Positions 1 to 64,000 are shown, counted from the stretch's first letter. The stretch: 64,000 bases of DNA from an uncultured Spirochaetota bacterium (GCA_963806975.1 CAWEAK010000022.1:513-64512), one strand, 5' to 3'. The notes: a model not told the origin generated them from the letters alone. Made by a program: numbers and translations.

Positions 1-2
1 AT

Positions 3-1478
3 ATTTCTATTGCATATGAAAACGAATTATTCTTAAATATTGACACCTATGGTGCAAGGATAGCAGGGATTTCCATTGATGGCAAATGGAACAGGAAGAA
101 GACCCCGGTTTCCATGATATCAGCCGATCAGCTTTATCTGCCTGGAGATTCATACTTTGGCGGAATTGACAATCTTCTTGGGGTGACTGACAGACCTGTT
201 TTTGAGTTAAAGGACTATACTTCAAACAGTGTGTCTTTGACGGCTATTTTAAATTACAAAGGGAACGCTGTTGAATTAACAAAAAAGTATTCGCTTGATA
301 AAAATTACCAGTTTTTTGAAGAGCTGACAATAAAGAATATTTCAAAAAATGCATTCAAGATTGACTTTAAAGGAACGGCTTTAACTGTATCCACAAGTTA
401 TTCATTTTTTACGAAAGAGATGGCAAATTCAGGAAACCCTCTGGTTGCCAGGTATTTTGACGGAAATAACATTAAGACCGCCCTGGGTTCAGGATTTTTA
501 AAATCAAGAGATAAGTCCACTATCATAATAAACCCAAAATGGATGAGCTTAAGCGACAATTATTTTATGTCTGTTGTTAAGCCTGAGTTCGGCGACAATA
601 CCGGAGTATTTATCCTGGTCAAACAGGATAAAACGTACAATGAGATTGCTTATGGATTGGAGATTCAATCCATTTTACTCGAGGCCGGTGAATCAAAAAA
701 CTTTAAGATTGATTATTATATAGGCCCGAAAAAAGAGGCTTTTTTAAGCCAGATAGATAAATCTTATACCAGTCTTTTTGCCTGGCCAATTGCGTTTAAC
801 TGGTTTATGAAACCGATTGAGTGGGTCATATATAAGATCATGTCGATACTTTCCATGTTTATTACTAACTGGGGAATAATCATTATAATACTATCTTTAT
901 TGATCAAGCTTGTACTCTCGCCGCTTTCAATTCAGGCTGCGGTTTCAATAAAAAGGTCGAGCCTGCTTCAGCCAAAGATTAAAAGCCTTCAGGAAAAATA
1001 TAAGGATGATTCAAAGACCTTAAATGAAAAAATGGCAGAACTGTATAAGAAAGAAGGGGTTAATCCGCTCGGCGGATGTTTCCCCTTGCTCCTCCAGATT
1101 CCTGTATTTTTTTCCCTGTACAGGGTTCTTTCTACTTCCGTAGAATTGAAGGATGCCACATTCCTCTGGATTAAAGACCTTACTCAGCCGGATACGCTTT
1201 TTAAGATGAGCCTCCCGCTTCTGCCGAGTAATTTTAATCTGCTCCCGATTATTATGACTATAATACAGCTCATTCAGATGAAGCTCCAATCGATGAAGAC
1301 AACTGCAAATACACAGCAGAATGCTATGAATACGTATTTAATGCCGATAATATTTCTGTTTCTTTTCTGGGGAATGCCTTCAGGACTTGTTTTATACTGG
1401 ACTGTTCAGAATATCTATACAATAATCGAACAGGAAATTATTAATCTCGATAAAAATGTCAGGCTTAAAAAGAAGTAG
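3..1478 (+). CDS. yidC: Membrane protein insertase YidC (5' end outside window)
   Basis: Frame open from base 3; periplasmic domain, YYIGPK, GVNPLGGCFPLLLQIPVF, WIKDLTQPD, PSGLVLYW motifs; next to mnmE. Confidence 0.95.
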   Translation: MSIAYENELFLNIDTYGARIAGISIDGKWNRKKTPVSMISADQLYLPGDSYFGGIDNLLGVTDRPVFELKDYTSNSVSLTAILNYKGNAVELTKKYSLDKNYQFFEELTIKNISKNAFKIDFKGTALTVSTSYSFFTKEMANSGNPLVARYFDGNNIKTALGSGFLKSRDKSTIIINPKWMSLSDNYFMSVVKPEFGDNTGVFILVKQDKTYNEIAYGLEIQSILLEAGESKNFKIDYYIGPKKEAFLSQIDKSYTSLFAWPIAFNWFMKPIEWVIYKIMSILSMFITNWGIIIIILSLLIKLVLSPLSIQAAVSIKRSSLLQPKIKSLQEKYKDDSKTLNEKMAELYKKEGVNPLGGCFPLLLQIPVFFSLYRVLSTSVELKDATFLWIKDLTQPDTLFKMSLPLLPSNFNLLPIIMTIIQLIQMKLQSMKTTANTQQNAMNTYLMPIIFLFLFWGMPSGLVLYWTVQNIYTIIEQEIINLDKNVRLKKK

Positions 1479-1499
1479 TCCCGGCGAGGCTCAATAATT

Positions 1500-2894
1500 A
1501 TGAATGAAACAATAATAGCTTTAGCAACCCCGATGGGCGAAAGCGCCTTCGGGGTTGTTCGTTTAAGCGGTGAAAACACAATAAAATTTATAAATCAGAC
1601 TTTCGTTTATAAAAATAGAAATTCAAATTTAAATGACGCATTAAGTCTTAAAATACCGGACAATATGATGGCTTTGGGAAAATTGATTTATCCTGATACC
1701 GGTGAAGTTTTAGACGAAGTAATTGTTAGCTTATTTAAAGCTCCGCGCTCATACACCGGGGAGGATGTGGCTGAAATTTCCTGTCATGGAAACCCGCTTA
1801 TTTTAAAAGAGATTCTTGAGCTTTTTATTTCAATGGGTGCCCGCCCGGCCAATCCCGGGGAATTTACCGAAAGAGCCTTCCTGAATGGGAAAATAGATTT
1901 GACCGGAGCCGAAGCTGTTAATGACCTGATCCGGGCACATACAAGGTACGCGAAAATCTCGGCTCTTAATCAGCTTGAAGGAAAATTTTTTGAATTAATC
2001 AGACGGATTCATAATAGAATATTGGATCTTCTTGCTCAGATTGAGGTCAGTATCGACCATAGCGACATTGAAGAGGAATATTTTGACAGCGAAAAAATAA
2101 GAGAGGTTCTTCTTGAAATAAATAAAGAAATTGAGGGTCTGTTGAATACAGCTCAGTCCGGAAAAATGACAAGGGAAGGTTTAAAATTAGTTATTGTCGG
2201 CGCGCCGAATACAGGCAAATCGAGCCTTATGAATTATTTATTAAAAGAAGACCGGGTAATAGTCTCAGAACTGCCAGGTACGACAAGAGATACGGTAGAA
2301 GATGAACTGAATATCAAGGGTATTTTTGTGAGGCTCATTGACACTGCCGGAGTGCGTCCGACAGAGGATTTGATTGAACAAAAGGGGATTGAGAGGACAA
2401 AAAAGGCCATTCTATCAGCGGACCTGCGGATTATGCTCTTTGATTGTTCAAGGTCTGTTTCAACCGAAGATGATATATTGTTTAATTCCATTAAGGATAA
2501 AAATAATATTTATATACTTAATAAAACAGACTTAAATAAAATTACTTCTGAAAATGATCTCTTTGATAATTTTCATATAAAGGCTATACCTGTTTCTATA
2601 TTGAATGGAAATGGAATTGAGAAAGTAGAACATGCTGTTACCGATTTTTATTTTTCATTCGGAGTTGATCCCCTGAAGGATGTGATTGTAACAAACCTGA
2701 GACAGGAAAATCTCTTAAGTAAAACAAGGAAATTCCTGACGAATGCCGTAAAAGCCATTGAAGATGATATGTCTATTGAATTCATTGCAAGCGATATAAG
2801 AAAGGCAAGGGCTTCAATTGAGGAAATCACAGGAAAAACGACTGACGAAGACATCCTGGACAGGATTTTTTCTCAATTCTGTATTGGAAAGTAA
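1500..2894 (+). CDS. mnmE: tRNA modification GTPase MnmE
   Basis: TIIALATP, SYTGED, GAPNTGKSS, PGTTRD, DTAG, NKTD, C-terminal FCIGK. Confidence 0.97.
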   Translation: MNETIIALATPMGESAFGVVRLSGENTIKFINQTFVYKNRNSNLNDALSLKIPDNMMALGKLIYPDTGEVLDEVIVSLFKAPRSYTGEDVAEISCHGNPLILKEILELFISMGARPANPGEFTERAFLNGKIDLTGAEAVNDLIRAHTRYAKISALNQLEGKFFELIRRIHNRILDLLAQIEVSIDHSDIEEEYFDSEKIREVLLEINKEIEGLLNTAQSGKMTREGLKLVIVGAPNTGKSSLMNYLLKEDRVIVSELPGTTRDTVEDELNIKGIFVRLIDTAGVRPTEDLIEQKGIERTKKAILSADLRIMLFDCSRSVSTEDDILFNSIKDKNNIYILNKTDLNKITSENDLFDNFHIKAIPVSILNGNGIEKVEHAVTDFYFSFGVDPLKDVIVTNLRQENLLSKTRKFLTNAVKAIEDDMSIEFIASDIRKARASIEEITGKTTDEDILDRIFSQFCIGK

Positions 2895-2896
2895 TA

Positions 2897-5165
2897 TTAA
2901 GCCTTCTTTTTCTCTTCCTGTGAAAGCTTTGCGTTCCATTCTTCCCTTTCATAGATATTTTTATATCTGTAATAATTTGAAAATACCTTTTTTATATATT
3001 CCCTTGTTTCAGCATAAGGAACGAGTTCCATAAGTTCAAGATCGCTTTCTGGATAAAACCTTTGTTTTGTTAAATTGATTACCCTTATCCCGCCGTTGTA
3101 TGAAGCTATCGCCGTTAACAGCCCATAGGATTCTATACTGTCGTTTAAGAATGTCGTTCCAAGCATAATGTTATTGACAGGATTATAGAGATTGATATTT
3201 CTTTTTTCCCGAACCTTTGGAGAAACAAGCCTTGCAGTGGCTGGCATAAGCTGCATCAGCCCCCTTGCCCCAGCCCTTGACCTTGCTAAAGGAATGTACA
3301 TGCTCTCTCCCCTGATGATCGCATAAACAAGGTATTTATCCATATTATTGGTTTCAAGCTGATTGAGAGCAAGGTTTATCTCGCTTTCATAAGGCCTCGG
3401 ATAAAGAAGCATCTGAAGGTCTTTAGAAAGGACGGTAAAATTTTCATTTAAGAAATCGGAATTCTCTATTGAAAGATAGATATTCCTTGCCGTACCGAAA
3501 TCTTTATTTTTTACAAGCTCTTTCAAAATAAGAATATTCTGCTCAACAGGATTTGATATATCGGCTGAGGTCAATATGGCCTTTGCCCTTTCAAGCAGGC
3601 CGAACCTTGTATGTGCGACGAATTTCACATAATTCTCGTTATTTTTTATCCGGTTTAATATATCCGGATCAAAATTAATTAAAACATTGTCATTAATCTT
3701 TTTTGTCAGGCTTATCAGATTTTCCCTTAATACCTCACGCTCGGCCCCCTTTTTGAAGGTAAAGAGAATCTTGTTGTAATAGTATCTTAGAATTTATATC
3801 CTGTGAATTTTTATATGATTCATCAAGACCCCTTATATATTCTTCTTCGGTAATTTTCTTTTCTTCCAGAATGCTGTTTATAAAACTGCGCGATTGAATA
3901 GCATAGTAGCTGTCCGGTATTTTTGAAACCGAGCCTTCAAAACTTTTCAGGGCTTTCTCAAGATCGCCGAGCTTATATGAAGCATATCCATTCCAGAAAG
4001 CTATGTCATCGCTTAAAACTCCTGTTTTCGCGTCAAGATTAAGAACGGAGTATGTTTTTTCCACAATATTTGTAATTTCATCATACTTTTTAAAGGCCAG
4101 AAGATTTCGTATTGTATGCTGTAAATTTTTCTTTACATAAAAATTATCAACATCGCCTTTTAAATAATTATTGTAGTATTCCAAAGCTTTTTTATAATTA
4201 TAATGTGCTCTTCTTGAAATCGGCCATAACAGCCGGTAGTAGTATATCCCCCTTACAATCCCGGAATGGCTTTGTATCGGACTTTTTGAAAGAGTATACA
4301 TATCCGCCATTTCCCGATAAATATTAGAATATTCATTTTCTACCTTTAATTGATTGATCAACTCCCCTACAAAGGGTTTGTTGCAGTTATAAACAATATC
4401 CAGGGCCAAAGATTCCACCTCATCACAGGGGGGATTATATTCTTTAATATAATTGCACGCGCTGTCTACATAAGTGCTGTAGATACCCATTTTAGAAAGG
4501 GAATTTAGAATGGTTTTTTTTTCATTCCGGGAGTAATCCTTCCAGTTGAACTGCACACTTTTGCTGTAAAACAGCTGCGAATCCTCATCTAAATCATCAA
4601 TATTGGCAATATATTTCCCGCTCATTTTGAAATTTCTCATTTGATAGTAAAGCCTGGCGAGAGTAAAATTTATCTCATTCTTTTTATAACCGGAATTTAA
4701 ATATTTATTATCTTCAATAACCTGAATGGCTTTTTGAATTGAGTTTTCTTTTTCATAAACAGAGGACAGCAAAAGCATTGCGTCCATCTTTGAAAGGGAA
4801 TCATCGGAGTTTTTCATTGTGGATAGGAGTATTTCCCTTGATTTTTTATTATTACCGGCTTTGCCGTAAGATTTTGCCAGCAGTATATCCACATCATCTC
4901 TCAATATGAAATTACTGTTCTTATTTTTTAGATTTTCCAGTGTAGTTATAATATATGGAAGGTCTTTTAATTTTAAATGCTTATCATTTAAGAAGAGAGA
5001 CATCTTTTTAAACGTCTCCAATTCATTGTATTGCTGTTCGATCAGGCTTTCCATAAAAAATTCCCTGGTCGGCTCGAGAGAAAAAAGCATTGCGGAAACG
5101 AGAATGATCGATGTTACAATCAATTCCGCCTTTAAAGTTTTCATCGGTCTGCCAAAACTCATCAT
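2897..5165 (-). CDS. Soluble lytic transglycosylase with TPR-like N-terminal region (frameshift near 3770 splits it into 3735..5165 and 2897..3628)
   Basis: SLT motifs IRGES, ARGLMQLMPATA, ASYNGG, YAETREY in the C-terminal part; signal-like hydrophobic start and helical repeats in the N-terminal part. Confidence 0.8.
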
Positions 5166-5372
5166 TCACTCCGCGTTTATTATTTTTCATATGCCCTAAG
5201 CCAAATGTTATACTGAGTTACAATCAAAACGATACTAATAGTGAACTCAGTATAATACCAAGTAAGCATTTAAAGTTCGTTACACTCATTTTGAATGCAA
5301 CTTGGTATTATATTAATTATTAAGAGAAAAATTCTATCAATGATTTGTGTTATAGTCAAGTTTTACTTATTA

Positions 5373-5966
5373 TTATCGCCTTATCTGTCTATATTCTTGA
5401 GTGATTATACTTTCACCGATCCGAAGTGATAGCTCTTTTATATCTTCCGGGTTTACAAGATTCGGGACAATTGTTGTCCTGAATTGATGAGAGACCTTAC
5501 TATTTTTAATAATTTCTATAGATTTCTTTATTTTTGAAACATCAAAGACCTTTACACCAACAGTCTCAGGGTATTTATCGTACAAGTTTTTAATATCCAT
5601 TGCAATGAAGTCAATAAGATTCTCATCAATAAAACTTTTAATCACTTCCGGCTTGTATCCGTTTGTATCAAGTTTGACTAAAAAACCGTTTGATTTACAC
5701 CATCCAAAGAATTTTCTTAATTGATCTTGCCATAAAGTCGGTTCTCCTCCGCTCACACAGACACCACGGATTTTACCTTTTCTACTTAATAGAAAACTTT
5801 TAATATAATCTTCAGGTATATCGGGAGATTTTTCAAACAGAGCCGGTTCGACAAGGCTCCAGTTATGGCACCATGAACATCTGAAATTACACCCGCCGGT
5901 AAATAAAGTCGAAGCTACTACGCCGGGATAATCTATTAATGAAACCTTTTGAAAACCTTTAAACAT
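5373..5966 (-). CDS. nrdG: Anaerobic ribonucleotide reductase activating enzyme (radical SAM)
   Basis: SLIDYPG, GCNFRCSWCHN, VSGGEPT, KLDTNG, AMDIK; downstream of nrdD; ATG at 5966 preferred. Confidence 0.93.
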   Translation of the reverse strand: MFKGFQKVSLIDYPGVVASTLFTGGCNFRCSWCHNWSLVEPALFEKSPDIPEDYIKSFLLSRKGKIRGVCVSGGEPTLWQDQLRKFFGWCKSNGFLVKLDTNGYKPEVIKSFIDENLIDFIAMDIKNLYDKYPETVGVKVFDVSKIKKSIEIIKNSKVSHQFRTTIVPNLVNPEDIKELSLRIGESIITQEYRQIRR

Positions 5967-6022
5967 ATTATATTCTTTCACAAATGCCCCATTCGGATGC
6001 TCCAAGATTTTTTCCCGCTGAT

Positions 6023-6086
6023 CTGCGAGGAATTATAATTGGGTCAAGCAGCTTGTCCTGAGTGTAGCAAAGGGGCATGTCTTGTT
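6023..6086 (+). repeat. Dispersed REP/MITE-like repeat, copy 1
   Basis: ctgcgaggaatt...gggtcaagcagcttgtcctg...aaggggcatgtcttgtt; similar copies at 11753, 17495, 38038, 48239, 57726 and inverted at 11495. Confidence 0.85.
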
Positions 6087-6092
6087 AAAGTC

Positions 6093-6251
6093 TCAACTCT
6101 GTGCTACAAGTTTTTTCTCGTAGGTATTTCTTTCCGTGAATTCCTGCTGTTTACCGGTATTCCAGTGCTGAACCGGGCGGTAATAGCCCACAATTCTCGA
6201 ATAAACCTCTGTCGGAATCACGAGTTTCTTGTTTTCATCTTTTTCCTGCAT
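6093..6251 (-). CDS. Stand-alone NrdD C-terminal glycyl-radical peptide, 52 aa (not in ORF track)
   Basis: Hand translation MQEKDENKKLVIPTEVYSRIVGYYRPVQHWNTGKQQEFTERNTYEKKLVAQS; own GGAGGGG RBS; YSRIVGY and WNxGKxxEF match the class III RNR C-terminus. Confidence 0.9.
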   Translation of the reverse strand: MQEKDENKKLVIPTEVYSRIVGYYRPVQHWNTGKQQEFTERNTYEKKLVAQS

Positions 6252-6322
6252 TCTTCCCCTCCACAACTAATAGCTGGCAGTTCGCAACTGACAGTTCATA
6301 ACTGAAATTATTTAAAACTAAC

Positions 6323-8430
6323 TTATATACTCTCTATATACTTGCCGTACTTGTGCAGTTCCTCTTCCGTATGAGGATAGGGACAAGTCCAGTGTTCCCC
6401 GGTTATGTAACCATGTATGGGACAGACCGAAAACGTCGGCGTTATTGAAAAATATGGAAGCCTGTACTGGCTGGCGATTGTCCTTACAATATTTGCGATG
6501 GCTGTCTGGTTTGTTATTTTCTCCCCAAGAAAAACGTGAATCACAGTCCCGCCTGTAAACCTTGCCTGCAATTCATCCTGATGGTCAAGAAGTTCAAAAA
6601 TATCATCTGTCGCGTTAACAGGCAGGTGGACCGAATTTGTATAATATGGCGCCTCTTCCGTTCCTGAAGAAAGAATATCCGGAAATTTCTTCTTGTCCGC
6701 CTTCGCTAACCGGTAGCTTGCGCCTTCGGCAGGAGAAGCCTCGAGATTATAAAGATTGCCTGTCTCTATTTTAAATGTTTCGAGAATATCGAGCATAAAA
6801 TCCAATACCCTTAAAGCAAAAGCTCTCCCGGTTCCGGTATGATAAGGTACTTTAATGAGGTTCATTACCGCTTCGTTCATTCCAATCAAAGCTATTGTTG
6901 AAAAATGGTTTGTCCAATACCTGCCGCTCCTTTTTTTAATATCCTCAAGATAAATACGGGTATATGGATAAAGCCCGGTATCTGTCAATTCCTCAATAAT
7001 CTTCCTCTTTATTTCAAGGGAGGTTTTTGATATTTCCATCTGCTGTTTTAGTAAAGTGAAAAATTCATCTTCCGACGAGGATTGATATGCAAGTCTTGGA
7101 AGATTAATAGTGACAACTCCGATTGAACCGGTCATAGGATTTGCGGCAAAAAGGCCGCCTCTTTTTATCTTTTCTTCATCGGGATTATGATTTTCAAGGG
7201 TTTTTTTACTTAATTGAGCGCGAACTTCACGGTTATCAAGTTTCAACCTGCAGCACATACTTCTTGAGTCTTCCACACTCATATCAGAATTTATAAAATT
7301 ACTGAAATAAGGGGTTCCATATTTTGCAGTCATCTCCCAGATTGCTTTGTATGCGGGATTTTCCCAATCAAAATCACTTGTAATATTGTAGGTTGGAATA
7401 GGGAAAGTAAAGGGGCGGTTTCTGGCATCACCTTCAAGCATCACTTCGGCAAAAGCCCTGTTGATATATTCCATCTCTTTTTTAAATTCAGAGTAAGTTT
7501 CGTCCTTTATTTCGCCGCCGGCAATAACACCCTTATCTTTCAGATAACCGGGGCAGACAAGATCAAATGTTAAATTTGTAAAGGGGGTTTGAAAACCGAC
7601 GCAGAGTAGGTACATTCAGATTAAAAACAAATTCCTGAAGAGCCTGCCTTGTTTCTTCGTAGGAGAGGTTATCATAACGGACGAAAGGAGCCAGAAGAGT
7701 GTCAAAATTGGCAAAGGCCTGAGCGCCGGCCGCTTCTCCCTGAAGGGTATAAAAGAAATTGACAATCTGTCCGAGAGCGGAACGGAGATGCTTCGCGGGC
7801 TTACTCTCAACCTTGCCGCTGACTCCGCCGAATCCCTTAATCAAAAGCTGCTCCAGGTCCCATCCCACACAGTAAGCGGAAAGTGAACCAAGGTCATGGA
7901 TGTGCAGCGCTCCATTGCGGTGAGCCTCTCCGATTTCAGGAGTGTAAATCTTGGAAAGCCAGTAGCTCGCCGTTATTGTGGAAGAAACATGGGCGTTTAA
8001 CCCCTGAAGGGAATAGCTCATATTACTGTTTTCATTAACGCGCCAGTCCCTTAAGTGAACATAATCTTCAATAATATTCAGGCTCTCATTGAGAGTCCTG
8101 TTAATATTACGGATTTCATTCCTTTTAGCCCGGTAAAGAATATAGGCTTTTGCAGTTTTTCTAAAGCCCATATTCATAAGTGTATCTTCAACTATATCCT
8201 GAATGTGCTCAATACCGACTATTTTATCATCCAGCTTGCTGACCACCATAGCGGTAATTTCCCAAGCCTGATTGTAATTCCCCTCACCTGTTACCTCGAA
8301 AGCCTTATTTACGGCGGACGCAATCTTTGCCGCGTCAAAATCAAGTACTCTTCCATCTCTTTTTGTTACAAATGCCGCCTGGTCAATTGACTTTTTTGAT
8401 TGAACCAGCTCCCCTTACCATTTTTTCCAT
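6323..8430 (-). CDS. nrdD: Class III ribonucleoside-triphosphate reductase NrdD lacking the glycyl-radical tail (apparent frameshifts near 8412 and 7605)
   Basis: ATP cone (VTKRDGR), HIHDLG, YCVGW, FTFPIPTYN, RSMCCRL, TGGTV, Zn site CPIH...CPYPH; ATG at 8430 with GGGAGGGG RBS. Confidence 0.93.
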
Positions 8431-8818
8431 AGATTCCCCTCCCAATCTGCATGAAATTAGTTATTACGATGAAGGTTCTTTTCTTTGCGATAAATTTGAC
8501 GGCTTTAGTGAACGGATTTGAAAATCATGACTAATAGTAAAATACTTTAAACTGATTCTTTGTGACGTGCAATTTTTTAATGAATACATAAGCACCCTGA
8601 TTATTTATTTATATTAATGAAGTTTATTATATTTTATTTTTATTTAAAAATCCAAAATTAACACTTTTTTAATACAATCTTCAATTTTCTATTTGCTTAA
8701 TAAATATGAAATTAAAAATCGATAAAAATATTTTTATTTTTGTTGAAATTTATTTTGAAAACGGGACAATGATATTGTCATAACAAGTTCCTTCTTTCTG
8801 CTTTTCAAAAATTGTTTT

Positions 8819-9410
8819 TTAATCAAATAAGCGTAGCTGGTCTTTTTCATTCAGCTCTTTTTCTTTTTGTTTTTTTTCTTCTTTTAATCGCTTTTTTTCA
8901 ATCTCTTTTTCTTCCCTGATTTTTTCCTGTTCAATCTTGTATACATCTATTTCTGCACTTTCTTCTTCAGAGGCTATTTTTATCACGATATCATTTATCA
9001 TGCTTTTTGGAATGATTATCCCTTCCGGAGTTTCATAATAAGTGAACTCATCGGTAATATCCGGCAAGCAATATCCTTCCTCCCCGATATTTATATTACG
9101 GATATTCCTGATCTGGGCAGCCTTGTTGCCAGTTGTTGATTTATTCGTTTTAAAAAAGGCGCTGATATTATCCATTGTAAATTAGTGCGAATTGTCTTTA
9201 TCAAAAAGAAAATTCAACCTTGCGATTACCGTCATTATTCCCGCTGCCCAGATATTGGCTTGTCCGCTAGTGATATCAAGTTTGCGCATCCGGCAAAGGT
9301 CCATCAGAAGTTTTTCCGCATAGCTGAAATAATCATTATTCAGATATCTTTCGCAGAATTCTCCTAACATTCCCGCTATTTCATCCTGCCGTTCTTTCTT
9401 TTTTGCTTTA
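8819..9410 (-). pseudogene. DUF6398-like protein, frameshifted near 9180, no clear start codon
   Basis: FCERYLNNDY...IWAAGI...NFLFDK then STTGNKAAQIR across ORFs 9182..9370 and 8819..9175; family recognised from memory. Confidence 0.5.
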
Positions 9411-9428
9411 ATATTTTCCGTTTAATTA

Positions 9429-9475
9429 TTGACAAAATTTTAAATCTATATTACTATATAAAGATATCTTGATAT
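9429..9475 (+). promoter_or_regulatory. Sigma70 promoter and overlapping palindromic operator of the sahR-like operon
   Basis: TTGACA(9429)-N17-TACTAT(9452); 20-bp near-perfect palindrome atataaagatatcttgatat at 9456-9475. Confidence 0.75.
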
Positions 9476-9511
9476 AAAAAATTTGAAAATAAAATTATAG
9501 GTAAGTAGAAA

Positions 9512-10417
9512 TTGACACAGTATTTTAAAGCCCTTTCTGACAAGACGCGGCAGAGGATTGTAAATTTACTTATTCATAATGAGCTTAATGTTAATGAAAT
9601 CGTATCCCTGCTTGGAATGGGACAGCCGCGGGTATCGAGACACCTCAGAATTCTAACCGAATGCGGTATTATAAAATTTAGAAGAGACGGTCTCTGGGTG
9701 TTTTATTCGGGCGCCGATAAGGGGGAAGGGAAGGAATTAATTGATTCCATCGGCTTTTTATTTAATAGGGAAGAATCTTTTAAAAACGACACAAAAAAAC
9801 TTGAAAAATTGAGGAGCAATTCCCTCAAGGAAACCAGCCTCTTTTTCGACAGCGTTGCAGAAGATTGGGAGGCTTTGAAGCATAATATAATTGGTGATTT
9901 TGACCTCAGCCGGATCGTTCTTGAAAAGATGATTAACTGCTCTGCGGCTGCAGACCTGGGTTGCGGTACCGGTGATTTTCTTCCTGTCCTGAAGAAGAGG
10001 GCAGAGAAGGTAATAGGCGTTGATAATTCGCCCAACATGCTGAAAACTACCAGAGACCGTTTTGCGGGACAAAATGGCTTTGATTTAAGGATGGGAGAAA
10101 TGGAACACCTTCCCCTTCGGGACGGCGAGGCTGATTTTGCGCTTATCAATATGGTACTGCATCATCTTTCCGATCCTTATTCAGGTTTACTTGAGGCAAA
10201 CAGGATTCTTAACCACGGAGGCATGTTAGTTATAGCCGATTTTGACAAACACATGGATGAATCTATGAGGAAAAAATACGGCGACAGATGGCTTGGCTTT
10301 GAGAAAAAAGAAGTAGAAAAATGGCTGGAAAAAGCCGGTTTTAAGACAGAAAAATCCGAAGAGAATGATCTTTTGAAAGGGAAAAAGCTCATGATTTTTT
10401 ATTCGAAAAAAATATGA
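9512..10417 (+). CDS. sahR: ArsR-HTH plus SAM-methyltransferase fusion regulator (SahR-like)
   Basis: FKALSDKTRQRI...QPRVSRHLRIL HTH fused to DLGCGTG methyltransferase fold; heads metF-ahcY. Confidence 0.8.
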   Translation: MTQYFKALSDKTRQRIVNLLIHNELNVNEIVSLLGMGQPRVSRHLRILTECGIIKFRRDGLWVFYSGADKGEGKELIDSIGFLFNREESFKNDTKKLEKLRSNSLKETSLFFDSVAEDWEALKHNIIGDFDLSRIVLEKMINCSAAADLGCGTGDFLPVLKKRAEKVIGVDNSPNMLKTTRDRFAGQNGFDLRMGEMEHLPLRDGEADFALINMVLHHLSDPYSGLLEANRILNHGGMLVIADFDKHMDESMRKKYGDRWLGFEKKEVEKWLEKAGFKTEKSEENDLLKGKKLMIFYSKKI

Positions 10418-10431
10418 TTTAGAGGCCAGTT

Positions 10432-10746
10432 ATGTCTAAATGCAAAATAACAGTATTAAAAAAAATTTTTCACAGGGATTTATTTGAGAAATATTCCAGT
10501 TTAAGTCTTTCGGAGAACATAGGAGGATGCTCTATGTTTAAAACAGGAGATTCCTTCTTCGTCGATAATTATAATAAAATGCCGGTAAATTTCTGTCCCT
10601 GGGCCTGGGCCGATATCCATAAGGATGTTATCGCGGCTCTTTTCGGCGGGGATTTTCCCTGGATGAAGCAAAAAGGAACAAATATTACCTGCTGTACAGA
10701 CGGTTTAATGCCCGTTATATTTGAAGTTGAAAGAATTGAAGAATAA
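10432..10746 (+). CDS. Small Cys-containing protein (TIGR04076-like)
   Basis: KCKITVLK, FCPWAWADI, CCTDGLMPVIFEVERI pattern. Confidence 0.7.
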   Translation: MSKCKITVLKKIFHRDLFEKYSSLSLSENIGGCSMFKTGDSFFVDNYNKMPVNFCPWAWADIHKDVIAALFGGDFPWMKQKGTNITCCTDGLMPVIFEVERIEE

Positions 10747-11563
10747 GAGGCCTGTTTTGAGAATATCGCTTGAGCTGGTTCCAAGGGATAAGAACCATTT
10801 GATAGAAGATTTAAGGTATGCCCGCGAAAATATCCCGGGAATTGATACGATTAATATTCCCGACCTGCTGAAATTCCCGATTAGAAGCTGGGAGGGTTGT
10901 ATCTATGCGAAGGATTATTTCCGTAATACAATTCCTCATATAAGAGCTATAGATTATGAAGAAGAAAATAAACTTTGTCGGCTGGTAGACTTTTTGATAA
11001 AAAATGAAATAGAAGAAATATTGATCATCCGGGGCGATGTATCTCCGGATTTACGAGGTACTATTAACCCCGGAGCTTCTCTGGAACTAATAAAAAAAAT
11101 AAAAAGTGAGATCAGGGATATTAAAATATACGCCGCAGTTGATCCATACAGAAATGAAATCAAAAAAGAGATGGATTATTTAAAAGAAAAAATAGACGCC
11201 GGCGCTGATGGATTTTTTTCTCAGCCTTTTTTTGATCTGAGGCTCCTGGAGATTTACGCCGATGCTTTACGGGGTTTTTCTGTTTTTTGGGGAGTTTCCC
11301 CGGTAATTACAAAAAAATCCCGCGAATACTGGGAATCACGCAATAGAGCTTATTTTCCCACTCATTTTGAGTCCACAATGGAATGGAATATCCTTTTCGC
11401 AAGAAAAGTCATCCGGTTTTGTGAAGAAAACGGCTTTAATCTCTATTTTATGCCGATCCGTGTGGATTTAAGAATGTATTTAAATGGTATTTTTAATAAG
11501 CATGCCCCTTCGTTATACTCAGGACAAGCTGCCTACCACAGGCAAAACATCCTTACTTTATAA
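10721..11563 (+). CDS. metF: Methylenetetrahydrofolate reductase
   Basis: ISLELVPR, IPHIRAID, RGD, KIDAGADGFFSQPFFD; last ~20 codons run through a repeat copy. Confidence 0.85.
   Translation: MKLKELKNKRPVLRISLELVPRDKNHLIEDLRYARENIPGIDTINIPDLLKFPIRSWEGCIYAKDYFRNTIPHIRAIDYEEENKLCRLVDFLIKNEIEEILIIRGDVSPDLRGTINPGASLELIKKIKSEIRDIKIYAAVDPYRNEIKKEMDYLKEKIDAGADGFFSQPFFDLRLLEIYADALRGFSVFWGVSPVITKKSREYWESRNRAYFPTHFESTMEWNILFARKVIRFCEENGFNLYFMPIRVDLRMYLNGIFNKHAPSLYSGQAAYHRQNILTL
11495..11532 (-). repeat. Dispersed repeat, inverted copy within metF 3' end
   Basis: Reverse complement gcagcttgtcctgagtataacgaaggggcatgcttatt matches the copy ending at 6086. Confidence 0.8.
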
Positions 11564-11752
11564 GGAGTTAGTCTTCCCTGAGTTTATTGAAGAATCGAGA
11601 GACTATCTATAAATGGTTTTATACTATTAGCTTTACTGCATGGATTGTTTAATAAAGAATCCTCGAAGGCAGAACCTCGAGGTATTAAAGTAAGAACAAC
11701 TGGAAGCATCCTCTGGTATGAGCCTGTCGAACCACAGATAAACTCCGAAGAG

Positions 11753-11809
11753 CTGCGAGGAATTACACCAGGGTCAAACAGCTTGCCCTGATTAAGGGGC
11801 ACGCTTGTT
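11753..11809 (+). repeat. Dispersed repeat copy
   Basis: ctgcgaggaattacaccagggtcaaacagcttgccctgattaaggggcacgcttgtt. Confidence 0.85.
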
Positions 11810-11851
11810 ATTAAAATATAAATCTTTAAATTCTAACCAGGAGGTAAAAAA

Positions 11852-13253
<1,402 letters not shown>

Positions 13254-13321
13254 CGCAGCCAGACTTCGTTTTTAACAAACGCCAACCAAAGCGGATGTAA
13301 TATAACCTTCTTTTAATACCC

Positions 13322-13353
13322 AGGCCAGAGCCATCTGTGAAAGGCTCTGGCCT
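13322..13353 (+). terminator. Hairpin between convergent ahcY and MFS genes
   Basis: aggccagagcc / ggctctggcct 11-bp stem. Confidence 0.65.
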
Positions 13354-13443
13354 CTTAAAGAGGCAATTTTATTTAAATCGCGTACTTTATTAAGTTTGTC
13401 TTCAGTTACATTCTTTTCTTTCGGTATTCTAAATTAAAAATAT

Positions 13444-14731
13444 TTATGATTTAATCAAACCTAATTTTTTATATATTGGATTAATATTTTTCCTGAATAC
13501 AGGCATACGTATCTGAAATAATATGCCTCCTGCAAGGCAAAAAATACCGCATATTAAAAGTGTAAGCTGGACGCCTATACGGCTTGATATACTTCCTACC
13601 AGAAGACTGCCGAAAGGCCCCATACCCATAAATGCCATAGTATAAAGACTCATAACTCTTCCCCGTTTATCTTCATCAACAATAGTTTGAATTATTGTGT
13701 TGCAGGATCCAATCAAAAAAATCACACCAAAACCTATAAACAATAGAACGAACATTGACAACAAGAAGTTTTTAGAAAAAGAAAATACAATCAAACTTAC
13801 ACTGAAAATGAATGCGAATACAGGTATCCTGCTACCAAGACCAAGGGCGTTTTTCCTTGAGGCGAGGAATAACGCTCCGGTAAAAGCTCCGATTCCTGCG
13901 CTTCCCAATAAAAACCCAAGGGTATGAGCGCCTCCATGAAGAATATCTTTTGCGACAACGGGCATAAGCACCGCATAAGACATACCCATAAGGCTGAAAA
14001 GAGCTATCATCATTATTATATAACGGATCGGCAGGAAATGAAAGGCAGTAGTAAAATCCTTCTTTAAGGTGGGTTATAACGTGAACATCCGTTTTAGTGA
14101 TATTCCTCTTTAAAATTCTCATTGAAAATAAGGCTATTATAACCGCTATATAGCTGACCCCATTTAATAAAAAGCACATTCCTTCTCCGAGTATGGCAAT
14201 TATAATACCGGCAATAGATGGGCCTACCAGTCTTGCCGCGTTGAACATTGCAGAATTCAGGGCGATGGCATTGTTTAAATCCTTTTTTTCTTCGACTAAT
14301 TCTATAACAAAGGATTGCCGGGTAGGGGTGTCAAAAGAGTTGACCAGCCCCAGGAAAAAGCTTAGAATTGCTATATTCCATACCCTGGCAAGCCCTGAAA
14401 AAACCAGAAAAGCAAGAAACAGCGCCTGCGTCATAGACAATATCTGTGTAACGATTAATACACTTCTTCTGTTGCGCCTGTCGGCTAAGACCCCGGCTAA
14501 AGGCGCTATGAAAAATGAGGGTATCTGGTTTAAAAAACCTATCAGCCCCAGCATAAAAGCCGAATTCGTTAGACGGTAAACAAACCAGCTCATAGCGACC
14601 TGCTGCATCCATGTTCCTATCAAAGAAATGCTCTGACCGCTGAAAAAGAGCCTGTAGTTCCTGTAGTTTAATGCGCGGAATACATTTTTTGCCCTTGACA
14701 AACCATTGCTTAAGTATTCATTAATACTCAC
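13444..14731 (-). CDS. MFS transporter (frameshift near 14045)
   Basis: NYRLFFSGQSISLIGTWMQ, GVLADRRNRR, ARLVGPSIAG, RGRVMSLY across two ORFs. Confidence 0.9.
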
Positions 14732-14812
14732 ATTTCATCCTGATATTAGATTTAGATTTGATTAAGAGAACTTTGTTCTCCTGCAATATGATACGTTGAA
14801 AAGTTAAAAACT

Positions 14813-16093
14813 TCAACAGGTATATTTCCCACAAAATCTGTAAAAATAAGTAAACTCCTGGTTTTTTATAGAAGTTAAAAGATAAGACATTTCTAAGTCG
14901 TCAGGATTAAAAAAATTATAAAAACATAATATATCGGGGCTTCTTATTTCAGTAAGTTTTATAACAACTGATGAATCATTACCAAAACCACCATTATTAT
15001 CACTGTCGATAATCTCGTAAGGTGAAGCCAGAACAGCATCCGCTCCCTCTTTCAAAAGAAAAGAGACAATCCCTTCAGAGTATAATCCGGTAACACAGCA
15101 GTTAAGAATTGCCATCTTGACATTTCCGCAGTATAGAATCTCATCTGTAAGGCTTCCCTGTAATTCTATTTTTCCTCTGTTTTCAACAATCTCTCCATGT
15201 CCCGAAAAATGAATGAAACTGGAATCTCTGAGATTTGTTTTATAATCGCTGAAATTCGATTCTGGAAAATACTCAACATTAAATCTTTTGTTTAAAATTT
15301 CCTTGATTTTATAAACTTCGTTTACGGCAGTTTTCATGGAAGAAGAATAAATCATAGTAAAATGATTCCCCGCCTTTTTACAGAATCTCTCAGAAGAAGG
15401 CATAAAATACCTCACAAGAATCCTGTCCGATAAAATCTCAAACGGTAAAAATAGGCTTGTATTCGACCAGAGTATTGACAGAAGTAAATATTCACTGCGA
15501 TTCCCTGTTATCGGAATCCCGGTTTTCTGAAGTAATTTTTCAAGAATTTCCCTCATAGCTGAAAAGTAACTCTGAATATCTTCCATTCTTTTATTTTTAA
15601 TGCAGGAATCAACCCCGTTTTTCATATTCAAAAGCTCTTTTTCAACTTTCTCATAGTCCTTCCAATCGAGATAGCTTTCTATGAAATCGTTTTTTAATGT
15701 ATCTGCGTATATGAAACGCAAATAAAATCCCTTTTTCGCCTTTATGTTCAATAAAACAGGTTTATTCTTAAGAGCCCGGCTTAATAGCGGCAGTTTTTTA
15801 AGGAAATCCTCTTCAAAAAAAACCTTGCTCCCATTGCCAAAAATACAATTTGATATTCTAATATCAGTATAACCTTCAAAATCTTTTTCAACGGTTAGCC
15901 TGGAAGAATTATCTGTAATGACTTCACTTTGTTTTATTTGATTAATTGAAAAATCTTCCCTATCAAAAAGAGCAATCCTTCCATCTTCTTTTACCGTTTC
16001 AATCTCTTCCCGGGTAATATCCACAAGCCTTATATGATTTCCATCAATTGCTTGCCAATTATTGTTAAGGCAGAGCATCTTTTCTCCTGTCAC
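14813..16093 (-). CDS. CHAT (caspase-like) domain protein
   Basis: LPFEIL, FIHFSGHG and AILNCCVTG match the CHAT His/Cys dyad motifs. Confidence 0.65.
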   Translation of the reverse strand: MTGEKMLCLNNNWQAIDGNHIRLVDITREEIETVKEDGRIALFDREDFSINQIKQSEVITDNSSRLTVEKDFEGYTDIRISNCIFGNGSKVFFEEDFLKKLPLLSRALKNKPVLLNIKAKKGFYLRFIYADTLKNDFIESYLDWKDYEKVEKELLNMKNGVDSCIKNKRMEDIQSYFSAMREILEKLLQKTGIPITGNRSEYLLLSILWSNTSLFLPFEILSDRILVRYFMPSSERFCKKAGNHFTMIYSSSMKTAVNEVYKIKEILNKRFNVEYFPESNFSDYKTNLRDSSFIHFSGHGEIVENRGKIELQGSLTDEILYCGNVKMAILNCCVTGLYSEGIVSFLLKEGADAVLASPYEIIDSDNNGGFGNDSSVVIKLTEIRSPDILCFYNFFNPDDLEMSYLLTSIKNQEFTYFYRFCGKYTC

Positions 16094-16974
16094 TGAGGGG
16101 ATTTTACAACAACTACCCTCGATTGATTTAAGAATCTCACAGTCCTTGGATTTGCGAATAATCTGGCGGCATCCTTATTATTTAATACAAAATATGTATT
16201 CATCCTGCCTGTAATGTCAAAAGGAATGGTATAAAAAACCCTTTTACCGCTTCTTGGGGAATTAAAAGCATAATTGAGACTTGTCGTATACTCACAGACC
16301 CCATATTTCTCCAGCGCATCCTTTGCAACGGTCTCAGGACCGTAGAGGAGAACGCCGTCCTCGTCAAATATCCTCATCTGTATACTTGGGTTAAATTCCT
16401 TGTATGTAATTGTATCGATAATCAAACCGTCATAATATTCCAGATCCTTAGAATCATTTTGAATATAATTCGTAAGTTCAACCTTTTCCAGATCCCTGTA
16501 AAATATATTTGCAATCCCATTCTTCCCGTAAAGGCTGAGCTCAACCATACTCAGGAATTGATTTTCCTTCTGGACAGCAGGATAATAAAATGCCCTGTCG
16601 GCATGAGTTATGATTTCATAACGAACATCGCTTTTCATAGAATAATAGTCTTTCAACAGAAAAATATCAGAAATTCTAACATAGCCCATTGCCTTAATTA
16701 ATTTTTGCCTTAGATCATCCCTTACCATAGAGTTATTATTGTCAATATATCTGCCGTAATTTACAGCCCCTTCGTCCATGGGAATATTAATCTCAGATAT
16801 TACCTTTCCGGTAGTCCAATTTATAAAACTGTCATATTCAGGTATTTCTTCTACAAGCTCGTTTTTTGTTTTTTCACCCTTATTCCATAACTGGCTGATT
16901 TTTATTGTCTGGGTAAAAATACCTTTTCCGGTTATGATCAATAATATAAGGATAATTGCTGTACCTTTCAGCAA
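16090..16974 (-). CDS. Exported hypothetical protein
   Basis: 294-aa ORF with signal-like N-terminus, INWTTG and YDGLIID motifs; overlaps CHAT gene by 4 nt. Confidence 0.7.
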   Translation of the reverse strand: MLKGTAIILILLIITGKGIFTQTIKISQLWNKGEKTKNELVEEIPEYDSFINWTTGKVISEINIPMDEGAVNYGRYIDNNNSMVRDDLRQKLIKAMGYVRISDIFLLKDYYSMKSDVRYEIITHADRAFYYPAVQKENQFLSMVELSLYGKNGIANIFYRDLEKVELTNYIQNDSKDLEYYDGLIIDTITYKEFNPSIQMRIFDEDGVLLYGPETVAKDALEKYGVCEYTTSLNYAFNSPRSGKRVFYTIPFDITGRMNTYFVLNNKDAARLFANPRTVRFLNQSRVVVVKSPQ

Positions 16975-17031
16975 GATTACCTCCTGTGATAATCAATATT
17001 ATCGGATTGATCTTCTTTTACTATACAAAAC

Positions 17032-17177
17032 TATTCATGGCGAGACTGCAAAAAGTACTTTTTGTGTCATTGCAAACGTCAGTGAAGCAATCTAATTTCT
17101 TTATAGATAAGCAGATTGTTTTGGTGCAATCCACCTCGCAATGACTATTATACACTTTTTGCAGTCTCGCTATTCAT
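17032..17177. mobile_element. Palindromic MITE-like element with 17-bp terminal inverted repeats and apparent TSD
   Basis: gcgagactgcaaaaagt (17040-17056) / actttttgcagtctcgc (17154-17170); inner gtcattgc...gcaatgac; tattcat on both flanks. Confidence 0.75.
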
Positions 17178-17494
17178 TTGAACTCTCTATCACCATGTGT
17201 CCGGTATATATATATTTGAAGAATCTTACAAGGCTTCTATAAGTTCTGTCCATGATTCAACAGTTCCATTACTGTTGAATGAGCAAAAAAGTAGTCTGAA
17301 TCAGGGTAAATCATTATTTACTGTCTGACTGCTTCCGAATTAATTTTTAGCTTACTAAAGATGAATTTTTGATTATTAATAAAGCAACTAAAAAGTGAAG
17401 AAATAAAGAGTAATATAAAGATTTTTATATGCATTTTTCTACATCCAGTCCGGATAATATTAATTCAAATTTAAAGAAAAATCAATGTTATGGT

Positions 17495-17551
17495 CTGTGT
17501 GGAATCATACCCGGATCAAGCAGTTTGCCCTGGTTAAGGGGCACGCTTGTT
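17495..17551 (+). repeat. Dispersed repeat copy
   Basis: cccggatcaagcagtttgccctggttaaggggcacgcttgtt. Confidence 0.85.
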
Positions 17552-17623
17552 GAAATAAGTTTGATTATTTATTAGAACCTGCTTTAAATCAGATCGGCTG
17601 AAAAATTAAACCTCCAATAAATT

Positions 17624-17652
17624 TTGACAATTAAGATTATTCTGATTAAAAT
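17624..17652 (+). promoter_or_regulatory. Sigma70 promoter of rpmF-fab operon
   Basis: TTGACA-N17-TAAAAT upstream of AAGGAG RBS. Confidence 0.7.
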
Positions 17653-17684
17653 ATAAGACTTTATCGTTTTTTAAGGAGAAAAAT

Positions 17685-17879
17685 ATGCCCGTTCCGAAAC
17701 ATAAAACAGCGAAAACAAAAAGCAGAATGAGGAAATCTGTCGGCTATTACAATATGAAAGCCCCCGGTCTTTCCACCTGTCCGAACTGCGGAGCAAAGAA
17801 ACTTCCTCACAGGGTTTGCATGAGCTGTGGTTTTTATAAAGGAAAACAGATTATTACTAAAGTCGTTAAGGAAGACTGA
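17685..17879 (+). CDS. rpmF: 50S ribosomal protein L32
   Basis: MPVPKHK, CPNCG...PHRVCMSCGFYKG. Confidence 0.97.
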   Translation: MPVPKHKTAKTKSRMRKSVGYYNMKAPGLSTCPNCGAKKLPHRVCMSCGFYKGKQIITKVVKED

Positions 17880-17901
17880 TTTTTAAAGGCTTAATTCTTT
17901 T

Positions 17902-18938
17902 ATGGGAGAATTCATGAGAATAGGTGTGGATTTAATAAGCGGAGAATCTGCTATAGAAGATCTGGTCAAAGGCTGCATCGATGCTGTTGATTGCTGTGAT
18001 GGTTTTGATGTGGTCGTCATTGGCAAAGAAGAAGTGTATAAGCCTCTTCTTCACCAAAAAAAGATAACCGGTAAAAGTAAAAATATTCACCGTATAAGTA
18101 TTATGGAAGCATCTGAAATAATCACAATGGACGATGATCCGCTCACTATTATTAAGCAAAAAAAGGATTCCAGTATTGTTAAGGGATTATATGCCCATAA
18201 AGCCGGAGAAATAGAGGCTTTTTTTTCGCCGGGTAATACAGGAGCAATTGTTGTTGCCGCATCATTAATTTTGGGCAGGGTTAAGGGATTAAAAAAGCCG
18301 GCATTAGCCGCTTTTGTACCGAATATAAAAGGGAATGCAAGTCTTTTTCTTGATGTTGGGGCAAGCGCGCAATGTGAAACTGAAGACCTTCTCAAATTTG
18401 CAGTAATGGGTAGAATTTATTCTCAGGAATTGATGGAGATTAAAGATCCAAGAGTGGCTCTGCTCAATATCGGCGAAGAATCTCATAAAGGAACATCCAC
18501 TATTAAAGCAGCCTATAAAAAACTATCCGAAATGAATGTTAACTTTATCGGCAACATCGAGGGGACACAATTATTATCAGATGACGCTGACGTAATTGTA
18601 TGTGATGGATATATAGGAAACATCGGTCTAAAAATAGCCGAAGGGGTTAATTCTTCAATTTCAAAAGTGCTTAAAGATTCTATAAAGAAAAGCATTCCTG
18701 CAATGTTGTCTTATGTGTTTTATAGAGGTGTCATTAAAGAATTAAAAGAAAAATGGATCCGGAAGCTCATGGAGGAGTACCCTTGCTGGGTATTAACGGC
18801 AATGTCTTCATAGGCCATGGGAAATCAGGAAGGGAAGCAATCAAATTCGGTATACTTAACGCGGCGAATGCCGTTAGAAGCGATATTCTTGGTAAAATCA
18901 ACCGGAAAATGGAAGAGTTAAACCTTGCCAACACTTAG
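17902..18938 (+). CDS. plsX: Phosphate acyltransferase PlsX (frameshift near 18750)
   Basis: SPGNTGA, LDVGA, LLNIGEE, VCDGYIGN, then GGVPLLGING..HG in next frame. Confidence 0.93.
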
Positions 18939-19024
18939 TAAAAAATGGGGCTTGTCCCAATTATCCCTTCTGCTCGAAAATAATTTATTTTCAATTGGTT
19001 ATTGGAATATATGGAGGTTTTCAC

Positions 19025-20008
19025 TTGATTAGAGCAAAAATTGCAGGGCTTGGTAAATATATTCCTCATAAAGTATTAACAAACCATGACCTAGAAAGGA
19101 TAGTTGATACAAGCGATGACTGGATTATATCAAGGACTGGTATAAAAGAACGCCATATAGCCGCTCTCAATGAGACTTCTTCGTCCATGGGGGCTGAGGC
19201 CGCAAAGCAGGCAATAAAGATGGCGCAGATTTCAAAAGAGGAAATTGATTTTATTGTATTTGCTACAATGACACCCGATATGCCCTTTCCAGCTTCGGCA
19301 TGTCTTGTGCAGGAAAAATTAAAGATTCCGAATGCCGGAACTACAGATATCGAAGCCGCTTGTTCGGGATTTATTTATGGACTTTCTTTAGCAAATGCAT
19401 ATATTGTATCGGGAATGTATAAAAATGTTCTTGTTATCGGTTCCGATGCTATGTCCAGAGTCTTGGACTGGAAGGATAGGAATACCTGCGTTCTTTTCGG
19501 AGACGGTGCCGGAGCCGCTGTAGTAACCAGGAATGATATTGATGAAAGCGGTTTTAATGGTTTTAAGCTCCATGGGGATGGAAGTTACAAGGATTTGTTA
19601 TATATGGATGCCGGAGGATCTCACAAGCCGGCAAGTCATGAAACCGTTATGCAGGAGCAGCATTACCTGCGAATGAAAGGAAACTCCACTTTTAAAGTTG
19701 CAGTGAAGGCTATGACGGAGATTTTGCAGGATTTGCTTGATGAAAAGAATATTTCTATAAATGATATAAAATACCTTATTCCTCATCAGGCAAATGCTAG
19801 AATTATATCGGGAGTTGCTGAAAGGCTTGATTTTCCTATGGATAGGGTCTTTATAAACCTGTCCAGATATGGAAACACAAGCTCTGCTACAATTCCCATC
19901 GCATTAACCGAGGTATTTGAGGAAGGAAAACTTAAAAAGGGAGATTTAATAGCCTTTGTTGCGATAGGAGGGGGATTTACCTGGGGAGCGAGTATTTTAA
20001 AATGGTAA
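19025..20008 (+). CDS. fabH: Beta-ketoacyl-ACP synthase III, copy 1
   Basis: AACSGF, FGDGAGA, PHQAN, YGNTSSA; TTG start after GGAGG. Confidence 0.95.
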   Translation: MIRAKIAGLGKYIPHKVLTNHDLERIVDTSDDWIISRTGIKERHIAALNETSSSMGAEAAKQAIKMAQISKEEIDFIVFATMTPDMPFPASACLVQEKLKIPNAGTTDIEAACSGFIYGLSLANAYIVSGMYKNVLVIGSDAMSRVLDWKDRNTCVLFGDGAGAAVVTRNDIDESGFNGFKLHGDGSYKDLLYMDAGGSHKPASHETVMQEQHYLRMKGNSTFKVAVKAMTEILQDLLDEKNISINDIKYLIPHQANARIISGVAERLDFPMDRVFINLSRYGNTSSATIPIALTEVFEEGKLKKGDLIAFVAIGGGFTWGASILKW

Positions 20009-20029
20009 TAATTTATATGGAGGGCGATC

Positions 20030-21013
20030 TTGATTAAAGCTAAAATCTCAGGGATCGGAAAATATATTCCCCATAAGGTTCTGACAAATCAAGACCTTGA
20101 AAAAATGGTGGAAACAAATGATGAATGGATAACTTCGAGGTCAGGGATTAAGGAAAGGCATTTAGCTTCACCGCATGAGACATCAATGACAATGGGAGTA
20201 AAAGCCGCGGAGAAGGCAATTGAAATGGCCAATATCCCAAAAGAGGATATTGAGATGATAATATTCTGCACCACTACTCCCGATTTGATCTTTCCTGCAT
20301 CCGCCTGCCTTGCTCAGGATAAACTGAAGATACCCAATGCCGGCACTTTTGATGTTGAAGCCGCGTGTTCCGGATTTATTTACGGCATATCAATGGCAAA
20401 TGCCTATGTTACTTCGGGTATGTTTAAAAACGTTCTTGTAATAGCGTCCGAGACACTTTCCAGAGTTACCGACTGGCAGGATAGAAATACCTGCGTACTA
20501 TTTGGAGACGGTGCAGGTGCTGTAATTATAAGCAGAAACGAAGATGACGATTCAGGTTTTCTCGGTTTCAGGCTTCGCGGAGACGGCAGCTATAAAGACC
20601 TGCTTTATCTTGAGGCAGGCGGTTCTTATAAACCGGCAAGCCATGACACTGTTGATAAAAAACTTCACTATATAAAAATGAACGGTAATGCGACTTTTAA
20701 GGTTGCAGTGCGGTTTATGGCAGACGTTCTTGAAGAGCTTCTGAAGGTATTAAAGCTGAAAACGGAAGACATTCATCTTTTGGTCCCTCATCAGGCGAAT
20801 ATTAGAATTATCAATAGCGTAGCCGAGAGACTCAATTTTCCGATTGACAAAGTGTTTATAAATCTTTCAAAATATGGAAACATGAGTGCCGCCACTATTC
20901 CTGTAGCATTAACTGAGGCTCTTGAGGAAGGCAGGATAAAGAAAGGAGACCTTGTTGCATTGGTTGCATTTGGCGGGGGTTTAACCTGGGGAGCAAGTGT
21001 TTTAAAATGGTAA
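20030..21013 (+). CDS. fabH: Beta-ketoacyl-ACP synthase III, copy 2
   Basis: AACSGF, FGDGAGA, PHQAN, YGNMSAA; TTG start after GGAGG. Confidence 0.95.
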   Translation: MIKAKISGIGKYIPHKVLTNQDLEKMVETNDEWITSRSGIKERHLASPHETSMTMGVKAAEKAIEMANIPKEDIEMIIFCTTTPDLIFPASACLAQDKLKIPNAGTFDVEAACSGFIYGISMANAYVTSGMFKNVLVIASETLSRVTDWQDRNTCVLFGDGAGAVIISRNEDDDSGFLGFRLRGDGSYKDLLYLEAGGSYKPASHDTVDKKLHYIKMNGNATFKVAVRFMADVLEELLKVLKLKTEDIHLLVPHQANIRIINSVAERLNFPIDKVFINLSKYGNMSAATIPVALTEALEEGRIKKGDLVALVAFGGGLTWGASVLKW

Positions 21014-21053
21014 GTTCTTTCAACTTTTGACTCTAATAGGAGGTGCCTTTAAG

Positions 21054-21800
21054 ATGGGAAAATTGGATAATAAGAATGCGATTGTGACAGGTTCTGCAAG
21101 GGGAATTGGAAAAGCAATAGCTATGAAGCTGGCCGGTGAAGGAGCTAATATCGTGATTGTGGACGTCAATCTTGAATCTGCTCAAGAAACATCAGGGGAG
21201 ATCGCCGCAATTGGAAGGAAGAGCTTTGCCCTGAAGGTTGATGTTTCAAATTTTGGAGAAATGGAAGCGTTGATAAATAAAACAAAAGATGAATGGGGCA
21301 GTGTTGATATTCTTGTGAATAATGCCGGGATTACAAAGGATAACCTCATTCTTAAAATGACTCCGGAAGATTATGATATGGTAATCAATATCAATTTAAA
21401 GGGCGTTTTTAACGGCATAAAGTCAGTTTATCCCGTAATGATGAAGCAGAGAAAAGGCAAGATCGTAAGTATCGCTTCAGTGATAGGCTTAATCGGCAAT
21501 GCAGGCCAGGCAAACTATGCCTCAAGTAAAGCCGGTGTTATCGCTCTTACTAAAACGGCTGCTAAAGAGCTAGCCGGTAGAAATGTTACAGTTAATGCGG
21601 TTGCCCCCGGTTATATCCAGACCGCGATGACCGATAAACTCCCGGGTAATATTAAAGAAGAAATGCTTAAGTTAATACCCTTGAAAAGAATGGGGCTGCC
21701 GGAGGATGTTGCTAAAGCTGTGCTTTTTCTATCATCAGAAGACTCTGATTACATCACAGGCCAGACTATTACTGTAGACGGTGGAATGGTAATGAGCTGA
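21054..21800 (+). CDS. fabG: 3-oxoacyl-ACP reductase
   Basis: TGSARGIG, NNAGIT, YASSK, VDGGM. Confidence 0.96.
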   Translation: MGKLDNKNAIVTGSARGIGKAIAMKLAGEGANIVIVDVNLESAQETSGEIAAIGRKSFALKVDVSNFGEMEALINKTKDEWGSVDILVNNAGITKDNLILKMTPEDYDMVININLKGVFNGIKSVYPVMMKQRKGKIVSIASVIGLIGNAGQANYASSKAGVIALTKTAAKELAGRNVTVNAVAPGYIQTAMTDKLPGNIKEEMLKLIPLKRMGLPEDVAKAVLFLSSEDSDYITGQTITVDGGMVMS

Positions 21801-21822
21801 ATAATTGGAAGGAGGTTATGAT

Positions 21823-23073
21823 ATGAGCCAACGAAGAATTGTAGTAACTGGAATGGGAACCATCAACCCCGTAGGATTGAATGTAGCGGCTTTCTGGGAT
21901 GGATTAAAAGAGGGTAAATCAGGTATTAAAAGAATAACAAATATCGATTTAAAGGATTCGCCATGTCTTATCGGAGGACAGGTTGATAATGCCGATTTTA
22001 ATCCGGAAAATTATATGGAAAGGAAACTCGTCAAGAGGATGGATCGCTTCAGTCATTTTGCGATTGCTGCCGTAAAAGAGGCTCTGGAGGACTGCGGGGT
22101 TTTAAAATCAGCAATTGATAAGGAAAGGATTGGGGTTGTTGTCGGTTCCGGAATTGGAGGTATTCAAACCTTTTACGATAACTCGGTAAAATTGTTCAAT
22201 TCCGGGCATAATCGAGTCTCGCCTATGATGATTCCAATGCTGATAAGCGACATTGCTTCAGGCTATATCTCGATTATTTATGGTTTCAGGGGACCGAATT
22301 ATTCTGTTGTTTCCGCATGCGCATCGGCCTCGCACAGCATCTGCAGCGCTTTTAACCACATATTTGTCGGGGATTCGGATATTGTTATTACCGGTGGAAG
22401 CGAGGCAGCAATAACAAACCTTGGGTTTGCTGGTTTTACTCAATCTTTAGCGCTTTCAATCCATTATAATGACAGACCTGAAAAAGCCTCAAGACCTTTT
22501 GACAAAGACAGGGACGGTTTTATTATGGCTGAGGGAGCTGGGATTTTAATCCTTGAAGAACTTGAACATGCAAAAAAAAGGGGAGTAAATATATATGCTG
22601 AACTGGTTTCTTATGGGGTCAGCGGCGACGCTCATCATATTACAGCGCCATGCCCCGATGGCAGCGGAGCGGCATTAGCCATGAAAAATGCCTTAAATAA
22701 GGCCAAGATTTCACCAACGGAAATCCAGCTTGTTAATGCTCATGGAACATCTACGGAACTTGGCGATATTGCCGAAACCAAAGCTATTAAATCAGTTTTC
22801 GGCAAGAACGCATATAAAATTAAAGTGAATTCAACAAAGTCCATGACCGGTCATTCCCTGGGAGCTTCGGGGGCAATTGAGGCTATTGCTGTAATAAAGA
22901 TGATTCAATCTGGAATTATCCACCCAACAATTAATCTGGAGAATCCCGATCCGGAATGCGATCTGGATTATGTTCCTAATAAAGCGGTAAGGTATGATGT
23001 TAATTACGCTATTAGTAATTCTTTTGGCTTTGGCGGTCATAATGCTACTCTGGTTTTTAAAAAATACTTATAA
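21823..23073 (+). CDS. fabF: Beta-ketoacyl-ACP synthase II
   Basis: RRIVVTGMG, SACAS, NAHGTST, KSMTGH, SNSFGFGGHN. Confidence 0.96.
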   Translation: MSQRRIVVTGMGTINPVGLNVAAFWDGLKEGKSGIKRITNIDLKDSPCLIGGQVDNADFNPENYMERKLVKRMDRFSHFAIAAVKEALEDCGVLKSAIDKERIGVVVGSGIGGIQTFYDNSVKLFNSGHNRVSPMMIPMLISDIASGYISIIYGFRGPNYSVVSACASASHSICSAFNHIFVGDSDIVITGGSEAAITNLGFAGFTQSLALSIHYNDRPEKASRPFDKDRDGFIMAEGAGILILEELEHAKKRGVNIYAELVSYGVSGDAHHITAPCPDGSGAALAMKNALNKAKISPTEIQLVNAHGTSTELGDIAETKAIKSVFGKNAYKIKVNSTKSMTGHSLGASGAIEAIAVIKMIQSGIIHPTINLENPDPECDLDYVPNKAVRYDVNYAISNSFGFGGHNATLVFKKYL

Positions 23074-23803
23074 ACCTCAAAAAATTTCAAAAGCCCGTCT
23101 AAAGAAACTGAAGGAATTATGCCGAAAACTCAATATAAGAGTGAGCGATTTTTCCATGCTCGACAGGGCGCTAACACATTCTTCGTGTATGGACAAAGCA
23201 AATGATTACTCCGATACATATGAAAGGCTGGAGTTTCTTGGCGATTCTATACTGAATGCTTCGATAGCCTATCATCTTTTCGTGAGTAATCCCAGGCTTA
23301 GTGAAGGCGGATTATCTTCGCTGCGTTCGAGCCTTGTCGATGAAAAGACCCTTTCCGAGCTGGCAATGATTTTTAATATTATTGATTATATCAATCTCGG
23401 CAAGGGAGAGACTCTCTCGGACAGCCGGGCTAAAGAAAAGGTCGCAGCCGATGTTATTGAAGCGATCATCGGAGTGATATTTATGGAGAAAGGCTTCAAT
23501 AAGGCTCGCGTTTTTGTGGAAAAATTAATGGAAAATGAGATTAAAAAGCGTTTAAAAACCGGAACAAGAGATTTTAAAACCCAGATTCAAAAATGGTCTA
23601 TTGCTAAATATAAAGAATATCCGGTCTATCAGGTTGTAAAAGAATCCGGACCGGATCATAACAAAATATTCGAGGTAAAGGTGCATATTCACAATGATGA
23701 ATATTCGGCCGTAGCTGCCGGAAGAACAAAAAAAGATGCTGAACAGAAGGCTGCCGAAAAGGTCTGGAGAGAAATCAAAAATAAATTGAACGATATGACT
23801 TAA
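23042..23803 (+). CDS. rnc: Ribonuclease III
   Basis: ALTHSS, ERLEFLGDS, C-terminal dsRBD (GPDHNK, KKDAEQKAA); start uncertain. Confidence 0.94.
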   Translation: MLLWFLKNTYKPQKISKARLKKLKELCRKLNIRVSDFSMLDRALTHSSCMDKANDYSDTYERLEFLGDSILNASIAYHLFVSNPRLSEGGLSSLRSSLVDEKTLSELAMIFNIIDYINLGKGETLSDSRAKEKVAADVIEAIIGVIFMEKGFNKARVFVEKLMENEIKKRLKTGTRDFKTQIQKWSIAKYKEYPVYQVVKESGPDHNKIFEVKVHIHNDEYSAVAAGRTKKDAEQKAAEKVWREIKNKLNDMT

Positions 23804-23820
23804 TCTTAAGGAAGCAGATT

Positions 23821-24708
23821 ATGATAAGAAGCATGACAGGTTTTGCCAGTGAATTTAAAAGCACCGATAAGTATGATGTTTCGATGGAAATAAAAAGCGT
23901 TAATTCCAGATACTTCGAGTTTAAATTAAAATCCAATTTTTCAATCGAAGAATGGGAAAATGAAATAAAAAACAGCATTTTTAATAGATTAAAACGCGGA
24001 AAAATCGATCTTTATATCAAAATTGTCGAGAAGGACGCCCAAAACTATAATATCGTGGTTAACTATGATCTTGCAAAAAAAGTTGAAGAGGCTCTGGTTT
24101 CACTTGCAAAGAAAGTAGATATAGTACCGGAACTGGCTATGAAAGATTTTATCTCTTTTGGCAGTATTCTTCAGATAGAAAGGATCGGCGGCTATGAAAA
24201 CCTTCTTGATACTATTCTTGTAATGTTAAATTCGCTGCTGGACAAAATTCTTGAAATGATGCTCTCCGAGGGAGAAAAAACAAAAGAGGATATTGAAAAG
24301 TCTCTTAATATTATAAATGACAGCAACTCAAATATTGAGATGATTTATCCCGAGAGTCTGGAAAAGTATAAAAAGTCTTTAAAAGAAAGGCTCCAGGAAC
24401 TTCTTCCGGAATCCGTCGAAGAGGCTTTGACAAACAACAGACTCTTAATGGAACTTGATTTAATAGCCTCAAGGACGGCTATTAATGAGGAAATAGTCCG
24501 TCTAAAAAGCCATTTAAACCAGTTCAGGAATATTCTCTCGGGGAAAACAGGCGGCGACAGCAAAAAACTTGATTTTATCGGCCAGGAAATGAACCGAGAG
24601 ACAAATACAATAGCCTCGAAATCGAACGATTACCAGATTATAGAAAATACAATAGTAATAAAGGGAGAAATAGAAAAAATAAGAGAACAATTAAGAAATC
24701 TGGAGTAG
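23821..24708 (+). CDS. yicC: YicC/YloC family endoribonuclease
   Basis: MIRSMTGF, KSVNSRY, EEIVRLKSH, QEMNRETNTIASK. Confidence 0.93.
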   Translation: MIRSMTGFASEFKSTDKYDVSMEIKSVNSRYFEFKLKSNFSIEEWENEIKNSIFNRLKRGKIDLYIKIVEKDAQNYNIVVNYDLAKKVEEALVSLAKKVDIVPELAMKDFISFGSILQIERIGGYENLLDTILVMLNSLLDKILEMMLSEGEKTKEDIEKSLNIINDSNSNIEMIYPESLEKYKKSLKERLQELLPESVEEALTNNRLLMELDLIASRTAINEEIVRLKSHLNQFRNILSGKTGGDSKKLDFIGQEMNRETNTIASKSNDYQIIENTIVIKGEIEKIREQLRNLE

Positions 24709-24709
24709 A

Positions 24710-25274
24710 ATGATGAATGGGGGAAAGATCATTGTCATTTCAGGCCCCTCAGGAGTGGGTAAAACTACCCTGTATAAAAAACTCCTTTCTGAATTTCCAG
24801 CCCTGTCATTTTCAACATCTGTCACAACCAGAGAACCGCGGCCCGGTGAAAGTGAAGGTTATGATTATTTTTTTATTTCTAAAGAAGAATTTAAAAGAAA
24901 GATAGAGAATAATGAGTTAGTTGAATGGGCGATTGTTTATAAAAACCTATACGGTACCTTGAGTATCTGAGGTTGTCAGAATTATCGAAGATGGGAAAAA
25001 CTGCCTTCTGGATGTTGATGTACAGGGCGGTATGAGCATCAAACAGATTTTTCCCGAAAGCATTCTTATCTTTATATCTCCTCCTTCAGTCAATGAATTA
25101 ATTAAGCGGATTAAAAAAAGACATTCTGATAATATGGAATCAATTAATACCAGAATGGAAAATGCCATCTCTGAAATGAATTATTCGGGAAAATACGACT
25201 TTGTCCTTGTTAATGATAACCTTGACAAGGCCTATGAAGAACTGAGAAAAATAATCCTAAAAATTACCGGATAG
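24710..25274 (+). CDS. gmk: Guanylate kinase (frameshift near 24960)
   Basis: SGPSGVGKT, TTREPRPGE, YGT, then DVDVQG and FISPPS in next frame. Confidence 0.93.
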
Positions 25275-26130
25275 ATTTCGAAGAACGGGTTATTTTTATT
25301 CCTGCATCAACAAACTCAAATTTGTTTCTCTCTATTTTAGCAAATTCCCCTGCAAAATCATCAAATTGCTTTATTTTTTCAGTATTGAAAGGGGTTTTAT
25401 TGATTACTACTCGCAGAACCATATATGCCTCGTCGCTTTTTTTCGGTAATTTAAACCTCATTTTTTCATTTTTTTCCGATAATGATAATTTTTGCCCTGC
25501 TTTTAAAAAATTATCCCGGTAAGTTCCTGCCGGAAAAAGAGTCTCACACTTTCCCGATTCTTCAATGCCGAATATTGAAACAAATCCGTCGTCATCAGAA
25601 GAAATTTCTATTTCCGGGATTTCTCCCTCAAAATATATCAGTTTACTTATAAAAACAGAAAGATTAAAATGCGGGTCTCTAATACCGGGAACCTTTTCAT
25701 AAGTTGCCTGTGCATAGATTGAAATTCTGGAACCGCCATTAACATTAGATACAATATCGGTTTTTATAACTGAAAACTCTGTAATATAACCCTCAACCCT
25801 TATTTCAAGAGAGCTCTGGTAGTATTGATAGGCATGGAGGCTCTCAAACATACCGCTTAAGAAAAACATCCTGCTTACTTTTGATCCCATAAACTGGAGG
25901 ATATCCATTTTAGCCCTGTCCTTCATCTGCTGGAGAGATTCATCCATCGGACTTGTTTCATCAAAATCCCTTACTTCTTTGACATAGATGTACTTGCCGG
26001 TGTTGGTAACAAACCCGGCTGGGCTCTTGTCAAGAAAATTGACAATCTCTGTACCCGTTTCAGCAAAAGCTAAAATCGGGAAACATAATAATAGGGAAAA
26101 AAATAAAACCTTCATTTTAAATCCTTTCAA
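25264..26130 (-). CDS. Exported protein with DUF4384-like C-terminal domain
   Basis: Signal peptide; DDGFVSIFGIEESG..TLFP pattern. Confidence 0.55.
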   Translation of the reverse strand: MKGFKMKVLFFSLLLCFPILAFAETGTEIVNFLDKSPAGFVTNTGKYIYVKEVRDFDETSPMDESLQQMKDRAKMDILQFMGSKVSRMFFLSGMFESLHAYQYYQSSLEIRVEGYITEFSVIKTDIVSNVNGGSRISIYAQATYEKVPGIRDPHFNLSVFISKLIYFEGEIPEIEISSDDDGFVSIFGIEESGKCETLFPAGTYRDNFLKAGQKLSLSEKNEKMRFKLPKKSDEAYMVLRVVINKTPFNTEKIKQFDDFAGEFAKIERNKFEFVDAGIKITRSSKSIR

Positions 26131-26386
26131 ATTTTTTAAGGCCTCAACATTGAAATCTCTTTTCTATAAAATTATAATTGTTTAACGGAAAAATGTCGAA
26201 AGATCGAATTTATTTCCAAAGGGTATGATACCCTTTGGAATCCCCGGTTATTATTAACGTATTTTTCGTAACCCATATATTGGAGCTTAATAACTCAAAC
26301 CGTAACTAAGGGATTACGATTTATAAAAAATTGGCAATTCGAATGAAGCAGTGATATAGTATTAAGCAAAAAAACAGGAGTCTGTT

Positions 26387-27403
26387 ATGAAACTATCGGA
26401 AATAGCAAAGGCCATCGGAGGAGAACTTACCGGGAATGAAGTTGAAATAACGGGAGTTTCAGACCTTGAAAACCAGAGTGAAAATACGATTGCATTTGCT
26501 GATAATAAAAAAAATCTGGAGTTCCTTCAAAAGACTAATGTCGCAGCTATTATTATTCAAAAGGGAATTGACTGCCCGGATAAGCCATCGATAAAAGTCG
26601 ATGAACCGAAACTTTCCTTTATAAAAGTCCTTGAAATCTTTAGCCCCTACAAACCCTATAATAACGCAATATATCCGAATGTCTACATAGAAAAAACGGC
26701 CAAAATCGGTAAAAATGTTACCATTCTACCCTTTACAAATATTATGGATAATGCAGTGATAGGTAATGATACTATTATTTACTCACAGGTTTTTATCGGA
26801 AAAAATGTCAAAATAGGAAATAATTGTCTTATTAAGTCCGGAGTAAAGATTGATGATGAAACTGTGATAGGAAATAATGTGATTATTCACCACAATTCAG
26901 TGATTGGCGGAGACGGTTTCGGTTACATTCAGAAAGACGGAAGGAATATCAAACTCCCGCAGACCGGTAGGATTATTATTGAGGATGATGTTGAGCTTGG
27001 TGCCTGTGTCACGATTGACCGCGCCACGATCGGCACAACCGTTATCGGCAGGGGTGTTAAGGTTGATAACCTTGTCCAGATCGCTCATAATGTAAAAATC
27101 GGAGAAAATTCAATTATTATATCGCAGACCGGGATCGGTGGAAGCACAAGTATCGGGAAGAACTGCATTTTGACCGGGCAGGTCGGAATCTCAGATCATG
27201 TCACCATTGGGGACAACGTCGTGATCCTGGCCGGGTCAGGCGTTGAGAGTAAAAAGGTAATCGAGTCAAACAAGGTTTTATCGGCGGCTTTCCTTCCAGG
27301 GATGTGATGGAGCAGAAACGGATCCATTTTGCAATGGACAGAGGCTCCTGAAATGTTAAAGACTCTGGCGAAGATAAAAAAGAAGCTTGGAATGGAGGAA
27401 TAA
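26387..27403 (+). CDS. lpxD: UDP-3-O-acylglucosamine N-acyltransferase (frameshift near 27285)
   Basis: Hexapeptide repeats, GGDGFGY, TIDRAT, KVDNLVQIAHN, GQVGISDH. Confidence 0.94.
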
Positions 27404-27406
27404 AAT

Positions 27407-27426
27407 TTTCAGGTATATACCTGAAA
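27407..27426. terminator. Perfect 20-bp palindrome between convergent lpxD and hgcB
   Basis: tttcaggtat|atacctgaaa. Confidence 0.5.
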
Positions 27427-27730
27427 TTAACAACAGCTCCCGTCTGATTCCTACCCGCTGCAGCCGCATTCAGCAGATTTATTACCGATTATTCCGCCGA
27501 TTACGGCGGCCGCGCATCCGACACCGGAATTGACTTCAATTGCCCCGGCAGGGCAATTGAGTCTGCAGGCCCCGCATTCCATGCAGACATCCCTGATTTT
27601 CATCAACGCCTTTTTATCCCTTAATCATAAATACATTGTGAGGGCATACTTCTATGCAGGTGCCGCATCCGGTGCATTTTTCAGCATCAACTACAAGGCT
27701 TTCGCCGTTCTTGATATATTTCCAGACCAT
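27427..27730 (-). CDS. hgcB: Mercury methylation ferredoxin HgcB (not in ORF track; +1 frameshift near 27620, in-frame TAG at 27451-27453)
   Basis: Hand translation MVWKYIKNGESLVVDAEKCTGCGTCIEVCPHNVFMIK/DKKALMKIRDVCMECGACRLNCPAGAIEVNSGVGCAAAVIGG...ECGCSG*ESDGSCC: two CxxCxxCxxxC motifs, CMECGAC, GVGCA, terminal CC. Confidence 0.92.
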
Positions 27731-27732
27731 CG

Positions 27733-28116
27733 TTATCTCCTTTCAATTGCTTGTATTATCATTATCCCAGAAACAGTAAAAATTACCGGACATAATTTAA
27801 ATGTTATAAAATCAATTTTAAAACCTGTAAACAATGATAATATTGCCATTAAGAATAACATAATCGATGATGATATATAAATCAAATTTGATATTTTATT
27901 ATTCTCTTTATTCATAATTGCGGTAATAAAAACAAGCGCCCCTATAAATATTAAGGTCAACCCTTCATTGACCCATTCCATTAAAATTATATTCTTATTA
28001 TTATCAGATAATATTCCATAAACACCGTTCGCGATAGTGATTGTCGGAATTAAATGAGAAACACCCCATAAGAAAGTTAATAATCCACCGATTATTACTA
28101 AAATTTTTGAAATCAT
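27733..28116 (-). CDS. Four-helix membrane protein of unknown function between hgcA and hgcB
   Basis: 127-aa hydrophobic ORF with GGAGG RBS, 2 nt from both neighbours. Confidence 0.8.
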   Translation of the reverse strand: MISKILVIIGGLLTFLWGVSHLIPTITIANGVYGILSDNNKNIILMEWVNEGLTLIFIGALVFITAIMNKENNKISNLIYISSSIMLFLMAILSLFTGFKIDFITFKLCPVIFTVSGIMIIQAIERR

Positions 28117-28118
28117 GA

Positions 28119-29147
28119 TTACCCTCCTATAATGTTAAGAATTTTCAAAATATTTAATACAATACCGCATATAAAAACCACAGCCATAACAGGCACCGAT
28201 GTTTTAACTTCAAGAGTCGCACCGGTTTGATTTGTAAATGTCGTCGAACCAGTAAAATTCAAAGATATAAAAGATATTACAGGCATAATTATCAATGAAA
28301 GTAAAAGGAAACCGTAAAGAGAAAACCTGAATATTAATGCCATTAACAAACAATACAAAAGCCCTAAAACGGCTCCCTTTAAAGAAAAAGCCTTAAAAGG
28401 CAAGTATGGAAGAAGAAGAGGAAATATAAAAACCCCGGCGAGAACTGAAACGATGTATTGAATAAGAATAACTGAGAGTCTTTGTATATAGTTTCTGTCA
28501 AAGGGTAAACTGAAAATAGAGCCCATAATTACGAGTGCAAGGATTAGCGTCATGCTTTGAACAAGTTCAACAGGCGCGACTGTAAGCCTCTCTTTCCAGT
28601 TAAAGCTAACTTCGCTCATCCCGGCGTCTTTTTTCATTCCATTAGCCATGAATTGTTTTATATCACAGGCCCTGACGGGGCCATATACTATTTTAAACTT
28701 TGTCATCATCCCGGCTTTATGAGCGGATACACCGACAGCGCCAAGTTGAGGCAAAATGACCGTCCTGTGCTTTACAATCTTTTCGAGTCCGGAATCAATT
28801 ATTCTTTTAGCAAGCTCAAATGTTCCGAATGTACCTTTACCGGCGGCGCACCAGACATTTATGCCTCGTGTATCAAGGACAATCAGCCAGGCGTCAAGAC
28901 CTTCGAGATTTTTTCTAACAATATCAAAAGTCAGTTTATAATTGGCCGTGGCGAATACAGGGGAATTTTCATCCGGATTACCGATCCCGTAAATACCCGG
29001 CAACACTTTGTAATTACCTCTGCCAATATCGAACCTTACCATAATATTCCCGAGACGGTCAATTAAAGTTAGCCTTGAGGATAATAAAGGAATTTTAAAT
29101 CCGGAAATTTCCGTAAACCCTTTGATATAGCTTTCATTATTGTTCAT
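28119..29147 (-). CDS. hgcA: Mercury methylation corrinoid protein HgcA
   Basis: TANYKLTFD, cap helix GINVWCAAGKGTFG, LPQLGAVGV, YGPVRA, C-terminal TM helices and NFTGSTTFT. Confidence 0.97.
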   Translation of the reverse strand: MNNNESYIKGFTEISGFKIPLLSSRLTLIDRLGNIMVRFDIGRGNYKVLPGIYGIGNPDENSPVFATANYKLTFDIVRKNLEGLDAWLIVLDTRGINVWCAAGKGTFGTFELAKRIIDSGLEKIVKHRTVILPQLGAVGVSAHKAGMMTKFKIVYGPVRACDIKQFMANGMKKDAGMSEVSFNWKERLTVAPVELVQSMTLILALVIMGSIFSLPFDRNYIQRLSVILIQYIVSVLAGVFIFPLLLPYLPFKAFSLKGAVLGLLYCLLMALIFRFSLYGFLLLSLIIMPVISFISLNFTGSTTFTNQTGATLEVKTSVPVMAVVFICGIVLNILKILNIIGG

Positions 29148-29593
29148 TAGAGACTCCTCAAATGATTTTTTCTGAGCGCATCCGAAAAAAGTTTGAAAGA
29201 TTCTATCACATTGGTATGTTTTTCTTCAGGTATATGTTGAAAGATATCAATATACACTTTATTCCATACAGTATTGATCTCACTGCTAATTTTCAGCCCT
29301 TTTTCTGTTAGACGCAAATTTGTATATCTCCTGTCTTCCTGATTTTCAGACCTTTCAATAAGCCCTGATTTAAACAATTCGTCCGCTGTTCTGCTCAAGG
29401 TGCTTTTATCCAGGTCCAATGCGAGGGATAGCTGCTTTATTGTCATTTCACCCTTTAATTCTATTTCCATAAGCATATGACATTGAGAAACAGTTACTCC
29501 ACAGCAGCAATTCCCGGATGAAAACTGTCTTTCAACTTCCCTTTCAATTACCCTTATGGCATTTCTAAAATTCCTGATTTTTAATTCATCCAT
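29147..29593 (-). CDS. MarR family regulator with CCCGVTxxQCH motif
   Basis: LDKSTLSRT...DRR..LRLTEKG; stop overlaps hgcA start (TAATG). Confidence 0.88.
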   Translation of the reverse strand: MDELKIRNFRNAIRVIEREVERQFSSGNCCCGVTVSQCHMLMEIELKGEMTIKQLSLALDLDKSTLSRTADELFKSGLIERSENQEDRRYTNLRLTEKGLKISSEINTVWNKVYIDIFQHIPEEKHTNVIESFKLFSDALRKNHLRSL

Positions 29594-29611
29594 TATTTAA
29601 CCCATTATTAT

Positions 29612-29655
29612 GTGTATATATCAACTATTGTAATATGCAACTATAATAATGTCAA
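29612..29655 (-). promoter_or_regulatory. Promoter/operator of MarR-hgcA-X-hgcB operon
   Basis: TTGACA-N17-TACAAT on minus strand (29655 to 29627), overlapped by repeated caactat half-sites. Confidence 0.7.
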
Positions 29656-29681
29656 TAATTTTTTTATACTTATTATTCTGC

Positions 29682-30677
29682 TTAAAATCCCAAAAGATCC
29701 AGTAAAGCCTTCTCGGGATGCCTGTTTTGTCCCTGATAGGGATAACTATGAATATGCAAAGCGGGATTGAAATTTAATTCAATGATAGCATAATTATTTT
29801 CATCCGGTTTTGCCTTGATGTCTCCAATGATAATATCTGCACCACATATTTTCGCCCCGACTGCTTTGGCAGCCCTTACAGCAATTTCTTTGTAGCCTGC
29901 ATGGACTTCATCTGTGAAATCAATGCTGTCGCCGCCGGTGCTGATATTGGAGTTTTTTCTTAAAAACACCTGCTCATCTTTTTTTGGGACATATTGAGCA
30001 TTTTTTCCCTGGTTTTCCAGGAATTCTAGTTCCATATCTCCTAAACTAATATATTCCAGAGGTGTTTTATAGCCTTTACCCCGCAGCGGATCACCATTTT
30101 TTATATCCACCAACTCTTCGATGTTATGGATTCCGTCGCCGGTGACATTTGCCGGTACCCGATGCAGGACCGCAATCACCCTTTCACCGATGATAAGGAA
30201 GCGGTATTCCCAGCCGTGAATGAATTCCTCAATAATTACGGAAGAATCGTTTTCAAAGGCTGTCTTCAGAGACTTTTTGTATTCCTCCATTGAAAAGCCT
30301 TGCTTCATTATACTGATACCAATCCCGAAATTGGTGTTGTTAGGCTTTACCGCAATATCTATTTTCTGGAATTCTTCATAACTTTTAAATGCCTTGCTGA
30401 TATCAGTATATAATTTTCCGCTGGGGACATGAATTCCATGCTCTTCCAGAATCGCCTTGGTGACATTTTTATTTTCCATTATGAGAGGAGCGATGTAGGT
30501 GTCGGCTGATGTCTGGGTAGCCTGTTTGATGTACTCCGTTTTATTTTCCCCAGTTAGCCGTACAAAGTTATCGTGCCAGTCCAGAACATCAACTTTAATT
30601 TTTCTTTTCAACGCTTCATGAATCAGGATTTGCGTTGATAATTCCAGGCCCCGGTAATTATTATCAAGAAATTCCAT
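29682..30677 (-). CDS. ATP-grasp glutathione synthetase module (C-terminal half of GshF/GshAB)
   Basis: LELSTQILI, VKPNNTNFGIGI, RVPANVTGDG, NSNISTGGDSID, IELNFNP. Confidence 0.88.
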   Translation of the reverse strand: MEFLDNNYRGLELSTQILIHEALKRKIKVDVLDWHDNFVRLTGENKTEYIKQATQTSADTYIAPLIMENKNVTKAILEEHGIHVPSGKLYTDISKAFKSYEEFQKIDIAVKPNNTNFGIGISIMKQGFSMEEYKKSLKTAFENDSSVIIEEFIHGWEYRFLIIGERVIAVLHRVPANVTGDGIHNIEELVDIKNGDPLRGKGYKTPLEYISLGDMELEFLENQGKNAQYVPKKDEQVFLRKNSNISTGGDSIDFTDEVHAGYKEIAVRAAKAVGAKICGADIIIGDIKAKPDENNYAIIELNFNPALHIHSYPYQGQNRHPEKALLDLLGF

Positions 30678-30878
30678 TGTATTCTCCCTTTAAGTAATTT
30701 CTTAAAAAGTGACGATTCGAATGAGCGCGATTCCCGCTGCTTTTATTATGTATTCATAGTATCTACAACACTTTATAAAATCTTATTTTATTACAGCAGC
30801 ATTATCAAGGGATGATCTAAGTACGTCAGGTCTTTTTATGTTCAATTCTTCCGTTATCCGCTTCTTCTGCACTCCATC

Positions 30879-32284
30879 TTAGCTTAATTTCCTCATCTTT
30901 CTGATGCCGTATTCTATAAAATTCTCATTACCGCGTTTCATTTCCTCAATAATCCTAGTTGATGGGAGAAGCGCCATGTTATGAATCTTCATCCTCTGCA
31001 GTAGGACACTGTTCAGATATTTTCCAGATGAATTGTTCCCGTCCAGTAATTCAGCTATCGGGATCATTCCGTCAATGATTACATCTGCCCACTCTTTCAG
31101 GCGGATTATTGTCCCATCTGCCCGAAATAGCTCCAATCCTTCCTTCCTCCCGGCAAGGGCGGTCAATTCATCATTCCTGTCAATAAAACCGGATTCCTCC
31201 TGTAATATCAACCTGCTTTCATTAAAAATGCAATAAAGCAGAAAAACATGATAAAAATAGAGCTGTTCCAGGCTAACCCCGGCCTGATAAAAGGGATTTA
31301 AATCAACTGAGCGGATCTCGACATATTTGATACCGTTAGTCTTGAGCCTTTCCAGATGTGATTCCCCCTTTTTTGCCTCCGATTTAAAGCGGATAGAGGA
31401 ATAAAATTCGTTCTCCTTCTGCAAAATATGAGAATTTAACTTCAGACATTTTCCGGCCTCACATAACCATATTTTCTTATATTCGTCCGAACGGGTTTGC
31501 AATGCCTTCTTCAGTCCGGCGATGTAAGTTTCCAGATTGTCATAAGAAACTTTAACACCCTTTTGCCGGTTTAAAGAGTAGCCGAACAGGCTCATCCGCA
31601 GTGAAATCGAATATTCTCTGTACCGGTTGATCTCTTCGAAATTATCCGTCCCAGTTGCAAAGCTTTCATCGGCAACCGGTGAGGCTCCGTACAGGTATAT
31701 GATCAGCCATCTATAGCGTAGATAATTCCTGGAGAGGGAAAAGTATTGATCATTGATGAAGGATTGCCGGTCTTTTTCGGGTTTAAGGCTGTTATAAAGA
31801 TAGTCCCATAATTCATCCTGAAAGGAAAAATTGTAATGGATACCGGATATCATCTGCATTTTCTTTCCATACCGGCCCGCAAGGCCGCGCCTGTATATCT
31901 CATTTTTTCTACCGAGGTCAGAGTCATTGAATCGGGCTATGGGAATATTTTTCTCCTCAGGCAGTCTGCAAGGCATGCTGAAGGGCCATAGATATTCCCC
32001 GTTGAGATTTTTTTCAACCTGGGATTGAATATCAAGAAGTGTTTTGTATGCCTGCCCTGCCGAATCGGAGGGTGGGGTGATTATTTCAATCTGGCTCTCG
32101 GAAAAATCAGTCGTAATTTCGGGATTCTCGATCTTATCTCCGAAGGCTTTCGGGTGAGGAGTCAGTGCGAATCCCCTTTGCCATCAACCCTTAGTGATTC
32201 CTTTTCAAGACCCCATTGTCCTTTCGTCAATAATTGATAGCGGTCCTCTTTCCGGAATAAATTTAAAACATCTGTATTGACCAT
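30879..32284 (-). CDS. gshA: Glutamate--cysteine ligase (frameshift near 32165)
   Basis: GLEKESLRVD, ITTDFSESQIEIITP, WPFSMP, QMISGIHYNFS, ENEFYSSIR, YVEIRSVDLNPF. Confidence 0.92.
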
Positions 32285-32312
32285 ATCTATTCTCCTATTT
32301 ATTTATATGTCT

Positions 32313-32336
32313 AATATTGTATAGTTTTACAATATT
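32313..32336. promoter_or_regulatory. Inverted repeat upstream of gshA, possible operator
   Basis: aatattgta-N6-tacaatatt. Confidence 0.45.
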
Positions 32337-32356
32337 CGAACTATTAGGGAAAAAAA

Positions 32357-32644
32357 TTAGCCGATAAATTCCTTGATTTGATTCAAAGCATCTTTATTTA
32401 CGGTACAGGAAATGGACTGGCCGTTTCTCGTGCAGGTAATCAGACCAGCGTTTTCCAATTCCTTGAAATGGTGTGAAACCGTCGATGGGGAAATATGGAT
32501 CAGCTCGCAGGCTTTGGTAAATCCCTTTTCGACCGGAATACAACAGGTATCTGTCTTTCCCATTTCGTATAGCATTTCAAAAATCTTTAGTCTCTGCTCG
32601 CTTGATAACGCTTTGAATATTTTTACCAAATTCGATTCTTTCAT
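32357..32644 (-). CDS. ArsR/SmtB family regulator (Cys-rich)
   Basis: FKALSSEQRLKI, TCC, STVSHHFKELENAGLI. Confidence 0.9.
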   Translation of the reverse strand: MKESNLVKIFKALSSEQRLKIFEMLYEMGKTDTCCIPVEKGFTKACELIHISPSTVSHHFKELENAGLITCTRNGQSISCTVNKDALNQIKEFIG

Positions 32645-32721
32645 ACTTATAGAATAATATGAATATTCAAAAAAGTCAACCTGTTTTAAAAATATTTTCT
32701 CATGCCGCTTGATTTATAATG

Positions 32722-33408
32722 TTATTTTTCAATCCGATTAGTTGCAGTAATAATTTCTGTTCCAAACATCCAATTGATTGGAAACCAGCTATAATTTTTT
32801 CTGTATACTCGTTTAATATTATTAAAACCGGAAGATTTAACAAAAGGTTCCATCATCACAGGCCTGCAGCTTCCAGATATAAAATTGAGTATTCCTTTTT
32901 CATAGAGTTTTTCATACAATATTTTTTGCTCCCTGTTTTTACTTAAATTAACCAGCACCAATTTTCCGTCAGGTTTAAGTACCCGCTTAAATTCATTGAT
33001 AACTGCAGGCATTTCCGATAAATCAATTAAATCAAACATATAAGAATTATATAATACATCGAATTTATTGTCCTGGAACGGAAGTTCTCTAGCATTTCCA
33101 ATAGTTATTTCAATTTTATTTTCTAAATGATATTTTTTAATTTTTCTTTCTGCTTTTTGAAGCATTTTTTCTGAGAGGTCCATAGCGATGATCTTTTTAT
33201 CTGTAAATTTTGCTATCTCTAAAAATCCTCTTCCGGTACCGCAGGCAACCTCCAGAACCAGATCATTTTTACCTATTTGAGCAAGCCTAACCGCTTCTCT
33301 GTGATGGATAATTTCATGATCTGTAAACGGATCATATAGTAAAGCCAGGCCGTTATACAATTCCGCAATCTTCCCTGAAAATTGACTTTTTTCAAGTATA
33401 ATTGCCAT
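32722..33408 (-). CDS. Class I SAM-dependent methyltransferase
   Basis: VLEVACGTG, DLSEKML, LPFQDNKFD, RVLKPDG. Confidence 0.9.
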   Translation of the reverse strand: MAIILEKSQFSGKIAELYNGLALLYDPFTDHEIIHHREAVRLAQIGKNDLVLEVACGTGRGFLEIAKFTDKKIIAMDLSEKMLQKAERKIKKYHLENKIEITIGNARELPFQDNKFDVLYNSYMFDLIDLSEMPAVINEFKRVLKPDGKLVLVNLSKNREQKILYEKLYEKGILNFISGSCRPVMMEPFVKSSGFNNIKRVYRKNYSWFPINWMFGTEIITATNRIEK

Positions 33409-33466
33409 ATATGTCTCCTTTCATAATTTAATATGTGTATACACATCTACATATTATTTAAAAAAA

Positions 33467-33760
33467 CTAACAACACCCTTTCAAAAGATTCAATAATCCC
33501 TCAATTGTTTCTACAACATATTCTTTATTAAACGAATAATAAATTTCCTTGCCTTCCTTGTGAGAATTCAATATTTTCAAACGCTTCATTAAATTTAGAT
33601 GATGAGATATTGTAGGGCGGGATTGTTTGAAAAATCCCGCAATATCATTAGCTCGTAATTCGTTATGGGTAAAAAATATCTTTAAAATATGCTGTCTTGT
33701 TGGATCAGCCAATGCGGACAATATTTCAGTAATTAATTCAAATTGGAAATTATCGTTCAT
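33467..33760 (-). CDS. ArsR family regulator with C-terminal CC
   Basis: ALADPTRQHIL, SRPTISHHL, ends GCC. Confidence 0.9.
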   Translation of the reverse strand: MNDNFQFELITEILSALADPTRQHILKIFFTHNELRANDIAGFFKQSRPTISHHLNLMKRLKILNSHKEGKEIYYSFNKEYVVETIEGLLNLLKGCC

Positions 33761-33816
33761 ATGTATACACTCATCAACGTATAGTTTATTATAAAACTAT
33801 TAATAAGTCAATACTT

Positions 33817-35161
33817 TTATCTGATTTCTTTCCTAACAAAGAAATCAATGCAATTTTCTCTACTAAACAATTGAATAACACTATTTTTGTGTCTGCTTAT
33901 ATAATTATCAATGTCATTCCAAACATCCTTATTGATGGCCGATGACAAATAAAACGCCGGCTTTATAAGATCGCCGGTTATTATATTTTCCGATCTGGCT
34001 ATTGATTCCAGTTCCGTATCCGGATAAATGCGCAAACCTATCATCATGAACACATTAGTTGGTTCTGTTTCTTCGACAATATCAAGAGTTGTTTTAACGG
34101 TATCACGATTCTCTTGTGGACCTCCTAAAAGCAAATAATACATAAACTGTTGATTTCTTTCCTGGCATAATTTAGCCGCATTTATAATATCCGATACTGA
34201 AAATGATTTTCTTAATGAAACAATCATTTTATCACATGCTGTATCGATCCCAAACTCAACTTTGGTACAACCCGTGTTTATCATTTTGTCTAAAAGTGAT
34301 TTGGTCATATAGGCCGGATTACATGTCGCAGACCATTTTATTTTTAAACCGGAACTGATTATTTTATCGCAAATAGATTCGGCAAAATCAGGAGGATAAT
34401 TAAAAATACTATCTGCAATTTCAAACTCTATATCATTGTATTTCTCAATAGCCATCTTCATTTCGTTAACGATTGATTCCGGTTTTCGGTATCGAATAAT
34501 TCTCCCTTCAATCTGAGGATAATTACAATAAATACAGTTAAAAGGGCATCCTCGTTTTGTTTGAACTCCGACTTTTAATCTGATTATTCCCATCGGTGTA
34601 TTTTTAGAAAACGTAAAGTATCTATTGTCGTATAAGTCATAATCAGGCAAAGGAATTTCAGCCAAATCGGGAATTGGGTCCCATTTCTCGGAAGTGATAA
34701 CCCCATTATGATATCCTACAACTCCAGGAATGTTATCTATCCGGCTTTTTTCTTCCAGTGCTTTAATAAGTTTTGGCAAAGCGACTTCTCCTTCTCCAAC
34801 TATTGCATAATCCGGTTCCAAATAACAAAAAGCCTTTTCTTTAAAGCTTCCTATAGCAGCGCCGCCTATTATAACTATACAACCCGCTTTTTTACAGATA
34901 TCAATAAATGGTTTTACACCATCAAGATAAAACTGCTGATTCACCATTATTACATTGTCACTATTTCTTACGCTGATAGCGACTATATCGGGTTTCGTTT
35001 ATTTCATTCTTCAAATCCTCGGCTGGGGAGGCGCTGAAACAGAGATCAAGAAACTTGACCGGTAAATTGTGTTTCCTTAAGGATGAAACAACAATATTTG
35101 GGCCCAGGGGTAAAACTATTGGTATTTTCACCTGATTAGTAGATACGACTAACGTCATCAT
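33817..35161 (-). CDS. B12-binding radical SAM protein (frameshift near 34995)
   Basis: PLGP...LDLCF...ISVRN N-terminal B12-binding region, IIGGAA, GEGE, QTKRGCPFNCIYC, DSIFN, GLRIYPDT. Confidence 0.85.
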
Positions 35162-35194
35162 TTACAACTCCAGAATATAAAATATTTTTAAAAT

Positions 35195-35450
35195 TCAAGA
35201 ATTTATTTTCTGCTCAATAATATCCTTTTTCATCCTGTCTAAATCCTCCTTTGAAATTTCACCTTTCGCATATCTCTTTTTCATTATGTCAATAGCACTT
35301 TCTTGTTTGCTATGATTCATTCCCCATGATGAAAAGTGTCGTCATGCAGAAAAAAATCATAACTGCCATGAATAATATTCCAAATACAGGCATAAAGCCC
35401 CACCAGCCCATAAACCCGGGCCATCCGTAATTCCAGCAATTTCCCCACAT
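35195..35450 (-). CDS. Small membrane protein with SHOCT domain (frameshifted, not in ORF track)
   Basis: MWGNCWNYGWPGFMGWWGFMPVFGILFMAVM... then AIDIMKKRYAKGEISKEDLDRMKK; TGATG overlap with upstream gene. Confidence 0.75.
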
Positions 35451-35920
35451 CATAAATTAGCCTGGAATTTAATTTTTCCTTTTTCAGCCAGCTTTTTCAG
35501 GAAGTACATAACACTGTCTTTTGAGAGTTTAAAATGCTCGGATATTTTTTCAGGGTTTACTTCTCCTGCTGTTTTTATAAATTCATAAATCTCTTCCTCA
35601 ATCTGCTCAGACCATTCCTCGAAAAGATTTCTAACCTCCTGTGTTGCAAATTTTGCTGAAGCCGAGGTTTCCTGAAAAGCCCCCATCATATTTTTACACA
35701 TATCCATCGGTCCGCCGCCTTCACCCATCATTGAGCCCATCATATCACCCATAGACATTCCACCCATCATTTTCGGCATCATTTCTTTCATCATATCCTG
35801 CTTTTCCTCTTTGGTCATATTTGAGAAGAAGCTTTCCATCATCTTTTCCATCATATCCTTTTTTTCGTCCGAAGACATTTTTCCCATCATTCCTTCCATC
35901 ATTTTTTCTCTGAATCCCAT
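35450..35920 (-). CDS. Methionine-rich protein with winged-helix-like C-terminus
   Basis: 27 Met in first 80 aa; C-terminal EKISEHFKLSKDSVMYFLKKLAEKGKI; GGAGG RBS before 35920. Confidence 0.8.
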   Translation of the reverse strand: MGFREKMMEGMMGKMSSDEKKDMMEKMMESFFSNMTKEEKQDMMKEMMPKMMGGMSMGDMMGSMMGEGGGPMDMCKNMMGAFQETSASAKFATQEVRNLFEEWSEQIEEEIYEFIKTAGEVNPEKISEHFKLSKDSVMYFLKKLAEKGKIKFQANL

Positions 35921-35952
35921 AAAATTCCTCCTTATTATGATATTCAACTGTC

Positions 35953-36291
35953 TTATTTACACATATTCCACCAAGCCGGTATGGAGAACATCGGTGTTGT
36001 CAATTTCTCCTCATTTAAACAACTGACTATTTCCAGGAATATTCCAAGGGCGCTGAGAAGCCTGTCATCTTTGAGCTTATAAAAGATAAACGCCCCTGTT
36101 CTTTTTGTCTCAAGCACCTGATTTTCTCTTAAAACACGCAGATGATGTGATACAAGCGGTTGAGAAAGTTTTGTGTTATTAACTATTTCGGAAACGGAAC
36201 ACTCCTTGTCGCCAATATATTTTATAATCCTGAGGCGATTGGAATCTCCAAGAATTTGAAAGTAAATCTGTAGTTTTAACGCTTCATCCAT
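35953..36291 (-). CDS. ArsR/SmtB family regulator
   Basis: LGDSNRLRII, ECSVSEI, SQPLVSHHLRVLR. Confidence 0.92.
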   Translation of the reverse strand: MDEALKLQIYFQILGDSNRLRIIKYIGDKECSVSEIVNNTKLSQPLVSHHLRVLRENQVLETKRTGAFIFYKLKDDRLLSALGIFLEIVSCLNEEKLTTPMFSIPAWWNMCK

Positions 36292-36321
36292 ATAAACACC
36301 CTTTTATATAAATTAGTATAT

Positions 36322-36368
36322 ATATAAACCATTGCTTATATTATACCACCAAAAAGTTATGTTGTCAA
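36322..36368 (-). promoter_or_regulatory. Consensus promoter with SmtB/ArsR-type box
   Basis: TTGACA-N17-TATAAT (36368 to 36340) with TG extension; imperfect palindrome atataaaccattgcttatat at 36322-36341. Confidence 0.75.
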
Positions 36369-36398
36369 GGGGAAAAGCAGATTATTTTTGAATTAAAA

Positions 36399-37745
36399 TT
36401 ATGATTTTTTCATCCAGTCCTGGGCAGCCATCTGAATCGGGTCCCATGGTGAGCTTAGAGGCGGAGTATAGCTTAGATCCAAATCGTTAAGCTCTCTTAT
36501 TGTCATAGAATGGTAGATTGCAGCGGCTGCAATGTCCAGTCTTTTTGAAACCTCTGCAGACCTGCTTCCAACCATTTGAACTCCTAAGAGCCTTCCTTTT
36601 TTTCTATCGCCTGTCATTCGAATAATTATTTTTGTCGCTCCGGGATAATACACCTTGTGATCCCAGGTAGTAAATTCGGTCGTTAGGGGATTAAAATCAC
36701 TTTCTTCAGCCTCTTTATGGTTGAGACCAGTCCTTGCGGTGACTAAATCAAAAAGTTTCAGAGATTGTGTCCCCAGAGTACCTTGAAATTCCACATTTCC
36801 ACCAATTGCATTTTCACCTGCAATTCTCCCCTGCTTGTGTGAAATTGTTCCCAGGGGTAAATACACGAATCTCTGGAGAATCCTGTGCCATGTTTCCACA
36901 CAATCCCCTGCAGCAAAGATATCAGGTATATTAGTTTCCATTCTTTTGTTAACTAATATGGCGTTCTTTTTATTTACTGTTATTCCAGCATCTCTTGCCA
37001 GTTCGGTCTTGGGAACCGCACCGGTTGCAATAACGACTATATCCGCCGCTTGTATGAAACCATTTGTACCTTCGATAACGAGACTGTTATCTTCTTTCAT
37101 AATCTTTTCAACAGAAACGCCGGTGAAAATTTTAGCGCCTTTTTCTTCGAGTTTCTGCCGTATTACCAATCCGAGTTCCCTGTCAAAAGTGGGAAGAATT
37201 GTATTCAGAAATTCTATAATAGTGACAGCGATTCCGCGGTTTATAAGCGCTTCAGCCAATTCCATACCAATATAGCCAGACCCAATAATAACCGCCTTTG
37301 CGGGATGTTTAGTTTCCAGATACTCTTTGAATCTAACAGATTCCTCAATCCAGCGTATAAAGAATACTCCGGGGAGATCCCATCCGGAAATAGGGGGGAT
37401 CGCGGATACCGCTCCCGTTCCGATAACCAAACGGTCATATTTAATATCGCTTATTTCACCTGATTCTGATTTAACTTGAATAGATTTTAGCCCGGGATTT
37501 ATCTTTGTAACAACAGTATTAAGAAGAAGTTTAATTCCCTGTTCCTCGATCTCAGCCTTAGTTCGGTGAGCAAGGCTTTTCCAGTCTTTTATTTCATCCC
37601 CTATATAAAACGGAATGCCGCAAATACTAAAATTCGGGTAATTATCCGATGTAATTATCAAAGGCTCTATACTCTTATCAAGCTCACGAATTCTGAGAGC
37701 CGCGCTTATTCCGGCATCGCTGCCGCCTATGATTATAATTCTCAT
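36399..37745 (-). CDS. CoA-disulfide reductase / NADH oxidase family flavoprotein
   Basis: IIGGSDAG, FSICGIP, GSGYIGME, IFAAGDC, YTPPLSSPWDP. Confidence 0.9.
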   Translation of the reverse strand: MRIIIIGGSDAGISAALRIRELDKSIEPLIITSDNYPNFSICGIPFYIGDEIKDWKSLAHRTKAEIEEQGIKLLLNTVVTKINPGLKSIQVKSESGEISDIKYDRLVIGTGAVSAIPPISGWDLPGVFFIRWIEESVRFKEYLETKHPAKAVIIGSGYIGMELAEALINRGIAVTIIEFLNTILPTFDRELGLVIRQKLEEKGAKIFTGVSVEKIMKEDNSLVIEGTNGFIQAADIVVIATGAVPKTELARDAGITVNKKNAILVNKRMETNIPDIFAAGDCVETWHRILQRFVYLPLGTISHKQGRIAGENAIGGNVEFQGTLGTQSLKLFDLVTARTGLNHKEAEESDFNPLTTEFTTWDHKVYYPGATKIIIRMTGDRKKGRLLGVQMVGSRSAEVSKRLDIAAAAIYHSMTIRELNDLDLSYTPPLSSPWDPIQMAAQDWMKKS

Positions 37746-38037
37746 AAAATATTTCCTCCGATAATTTTTTCGTGCGAAACGGAATCAGATTATTTACATA
37801 GATCTTTTCCGGTTGCTTTTAGTTTGTTTAAATCATCCCGGTAGATTTTATGTTTTCTCAAGACATTGAATATCAGCGAATTCAAATTGAGAACTACATT
37901 GATATTATTGTAATCGTATTAATACTCATGATACACCCGCCGCTTTTAAAAGTGAATTGTATTTTTAGGTTTTAATGAATTACCCAGCAAGCTGCTAGGT
38001 ATCAAAAGATTGGATTATTCCCTAAGAGCGAAGCAAG

Positions 38038-38075
38038 CTTCGAGGAATTAAACCCGGTCAAGCGGCACGCTTGTT
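38038..38075 (+). repeat. Dispersed repeat, short form lacking the central segment
   Basis: cttcgaggaattaaacccggtcaagcggcacgcttgtt. Confidence 0.75.
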
Positions 38076-38079
38076 AAAT

Positions 38080-38508
38080 TCATTTGGCTTCATTTATAAA
38101 TTGTTCAATTCTTTCTTTGATCTTGGCCCTGACAATTATTGTTTGATCAAGTATTTCCTCATCTGTGCCGGTAAAAGTAGACGGATCATCAAAACTCCAG
38201 TCAATCCTGGTGTACTTTCCCGGGAAAACCGGGCAACGTTGCCCATTGGCCTTGTCACAAACTGTGATGACATAATTGTAGGTTTTACCTTGCTTGAAGA
38301 AATCAAAAACACTTTTTGTCTTATTTCCGGAGATATCAAATCCTTCTTCTTTCATTGCTTCAACAACAACCGGGTTAAGAACACCCGGTTCCAGCCCGGC
38401 GCTCTCTGCAATAAATTTATCACCGCCGAGCTTGTTCAAAAATGCTTCCGCCATCTGGCTCCGTGCGGAATTATGGACACAGACGAAAAGAACTTTTATT
38501 TTATCCAT
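38080..38508 (-). CDS. arsC: Arsenate reductase (LMW-PTP type)
   Basis: [19 protein letters not shown]...CPVFPG, WSFDDP. Confidence 0.93.
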
Positions 38509-38573
38509 ATATGCTACCTCCAAACTTTTATTATTGAGAATACCATGTCTTTGTTAAGATATTATTAATTTGC

Positions 38574-39595
38574 TTATCTTATCATCCAGTTAAACAAATA
38601 GCCGATTAAAACTATCGTAATTGCCATTATGCCTGTAAATACAACTAAAAGCCTGGGCTTTAAAACTTTTCTTAAAATAATCATTTCCGGGAAGCTTATG
38701 GCCGTTATGGACATCATAAAAGCAAGAGCTGTTCCCATAGGTATTCCAAGTCTTACCAGTTCATTTACAATCGGTATGGTGCCTGCCGCGTTGGAATACA
38801 GAGGAATACCGACAATGACAGCCACTAAGACAGCGAAAGGATTGTTTTTACCGACATATTGTGAAAGCCATCCAGTAGGAGCCCAGCCATGCATTACTCC
38901 TCCGATAGCTATACCGATAACAACAAAAGGCCATATTTTTTGTAAAATTTCCAAAACATAATCTTTCGCTCCAAGTAATCTTTCCTTCCAATATAGCTTT
39001 TCCATTTCAGTATCATTCAATTTGATTTTATATACATATTCTTCTACATAACGTTCCATCTTCAAAGCTCCGATAGTTATACCCCCGATTATTGCCACAA
39101 TAACACCTGTCGCGATATAAAGAAGAGCTATCTTCCAGCCGAAAAGTCCCCAGAGACATGACAAGGGCAACTTCGTTCACCATCGGTGAAGAAATTAAAA
39201 AAGAGAAAGTTATTCCAAGAGGTATGCCCGCTTCGAGAAATCCGATAAAAACCGGGACTGCTGAACATGAGCAAAATGGAGTTACAATCCCCAAAAGTGC
39301 GGCAAGGGTATTGCCAAGAAATCCTTTTGCTTTTCCTTCACCAAGAAGTTTCTTTGTACGTTCGGGCGGAAAATAACTTCTTATTATCGATACGATAAAG
39401 ATGATAACCGTCAACATCAGAAATATTTTCATCGTGTCATAGAAAAAGAAATTCACTGCACCGCGGTAATGATCGGATTGTAGGATACTCAGTTTTAATC
39501 CGAAATAATTCCATTATAAACCTGAATAATATAGTCAACCAACTACTGAAAACTACTGCAAGCTTATTTAGAACCCAATCTATCCCTGAAAACAC
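38574..39595 (-). CDS. arsP: ArsP-family permease (several frameshifts)
   Basis: FFFYDTMKI, TPFCSCSAVP, SSPMVNE, GIPLYSNAAG, SFPEMIILRKVLK; GTG start after GGAGG. Confidence 0.85.
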
Positions 39596-39812
39596 AAAAT
39601 AACCTCCAAATTAAACTCAATTTTCATAATCGATGCAAGATACAAATATTTGACGGGTAGCTGAATTTGCAATTCCGGCAAGCCTTTCATAAACAATTTC
39701 AATATTAACATCTTCTGGTCAGCACCAATCGCACCTTTCAATCATTTTATGCGGCTCAGGCTACAGCCAGATTATTCTATAACCAGCCAATCTACAAATG
39801 ATTCCCACAAAT

Positions 39813-40178
39813 TTATATCCTCTGAACCACGCTCATTGCAGTCTTTTCAATAATTTCCGGAGCGATTTCTGTTTTGCCTTTTTCCACTCCCATTTCTGTT
39901 GTGATAAAATGTTCAAACGGTAAATCCAGTTTTTCAAAAATCTTCTTCCCGCAGGAAACCGGACAGCCGTCTATGACAATATTTTTTTCAGCGCATTTTG
40001 CTGATTCTATGAACCCGGAAAGTTCAGCCCCCATTGCCGCGAGGCATGTCATTTTACCGACTCCATCTTTCATAAGTTTTCTTGCAACCGCGTCAGCTAA
40101 ATATCCCGTATTAGCCGCGCCTGAGCATGCATAAATCAATTTGATACCACCGCTTCCGCAACTACAGCATTCAGCCAT
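39813..40178 (-). CDS. DGC-domain putative zinc-binding protein
   Basis: YACSGAANTG, MTCLA, IDGCPVSCG. Confidence 0.85.
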   Translation of the reverse strand: MAECCSCGSGGIKLIYACSGAANTGYLADAVARKLMKDGVGKMTCLAAMGAELSGFIESAKCAEKNIVIDGCPVSCGKKIFEKLDLPFEHFITTEMGVEKGKTEIAPEIIEKTAMSVVQRI

Positions 40179-40179
40179 A

Positions 40180-40419
40180 TCATTTTCCTCCGCTTAAAAT
40201 TTGCATTATTTGATCTTTATTGAGAACCCTTCCGGCGCTTTTCACTACACCGTCAACAGCCAGCGCCGGCGTCATCATGACGCCCATTTCCATGATTTTC
40301 TCAATATTGGTTACTTTCTCAATGTCCGCGGGAATCCCCAAAATCTTAACCGCTTCAACAGCATTGGATTCCAGCCGCTTACAGTTGGAACAGCCGGACC
40401 CTAAAATCTGTACTTTCAT
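40180..40419 (-). CDS. Small thioredoxin-like redox protein
   Basis: ILGSGCSNC, GVMMTPALAVDG. Confidence 0.88.
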   Translation of the reverse strand: MKVQILGSGCSNCKRLESNAVEAVKILGIPADIEKVTNIEKIMEMGVMMTPALAVDGVVKSAGRVLNKDQIMQILSGGK

Positions 40420-40429
40420 AAGCACCTCT

Positions 40430-41473
40430 TTAAATGAATTTCTTCTTTAATCTGGACGCAACATTTACCAGTATAATCATAACAGGCACTTCAATCAGAG
40501 GACCGATTACCGTAGCAAATGCCTGATTGGAATTTATCCCAAAGATAGCTATTGCTACTGCTATTGCCAGCTCAAAATCGTTCGACGCGGCTGAAAATGA
40601 AACAGCTACACTTTGTTCGTAGTTCGCGCCCAGTTTCTTGGCGATGAAAAAATGTAACAAACCACATAATGAAAAAGTAAATTATGTATGGTATTGCAAT
40701 CCTGACTACATCAAACGGCACTTCAATGATAAACTTCCCCTTAAGTGAAAACATCACAATTATTGTGAATAATAATGCAATTAATGTTAAAGGGCTGATA
40801 AACGGTGAAAATACCTCCTCAAACCATTCTTTTCCTTTGGTTTTGAGAAGAATAAAGCGGGTAAATAATCCCGCAAAGAAAGGAATTCCAAGGTATATCA
40901 TTACTGTCTTTGCCCGATTCCAGTACTGAAATTTGTATATTTAATCCTTTCTCAATCCCTAAAGCATTTAAAAACACCGTAATAAAAAGATAAATGTAAA
41001 GAGCATAAAACAAAACCTGGAATATCGCATTAAAAGCGACTATACCTACGCCAAGCTCCCTGTCGCCTTCAGCGAGGTCATTCCATACGATTACCATGGC
41101 GATACACCGTGCCAGACCGACCAGTATAACACCGATCATATAGCCCGGATTGTCTCTTAATAAAAGTATTGCAAGGATAAACATAAATAATGGGCCGACA
41201 AGCCAGTTTTGAATTAAAGAAAGAAACATAAGTTTCTTATTCCGGAATGTTTTACCCATTTCTTCATATTTTACTTTTGCAAGCGGTGGATACATCATCA
41301 AAATTAGACCTATTGCTATTGGAATGGATGTTGTCCCAACCTGAAATTTACCTACCCATGCGGTGAAAGGCGGATAAAAATAGCCAATCATAATACCTGC
41401 GGCCATCGCTATGAAAATCCATAGAGTTAGAAACTTGTCTGTAAAACTGAGTTTTTTTTGAAACTGATGCCAT
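40430..41473 (-). CDS. acr3: Arsenite efflux transporter Acr3 (about three frameshifts)
   Basis: [53 protein letters not shown] across three ORFs. Confidence 0.92.
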
Positions 41474-41489
41474 TTTAAACTCCCTTTTA

Positions 41490-42275
41490 TCATGGTTTTA
41501 TTTTCTGGTAAATACCGTTGAGCCTGGTTTGATAAATATTTTTTATCGTTTCCTCATCCTCTTTGATGGGCTTACCGGGAATGAGATCAACAACCTCTTC
41601 AAACGAGAGACCGGATTCAAGGTAAGTCTTTAAAGCACCGCATATCATTTTTTTAAAAGCGGAATTAAAATCTTCATGGGTTAATCCGAACTCTTTTGTG
41701 ATCCTGCGGATCTCTTCCCACTGAAACCAGAAATAAGTCGGCCCCATTGCCGTAAGAACCGCGTATGCCTCAAGCTTTTCTTCAGGAACCTCAGGGCAGT
41801 CTCCCAAAACAGTTACTATTTCTGTTATCAGATTTCTATCTTTATCGTTCAAATCAGTTGAAAAAGCCACAGGATTGAATCCGGCATTAATATAACTAGG
41901 CCCATTGGGAATAATACGCATAATACGGCTGAAGCTTCCAAGAAAACCTGAAAGGTCTTTTATTGTATGTTTCGGTGATAGAGAAACAACTATTGAATCC
42001 CGTTTAAGTGCGTTTCCTATTTCCGAAAGCGCCTGACCGATCACAGGCGGGTGAAGCGCTATAAAGACAATATCTTTTGAGGCAGGTATTTTATTATTAC
42101 CTGGATAAGTCTCTGCTTCAGGGTACTTGTCTTTAATTTTCTTCAATACTTCCGGATCATTATCACTGACCGATATTTCAGGGAATTTAATCCCTTTTTT
42201 GTGGAAAGCCTCAAGAAAAATTTTTGTTACCCTTCCACCACCGATAAAACCGATAGATTGATTGAAATAATTCAT
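41490..42275 (-). CDS. Pyrroline-5-carboxylate reductase-like NAD(P)-binding protein
   Basis: IGFIGGGR Rossmann motif, RIIPN, AMGPTY. Confidence 0.8.
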
Positions 42276-42296
42276 ATCAAACCCTCCTATGTATGA

Positions 42297-42345
42297 ATAT
42301 ATTACAATATAATCATATTGTAATATATAAAAAGGAAAATGTCAA
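42297..42345 (-). promoter_or_regulatory. ars operon promoter with perfect 14-4-14 operator
   Basis: atatattacaatat-aatc-atattgtaatatat (42297-42328) over TTGACA-N17-TACAAT (42345 to 42317). Confidence 0.8.
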
Positions 42346-42939
42346 TAATTAGAAATGCATTTTTTTAATTGAAATAATTGATAGCGTTTCATTTTTCTAA
42401 AACACATTTAACATCGGCGGATTGTATTATATCATTCTTGTAACGGTCAATTTGTGGAAGCTGCGTTAAAAAAGTCTTAAGGAATGGAAATTTTATAATA
42501 ATATCGTCATTTACCTTATAACAAACAAACTGCGCCTGCTTAATGGAATCGATCAAATCGACATTTTTGAACTTGTTTAGATGACATGAAACATTGGGCT
42601 GGTTGATATTTAAACCTTTTGAACAATATAATAAAATATGCCGGAAAGCGGAAATGTTAATTGGTACAGAAATAAAAAACCTTTCTTCTAAGGTCTCACA
42701 TTTTTTTTCAGAAAGCGAGGGTTGTTCTAATTTACATTTAATGTTCGTGATCAGCGTGTCTGGCTTCCTGAATGTTTATTATCATAGTATGATTGATGAA
42801 GGTAAAATGACCATAGACGAATATAATATTATGATGAAAAGAAACTGTATTGCTCATAAATCACTTTAACCGCTAAAATTAATGATATCTAAACTAAATA
42901 TTAACAATAAAGTTATATTATAATATACAGGAGAAACTT

Positions 42940-43371
42940 ATGGGTGAAGTAAAAGTTTTATTTGTTTGCGCGCACAACTCTGCAAGAAGCCAGATGGCTG
43001 AAGCCTTTTTAAATCATATGGGAAAGGGTTTTCTTGTTGAGAGCGCGGGTATCGAAGCCGGGACTTTGAATCCGATAGCTGTTGAAGTTATGAAGGAAGC
43101 AGGAATTGATATATCAGGAAATAAAACTAAAAGTGTTTTTGAATTTTATAAACAGGGTAAAATTTACAATTATGTAATAACGGTTTGCGACAATAAGACA
43201 GCGGAAAGATGCCCCATCTTTCCAGGAACACTTAAAAATCTTCACTGGAGCTTTGACGATCCGTCTTCCTTCCAGGGAACTCATGAAGAAAAACTAGAAA
43301 AAACAAGAATAATCAGAAACCAGATAAAAGATAAAATTTCAGAGTTTATTGAAGAAACCGGAAAATTATAA
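42940..43371 (+). CDS. arsC: Arsenate reductase, second copy
   Basis: [19 protein letters not shown]...CPIFPG, WSFDDP. Confidence 0.93.
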
Positions 43372-43432
43372 CTAAATAAGGAAAATCATAAACCTTATTT
43401 TACTTTCTAAAATTTAATTTAATAAAAAAAAT

Positions 43433-44821
43433 TTGCCTTTGTCTTCTATTTTTCTTATAATCTTATTGAATATTAAAAAATTGAGGTCTATTATTTTAAA
43501 TATTAATAAAAACAAGATATTTGTATTGGATACGAATGTTGTTCTTTACGATTACCGCGCCATTTATTCTTTTCAGGAACATAATGTTATTATTCCCATT
43601 ACACTGCTGGAAGAGGTTGATAATTTCAAGAGAGGGAATGAGATTATCAACTTTAATGCAAGGGAATTTTCAAGGGAATTGGACTGCTTGATGGGAAACA
43701 GGCTCTTGAATGAAGGAATTACTCTTGAGGACGGTGGAGTCATTATTGTAATGACCAATACCCAGGTCGATCCTTATTTAAAGGAAATATTCTGGGAAGA
43801 TAAACCGGACCACCGTATCCTTTCAGTGGCGTATAAACTGGCAAATGAGTTCGGCAGGGATAGGGTTTTTCTTGTTTCAAAAGACATTAACCTGAGGATG
43901 AAAGCAAAAAGTGTCGGAATCTTTGCCGAGGATTATGAAACTGGAAAGATTAAAAACATCGATGAATTATATACCGGAAAAAATTTAATTGAAAACGTGG
44001 ATAGCAGCAAAATTGATATAATTTATAAGAAGGGTTATATCGAACTGGAAGAAACAAACCTTGAAATTCATCCCTTTCCGAATGAATATTTTATCCTCAG
44101 AAACGGCAACAAAAGCATCCTGACCTGCTATCAAAAAGACAAAAATATATTAAAGCTGGTTGAAAAAAAGAAGGCCTTCGGTATCATTCCGCGCAACGCC
44201 GAACAGGTTTTTTCTCTTGATGCATTAACAAATCACAATATCAGCCTTGTTACTTTATCGGGAAAAGCTGGCACTGGTAAAACATTAATGGCTCTTGCTG
44301 CGGCGCTTGAAAAAGCCAAGGATTATGCTCAGATTCTGCTTGCAAGGCCGATTGTTCCGCTGTCAAATAAAGACATTGGGTATCTTCCCGGCGATATAAA
44401 CAGTAAAATAGACCCTTATATGCAGCCGCTTTATGACAATCTTTCCGTAATCAAGCATCAGTATGACGAGAGCTCTCTTGAATCAAAAAAAATAACAGAA
44501 ATGCTTGGCTCTGAAAAGCTATTAATTATGGCTCTCGCCTTCATAAGGGGAAGGAGCCTCTCAAAGGTCTATTTCATTGTTGACGAAGCTCAAAATCTGA
44601 CTCCCCATGAGGTAAAAACAATCATTACAAGGGCAGGAGAGGGTACAAAAATAGTATTCACAGGCGATCCTTATCAGATCGACACGCCATATCTTGATTC
44701 GAGAAGCAACGGACTGACTTATCTGATCGATAAAATGAAAGGCCAGGATATTTACGCGCATATTACCCTGGAAAAAGGCGAGCGTTCGTACCTTGCTGAA
44801 TTAGCCTCCAATCTTCTTTAA
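43433..44821 (+). CDS. PIN-PhoH family protein (start uncertain)
   Basis: FVLDTNV PIN domain, SKDINLRMKA, GKAGTGKT, RGRS, DEAQN, GDPYQID. Confidence 0.92.
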   Translation: MPLSSIFLIILLNIKKLRSIILNINKNKIFVLDTNVVLYDYRAIYSFQEHNVIIPITLLEEVDNFKRGNEIINFNAREFSRELDCLMGNRLLNEGITLEDGGVIIVMTNTQVDPYLKEIFWEDKPDHRILSVAYKLANEFGRDRVFLVSKDINLRMKAKSVGIFAEDYETGKIKNIDELYTGKNLIENVDSSKIDIIYKKGYIELEETNLEIHPFPNEYFILRNGNKSILTCYQKDKNILKLVEKKKAFGIIPRNAEQVFSLDALTNHNISLVTLSGKAGTGKTLMALAAALEKAKDYAQILLARPIVPLSNKDIGYLPGDINSKIDPYMQPLYDNLSVIKHQYDESSLESKKITEMLGSEKLLIMALAFIRGRSLSKVYFIVDEAQNLTPHEVKTIITRAGEGTKIVFTGDPYQIDTPYLDSRSNGLTYLIDKMKGQDIYAHITLEKGERSYLAELASNLL

Positions 44822-44918
44822 TAAGCATTCTGCTTAACCCCAATAAAACACTTCGCCAGTCTCAGGAAAATGCTTTTCACAATCAATAAGTTTTATAATC
44901 CCTGCTTCAAGCCGATTG

Positions 44919-45908
44919 TTACTTTTTGAGCCATGGCATAAGTGCCCGCAGCCTTTCACCTGTTTTTTCAAGCTCAAGCTCAGCCCAGATTTTCCTTTGG
45001 GCATTAAAAGAGGGTTTATTTACCTGGTTTTCAAGCATCCAGTTTTTAGCAAATTCCCCTGTTTGAATCCGCTTCAAAACATCTTTCATCCTTGATTTCA
45101 CACTATCATCGATCACATAAGAGCCAGAGGCGTAATCTCCGTATTCTGCAGTGTTGGAAATAGCCTGCCTCATCCCTGAAAAACCTCTTTCGTAAATAAG
45201 GTCTACAATAAGCTTCAGTTCGTGGATGCACTCAAAATATGCCATTTCGGGGGGATATCCGGCTTCAACAAGTGTTTCAAAGCCAGCCTTCATCAAATTT
45301 GACGCTCCGCCGCAGAGTACTGCCTGCTCACCGAAAAGATCGGTTTCGGTCTCATCCTTAAAAGTGGTTTCAAGTATCGCCGCTCTAGAGCCTCCGATAG
45401 CGCCGGCGTAGGCCAGGGCAATTGGAAGAGCGTTTCCCGTAGCGTCCTGGTGTACAGCCACGAGGCATGGAACACCGGCGCCCCTTTCGAATTCCCTGCG
45501 AACCATAGGCCCGACACCCTTCGGGGCAACCATCGCTATATCAATACCGGGTTTGGGAATTATCTGTCCGAAATGGATATTAAATCCATGGGAAAACATA
45601 AGCATTTTACCGGGATTCAGGAATTTTTCAATTGAATTTCGATAAACTTCACCCTGAATCTCGTCTGGAATGAGCATCATAACAATATCAGCCCATTCAG
45701 TAGCTTCTTCTATTTGCTGAGCCTTCAATCCGGCTTCTTCTACTTTTAGGTATGACGGGCTGTCTTTTCGTAATCCGACGGCTACATTCATTCCAGAATC
45801 CCTGAGATTCATCGCCTGTGCCTGCCCCTGTGCGCCGAAACCTATGACTGCGATTTTTTTCAGCTTTAAAAGTTCTGTTTTTACATCCGATATATTAAAA
45901 ATCTTCAT
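44919..45908 (-). CDS. ilvC: Ketol-acid reductoisomerase
   Basis: GFGAQG, SHGFNIH, ETETDLFGEQAVLCGG, SNTAEYG. Confidence 0.97.
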   Translation of the reverse strand: MKIFNISDVKTELLKLKKIAVIGFGAQGQAQAMNLRDSGMNVAVGLRKDSPSYLKVEEAGLKAQQIEEATEWADIVMMLIPDEIQGEVYRNSIEKFLNPGKMLMFSHGFNIHFGQIIPKPGIDIAMVAPKGVGPMVRREFERGAGVPCLVAVHQDATGNALPIALAYAGAIGGSRAAILETTFKDETETDLFGEQAVLCGGASNLMKAGFETLVEAGYPPEMAYFECIHELKLIVDLIYERGFSGMRQAISNTAEYGDYASGSYVIDDSVKSRMKDVLKRIQTGEFAKNWMLENQVNKPSFNAQRKIWAELELEKTGERLRALMPWLKK

Positions 45909-45909
45909 T

Positions 45910-46383
45910 TCAGCCTCTTAGAAGCGCGACCTTGCCGGTTCTTGCCATTTCTTTTACTCCGTATGACTTAAGCATACCGACAACAGCATCAATTTTGTTT
46001 GTATCTCCCGTTATTTCAATTGCTATTGCCTCATGAGAGATATCGACTATTCTGCCTTTAAAAACATCCGCAATCTCAATAATTTCCCTTCTTTTTACTG
46101 CGTCAGCTGTAACTTTAATAAGGGCAAGTTCCCGCGAGATATGCTCCTGCTCGGTTAAATCCTTCACTTTTATAACATCTATCAGTTTATTAAGCTGTTT
46201 CTTTACCTGATCGACAATCCTGTCATCTCCATCAACTACAATTGTCATGATAGACACCGTCGGGTCTTCGGTTTCTGCAACGGCAAGGCTTGAAATATTA
46301 AAACCTCTTGCCGAAAACAGTCCTGCAACCCTGGCCAGAACACCGAAATGGTTTTCAACAAGTACCGATAATGTATATTTCAT
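45910..46383 (-). CDS. ilvN: Acetolactate synthase small subunit
   Basis: LSVLVENHFGVLARVAGLFSARGFNI, ARTG. Confidence 0.96.
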   Translation of the reverse strand: MKYTLSVLVENHFGVLARVAGLFSARGFNISSLAVAETEDPTVSIMTIVVDGDDRIVDQVKKQLNKLIDVIKVKDLTEQEHISRELALIKVTADAVKRREIIEIADVFKGRIVDISHEAIAIEITGDTNKIDAVVGMLKSYGVKEMARTGKVALLRG

Positions 46384-46407
46384 AATATTTACTCCTATTA
46401 GATTTTT

Positions 46408-48115
46408 TCAGGCCAATCCACCAATCATCTGTGTGAGGTTTGCTCCGGGCGGCACCATCGGAAAAACATTTTCCTCTTTGCTAATTATTACATCAAGGAT
46501 TGCCGGGCCGTCATACTCAATCATCTCTTTTAAAGATTTTTCCACATCAGAAGGCTTATCAATTTTTCTGCCCCAGCATCCATAAGCCTCGGCAATTTTT
46601 ACAAAATCGGGATAATACTTCCCATTTGACTTATTTCTGATGTGTTTTTCAAGAAGAACAGCTGAATACCGCTTATTAAACAACAATTCCTGCCACTGTC
46701 TCACCATTCCAAGATAAGCATTGTCCATAATAACTACTTTAATATTAATATCATTGCTGATAGCCGTGGCAAACTCCTGAATATTCATCTGAATTGATCC
46801 GTCGCCGGCTATATCAAAGACAAGCTCATTCTTTTTTGCAACTTTCGCACCGATTGCAGCAGGAAGACCATAGCCCATTGTACCAAGCCCTCCCGATGTC
46901 AGAAACTTTCGCGGACCTTTAAAACTATAATATTGGGCTACCCACATCTGATGCTGTCCGACTTCTGTGGTAATAATAGCTTCACCCTTTGTCAATTCGC
47001 ATATTTTTTCAATCACAAACTGAGGTTTTATTTCAGTATCGCTTTTTTGATAAGAAAGCGGGTATAATTTTTTCCATTCTTTGATCTGATCAAGCCAGGG
47101 ATCGATCGATACATGTTTTGCTTCTTTCAAAATTTCTTTTAAAACATCCTTAACATCCCCAACAATAGGCACATCAACAACAACAGTCTTGCTAATGGAA
47201 GTCGGGTCGATATCAATGTGAATTATTCTTGCATTATGGGCAAATTCATCTATTTTACCCGTCACTCTATCATCAAACCTTGCCCCGATTGCTATTATCA
47301 AATCCGAATGATGGATCGCATAATTAGCAAAAACAGTTCCATGCATACCAAGCATGCCCAGGTAAATCGGATTATTCAGATCAGCCGGATATGCACCAAG
47401 ACCCATCAAAGTTGATGTGCATGGGATACCCGTTATATTAATCAGGTCTGTTAGTTCTTCTGAGGCATTGCTTAATATTACACCGCCTCCGAAATAAATA
47501 ACAGGCTTCTTGGATTCTTCAATTAATTTAAGCGCCTTTTTGATCTGACCCTGATGCACCTTCACTTTCGGTTTATAACTTCGCATTTCAACACTTTCAG
47601 GGAAAATAAATTCCGCCTTTCCGACCTGTACATCCTTCGGTAAATCAATTAATACAGGGCCCGGCCTTCCAGTGCTCGCTATGTAAAAAGCCTCCCTTAC
47701 AATCCTTGCAATGTCTTTTGTTTCTTTAATCAGATAATTATGCTTGGTAATAGGACGGGTAATTCCGGTGATGTCCGCCTCCTGAAAGGCGTCGCTGCCT
47801 ATCATGGAAGTCGGAACCTGCCCTGTAATTGCCACCATTGGAATAGAATCCATGTAAGCAGTCGCAATTCCTGTAACAAGGTTGGTTGCTCCGGGCCCGC
47901 TTGTCGCAAGGCAGACTCCGACCCTGCCCGTCGCCCTGGAATAACCGTCGGCGGACATGCGCAGCTCCCTGCTCATGCCTGACATGGATGATATTTAACT
48001 CCTTTTCATCATAGAGTTCATCAAATAAAGGAATTACCTGCCCGCCGGGATATCCGAAGATTGTATCAACCCCTTCCCTTTTTAAACTCTCAATTAAAAT
48101 ACGGGAACCATTCAT
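46408..48115 (-). CDS. ilvB: Acetolactate synthase large subunit (frameshift near 47965)
   Basis: [36 protein letters not shown]. Confidence 0.96.
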
Positions 48116-48238
48116 CAGCACAAAGCACCTCCTCATCTATACTGAATCTTATAGTATTATCTATCAGTTAAGAAGTTTTGTCAAACGAAATAGTAATCGG
48201 TTAGTTATGATATTTTTTCCTCTATTATTTCAACTAAT

Positions 48239-48287
48239 ACCTGGATCAAGCAGCTTATCCCGACTCTAACAAAGGGGCACGCTTGTT
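48239..48287 (+). repeat. Dispersed repeat copy
   Basis: cctggatcaagcagcttatcccg...aaggggcacgcttgtt. Confidence 0.85.
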
Positions 48288-48349
48288 AGACTTTATTTTA
48301 TACTCTTATTATAATATATAAAATAATTTAGTTTTTTGAAGGAATCTAA

Positions 48350-50500
48350 ATGAGCCGTATAATTTTGAAAGACGGTTTAAATACAAATCCGGGAAGTCCG
48401 TATTTACTGGGAGCGACACTTTCTTCCGAAGGTTGTAATTTTGCAATTTTTTCAAGAAACGCAGTTTCAGTTAATCTTTTACTTTTTAATGATTATAAAG
48501 ATTCAAAGCCCTCTCATACAATTGAATTTGATAGGAAAATCAATAAAACAGGAGATATCTGGCATATCTTTGTCTACGGTATAAAAAACGGGCAGTATTA
48601 CGGTTATACAGTTGACGGCCCATATACTCCTGAAAAAGAGGGACATAGATTCAATAAAAACAAACTCCTTCTCGATCCATATACAAAAGCGGTAAGCGGG
48701 AGCTATCACTGGAACACTGCCGCCGCATATGGGTATGATCCTTCTTCTCCCGAAGGGATCTTTCTTTCAGCGGGAAAAAGAATTTTGATACCGTGGTAAA
48801 AAGTATTGTTGTTGATGGTTCAGGTTTTGATTGGGATGGCGATAAGCCGCTAAATATTCCAATGTATGAGACCATTATCTATGAAATGCATATCAGGGCT
48901 TTTACTTTTGATAAAAATTCCGGAGTGAAAAACCCCGGAACATACCTGGGTGTCATTGAAAAAATACCTTATTTGAAAGAACTCGGGATAACTACAGTTG
49001 AGTTTCTTCCGGTACAGGAATTCAATGAACTTGAAAATATCAGGAGAAACCCATTAACCAGGGAAAAGCTCAAAAATTTCTGGGGATATTCCCCTCTTGC
49101 TTTTTTTGCACCTGATTCCTGGTATACAGTAAATCACAATGGTTTTCAAGCGGTAAGCGAATTTAAGGAAATGGTTAAGGCTCTTCATAGCTCCGGTATT
49201 GAGATAATAATAGATGTCGTCTATAACCATACCGGTGAAGGGAATGAATACGGCCCAACATTAAGTTTCCGTGGACTTGACAATTCAATATATTATATGC
49301 TTGAAAATGGAAGTAAATATAAAAATTATTCGGGCTGCGGCAACACATTAAACTGCAATCATCCTGTTGTCAAGCATTTGATTATGGATAGCCTGAGATA
49401 CTGGGTGATAGATATGCATGTGGACGGCTTCCGTTTCGACCTTGCCGCAATACTCGGCAGGGATGAGGCCGGCAATTGGGTACCAAGTTATTCTGTTCTT
49501 GCTGAAATTGCCCTCGACCCGATTCTTTCAAATACGAAAATTATCGCGGAGGGCTGGGATGCGGCCGGGCTCTTTAAGGTTGGAGGTTTTCCACCGGGAT
49601 GGGCCGAATGGAATGCTCATTTCAGGGATGATGTCCGGTCTTTTATTAAAGGTGATGATAACAAAGCGAAAGCCATCGCAAACCGCATTATGGGCAGCCC
49701 TGATTTATTCTGCAGCGGAAAACGCAGCCCTTACCATGGAATAAATTTTATTACTGCTCATGACGGTTTTACTTTAAACGATCTTGTAAGTTATAATGAA
49801 AAACATAATGGGGAAAATGGGGAAAACAATAGAGACGGCCTCAATTATAATTTCAGCTGGAATTGCGGCAGCGAAGGTCCTGTAAAAGACAGCGCTATTC
49901 TTGAATTAAGAAACAGGCAGATGAGAAACCTGTTTGCAGTTTTAATGCTCAGTCAGGGAACTCCTATGATACTTAGCGGCGACGAGTTCAAATTCTCAAA
50001 AAAGGGCAACAACAATACTTATTGCCAGGATAACTCATTAAACTGGCTTGACTGGAAACTTCGTAAAGAAAATAAGGATTTTTTTGAATTCTGCCGTTTT
50101 TTTATAAATTTCAGAAAAAAGCATCCCTCTCTCAGGAGGAAAATATTTTTTAATGAGAAAGATAATTTACATAGTCAATCTCCGGAAATTTCCTGGCATG
50201 GCAGCGAACCCGGAAAGCCCGACTGGAATTATAATTCTCATACTTCAGCATTCCTTTTGGACGGGTCGGGGATTAAAACAGGCTCCGATTTCGACGACTG
50301 TTTTATATTCACAGTAATTAACACTTACTGGGAAGATTCTCGAATTCACGATTCCATCTGTTGAAAATATAAAATTTTGGAAATTATTAGTGGATACATC
50401 TAAGAATCCGGGTTTTTATCAGGAGGGGAAAGAACAAAAAATAACTTCGAAAAGCATCTGTGTTAAATCGAGGAGCCTTGTTGTATTGTCTGCTGAATAA
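48350..50500 (+). CDS. glgX: Glycogen debranching enzyme / isoamylase (frameshifts near 48760 and 50340)
   Basis: LLLDPY, IYEMH, NFWGY, DVVYNHT, DGFRFDLA, IAEGWD, FITAHDGFTL, NNNTYCQD. Confidence 0.95.
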
Positions 50501-50580
50501 AAAAAGCGAGGATGCAATATCCTCGCTTCACCCACAAAGTGGGTTGCAGAATTGGGAGGGGAATCTAATTCTGCATAAAT
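50499..50580 (-). ncRNA. Candidate ~80-nt sRNA: three hairpins ending in an intrinsic terminator
   Basis: Stems 50545-50575, 50530-50544 and 50504-50528 with U-tract on minus strand only; C-rich loop complementary to nrdD RBS. Confidence 0.5.
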
Positions 50581-50657
50581 CAATAGGATTATCGGATAAA
50601 GCTTGATGTTATTAAAGATTTTTTGCAAATTATTTTAAAAATTAGCGGCGGGAGCAT

Positions 50658-51290
50658 ATGTTTATGAATAAATTTAATATTGATATAAAAAGTATTAAAT
50701 TTGATGAAAAAGGCCTAGTACCTGTTGTTATCCAGGATGAATTGACTGAAAAAGTCCTTTTTTTATCATATATGGACATGAAAACTGTTGAGAAAACTAT
50801 AGAATCAGGTATGGCTTATTTTTATACCGATTATAAAAAAGAAGAACATGGTTTAGAAAATTATACTAAACAGGAAATTGTAAATATCGCAAAAGAAAGA
50901 GATGGAAGCTCTCTTCTCATTAAAATTATTCCTGATAATAAGATCAGTCTGGATAATTACTCATTTGTAAATAACTCTATTAAAGGCAATGAAAAGCAAA
51001 ACAGGAATAAAGCATCAATCCTTCAGGAAATATATGATGTAATAATGGAAAGGAAGAGAAATAATCCTGAAGATTCTTATGTGGCAAAAAAAATGAGAGA
51101 GGGAATAGACAGGATATTAAAAAAGATCGGCGAAGAAGCGGGAGAGGTTATTATAGCGGCGAAGAACGGTAATGCCGAGGAAATAGGCTGGGAAATGGCG
51201 GATTTAATTTTCCATTTATGGATGGTCTTAGGTTATTACAACCTGACGCCCGATATAATATATGATAAACTTATAGAAAGACGAAAGTAA
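50658..51290 (+). CDS. hisIE: HisIE-like protein (intact HisE, degenerate HisI)
   Basis: FDEKGLVPVVIQD start; ILKKIGEEAGE and EMADLIFHL HisE motifs. Confidence 0.85.
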   Translation: MFMNKFNIDIKSIKFDEKGLVPVVIQDELTEKVLFLSYMDMKTVEKTIESGMAYFYTDYKKEEHGLENYTKQEIVNIAKERDGSSLLIKIIPDNKISLDNYSFVNNSIKGNEKQNRNKASILQEIYDVIMERKRNNPEDSYVAKKMREGIDRILKKIGEEAGEVIIAAKNGNAEEIGWEMADLIFHLWMVLGYYNLTPDIIYDKLIERRK

Positions 51291-51303
51291 TAAGGAGTAT
51301 CCT

Positions 51304-52036
51304 ATGAGGAGATTTTTTATACCATCTAATAATGTTAACGAAAAGTTCGCGGTAATCACGGGAAGCGACGTGCATCATATTTCCGACGTTCTCCGGAAGC
51401 AGGCGGGTGATATCATACTCGCGACCGATGGGATGGGAAACCATATAACGGCAAAAATCACTCAAATCCAGCAATATCAGATTAATCTTGAAATCGTGGA
51501 ATTAACCCCTTACGAGGAGAGAAAAATCTTCATTAAACTTTATCAGGCTATTCCAAAGGGAGGAAAATTAGACTGGATTATAGAAAAAGCCTGTGAATTT
51601 GGTGTGAATGAGATTGTCCCTGTAATCACAGAAAGAACCATACCTAAATATAACGAAGAAAGAGGACTGAAAAAGATTGCCCGGTGGGAGAGGGATTTCC
51701 ATTGAGACCATGAAGCAGGTCGGGAGAAACCTGCCTCTCTCCATCCATAGCACAATATCTTTTAAAGATATTCAGAAAAACTTAAAGCCCTTTTCTTTTA
51801 AAATAATACTCTGGGAACTTGAGGAAGAACTGTCCCTGAAAAAGCTTCTTCAGAATCACACGGATACTAAAGAAATAGAATTGATTATCGGGCCGGAAGG
51901 CGGGCTTTCAATAGAAGAAGTCGAGGAATTAAAAAACTTCGGCTTTGTTTCAGCCAGTCTCGGCAAAAGAATACTTAAGACAGAAACAGCATCCCTCGCC
52001 GCTCTTGCCAATATTTATTTTGAACTGGACAATTAA
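51304..52036 (+). CDS. rsmE: 16S rRNA m3U1498 methyltransferase (frameshift near 51695)
   Basis: HISDVLR, EKACEFG, IGPEGGL, SLGKRILKTETA. Confidence 0.93.
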
Positions 52037-52239
52037 CATCATAGTCGCAATCTAAATTATATTAATAAAGAACTCCGCATTATAAAAAGCAAACATTTAA
52101 ATGCTCATTGACACTCATTTAGACTTCAAGGTGTAAGATGGGCGGCTCAACAAAACCTCATCAAGACTGCGTGCAGTGCAAAAGCCAATACATTAAAATG
52201 AGCATAACAAATGTTCTTTAACATCAGACGGTAAGTCTA

Positions 52240-53208
52240 TCAGTCCACAGGCAGGACACGGATGCTTTCATCCACCTTTTCATTAAGGTAGTTTTGAATT
52301 GCATAAAGGGTGCCTGTTTTAGCGGAAGGGCATCCCCTGCAAGCCCCAATATAGTTGATATACACATTAGACAACCCTTCAGCATCCTTAATATCGACTA
52401 TTTCAAGGCTTCCGCCGTCATTTGCCAGCATCGGGCGTATTTCATCATCAAGAATCTTCTCAACAGCCTTGAGCTTCTGAACCAGGCTCATAGACTTGAA
52501 ATCTTTTGCCGTAACGTTCTTTTGAACCAAATCTTTTTCCATATCTGCTCTTACCTCTTTTAATATATCTATCAGATAATATTTTCTCTCTTCATGCCCG
52601 CCAGGGCGAATACAGGACTTGCAGAAAGCCCCTGCTTTTGTGTATCTTGTTATATCTTCAACGGTCATGAGGTTGTTAATTCTTATAACATCTTTTATCG
52701 TACCAAGTGATACCCTCGCGCATTCGCATACAATCTCTTCATTCTCAAAGTGCGACATATCGACACCCTTATATATTGAAGCCGCTTTCTTTATAACATC
52801 GTAAGCCATAACGCTGCAGTGCATCTTCTGCGGCGGTATCGACGGTTCATCATCGGTGTCGCGCATAGCCCTCTCAACATCTATATTGGTTATCTTCACA
52901 GCCTCATCTACAGTTTTTCCGATGCACATATCTGCCATAGTATCGCTTGAAGCTATAGCAGTGCCGCAGCCGAAAGACTTAAATTTAGCCCTGAGAATTT
53001 TATTTGTAGCCGGGTCGACAGCCCAGTAAAGCCTTACCGCGTCGCCGCAAGCCTCGGCGCCCCAATCCGCGACAACAAGCTTTGCTCCCATCGATTTCGC
53101 TTCTTCTTCGGTAATTTCTCCGCGGTTAACAGGATTATTCATCCTTTCGCTCACTTTATCTGAATATTGCTCCCAGAGCGCGCCGCCTATTAAATCGTTC
53201 TTTGCCAT
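52240..53208 (-). CDS. nifU: Three-domain NifU Fe-S scaffold
   Basis: ACGD, FGCGTAIAS, KMHCS; CEC...GAFCKSC; DGGSLE...GACRGC. Confidence 0.93.
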   Translation of the reverse strand: MAKNDLIGGALWEQYSDKVSERMNNPVNRGEITEEEAKSMGAKLVVADWGAEACGDAVRLYWAVDPATNKILRAKFKSFGCGTAIASSDTMADMCIGKTVDEAVKITNIDVERAMRDTDDEPSIPPQKMHCSVMAYDVIKKAASIYKGVDMSHFENEEIVCECARVSLGTIKDVIRINNLMTVEDITRYTKAGAFCKSCIRPGGHEERKYYLIDILKEVRADMEKDLVQKNVTAKDFKSMSLVQKLKAVEKILDDEIRPMLANDGGSLEIVDIKDAEGLSNVYINYIGACRGCPSAKTGTLYAIQNYLNEKVDESIRVLPVD

Positions 53209-53233
53209 ATCTTTTCCTGCCTTAAAATCGCAA

Positions 53234-54415
<1,182 letters not shown>

Positions 54416-54427
54416 TTAATTAAATAT

Positions 54428-54886
54428 TCATGAAACCTGCTTTGTTTTTCTTCCGCAGGAACATGGCTGATGGCTTAAAGAATAAATATCGTTCATAACC
54501 GATTTCAATGTATAACCTTTTAACTGCATCAGCATGCTGTTTTCTGCCCTTGAAAATACGGATGTCAGGACTTCACCGATATTACTGTCAACAGGACATG
54601 ATGATGAATCCGGCGCTTTACAGCGAATTTTCAATATATTAGGTTCTGTCAGGGAATAAATCTTATCCAGTGTAATTTTAGCCGGGTCTTTTGCAAGAGT
54701 AAACCCGCCATTCAGACCTTCCCGTGAACTGATATAACCGGATTTTTTTAATAAGCCCAGCGCCTTTCTTACTCTTACAGGATGTATCGAAAGCTGGCTT
54801 GCAATCCGTCCGCTCGTTAAAACGGAAGCAGGGTCACATGCCAATAATAAGAGGCAATGAGTCGCAACATAAAACTCGCTGTTCAC
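54428..54886 (-). CDS. Rrf2 family regulator
   Basis: HPVRVRKAL, GLNGGFTLA, CPV; GTG start. Confidence 0.88.
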   Translation of the reverse strand: MNSEFYVATHCLLLLACDPASVLTSGRIASQLSIHPVRVRKALGLLKKSGYISSREGLNGGFTLAKDPAKITLDKIYSLTEPNILKIRCKAPDSSSCPVDSNIGEVLTSVFSRAENSMLMQLKGYTLKSVMNDIYSLSHQPCSCGRKTKQVS

Positions 54887-54907
54887 TACTTTTTATTCTC
54901 CTTTGAT

Positions 54908-54942
54908 ACTGTAATTATAATTTATACAGTTCAGAAAGTCAA
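54908..54942 (-). promoter_or_regulatory. rrf2-nifSU promoter with palindromic box
   Basis: TTGACT-N17-TATAAT on minus strand; actgta-N11-tacagt at 54908-54930. Confidence 0.65.
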
Positions 54943-55005
54943 GAATAAGTGCTTTTTTGCATCTCATCAATGATATTTTCTAATGATTGCAGGTTAGCTG
55001 TTTCC

Positions 55006-56730
55006 TTAATCATGACTTTCATGGTATTTCTCATTTACTTTAGTGAAATCTATCTTTATCATATCAATCTTTTCGGAGTATTCTGATAGGAAGCTATGGA
55101 TAAACGGTATTTTATCTATTAATAGTCTTTTCTTCTTTTCTTCATCATCTCTGAAGCTATAATTAGATTTAAAGCCGGGGCTATTCCACACTTTTAGAAG
55201 CGAGTCTAAAGTTTTACTTAACTCTGAAGTGGTATTTATTGTATTTAAAATATAAACATATAACCCCTCAATACTTTTTGAGAAATCAGTAAAAATCATC
55301 TCTATTCCCTTGATAATATTCTCAATTTCTTTTGATTTCATTATAATATCATTGATGCTGTCCGCAATTGACTGCGCTTCATTAAAAGTTAAATTTGCGA
55401 TATTCCTGATTTCTTCCGCAAGCACACTAAATCCTTTGCCTTTAATGCCGGCATGAAAGGCCTCTATTGCGGCATTAATCGATAGCATTTTTGTTTCATC
55501 AGAGATTTCATTTATTATGTCTACAATAAAATAAACCTTTTCTGTCGACTTCTGGATAATTTTCAGAACTTTTAAGTTGCTATCTATCAGTGCCTTACCA
55601 TCTTCTATATTGGATATGAGATAATGAATGTTTTGAGCTATTTCCGAACTGTTTTTTGCTATACTGTTAACTTCAACCGATAGATCTTTCCAGACATCCT
55701 GAAGAGATACAATATCCTTATTCTGAATTTCCACTCCGGTTGAAAAATTATTTAATAATTTTTCATATTCACCGATTAATTGATCAAGTCTTTCAGATCC
55801 ATTTACCGCTTCCGATATGTTGAATGAAATATCCTGGAATGATCTTTCCTGAATTTCCAATTCGGATTCGAGACTTTTATTCATCCTGTTCCTGTCTGAA
55901 AAATATTCTGAAATAAACGGAATTATTCCTTTTATTTTTTGGAAAGCTTCTAAATACGATTTATTTATTTCGTCAGCTTTGTTAAGTATTTCAATATTTT
56001 CCTTCTTAATCCTGAGCAGATAAAACATCGTCCGGATTCCAAAAACAGAACTTGAGAACATTAATCCTGTTAACAGGGAATATTCAAAAAGAAAAAAGCG
56101 AAATAAAGCCAGTTTATTGATAATTTCTAAAATTAAAAAAATCAAAAGAATAATTATAGAAATCTTTACTATTCTTTTTTGATCTATATTGTTTTTTAAT
56201 TTTAGTAAAAAATATAGTTTGAAAATAATGATAATAAATAATAAAACAGAGATAAAAAAAGCCTGATAGGTTCCCAATGCTGTGATAACTATTTTTCCAA
56301 AAAAACCCTTCAAATATACCGGTTGACCTACAATAAAATACGGAGTAAAGAAGGAAGCAGCCGAGACAGCGATTAGTAATGTTGTCGAAGCAATAAGCTG
56401 TATTATAACCTGTTTTTTCTTATAAAGACCCAGCATAATGCAATAATTAAAGAAAAATATAAAGGCAATATAAGTCATAATGTTAGTAAATTGGCAAAGC
56501 TGCCTTATAATATTGAAATCAATCTGGAAAATATTTATTAAAGATAGAAATAAATTGCCTGCTGCCGAGGCTGTTAATGAAACTGAGAGTAATCTTAACT
56601 CTTTAGAATGATCTTTTGATACAGTCCTTCCGGTATATGAAAAAACAAAAAGGAAAATGGCAAAAAGGAGGCAAAAGATAAAAGATATATTAAAATACAG
56701 GAATTCTATTTTAAAAATACTTTCGTTCAA
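55006..56730 (-). CDS. Methyl-accepting chemotaxis protein with multi-TM N-terminus
   Basis: TKMLSINAAIEAFHAG..GKGFSVLAEEIRNIA hairpin-tip motif. Confidence 0.85.
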   Translation of the reverse strand: MNESIFKIEFLYFNISFIFCLLFAIFLFVFSYTGRTVSKDHSKELRLLSVSLTASAAGNLFLSLINIFQIDFNIIRQLCQFTNIMTYIAFIFFFNYCIMLGLYKKKQVIIQLIASTTLLIAVSAASFFTPYFIVGQPVYLKGFFGKIVITALGTYQAFFISVLLFIIIIFKLYFLLKLKNNIDQKRIVKISIIILLIFLILEIINKLALFRFFLFEYSLLTGLMFSSSVFGIRTMFYLLRIKKENIEILNKADEINKSYLEAFQKIKGIIPFISEYFSDRNRMNKSLESELEIQERSFQDISFNISEAVNGSERLDQLIGEYEKLLNNFSTGVEIQNKDIVSLQDVWKDLSVEVNSIAKNSSEIAQNIHYLISNIEDGKALIDSNLKVLKIIQKSTEKVYFIVDIINEISDETKMLSINAAIEAFHAGIKGKGFSVLAEEIRNIANLTFNEAQSIADSINDIIMKSKEIENIIKGIEMIFTDFSKSIEGLYVYILNTINTTSELSKTLDSLLKVWNSPGFKSNYSFRDDEEKKKRLLIDKIPFIHSFLSEYSEKIDMIKIDFTKVNEKYHESHD

Positions 56731-56731
56731 T

Positions 56732-57484
56732 CTAAATTCCTTTAACCCATTTTGATTCTATAAGGCATAATTCATTATCGGAAGAGTCTGAAATTTTATG
56801 GAAGCATTTTATCATGTTATTTTGATTTTCAATCTCAATCTGAGAATTTATCTTTTCTCCATATTTTGTTTCCTTTTTATAACTTGTTTTAAGGTTTTTC
56901 AGGTTGTAATTACAAATAATTTCTGTCGGAATTAATTCAACCGCCCATTCTATGTATTTTACATTATTGACATGATTGTTTGTATCAATATCGCTTTGCC
57001 TGACATAGAATTCCTTTTTATCATCGATTTTAACGGGGGGTTGAAGTTTATCCAAATCCGGTAAATCTTCGATGCCCTCATCAACACCATAGGTTTTGCA
57101 CATACCATCTGAAATTCTTGACGGTCTTTTCTTTTCCATATCAATCAATATCCATATAGAATCGGCTGTTACTATTTTTTCACCCTGCCGGTCAAATATT
57201 TCATACTTCCTGTAGCCGTAAAATTTCTTCATGGCATAAGGATATGTCCTTACTTTTATTTTATCCCTGTATAAAGGCAACCGTTCTATAGAAATATCCC
57301 ACTGACAAAGCACCCAGGCAAGCCTGTTCTTCTGAAAAAAATCCAGGTCAAATCCGATCTGTTCACTCTGATAGAGGACGACATCATCGAAATAATTGAT
57401 AAGCCTTGGGACAAAGGCTTTCCGCCGGTTATCGGCGTCAAAATAATGTATTTCATACTCTTTATCGGTAATAACTGGCGGCAT
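56732..57484 (-). CDS. Acyl-ACP thioesterase
   Basis: WVL, DIDTNNHVNNVKYIEW. Confidence 0.9.
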   Translation of the reverse strand: MPPVITDKEYEIHYFDADNRRKAFVPRLINYFDDVVLYQSEQIGFDLDFFQKNRLAWVLCQWDISIERLPLYRDKIKVRTYPYAMKKFYGYRKYEIFDRQGEKIVTADSIWILIDMEKKRPSRISDGMCKTYGVDEGIEDLPDLDKLQPPVKIDDKKEFYVRQSDIDTNNHVNNVKYIEWAVELIPTEIICNYNLKNLKTSYKKETKYGEKINSQIEIENQNNMIKCFHKISDSSDNELCLIESKWVKGI

Positions 57485-57725
57485 TATGCGCTCCTTAAAA
57501 TATTTCTGCTTCTAATATTATCATTTCTCTCAAAATTCGTCAATATGATTATCAAATGCATTGATAATTTTGAAAGCCTCATTGTCTCGTTTTTTGGGAA
57601 TAAAGCCCTAAATTTGATTTTTCTTAAATAAGCAAATAAACTATCTTCACTTCAAGCTGCTGCGACAATGTTGCAAAGATACTATGAATTCAGAATAGTA
57701 GAAAGTCGACTTGAAGTAGAGTAGT

Positions 57726-57774
57726 AAACCGGATCAAGCAGCTTGTCCTGAGAGTAATGAGGAGTACGCTTGTT
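57726..57774 (+). repeat. Dispersed repeat copy
   Basis: aaaccggatcaagcagcttgtcctgagag...gtacgcttgtt. Confidence 0.8.
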
Positions 57775-57801
57775 TATATTTTACAATACACGGCGGTTTA
57801 T

Positions 57802-58470
57802 ATGACTAAATTCACATCAGTAGATATTGTTGTAAAAATGCTCCATATCCTTAAAAAAGAATACCCTTCATGGCATGCCCCGATAGTTACATACGTGAAA
57901 AACTCAAGGGGAACACCTTATAAAATACTTATTTCAACTATTATTAGCCTGCGTACAAAGGATGAAACCACTGCGGGTGCAGTTCTGCGTCTTTTTGAAA
58001 AGTTAAAAACGCCTGAAGAAATGCTTAATTTAACCGAAAAAGAAATTGAAAAGCTGATCTATCCTGCGGGTTTTTATAAAACAAAGGCTAAGAGAATTCT
58101 GGAAATATCCCGGATACTGGTATCTCAATATAAATCCGAGGTTCCAGATAGTCTTGAGGAGCTTTTAAAACTTCCGGGTGTGGGGAGAAAGACGGCAAAT
58201 TTAGTAGTAACCCTGGGTTACGGAAAACCCGGCATCTGCGTTGACACTCATGTTCACAGAATATCAAACCGCTGGGGATTTGTGGAGACAAAAACGCCTG
58301 AAAAAACCGAATTTGCATTAAGAGAAAAACTCCCGCCTGAATGGTGGATTGAGTATAACGACATCCTTGTGGCTTTCGGACAGACGCTATGCCGTCCGAT
58401 CTCTCCTTTTTGCTCTAAATGCCCTGTCGGCAATTTCTGCCCTAAAATAGGAGTCTTGAAAAGCAGATAA
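57802..58470 (+). CDS. nth: Endonuclease III
   Basis: [11 protein letters not shown]h[29 protein letters not shown]. Confidence 0.95.
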
Positions 58471-58530
58471 ATATTGTTTTTAAAAAAAATATGTTAAAAT
58501 ATATTTAAGAAAGTTTTAAGAGGAACATGT

Positions 58531-59994
58531 ATGATAAAATTAAACAGATATTTTTGCTTATTTTATTTTCTGCTTATTACTCTTACAGCTTTTTTATCAT
58601 TGAATGGCTGTAATCAAATCAGTCCTTCCAGTAGTTCAGGAAGTGGTGGCGGCAGCAGCGGAGGAGGAGGAGTGACTTCACTTGGGACAAAAATTTTCTT
58701 AGCTGTAAATATGACAACTGATGAATATTATCAATTAACCGCTCAGCTTCTTTATTCCGGCGCTCATTGTGAAATTTATGTAGACAACAATTCGGTAAAA
58801 TATGTGACTTCTCAGCAAATCAATAACGCTGGCCAGGAATTTGACACAAATACATTTAGTCTGGATACAGGTATTTATGGAAGTGGACCGGATGTGGACA
58901 ACAATGGGAAGGTGACTATCCTCATTTATAATATACCCGGAGGAAATCTGGGAACAAGCTATATTGCCGGCTTTTTTGATCCTCAACAGGAATATAGCGG
59001 TTATAACGGCAAAGACATGCTATATATGAATATTGTTCCTACAATATCAGGTACAACCCCGGGTGTTGAAACTTTTAATCAAACGATAGCGCATGAATTT
59101 CAGCACATGATTAATTATTACCAGAGAGTAATGGTGAAAAATTATTCTGAAGAAGATACATGGATTAATGAAGGCCTTTCAGTTTCCGCCGAAGGCCTGT
59201 ATGAAATAAGCAAAGGTATTTCACCCGGTCTGGATGATAGAGTAACTTACTACAATATCAGCAAATATAATAGCTTATATATAGCACAGGGCACTAATTT
59301 TGTTTCATGGGCCGATCTTTACGATAATTATGTGACGGATTTTCTTTTCTTCCAGTGGATTCGTATTCAGTCAGGAGGAACATCAACACAGATAAACGGG
59401 ACAAATATTTTAAGAACAATAAGGGATAATATTAATCCCGATTATACCGCAGTAGTCTCAGCCGTAAATAATAATATTTCCGTTTTATCTTCTGCTGATT
59501 GGAAAACAATTCTGGGCGACTGGTTCATAGCGAATGCTATATGTTCAAACACAGGAATATATGGTTATAATGGCATTATATCGGTTAAGCCGACTATGTA
59601 CACCCATAATTCCGCTAATCTTGCCCCCGGTTGTGGAGTATATTTAAAGAATTCATTGGGTATGTATTCGACAAATTATTCCGGTAATATTTCTTTTGCG
59701 GGAATAAACACTACAAATGGAGTAGTTTATACAAACTCCTCCTATACTGGTAATATTCTGCTTGCTTATAACTATGATGGGACAACTAATGGAAATAGCA
59801 GTACCGCAAACGGTTTACCGAACGCAAACATTGTTTCTGACTCAAAAGAGAATATTAACGGCGTACAATCCTTTGATAAGGTTATGTTAAGCGGGCCATT
59901 CCCTGTTGATTTCATCGTAGGCCGGAATGGAAAAAATACCCTAGACCAGAAGTCTATAAAAAATCAGACCAGCAGCCGGATCAATCAGCATTAA
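58531..59994 (+). CDS. Lipoprotein zinc metallopeptidase (M30-like)
   Basis: Lipobox LNGC, Ser/Gly linker, AHEFQHMI, WINEGLS. Confidence 0.78.
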   Translation: MIKLNRYFCLFYFLLITLTAFLSLNGCNQISPSSSSGSGGGSSGGGGVTSLGTKIFLAVNMTTDEYYQLTAQLLYSGAHCEIYVDNNSVKYVTSQQINNAGQEFDTNTFSLDTGIYGSGPDVDNNGKVTILIYNIPGGNLGTSYIAGFFDPQQEYSGYNGKDMLYMNIVPTISGTTPGVETFNQTIAHEFQHMINYYQRVMVKNYSEEDTWINEGLSVSAEGLYEISKGISPGLDDRVTYYNISKYNSLYIAQGTNFVSWADLYDNYVTDFLFFQWIRIQSGGTSTQINGTNILRTIRDNINPDYTAVVSAVNNNISVLSSADWKTILGDWFIANAICSNTGIYGYNGIISVKPTMYTHNSANLAPGCGVYLKNSLGMYSTNYSGNISFAGINTTNGVVYTNSSYTGNILLAYNYDGTTNGNSSTANGLPNANIVSDSKENINGVQSFDKVMLSGPFPVDFIVGRNGKNTLDQKSIKNQTSSRINQH

Positions 59995-60009
59995 GACTTG
60001 GGGATTATT

Positions 60010-60362
60010 ATGAAAAAAACTTTAATTCTCCTGATACTTCCATTACTTTTGTTGGGATGGGCAATAAACCCGCAAAGCTGGCTAACTTGAAAAATGGGCA
60101 GAAAATGGATGTTCAGGGAGTTGTGCGTTTGGTCGGCAGCGAACCGGTTACCCGCCTTGTTGTTTCAACTACAAATGGAATTGATTTCTATCTTCCCAAT
60201 GAAGAAAAAAAGATAGATAGTAGATTTGTCGGAAAGATTGTCAGAGCTCAGGGTGACTTGTTTATCATCAAACTGGAAACTCCCGACCATAAATATAAGA
60301 TTTACGAGGCTCATCTTTCCAATGTGATTTTGAATTCTTTTGACGAAGGAATAGCAAAATAG
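60010..60362 (+). CDS. Probable lipoprotein (frameshift at lipobox)
   Basis: MKKTLILLILPLLLLG signal out of frame with ORF 60057..60362. Confidence 0.55.
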
Positions 60363-60363
60363 A

Positions 60364-61017
60364 ATGGCATACAAAGCGGTACTTTTCGACCTTGATGGAA
60401 CGCTCCTTAATACAATCGACGACCTTGCCGATTCCATGAACAACGTGCTTAAAAAAATGGGGTTCCCTCAGCATTCGATTGAATCTTATAAGATATTTGT
60501 CGGGGATGGAATGGAGACCCTGGCAGAGCGTTCGCTTCCGGAAAATAAAAGAGATAAAAAAACCGTAATTGAATGCCTGACCGGCATGAGGGAAGAGTAC
60601 GGTAAAAATTGGGCGGTAAAAACGCGTCCATATAAAGGGATTCCTGAACTTCTTGATTTTCTTGAAAGAGCAGAAATAAAAACGGCGGTTCTTTCAAACA
60701 AACCGGATGATTTTACAATAGTTGTTGTAAAAAAATTTTTATCAAAATGGCATTTTGATATAGTCAGGGGACAAAAACATGGCAGCCCTAAGAAACCTGA
60801 CCCGACAGGTGCCCTTGAAATAGCAAATGAGCTTAAAATTTCTCCACCCGAATTCATTTATCTCGGCGATACAAATACGGATATGCGGACAGCAGTGTCA
60901 GCCGGGATGTTCCCAGTAGGAGTTCTATGGGGTTTCCGAACTACCGGAGAAATGATTGAAAGTGGAGCGAAATTATTAATAAAAAAACCGGTGGAGATAT
61001 TCCGCTTTTTCAAATAG
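60364..61017 (+). CDS. HAD hydrolase (phosphoglycolate phosphatase-like)
   Basis: FDLDGTL, LSNK, KPDP, GDTNTD. Confidence 0.9.
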   Translation: MAYKAVLFDLDGTLLNTIDDLADSMNNVLKKMGFPQHSIESYKIFVGDGMETLAERSLPENKRDKKTVIECLTGMREEYGKNWAVKTRPYKGIPELLDFLERAEIKTAVLSNKPDDFTIVVVKKFLSKWHFDIVRGQKHGSPKKPDPTGALEIANELKISPPEFIYLGDTNTDMRTAVSAGMFPVGVLWGFRTTGEMIESGAKLLIKKPVEIFRFFK

Positions 61018-61035
61018 CACTTTCACTCAATTACC

Positions 61036-61590
61036 CTAAAGAAAATGCTCCAAAAGGATTTTAAATCCTAATATAATAAGTATGAGCCCCCCTATAATTT
61101 CTATTCTTTTTTCAAAAAGATGACCGAATCTTTTTCCGATAAAAAAACCGGCTAATGAAAAAAAGAATGTTACAATTCCTATTATAAGCGCCGGCAATAT
61201 GATTAAAGAATTCAAAAACGAAAGGCTGAGCCCAACTGCAAGAGCGTCAATACTTGTAGCAATTGACAGTAAAAAAAGAGGGCCTAAATCCGTCGGGCAG
61301 CTTTTATTTTCTTTCATCCGGGTTGATTCATAAATCATTTTAGCACCTACTAAAAATAATAGCCCAAAGGCTATCAAGTAGTCGACACTTGATAGTAAAT
61401 TCCTGATTTCGAGCCCCGAAAGCCAGCCTACTAAGGGCATTAAAAACTGAAAGCCCCCAAAAAATAAAGCCATCCGCAGAATCCTGCCGAATTTTTCATT
61501 TTTTTCAGAACAACCGCTTGCTATTGATACGGCGAATGCATCCATCGATAACCCAACTGCAATCCCTATAACTGTGACTAAATCCATCAT
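61036..61590 (-). CDS. mntP: Manganese efflux pump MntP
   Basis: GLSMDAFAVS, FQFLMP, ATSIDALAVG, EIIGGLILI. Confidence 0.92.
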   Translation of the reverse strand: MMDLVTVIGIAVGLSMDAFAVSIASGCSEKNEKFGRILRMALFFGGFQFLMPLVGWLSGLEIRNLLSSVDYLIAFGLLFLVGAKMIYESTRMKENKSCPTDLGPLFLLSIATSIDALAVGLSLSFLNSLIILPALIIGIVTFFFSLAGFFIGKRFGHLFEKRIEIIGGLILIILGFKILLEHFL

Positions 61591-61728
61591 ACTCTCCAAT
61601 AAATTCAACAAACAGTATAATAAAAAAGTCTATTAATTTCAAGAACAGTTGCATCGCCCGTAAAATTAGACAAAATAAATAACCGGTAATAAAATATTAT
61701 TATTTAAAAAATTGTTGAGAGGAAAGTT

Positions 61729-62547
61729 ATGAAGCTTTTATGCCGGTTATCTTTTATATTGGGATTTATTTTTATGGGCATTAAGTTTTGTTTTCCTTTA
61801 ACAATCAGTGACATAAGTTATAATCAATATTTCCCATCATACTTGCCTTTTCAATTTATCGCAGATAAAATGGATATGTATATTATATCATCAAATACTA
61901 GTTTTGATATTTATACTAATGAGGTTATAACAATAGGGAGGGGAAAAACAAATTACAGCATTCAGGTAATAAGTAATACCATAATTACATTAACAACAAA
62001 TCTCAATTCAGATAGCGTTCAGAAGCCTCCACTGTCAGTAGGTAGGTTAGCAGGAGAAACCGCTGTTAGTCTGACTGGAGCTATTCTTCCCTGGGGAATT
62101 TTCTTTTATTTTTATACAGGCAAAACCGACCCTGTCGATAGAGCAAATATATCAATCTATACTGCTCCGGCGGTAGCCCTTTCTCTTGCCCTTTCATCGA
62201 TAGGAACATATATTATCGGCACTAGCGGTGATGAGACCGGTAAATATTTTAACGGGGCTTTAACCGGAAGCTTAAGCGGTCTTCTCGGCGGTGTTCTTGC
62301 GGGAAGTGTCGGGAGCCTTGTAGTTCTGAATTCAGATTCCATACCAAAAGATGCAAGAACAACTTATGCTGCAATGCTCTTCGCAGCTTCCGCATCGGCT
62401 TGCAAGATCATCGGTTCTATCTTGGGTTTTAACATTACACGAAGCTATAAAAAAACGGCTTTACCGGCTTTAAGTATTCAACCCGATTATTTTAACGGCA
62501 AGCTTTCATTAAAATATAGCCTTGAATTTATAGATATGTCTTTTTAA
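61729..62547 (+). CDS. Hypothetical membrane protein with Gly-rich hydrophobic helices
   Basis: 272-aa ORF with RBS; GALTGSLSGLLGGVLAGSVG. Confidence 0.65.
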   Translation: MKLLCRLSFILGFIFMGIKFCFPLTISDISYNQYFPSYLPFQFIADKMDMYIISSNTSFDIYTNEVITIGRGKTNYSIQVISNTIITLTTNLNSDSVQKPPLSVGRLAGETAVSLTGAILPWGIFFYFYTGKTDPVDRANISIYTAPAVALSLALSSIGTYIIGTSGDETGKYFNGALTGSLSGLLGGVLAGSVGSLVVLNSDSIPKDARTTYAAMLFAASASACKIIGSILGFNITRSYKKTALPALSIQPDYFNGKLSLKYSLEFIDMSF

Positions 62548-62576
62548 TAAGGAACAGCTTGGTTACGGCTAATTGA

Positions 62577-63413
62577 TTACATCGATTGATAGATTTTTTT
62601 CAGCATAAGGCAGTCTCCCTCGATATTCGGGCTTTCGCAGACAAGCACTCCGCAAACATCATAATCCTTTAACGCCTTTAAAAACTGCCTGAAATGCATA
62701 TCGCTTTCCCGTAGGATGACATGCCTCTGCTCCCCCTTCGAGGAATATTCTATTCCCGAATAATGAATATGCATATTTTTAAGCCCTATTTCTCCCAGCT
62801 TATCCTCAATGGTTTCAAATACTTCAGCAAATTCATCATAGGTATTATACCTGCCGTTTGTCCTGGCATGAAGATGGGCAAAATCAATACAGGGTAAAAT
62901 TCTTCCACCCACCTCTTGGGATAATTTTATAATCTCTTCCAGCGTGCCGAATTGTGATGTCTTTCCCATCAATTCCGGACGAATCCATAGTTTCAGAGCC
63001 TCTTTTTCGGCGATGGAAGAAATATGCTGTAAGTGTTCTTTAAGAACCGGATATACGTCCTGGGGTTTTGTCCCCATGTAATAAGCGGCATGGAAAACAA
63101 TACTGTAACCACCCGCGCTGTCTAAAATCCTTGCCGTATCAAGAATATAATCATAGCTTCTATCAACCTTACTTTTTTCACGGGCATAAAGATTGATATA
63201 ATAAGGAGCATGGGCTGTTAATATAAGTCCATAATCCCTAGCTTTTTTCCCTATTTCTCTCATCTTTGGATAATCAACGATTATTCTCTGGACATATTCA
63301 ATTTCCATTCCATCAAGATCAAGCTCTTTTATTCTCTGTAATCCATTTTCAATAGTCTTTTTCGGTTTTGCCGAGTGGGGAATCCCGGCGGTAAGAAAAT
63401 ATAACTTATCCAT
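62577..63413 (-). CDS. Endonuclease IV-like TIM-barrel protein
   Basis: HAPYYINL, PELMGK, CIDFAHLHAR, HIHYS, CESP. Confidence 0.85.
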   Translation of the reverse strand: MDKLYFLTAGIPHSAKPKKTIENGLQRIKELDLDGMEIEYVQRIIVDYPKMREIGKKARDYGLILTAHAPYYINLYAREKSKVDRSYDYILDTARILDSAGGYSIVFHAAYYMGTKPQDVYPVLKEHLQHISSIAEKEALKLWIRPELMGKTSQFGTLEEIIKLSQEVGGRILPCIDFAHLHARTNGRYNTYDEFAEVFETIEDKLGEIGLKNMHIHYSGIEYSSKGEQRHVILRESDMHFRQFLKALKDYDVCGVLVCESPNIEGDCLMLKKIYQSM

Positions 63414-63487
63414 TATTTACTTTCTGTATCATTAATAAAATTTTTGACCGTAATTTTTCCATTCACAACCCCAAAATGCTCTTTTTT

Positions 63488-64000
63488 CTATTGCCTTTTG
63501 TTTGCAACTTCAACATGAATCTTTCTTCCTTTGAATTTCGCATCCCGCATAGATTCGAGAAAGTCTTCAGCCGAGGTACTTGGAACGTTCACAAATGAAA
63601 ATTTCTCAAGAAAGGCAATATCGCCGATATTACGCCCGGATATCCCCGTCGTCTCATTAATAAAACTCAATAATTCTTTAATGCCTATATTATCCCTTTT
63701 TCCGATTGTTAGAAAAAACCGGACAAAGTCTTCTCCATCAAAATCAGACAATTCATTTTTTTCAATTTCTTCACCGGGTTTCTTTTCTGTCATCATTTTC
63801 ATCAAAGCTGCCGCTACCTCGATCGAGGTATATTCTCCAAGCATATCGGAGATCATTGTTATAAATTTATCAAGGTTACCTTCCTCGATGCTTTCTTTAA
63901 CCGAAGAAATAAATGATTGATTGCGCATATTTTCCACATCTTTAAGCGACGGAACATTTTTTCTTTCAATTTTTGTTTTGATAAATCTTTCAATATCCTT
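63488..64000 (-). CDS. deaD: DEAD-box RNA helicase C-terminus with DbpA-type RNA-binding domain (partial)
   Basis: Frame open to window edge; RFFLTIGKRD, IGDI, FSFVNVP, KGRKIHVE. Confidence 0.75.
   Translation of the reverse strand, partial: KDIERFIKTKIERKNVPSLKDVENMRNQSFISSVKESIEEGNLDKFITMISDMLGEYTSIEVAAALMKMMTEKKPGEEIEKNELSDFDGEDFVRFFLTIGKRDNIGIKELLSFINETTGISGRNIGDIAFLEKFSFVNVPSTSAEDFLESMRDAKFKGRKIHVEVANKRQ

Follow-up and report, generated by a model that had tools for sequence, protein, structure and literature searches.

Several small RNAs under flagellar control have been described, and these are the closest counterparts of the RNA reported here. In Campylobacter jejuni, CJnc170 (FlmR) is a FliA-dependent stand-alone sRNA that lowers flagellar length and motility (PMC11187230, in the part of the article considered). 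Within that part of the source, FlmR resembles the RNA that we predict in spirochaetes in being a stand-alone, FliA-type transcript with possible feedback on earlier-class flagellar genes. It differs in its length of 47 nt and in its suggested targets, which are the RpoN-dependent flgE, flaB and flgP rather than fliP or cell-cycle genes, and it is found at the genus level, whereas the spirochaete RNA is phylum-wide (PMC11187230). In Escherichia coli, UhpU, MotR, FliX and FlgO, all sigma-28 sRNAs, tune the number of flagella and reach the S10 operon (PMC10578931, likewise in part). Like the predicted spirochaete RNA, they are sigma-28 base-pairing RNAs with flagellar and non-flagellar mRNAs as partners; unlike it, they derive from mRNA UTRs, and the pairing of MotR and FliX falls within coding sequences (PMC10578931). 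The spirochaete RNA, in contrast, has a free-standing gene and is predicted to pair over the Shine-Dalgarno (SD) sequence. Homology to FlmR, UhpU, MotR, FliX and FlgO was compared via Rfam, where no match reached the gathering score.

A further likeness is with RNAs of Firmicutes and Actinobacteria. RsaE/RoxS, IsrR and 6C place an unpaired C-rich seed on the G-rich ribosome-binding sites (RBSs) of several mRNAs; they answer to regulators other than the flagellar sigma factor and have metabolic targets. The spirochaete RNA shares with them the unpaired C-rich, SD-complementary seed, without an Rfam match. In the openly available article texts covered, we found neither a sigma-28 sRNA for Spirochaetota nor a description of this RNA. 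The parts considered of an oral-bacterial sRNA review (PMC8551640) and of a Leptospira sRNA survey (PMC5243855) do not describe it either.

Anatomy and promoter of the RNA gene

The locus lies in the window, by which we mean the whole 64,000-nt stretch of DNA analysed, from an uncultured Spirochaetota bacterium (assembly G000). It is flanked by a glgX-like gene and hisIE and has the following features:

50611..50616, minus strand: sigma-28-type -35 element TTTAAT (family TTAAA/TTAAG), aligned in homologues
50589..50595, minus strand: sigma-28-type -10 element CCGATAA, matching the mapped -10 of T. denticola PflaB2
50499..50581, minus strand: predicted sRNA of ~83 nt, a unit conserved in different gene contexts, with a fold and with covariation in helices 2 and 3
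50567..50575, minus strand: helix 1, 5' arm, variable; f6 homologues are without the arm
50554..50566, minus strand: loop of 13 nt, with the anti-SD seed CCCCUCCC at 50561-50554
50545..50553, minus strand: helix 1, 3' arm AAUUCUGCA, invariant in families f1, f2, f3 and f5
50530..50544, minus strand: helix 2, structure conserved across the order
50499..50528, minus strand: intrinsic terminator hairpin and U tract, two-sided changes in 7 of 9 pairs

The 5' end of the RNA was inferred to lie 7 nt past the -10 box, and the 3' end was taken as the U tract. An earlier, sequence-only reading of the window had proposed here a trans-acting minus-strand RNA gene of ~80 nt with an exposed anti-SD loop, and the analysis supports such a gene. 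Its three hairpins were recovered at the positions given for them (50545-50553/50567-50575, 50530-50535/50539-50544 and 50504-50513/50519-50528). The U tract, said to exist on the minus strand only, belongs to the sole terminator-like site in 50300-50800, which is on that strand (one site, against 0.2 expected). This terminator (50499..50528) overlaps the stop codon region of the opposite-strand glgX-like gene. The predicted sRNA folds with a z of about -6.4 to -7.7; over 50499-50600 the minus strand has a z of -6.6, and none of 200 shuffles was as stable. Folding alone does not assign the strand, since the plus strand folds equally well over the same interval.

The alignment of homologues was paired at 90%, against 39-45% in slid controls. 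Two-sided changes occurred in 10 of 24 pairs, all in helix 2 and the terminator, and none of 500 shuffles reached as many. Three of the six pairs of helix 2 had such changes, with 96-97% of its cells paired. Helix 1 had none: all departures fell on its 5' arm, while the loop and the 3' arm were fixed, and the seed loop was invariant in all 17 aligned homologues. A fixed loop and 3' arm next to a drifting or absent 5' arm point to a sequence-constrained pairing region. The loop is predicted to be largely open, its mean unpaired probability being 0.81 here and 0.64-1.0 in 22 homologues. Compensatory changes in relatives, by which the earlier reading proposed to check itself, are thus found within helices 2 and 3; none connects the RNA with a target, where covariation is not demonstrable because the seed is invariant.

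The letters tttaat and gataat, which had been read as a sigma-70 -35/-10 pair, are present upstream, yet the pair itself did not stand: the conserved element is TTAA(T)-N15-CCGATAA, of the sigma-28 type. In 24 of 26 homologue loci the RNA is preceded by CCGATA[A/T], which itself follows a TTAA-like element at a distance of 14-17 nt; of the two exceptions, one has an N gap and the other reads TCGATT. In T. denticola, the sigma-28 promoter mapped by RACE for flaB2 reads TTAA at -35 and CCGATAA at -10 (PMC9481697, in the part considered). G000 encodes FliA (TIGR02479 above the cut-off) and flagellins. When a matrix made from the RNA promoters only was run on the G000 leaders, fliY came 1st, flgF/G 3rd, fliS 16th and flgB 28th; most other matches in the top 30 were non-flagellar, and a loose sigma-28 pattern showed no genome-wide enrichment (92 vs 98 in the control). 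Control by iron (Fur) or redox (Rex), suggested by the AT-rich upstream region, was rejected, as only the sigma-28 elements are conserved. Judged by its sequence, the promoter is of the sigma-28 (FliA) type across the whole family, and from this we infer dependence on FliA.

These data bear on the possibility that the RNA is driven by sigma-70 and dedicated to repressing the anaerobic ribonucleotide reductase. A 9-of-12 sigma-70-like match does overlap the promoter, and nrdD is the best target in the G000 assembly. However, what is conserved is CCGATA, and position 6 of the supposed -10 can be either T or A. Moreover, the RNA persists in family f6, where nrdD was found in one of eight genomes, and fliP is more conserved than nrdD as a target (see below). 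We consider such an RNA highly improbable.

Distribution of the RNA family

A DNA search of 41 genomes gave matches in 21, and the strong matches spanned just the RNA element. An exact 20-nt pattern, searched in 185,579 species genomes, was found at 19 loci, 15 of them labelled spirochaete (Brevinematales or Spirochaetota); the remaining four were without the promoter-hairpin-terminator anatomy. Model R1 matched strongly in 18 of the 19 genomes of families f1, f2, f3 and f5, the RNA being missing only in G009 (86% complete), and more weakly in 8 of 12 f6 genomes. Model R2, in which helix 1 is not modelled, supplied the other four, so that all 12 f6 genomes matched with diverged homologues. With both models, the RNA was present in 30 of 35 Brevinematales genomes. 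In family f4, models R2 and R3 found no RNA (0/3 genomes), a pattern search for a diverged copy yielded no more matches than the control, and a weak R1 match was dismissed because it lies inside an ORF.

Outside the class, model R2 matched 15 genomes among 151. The CCCUCC seed is present in all 15, with a terminator after it, and mostly occupies the loop of a stem whose sequence is unrelated. Model R3, built from these matches, was found in 57 of 151 Spirochaetota genomes and in 42 of 88 sampled genera. Among 30 of its lower-scoring matches, 28 have the seed, 23 the -10 box and 27 the U tract, counts that are partly circular because the model selects for these features. Rfam searches of the window and of eight homologue loci gave no match at gathering score other than a tRNA; the sub-threshold matches numbered only four, all to unrelated families. 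The RNA family is real and apparently unpublished.

Other kinds of element were considered for the locus. A mere intergenic terminator or repeat element, matching nrdD by chance, is contradicted by the single copy and by an invariant seed, an own promoter and covarying helices that are kept while the neighbours change; we give this explanation almost no weight. A REP/MITE-type repeat was likewise rejected, with one copy in G000 and one strong copy per RNA-bearing Brevinematales genome. So was a protein sponge of the CsrB/RsmZ type: promoter and terminator give the C-rich strand, whose loops are without GGA. With a type I toxin-antitoxin system in mind, neighbouring genes of at least 120 aa were compared; they differ between genera, and the complementary sites are distant.

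Several additional elements were seen in the course of these searches. Several distant spirochaete genomes (G072, G096, G115, G116, G150, G061 and G175) have two or three paralogues of the RNA; in one paralogue the seed is followed by an additional hairpin. A second element, shorter than the first, occurs in family f5 (L226 in G025, L227 in G015, L228 in G019), with a similar C-rich loop GATTCCCCTCC and a terminator. It lies directly 3' of the stop codon of a ~440-aa gene, without a sigma-28 box, and is possibly a 3'-end-derived paralogue. A second seed may exist in several f6 homologues (L217-L222), whose terminator loop likewise has a CCUC stretch rich in U and C.

Complementary sites in nrdD, fliP and other leaders

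The site that had drawn attention to the RNA lies some 42 kb away, in front of nrdD:

8430..8451, minus strand: nrdD leader site, comprising the upstream arm, the SD GGGAGGGG, the spacer and the A of AUG; predicted 22-bp duplex with one bulge
6323..8430, minus strand: nrdD, large ORF of the class III ribonucleotide reductase with ATP cone (Pfam NRDD and ATP-cone; tblastn with the G001 protein)
6093..6262, minus strand: 52-aa glycyl-radical domain of NrdD (ORF 6251-6093; NCBIfam NrdD C-terminal match)

Minus-strand 50567-50545 does equal plus-strand 8430-8451 bar one extra base, as had been noticed, giving a 17-nt perfect and a 22-nt near-perfect match. The 17-mer is not a common repeat, having two copies in the 2.46-Mb G000 assembly, one in the element and one in the nrdD leader. 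A genome-wide ranking placed nrdD 1st of 25,453 candidate starts in G000. Perfect complements in the 1,915 other called G000 leaders are at most 13 nt long. Flank shuffling around a constant GGGAGGGG core gave 3,000 versions of the nrdD leader, none of which reached 17 nt. The leader can, however, fold a short hairpin of its own around the SD, so that its flank matches, two in number, are partly interdependent. Net binding of the full RNA was -23.1 kcal/mol at nrdD; among the 1,915 other leaders ftsZ was best at -15.1, and the median was -1.7. This background is that of G000 only, with crude gene calls and with gene starts picked by script. The 52-aa glycyl-radical peptide has GGAGGGGA as its RBS, as had been read, with GGAGGGG at 6262-6256; this forms a weaker second candidate site.

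In the relatives, the pairing with nrdD held in part. It is strong in genera g1, g2, g5 and g9, and net binding is -15.1 or better in 8 of 17 genomes; genus g3 is weak (-1.5 to -9.5), and the two-part motif occurs in only 4 of 17 leaders. The genomes compared are kin and thus not independent.

The nrdD gene in the window runs through three frames; compared with G001, where the 702-aa ORF is intact, it has two frameshifts. The glgX-like gene (48350-50500) and rsmE (51304-52036) are each split across frames as well as nrdD (6323-8430), and the nrdD frameshifts are therefore probably assembly indels, errors that may be common in this assembly. In 20 of 21 genomes (the window and relatives L021-L050), NrdD has its glycyl-radical C-terminal domain encoded apart, as an ORF of ~50 aa; in G007 it is fused. 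In G001, an ORF of ~375 codons, transposase-like by eye, lies between the two NrdD parts.

A role dedicated to the anaerobic ribonucleotide reductase, as the sequence-only reading had it, did not hold up, for the most conserved extended target is fliP (13/16 leaders vs 4/17 for nrdD), a gene absent from the assembly in which the RNA was noticed. The first fliP site, a near-perfect one in G005, came from a listing of GGAGGGG-ATG sites in relatives. A two-part complement, with TGC[AG]G upstream of GGAGGG, was found in these 13 of 16 fliP leaders from RNA-bearing genomes of families f1, f2, f3 and f5, against none of three in f4, which is without the RNA, and none of 1,915 called G000 leaders. 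The median net binding to fliP was -21.0, compared with -4.7 to -6.4 in f4. In G012 the long fliP site lies further upstream in the leader, and in G007 the pairing runs through wobbles. In all cases that allowed the placing of an upstream stop codon, the target sites were in non-coding leaders. fliP was not found in the G000 assembly, which is 58% complete; in G001, of the same genus, the fliP site is lost (-4.8) and the nrdD and dnaA sites are strong. A blind metagenome scan with the complement pattern returned 20 matches, namely 12 RNA genes, one fliP start and seven unrelated stretches. The fliP start (L689) has a perfect 21-nt complement and was the only match at the start of a long ORF. 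Among distant genomes, 4 of 5 fliP leaders have a G-rich SD.

Two other features of the fliP leaders (L486-L509) were observed. One to four YGCACW copies lie upstream in 14 of 16 genomes of f1, f2, f3 and f5, and none was found upstream of fliP in f4, f6 or f7; YGCACW is possibly a protein-binding site. In G012, G013 and G017 the leader has a second G-rich site.

When the loop alone was used as a probe, the top G000 leaders were those of ftsZ, an unknown membrane protein, gyrB, dnaA, fliF and a flagellar-type lytic transglycosylase. The G-rich SD of ftsZ was present in all 18 leaders of f1, f2, f3 and f5, with an ordinary SD in 3/3 f4 leaders. The dnaA and gyrB leaders are likewise G-rich in RNA-bearing families and ordinary in f4. 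For dnaA, an 18-nt perfect complement was found in G005, and the two-part site in 1 of 18 leaders. Median net binding decreased from fliP (-21.0) through nrdD (-13.3), ftsZ (-11.0), dnaA (-8.8), gyrB (-7.9) and fliF (-7.8) to fliG (-7.1).

The G-rich SD core is not specific to RNA-bearing genomes. GGAGGGG is carried by 12 of 1,916 called G000 leaders, and GGAGGGG-N1-9-ATG sites number 104 in G014, a genome without the RNA, against 58, 67 and 69 in three genomes that have it. Family f4, also without it, keeps a G-rich SD at fliF and fliG (3/3). Across the phylum, fliF has one in 13 of 20 genomes with the RNA vs 5 of 8 without detected RNA. In RNA-bearing f6, no site was found at fliP, dnaA or gyrB, the fliF and fliG values were moderate (-3.8 to -11.3), and a strong ftsZ site was present in only 2 of 7 genomes. 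No gene was in common among the f6 GGGAGGGG sites examined (30 loci and 18 more, of 80).

The seed resembles the standard anti-SD at the 3' end of the G000 16S rRNA, and f6 keeps the seed without identifiable targets. Both points would suit an RNA whose main action is to bind protein or, by mimicking the 16S rRNA 3' end, to compete broadly for strong SDs. Against this, in five genera the pairing with fliP reaches far past the SD, and f4 has lost it along with the RNA; we deem such a function very unlikely.

GGAGGGG-ATG loci were examined at 30 per genome (in G014, 30 of 104), with 23, 17 and 20 more for G005, G012 and G015; these further regions were chosen partly by SD-like spacing, and the list of recurrences is incomplete. 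Among the loci examined (L306-L455), GGAGGGG leaders were seen by eye at pyrB, ddl and an ITP pyrophosphatase gene, in two genomes each, and at genes for a SpiroCoCo-like protein and a lytic transglycosylase, in three genomes each. In G015 (L438, G015:C25) a second ribonucleotide reductase, identified by Pfam, has such a leader. The flagellin leaders of G000 (G000:C15:26500-26720 and 75640-77100) contain the motifs CAAGGATG and CAAGGAGG, which we take to resemble CsrA sites.

The RNA could be a purely flagellar feedback regulator (fliP, fliF and others), the matches at nrdD, dnaA and ftsZ being unused by-products of G-rich SDs. The rarity of the two-part site at nrdD (4/17) and dnaA (1/18) speaks for this, as do the retention of GGGAGGGG at nrdD in 2 of 3 f4 genomes without the RNA, the partial dependence of the two nrdD flank matches through the SD hairpin, and a metagenome scan that yielded fliP and no nrdD. 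Against it stand the 17 perfect nt at nrdD, compared with at most 13 elsewhere and unmatched in 3,000 flank shuffles, and the extended pairing that nrdD shows in four genera belonging to two families. In addition, G001 has strong nrdD and dnaA sites and no fliP site, and ftsZ, gyrB and dnaA are within the top four G000 leaders for the loop probe. A flagella-only RNA therefore appears unlikely to us.

Proposed mechanism and significance

In terms of sequence, the locus combines a promoter motif, an invariant seed, covarying helices 2 and 3, a terminator and complementary leader sites. We consider it likely that it encodes a stand-alone sigma-28-type sRNA whose anti-SD loop represses fliP and, in some genera, nrdD, with ftsZ, dnaA and gyrB as weaker targets. 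In the established logic of flagellar assembly, FliA is freed when the hook-basal body is completed. Very probably, FliA would then transcribe the RNA late in flagellar assembly. The loop CCCCUCCC would bind GGGAGGGG over the SD and a 17-22-bp duplex would form as the invariant 3' arm displaces the 5' arm, a step that we propose with high confidence; in duplex models the duplex covers the SD up to the start codon. In the relatives, it is quite probable that 30S loading on fliP would be blocked, with fewer new basal bodies and export gates as a negative feedback. In g1, g2, g5 and g9 the same duplex on nrdD would damp anaerobic dNTP synthesis, which for this genome seems reasonably likely. Pairing with dnaA and ftsZ would slow initiation and division in some lineages.

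A wider reading is that of an ancient phylum-wide sigma-28 sRNA acting as a flagellar cell-cycle checkpoint that shuts off fliP/fliF, nrdD, dnaA/gyrB and ftsZ. This we put forward tentatively, as a possibility rather than an expectation. If it were true, a finished periplasmic flagellum would stop both basal-body export and the next round of growth (dNTP supply, replication and division), and lineages would retune the response by a longer complement in different leaders.

Spirochaetes depend for their shape and motility on a controlled number of periplasmic flagella. To our knowledge, how they coordinate the building of flagella with replication and division is poorly understood. The predicted sRNA, with a single seed and present in 42 of 88 sampled genera, is a concrete candidate regulator. 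Repression of a ribonucleotide reductase by a flagellar sRNA, if real, would tie the control of motility directly to the supply of dNTPs. Finally, the turnover of targets under an invariant seed, with fliP lost and nrdD and dnaA gained in g1, would make the family a case of sRNA regulon evolution.
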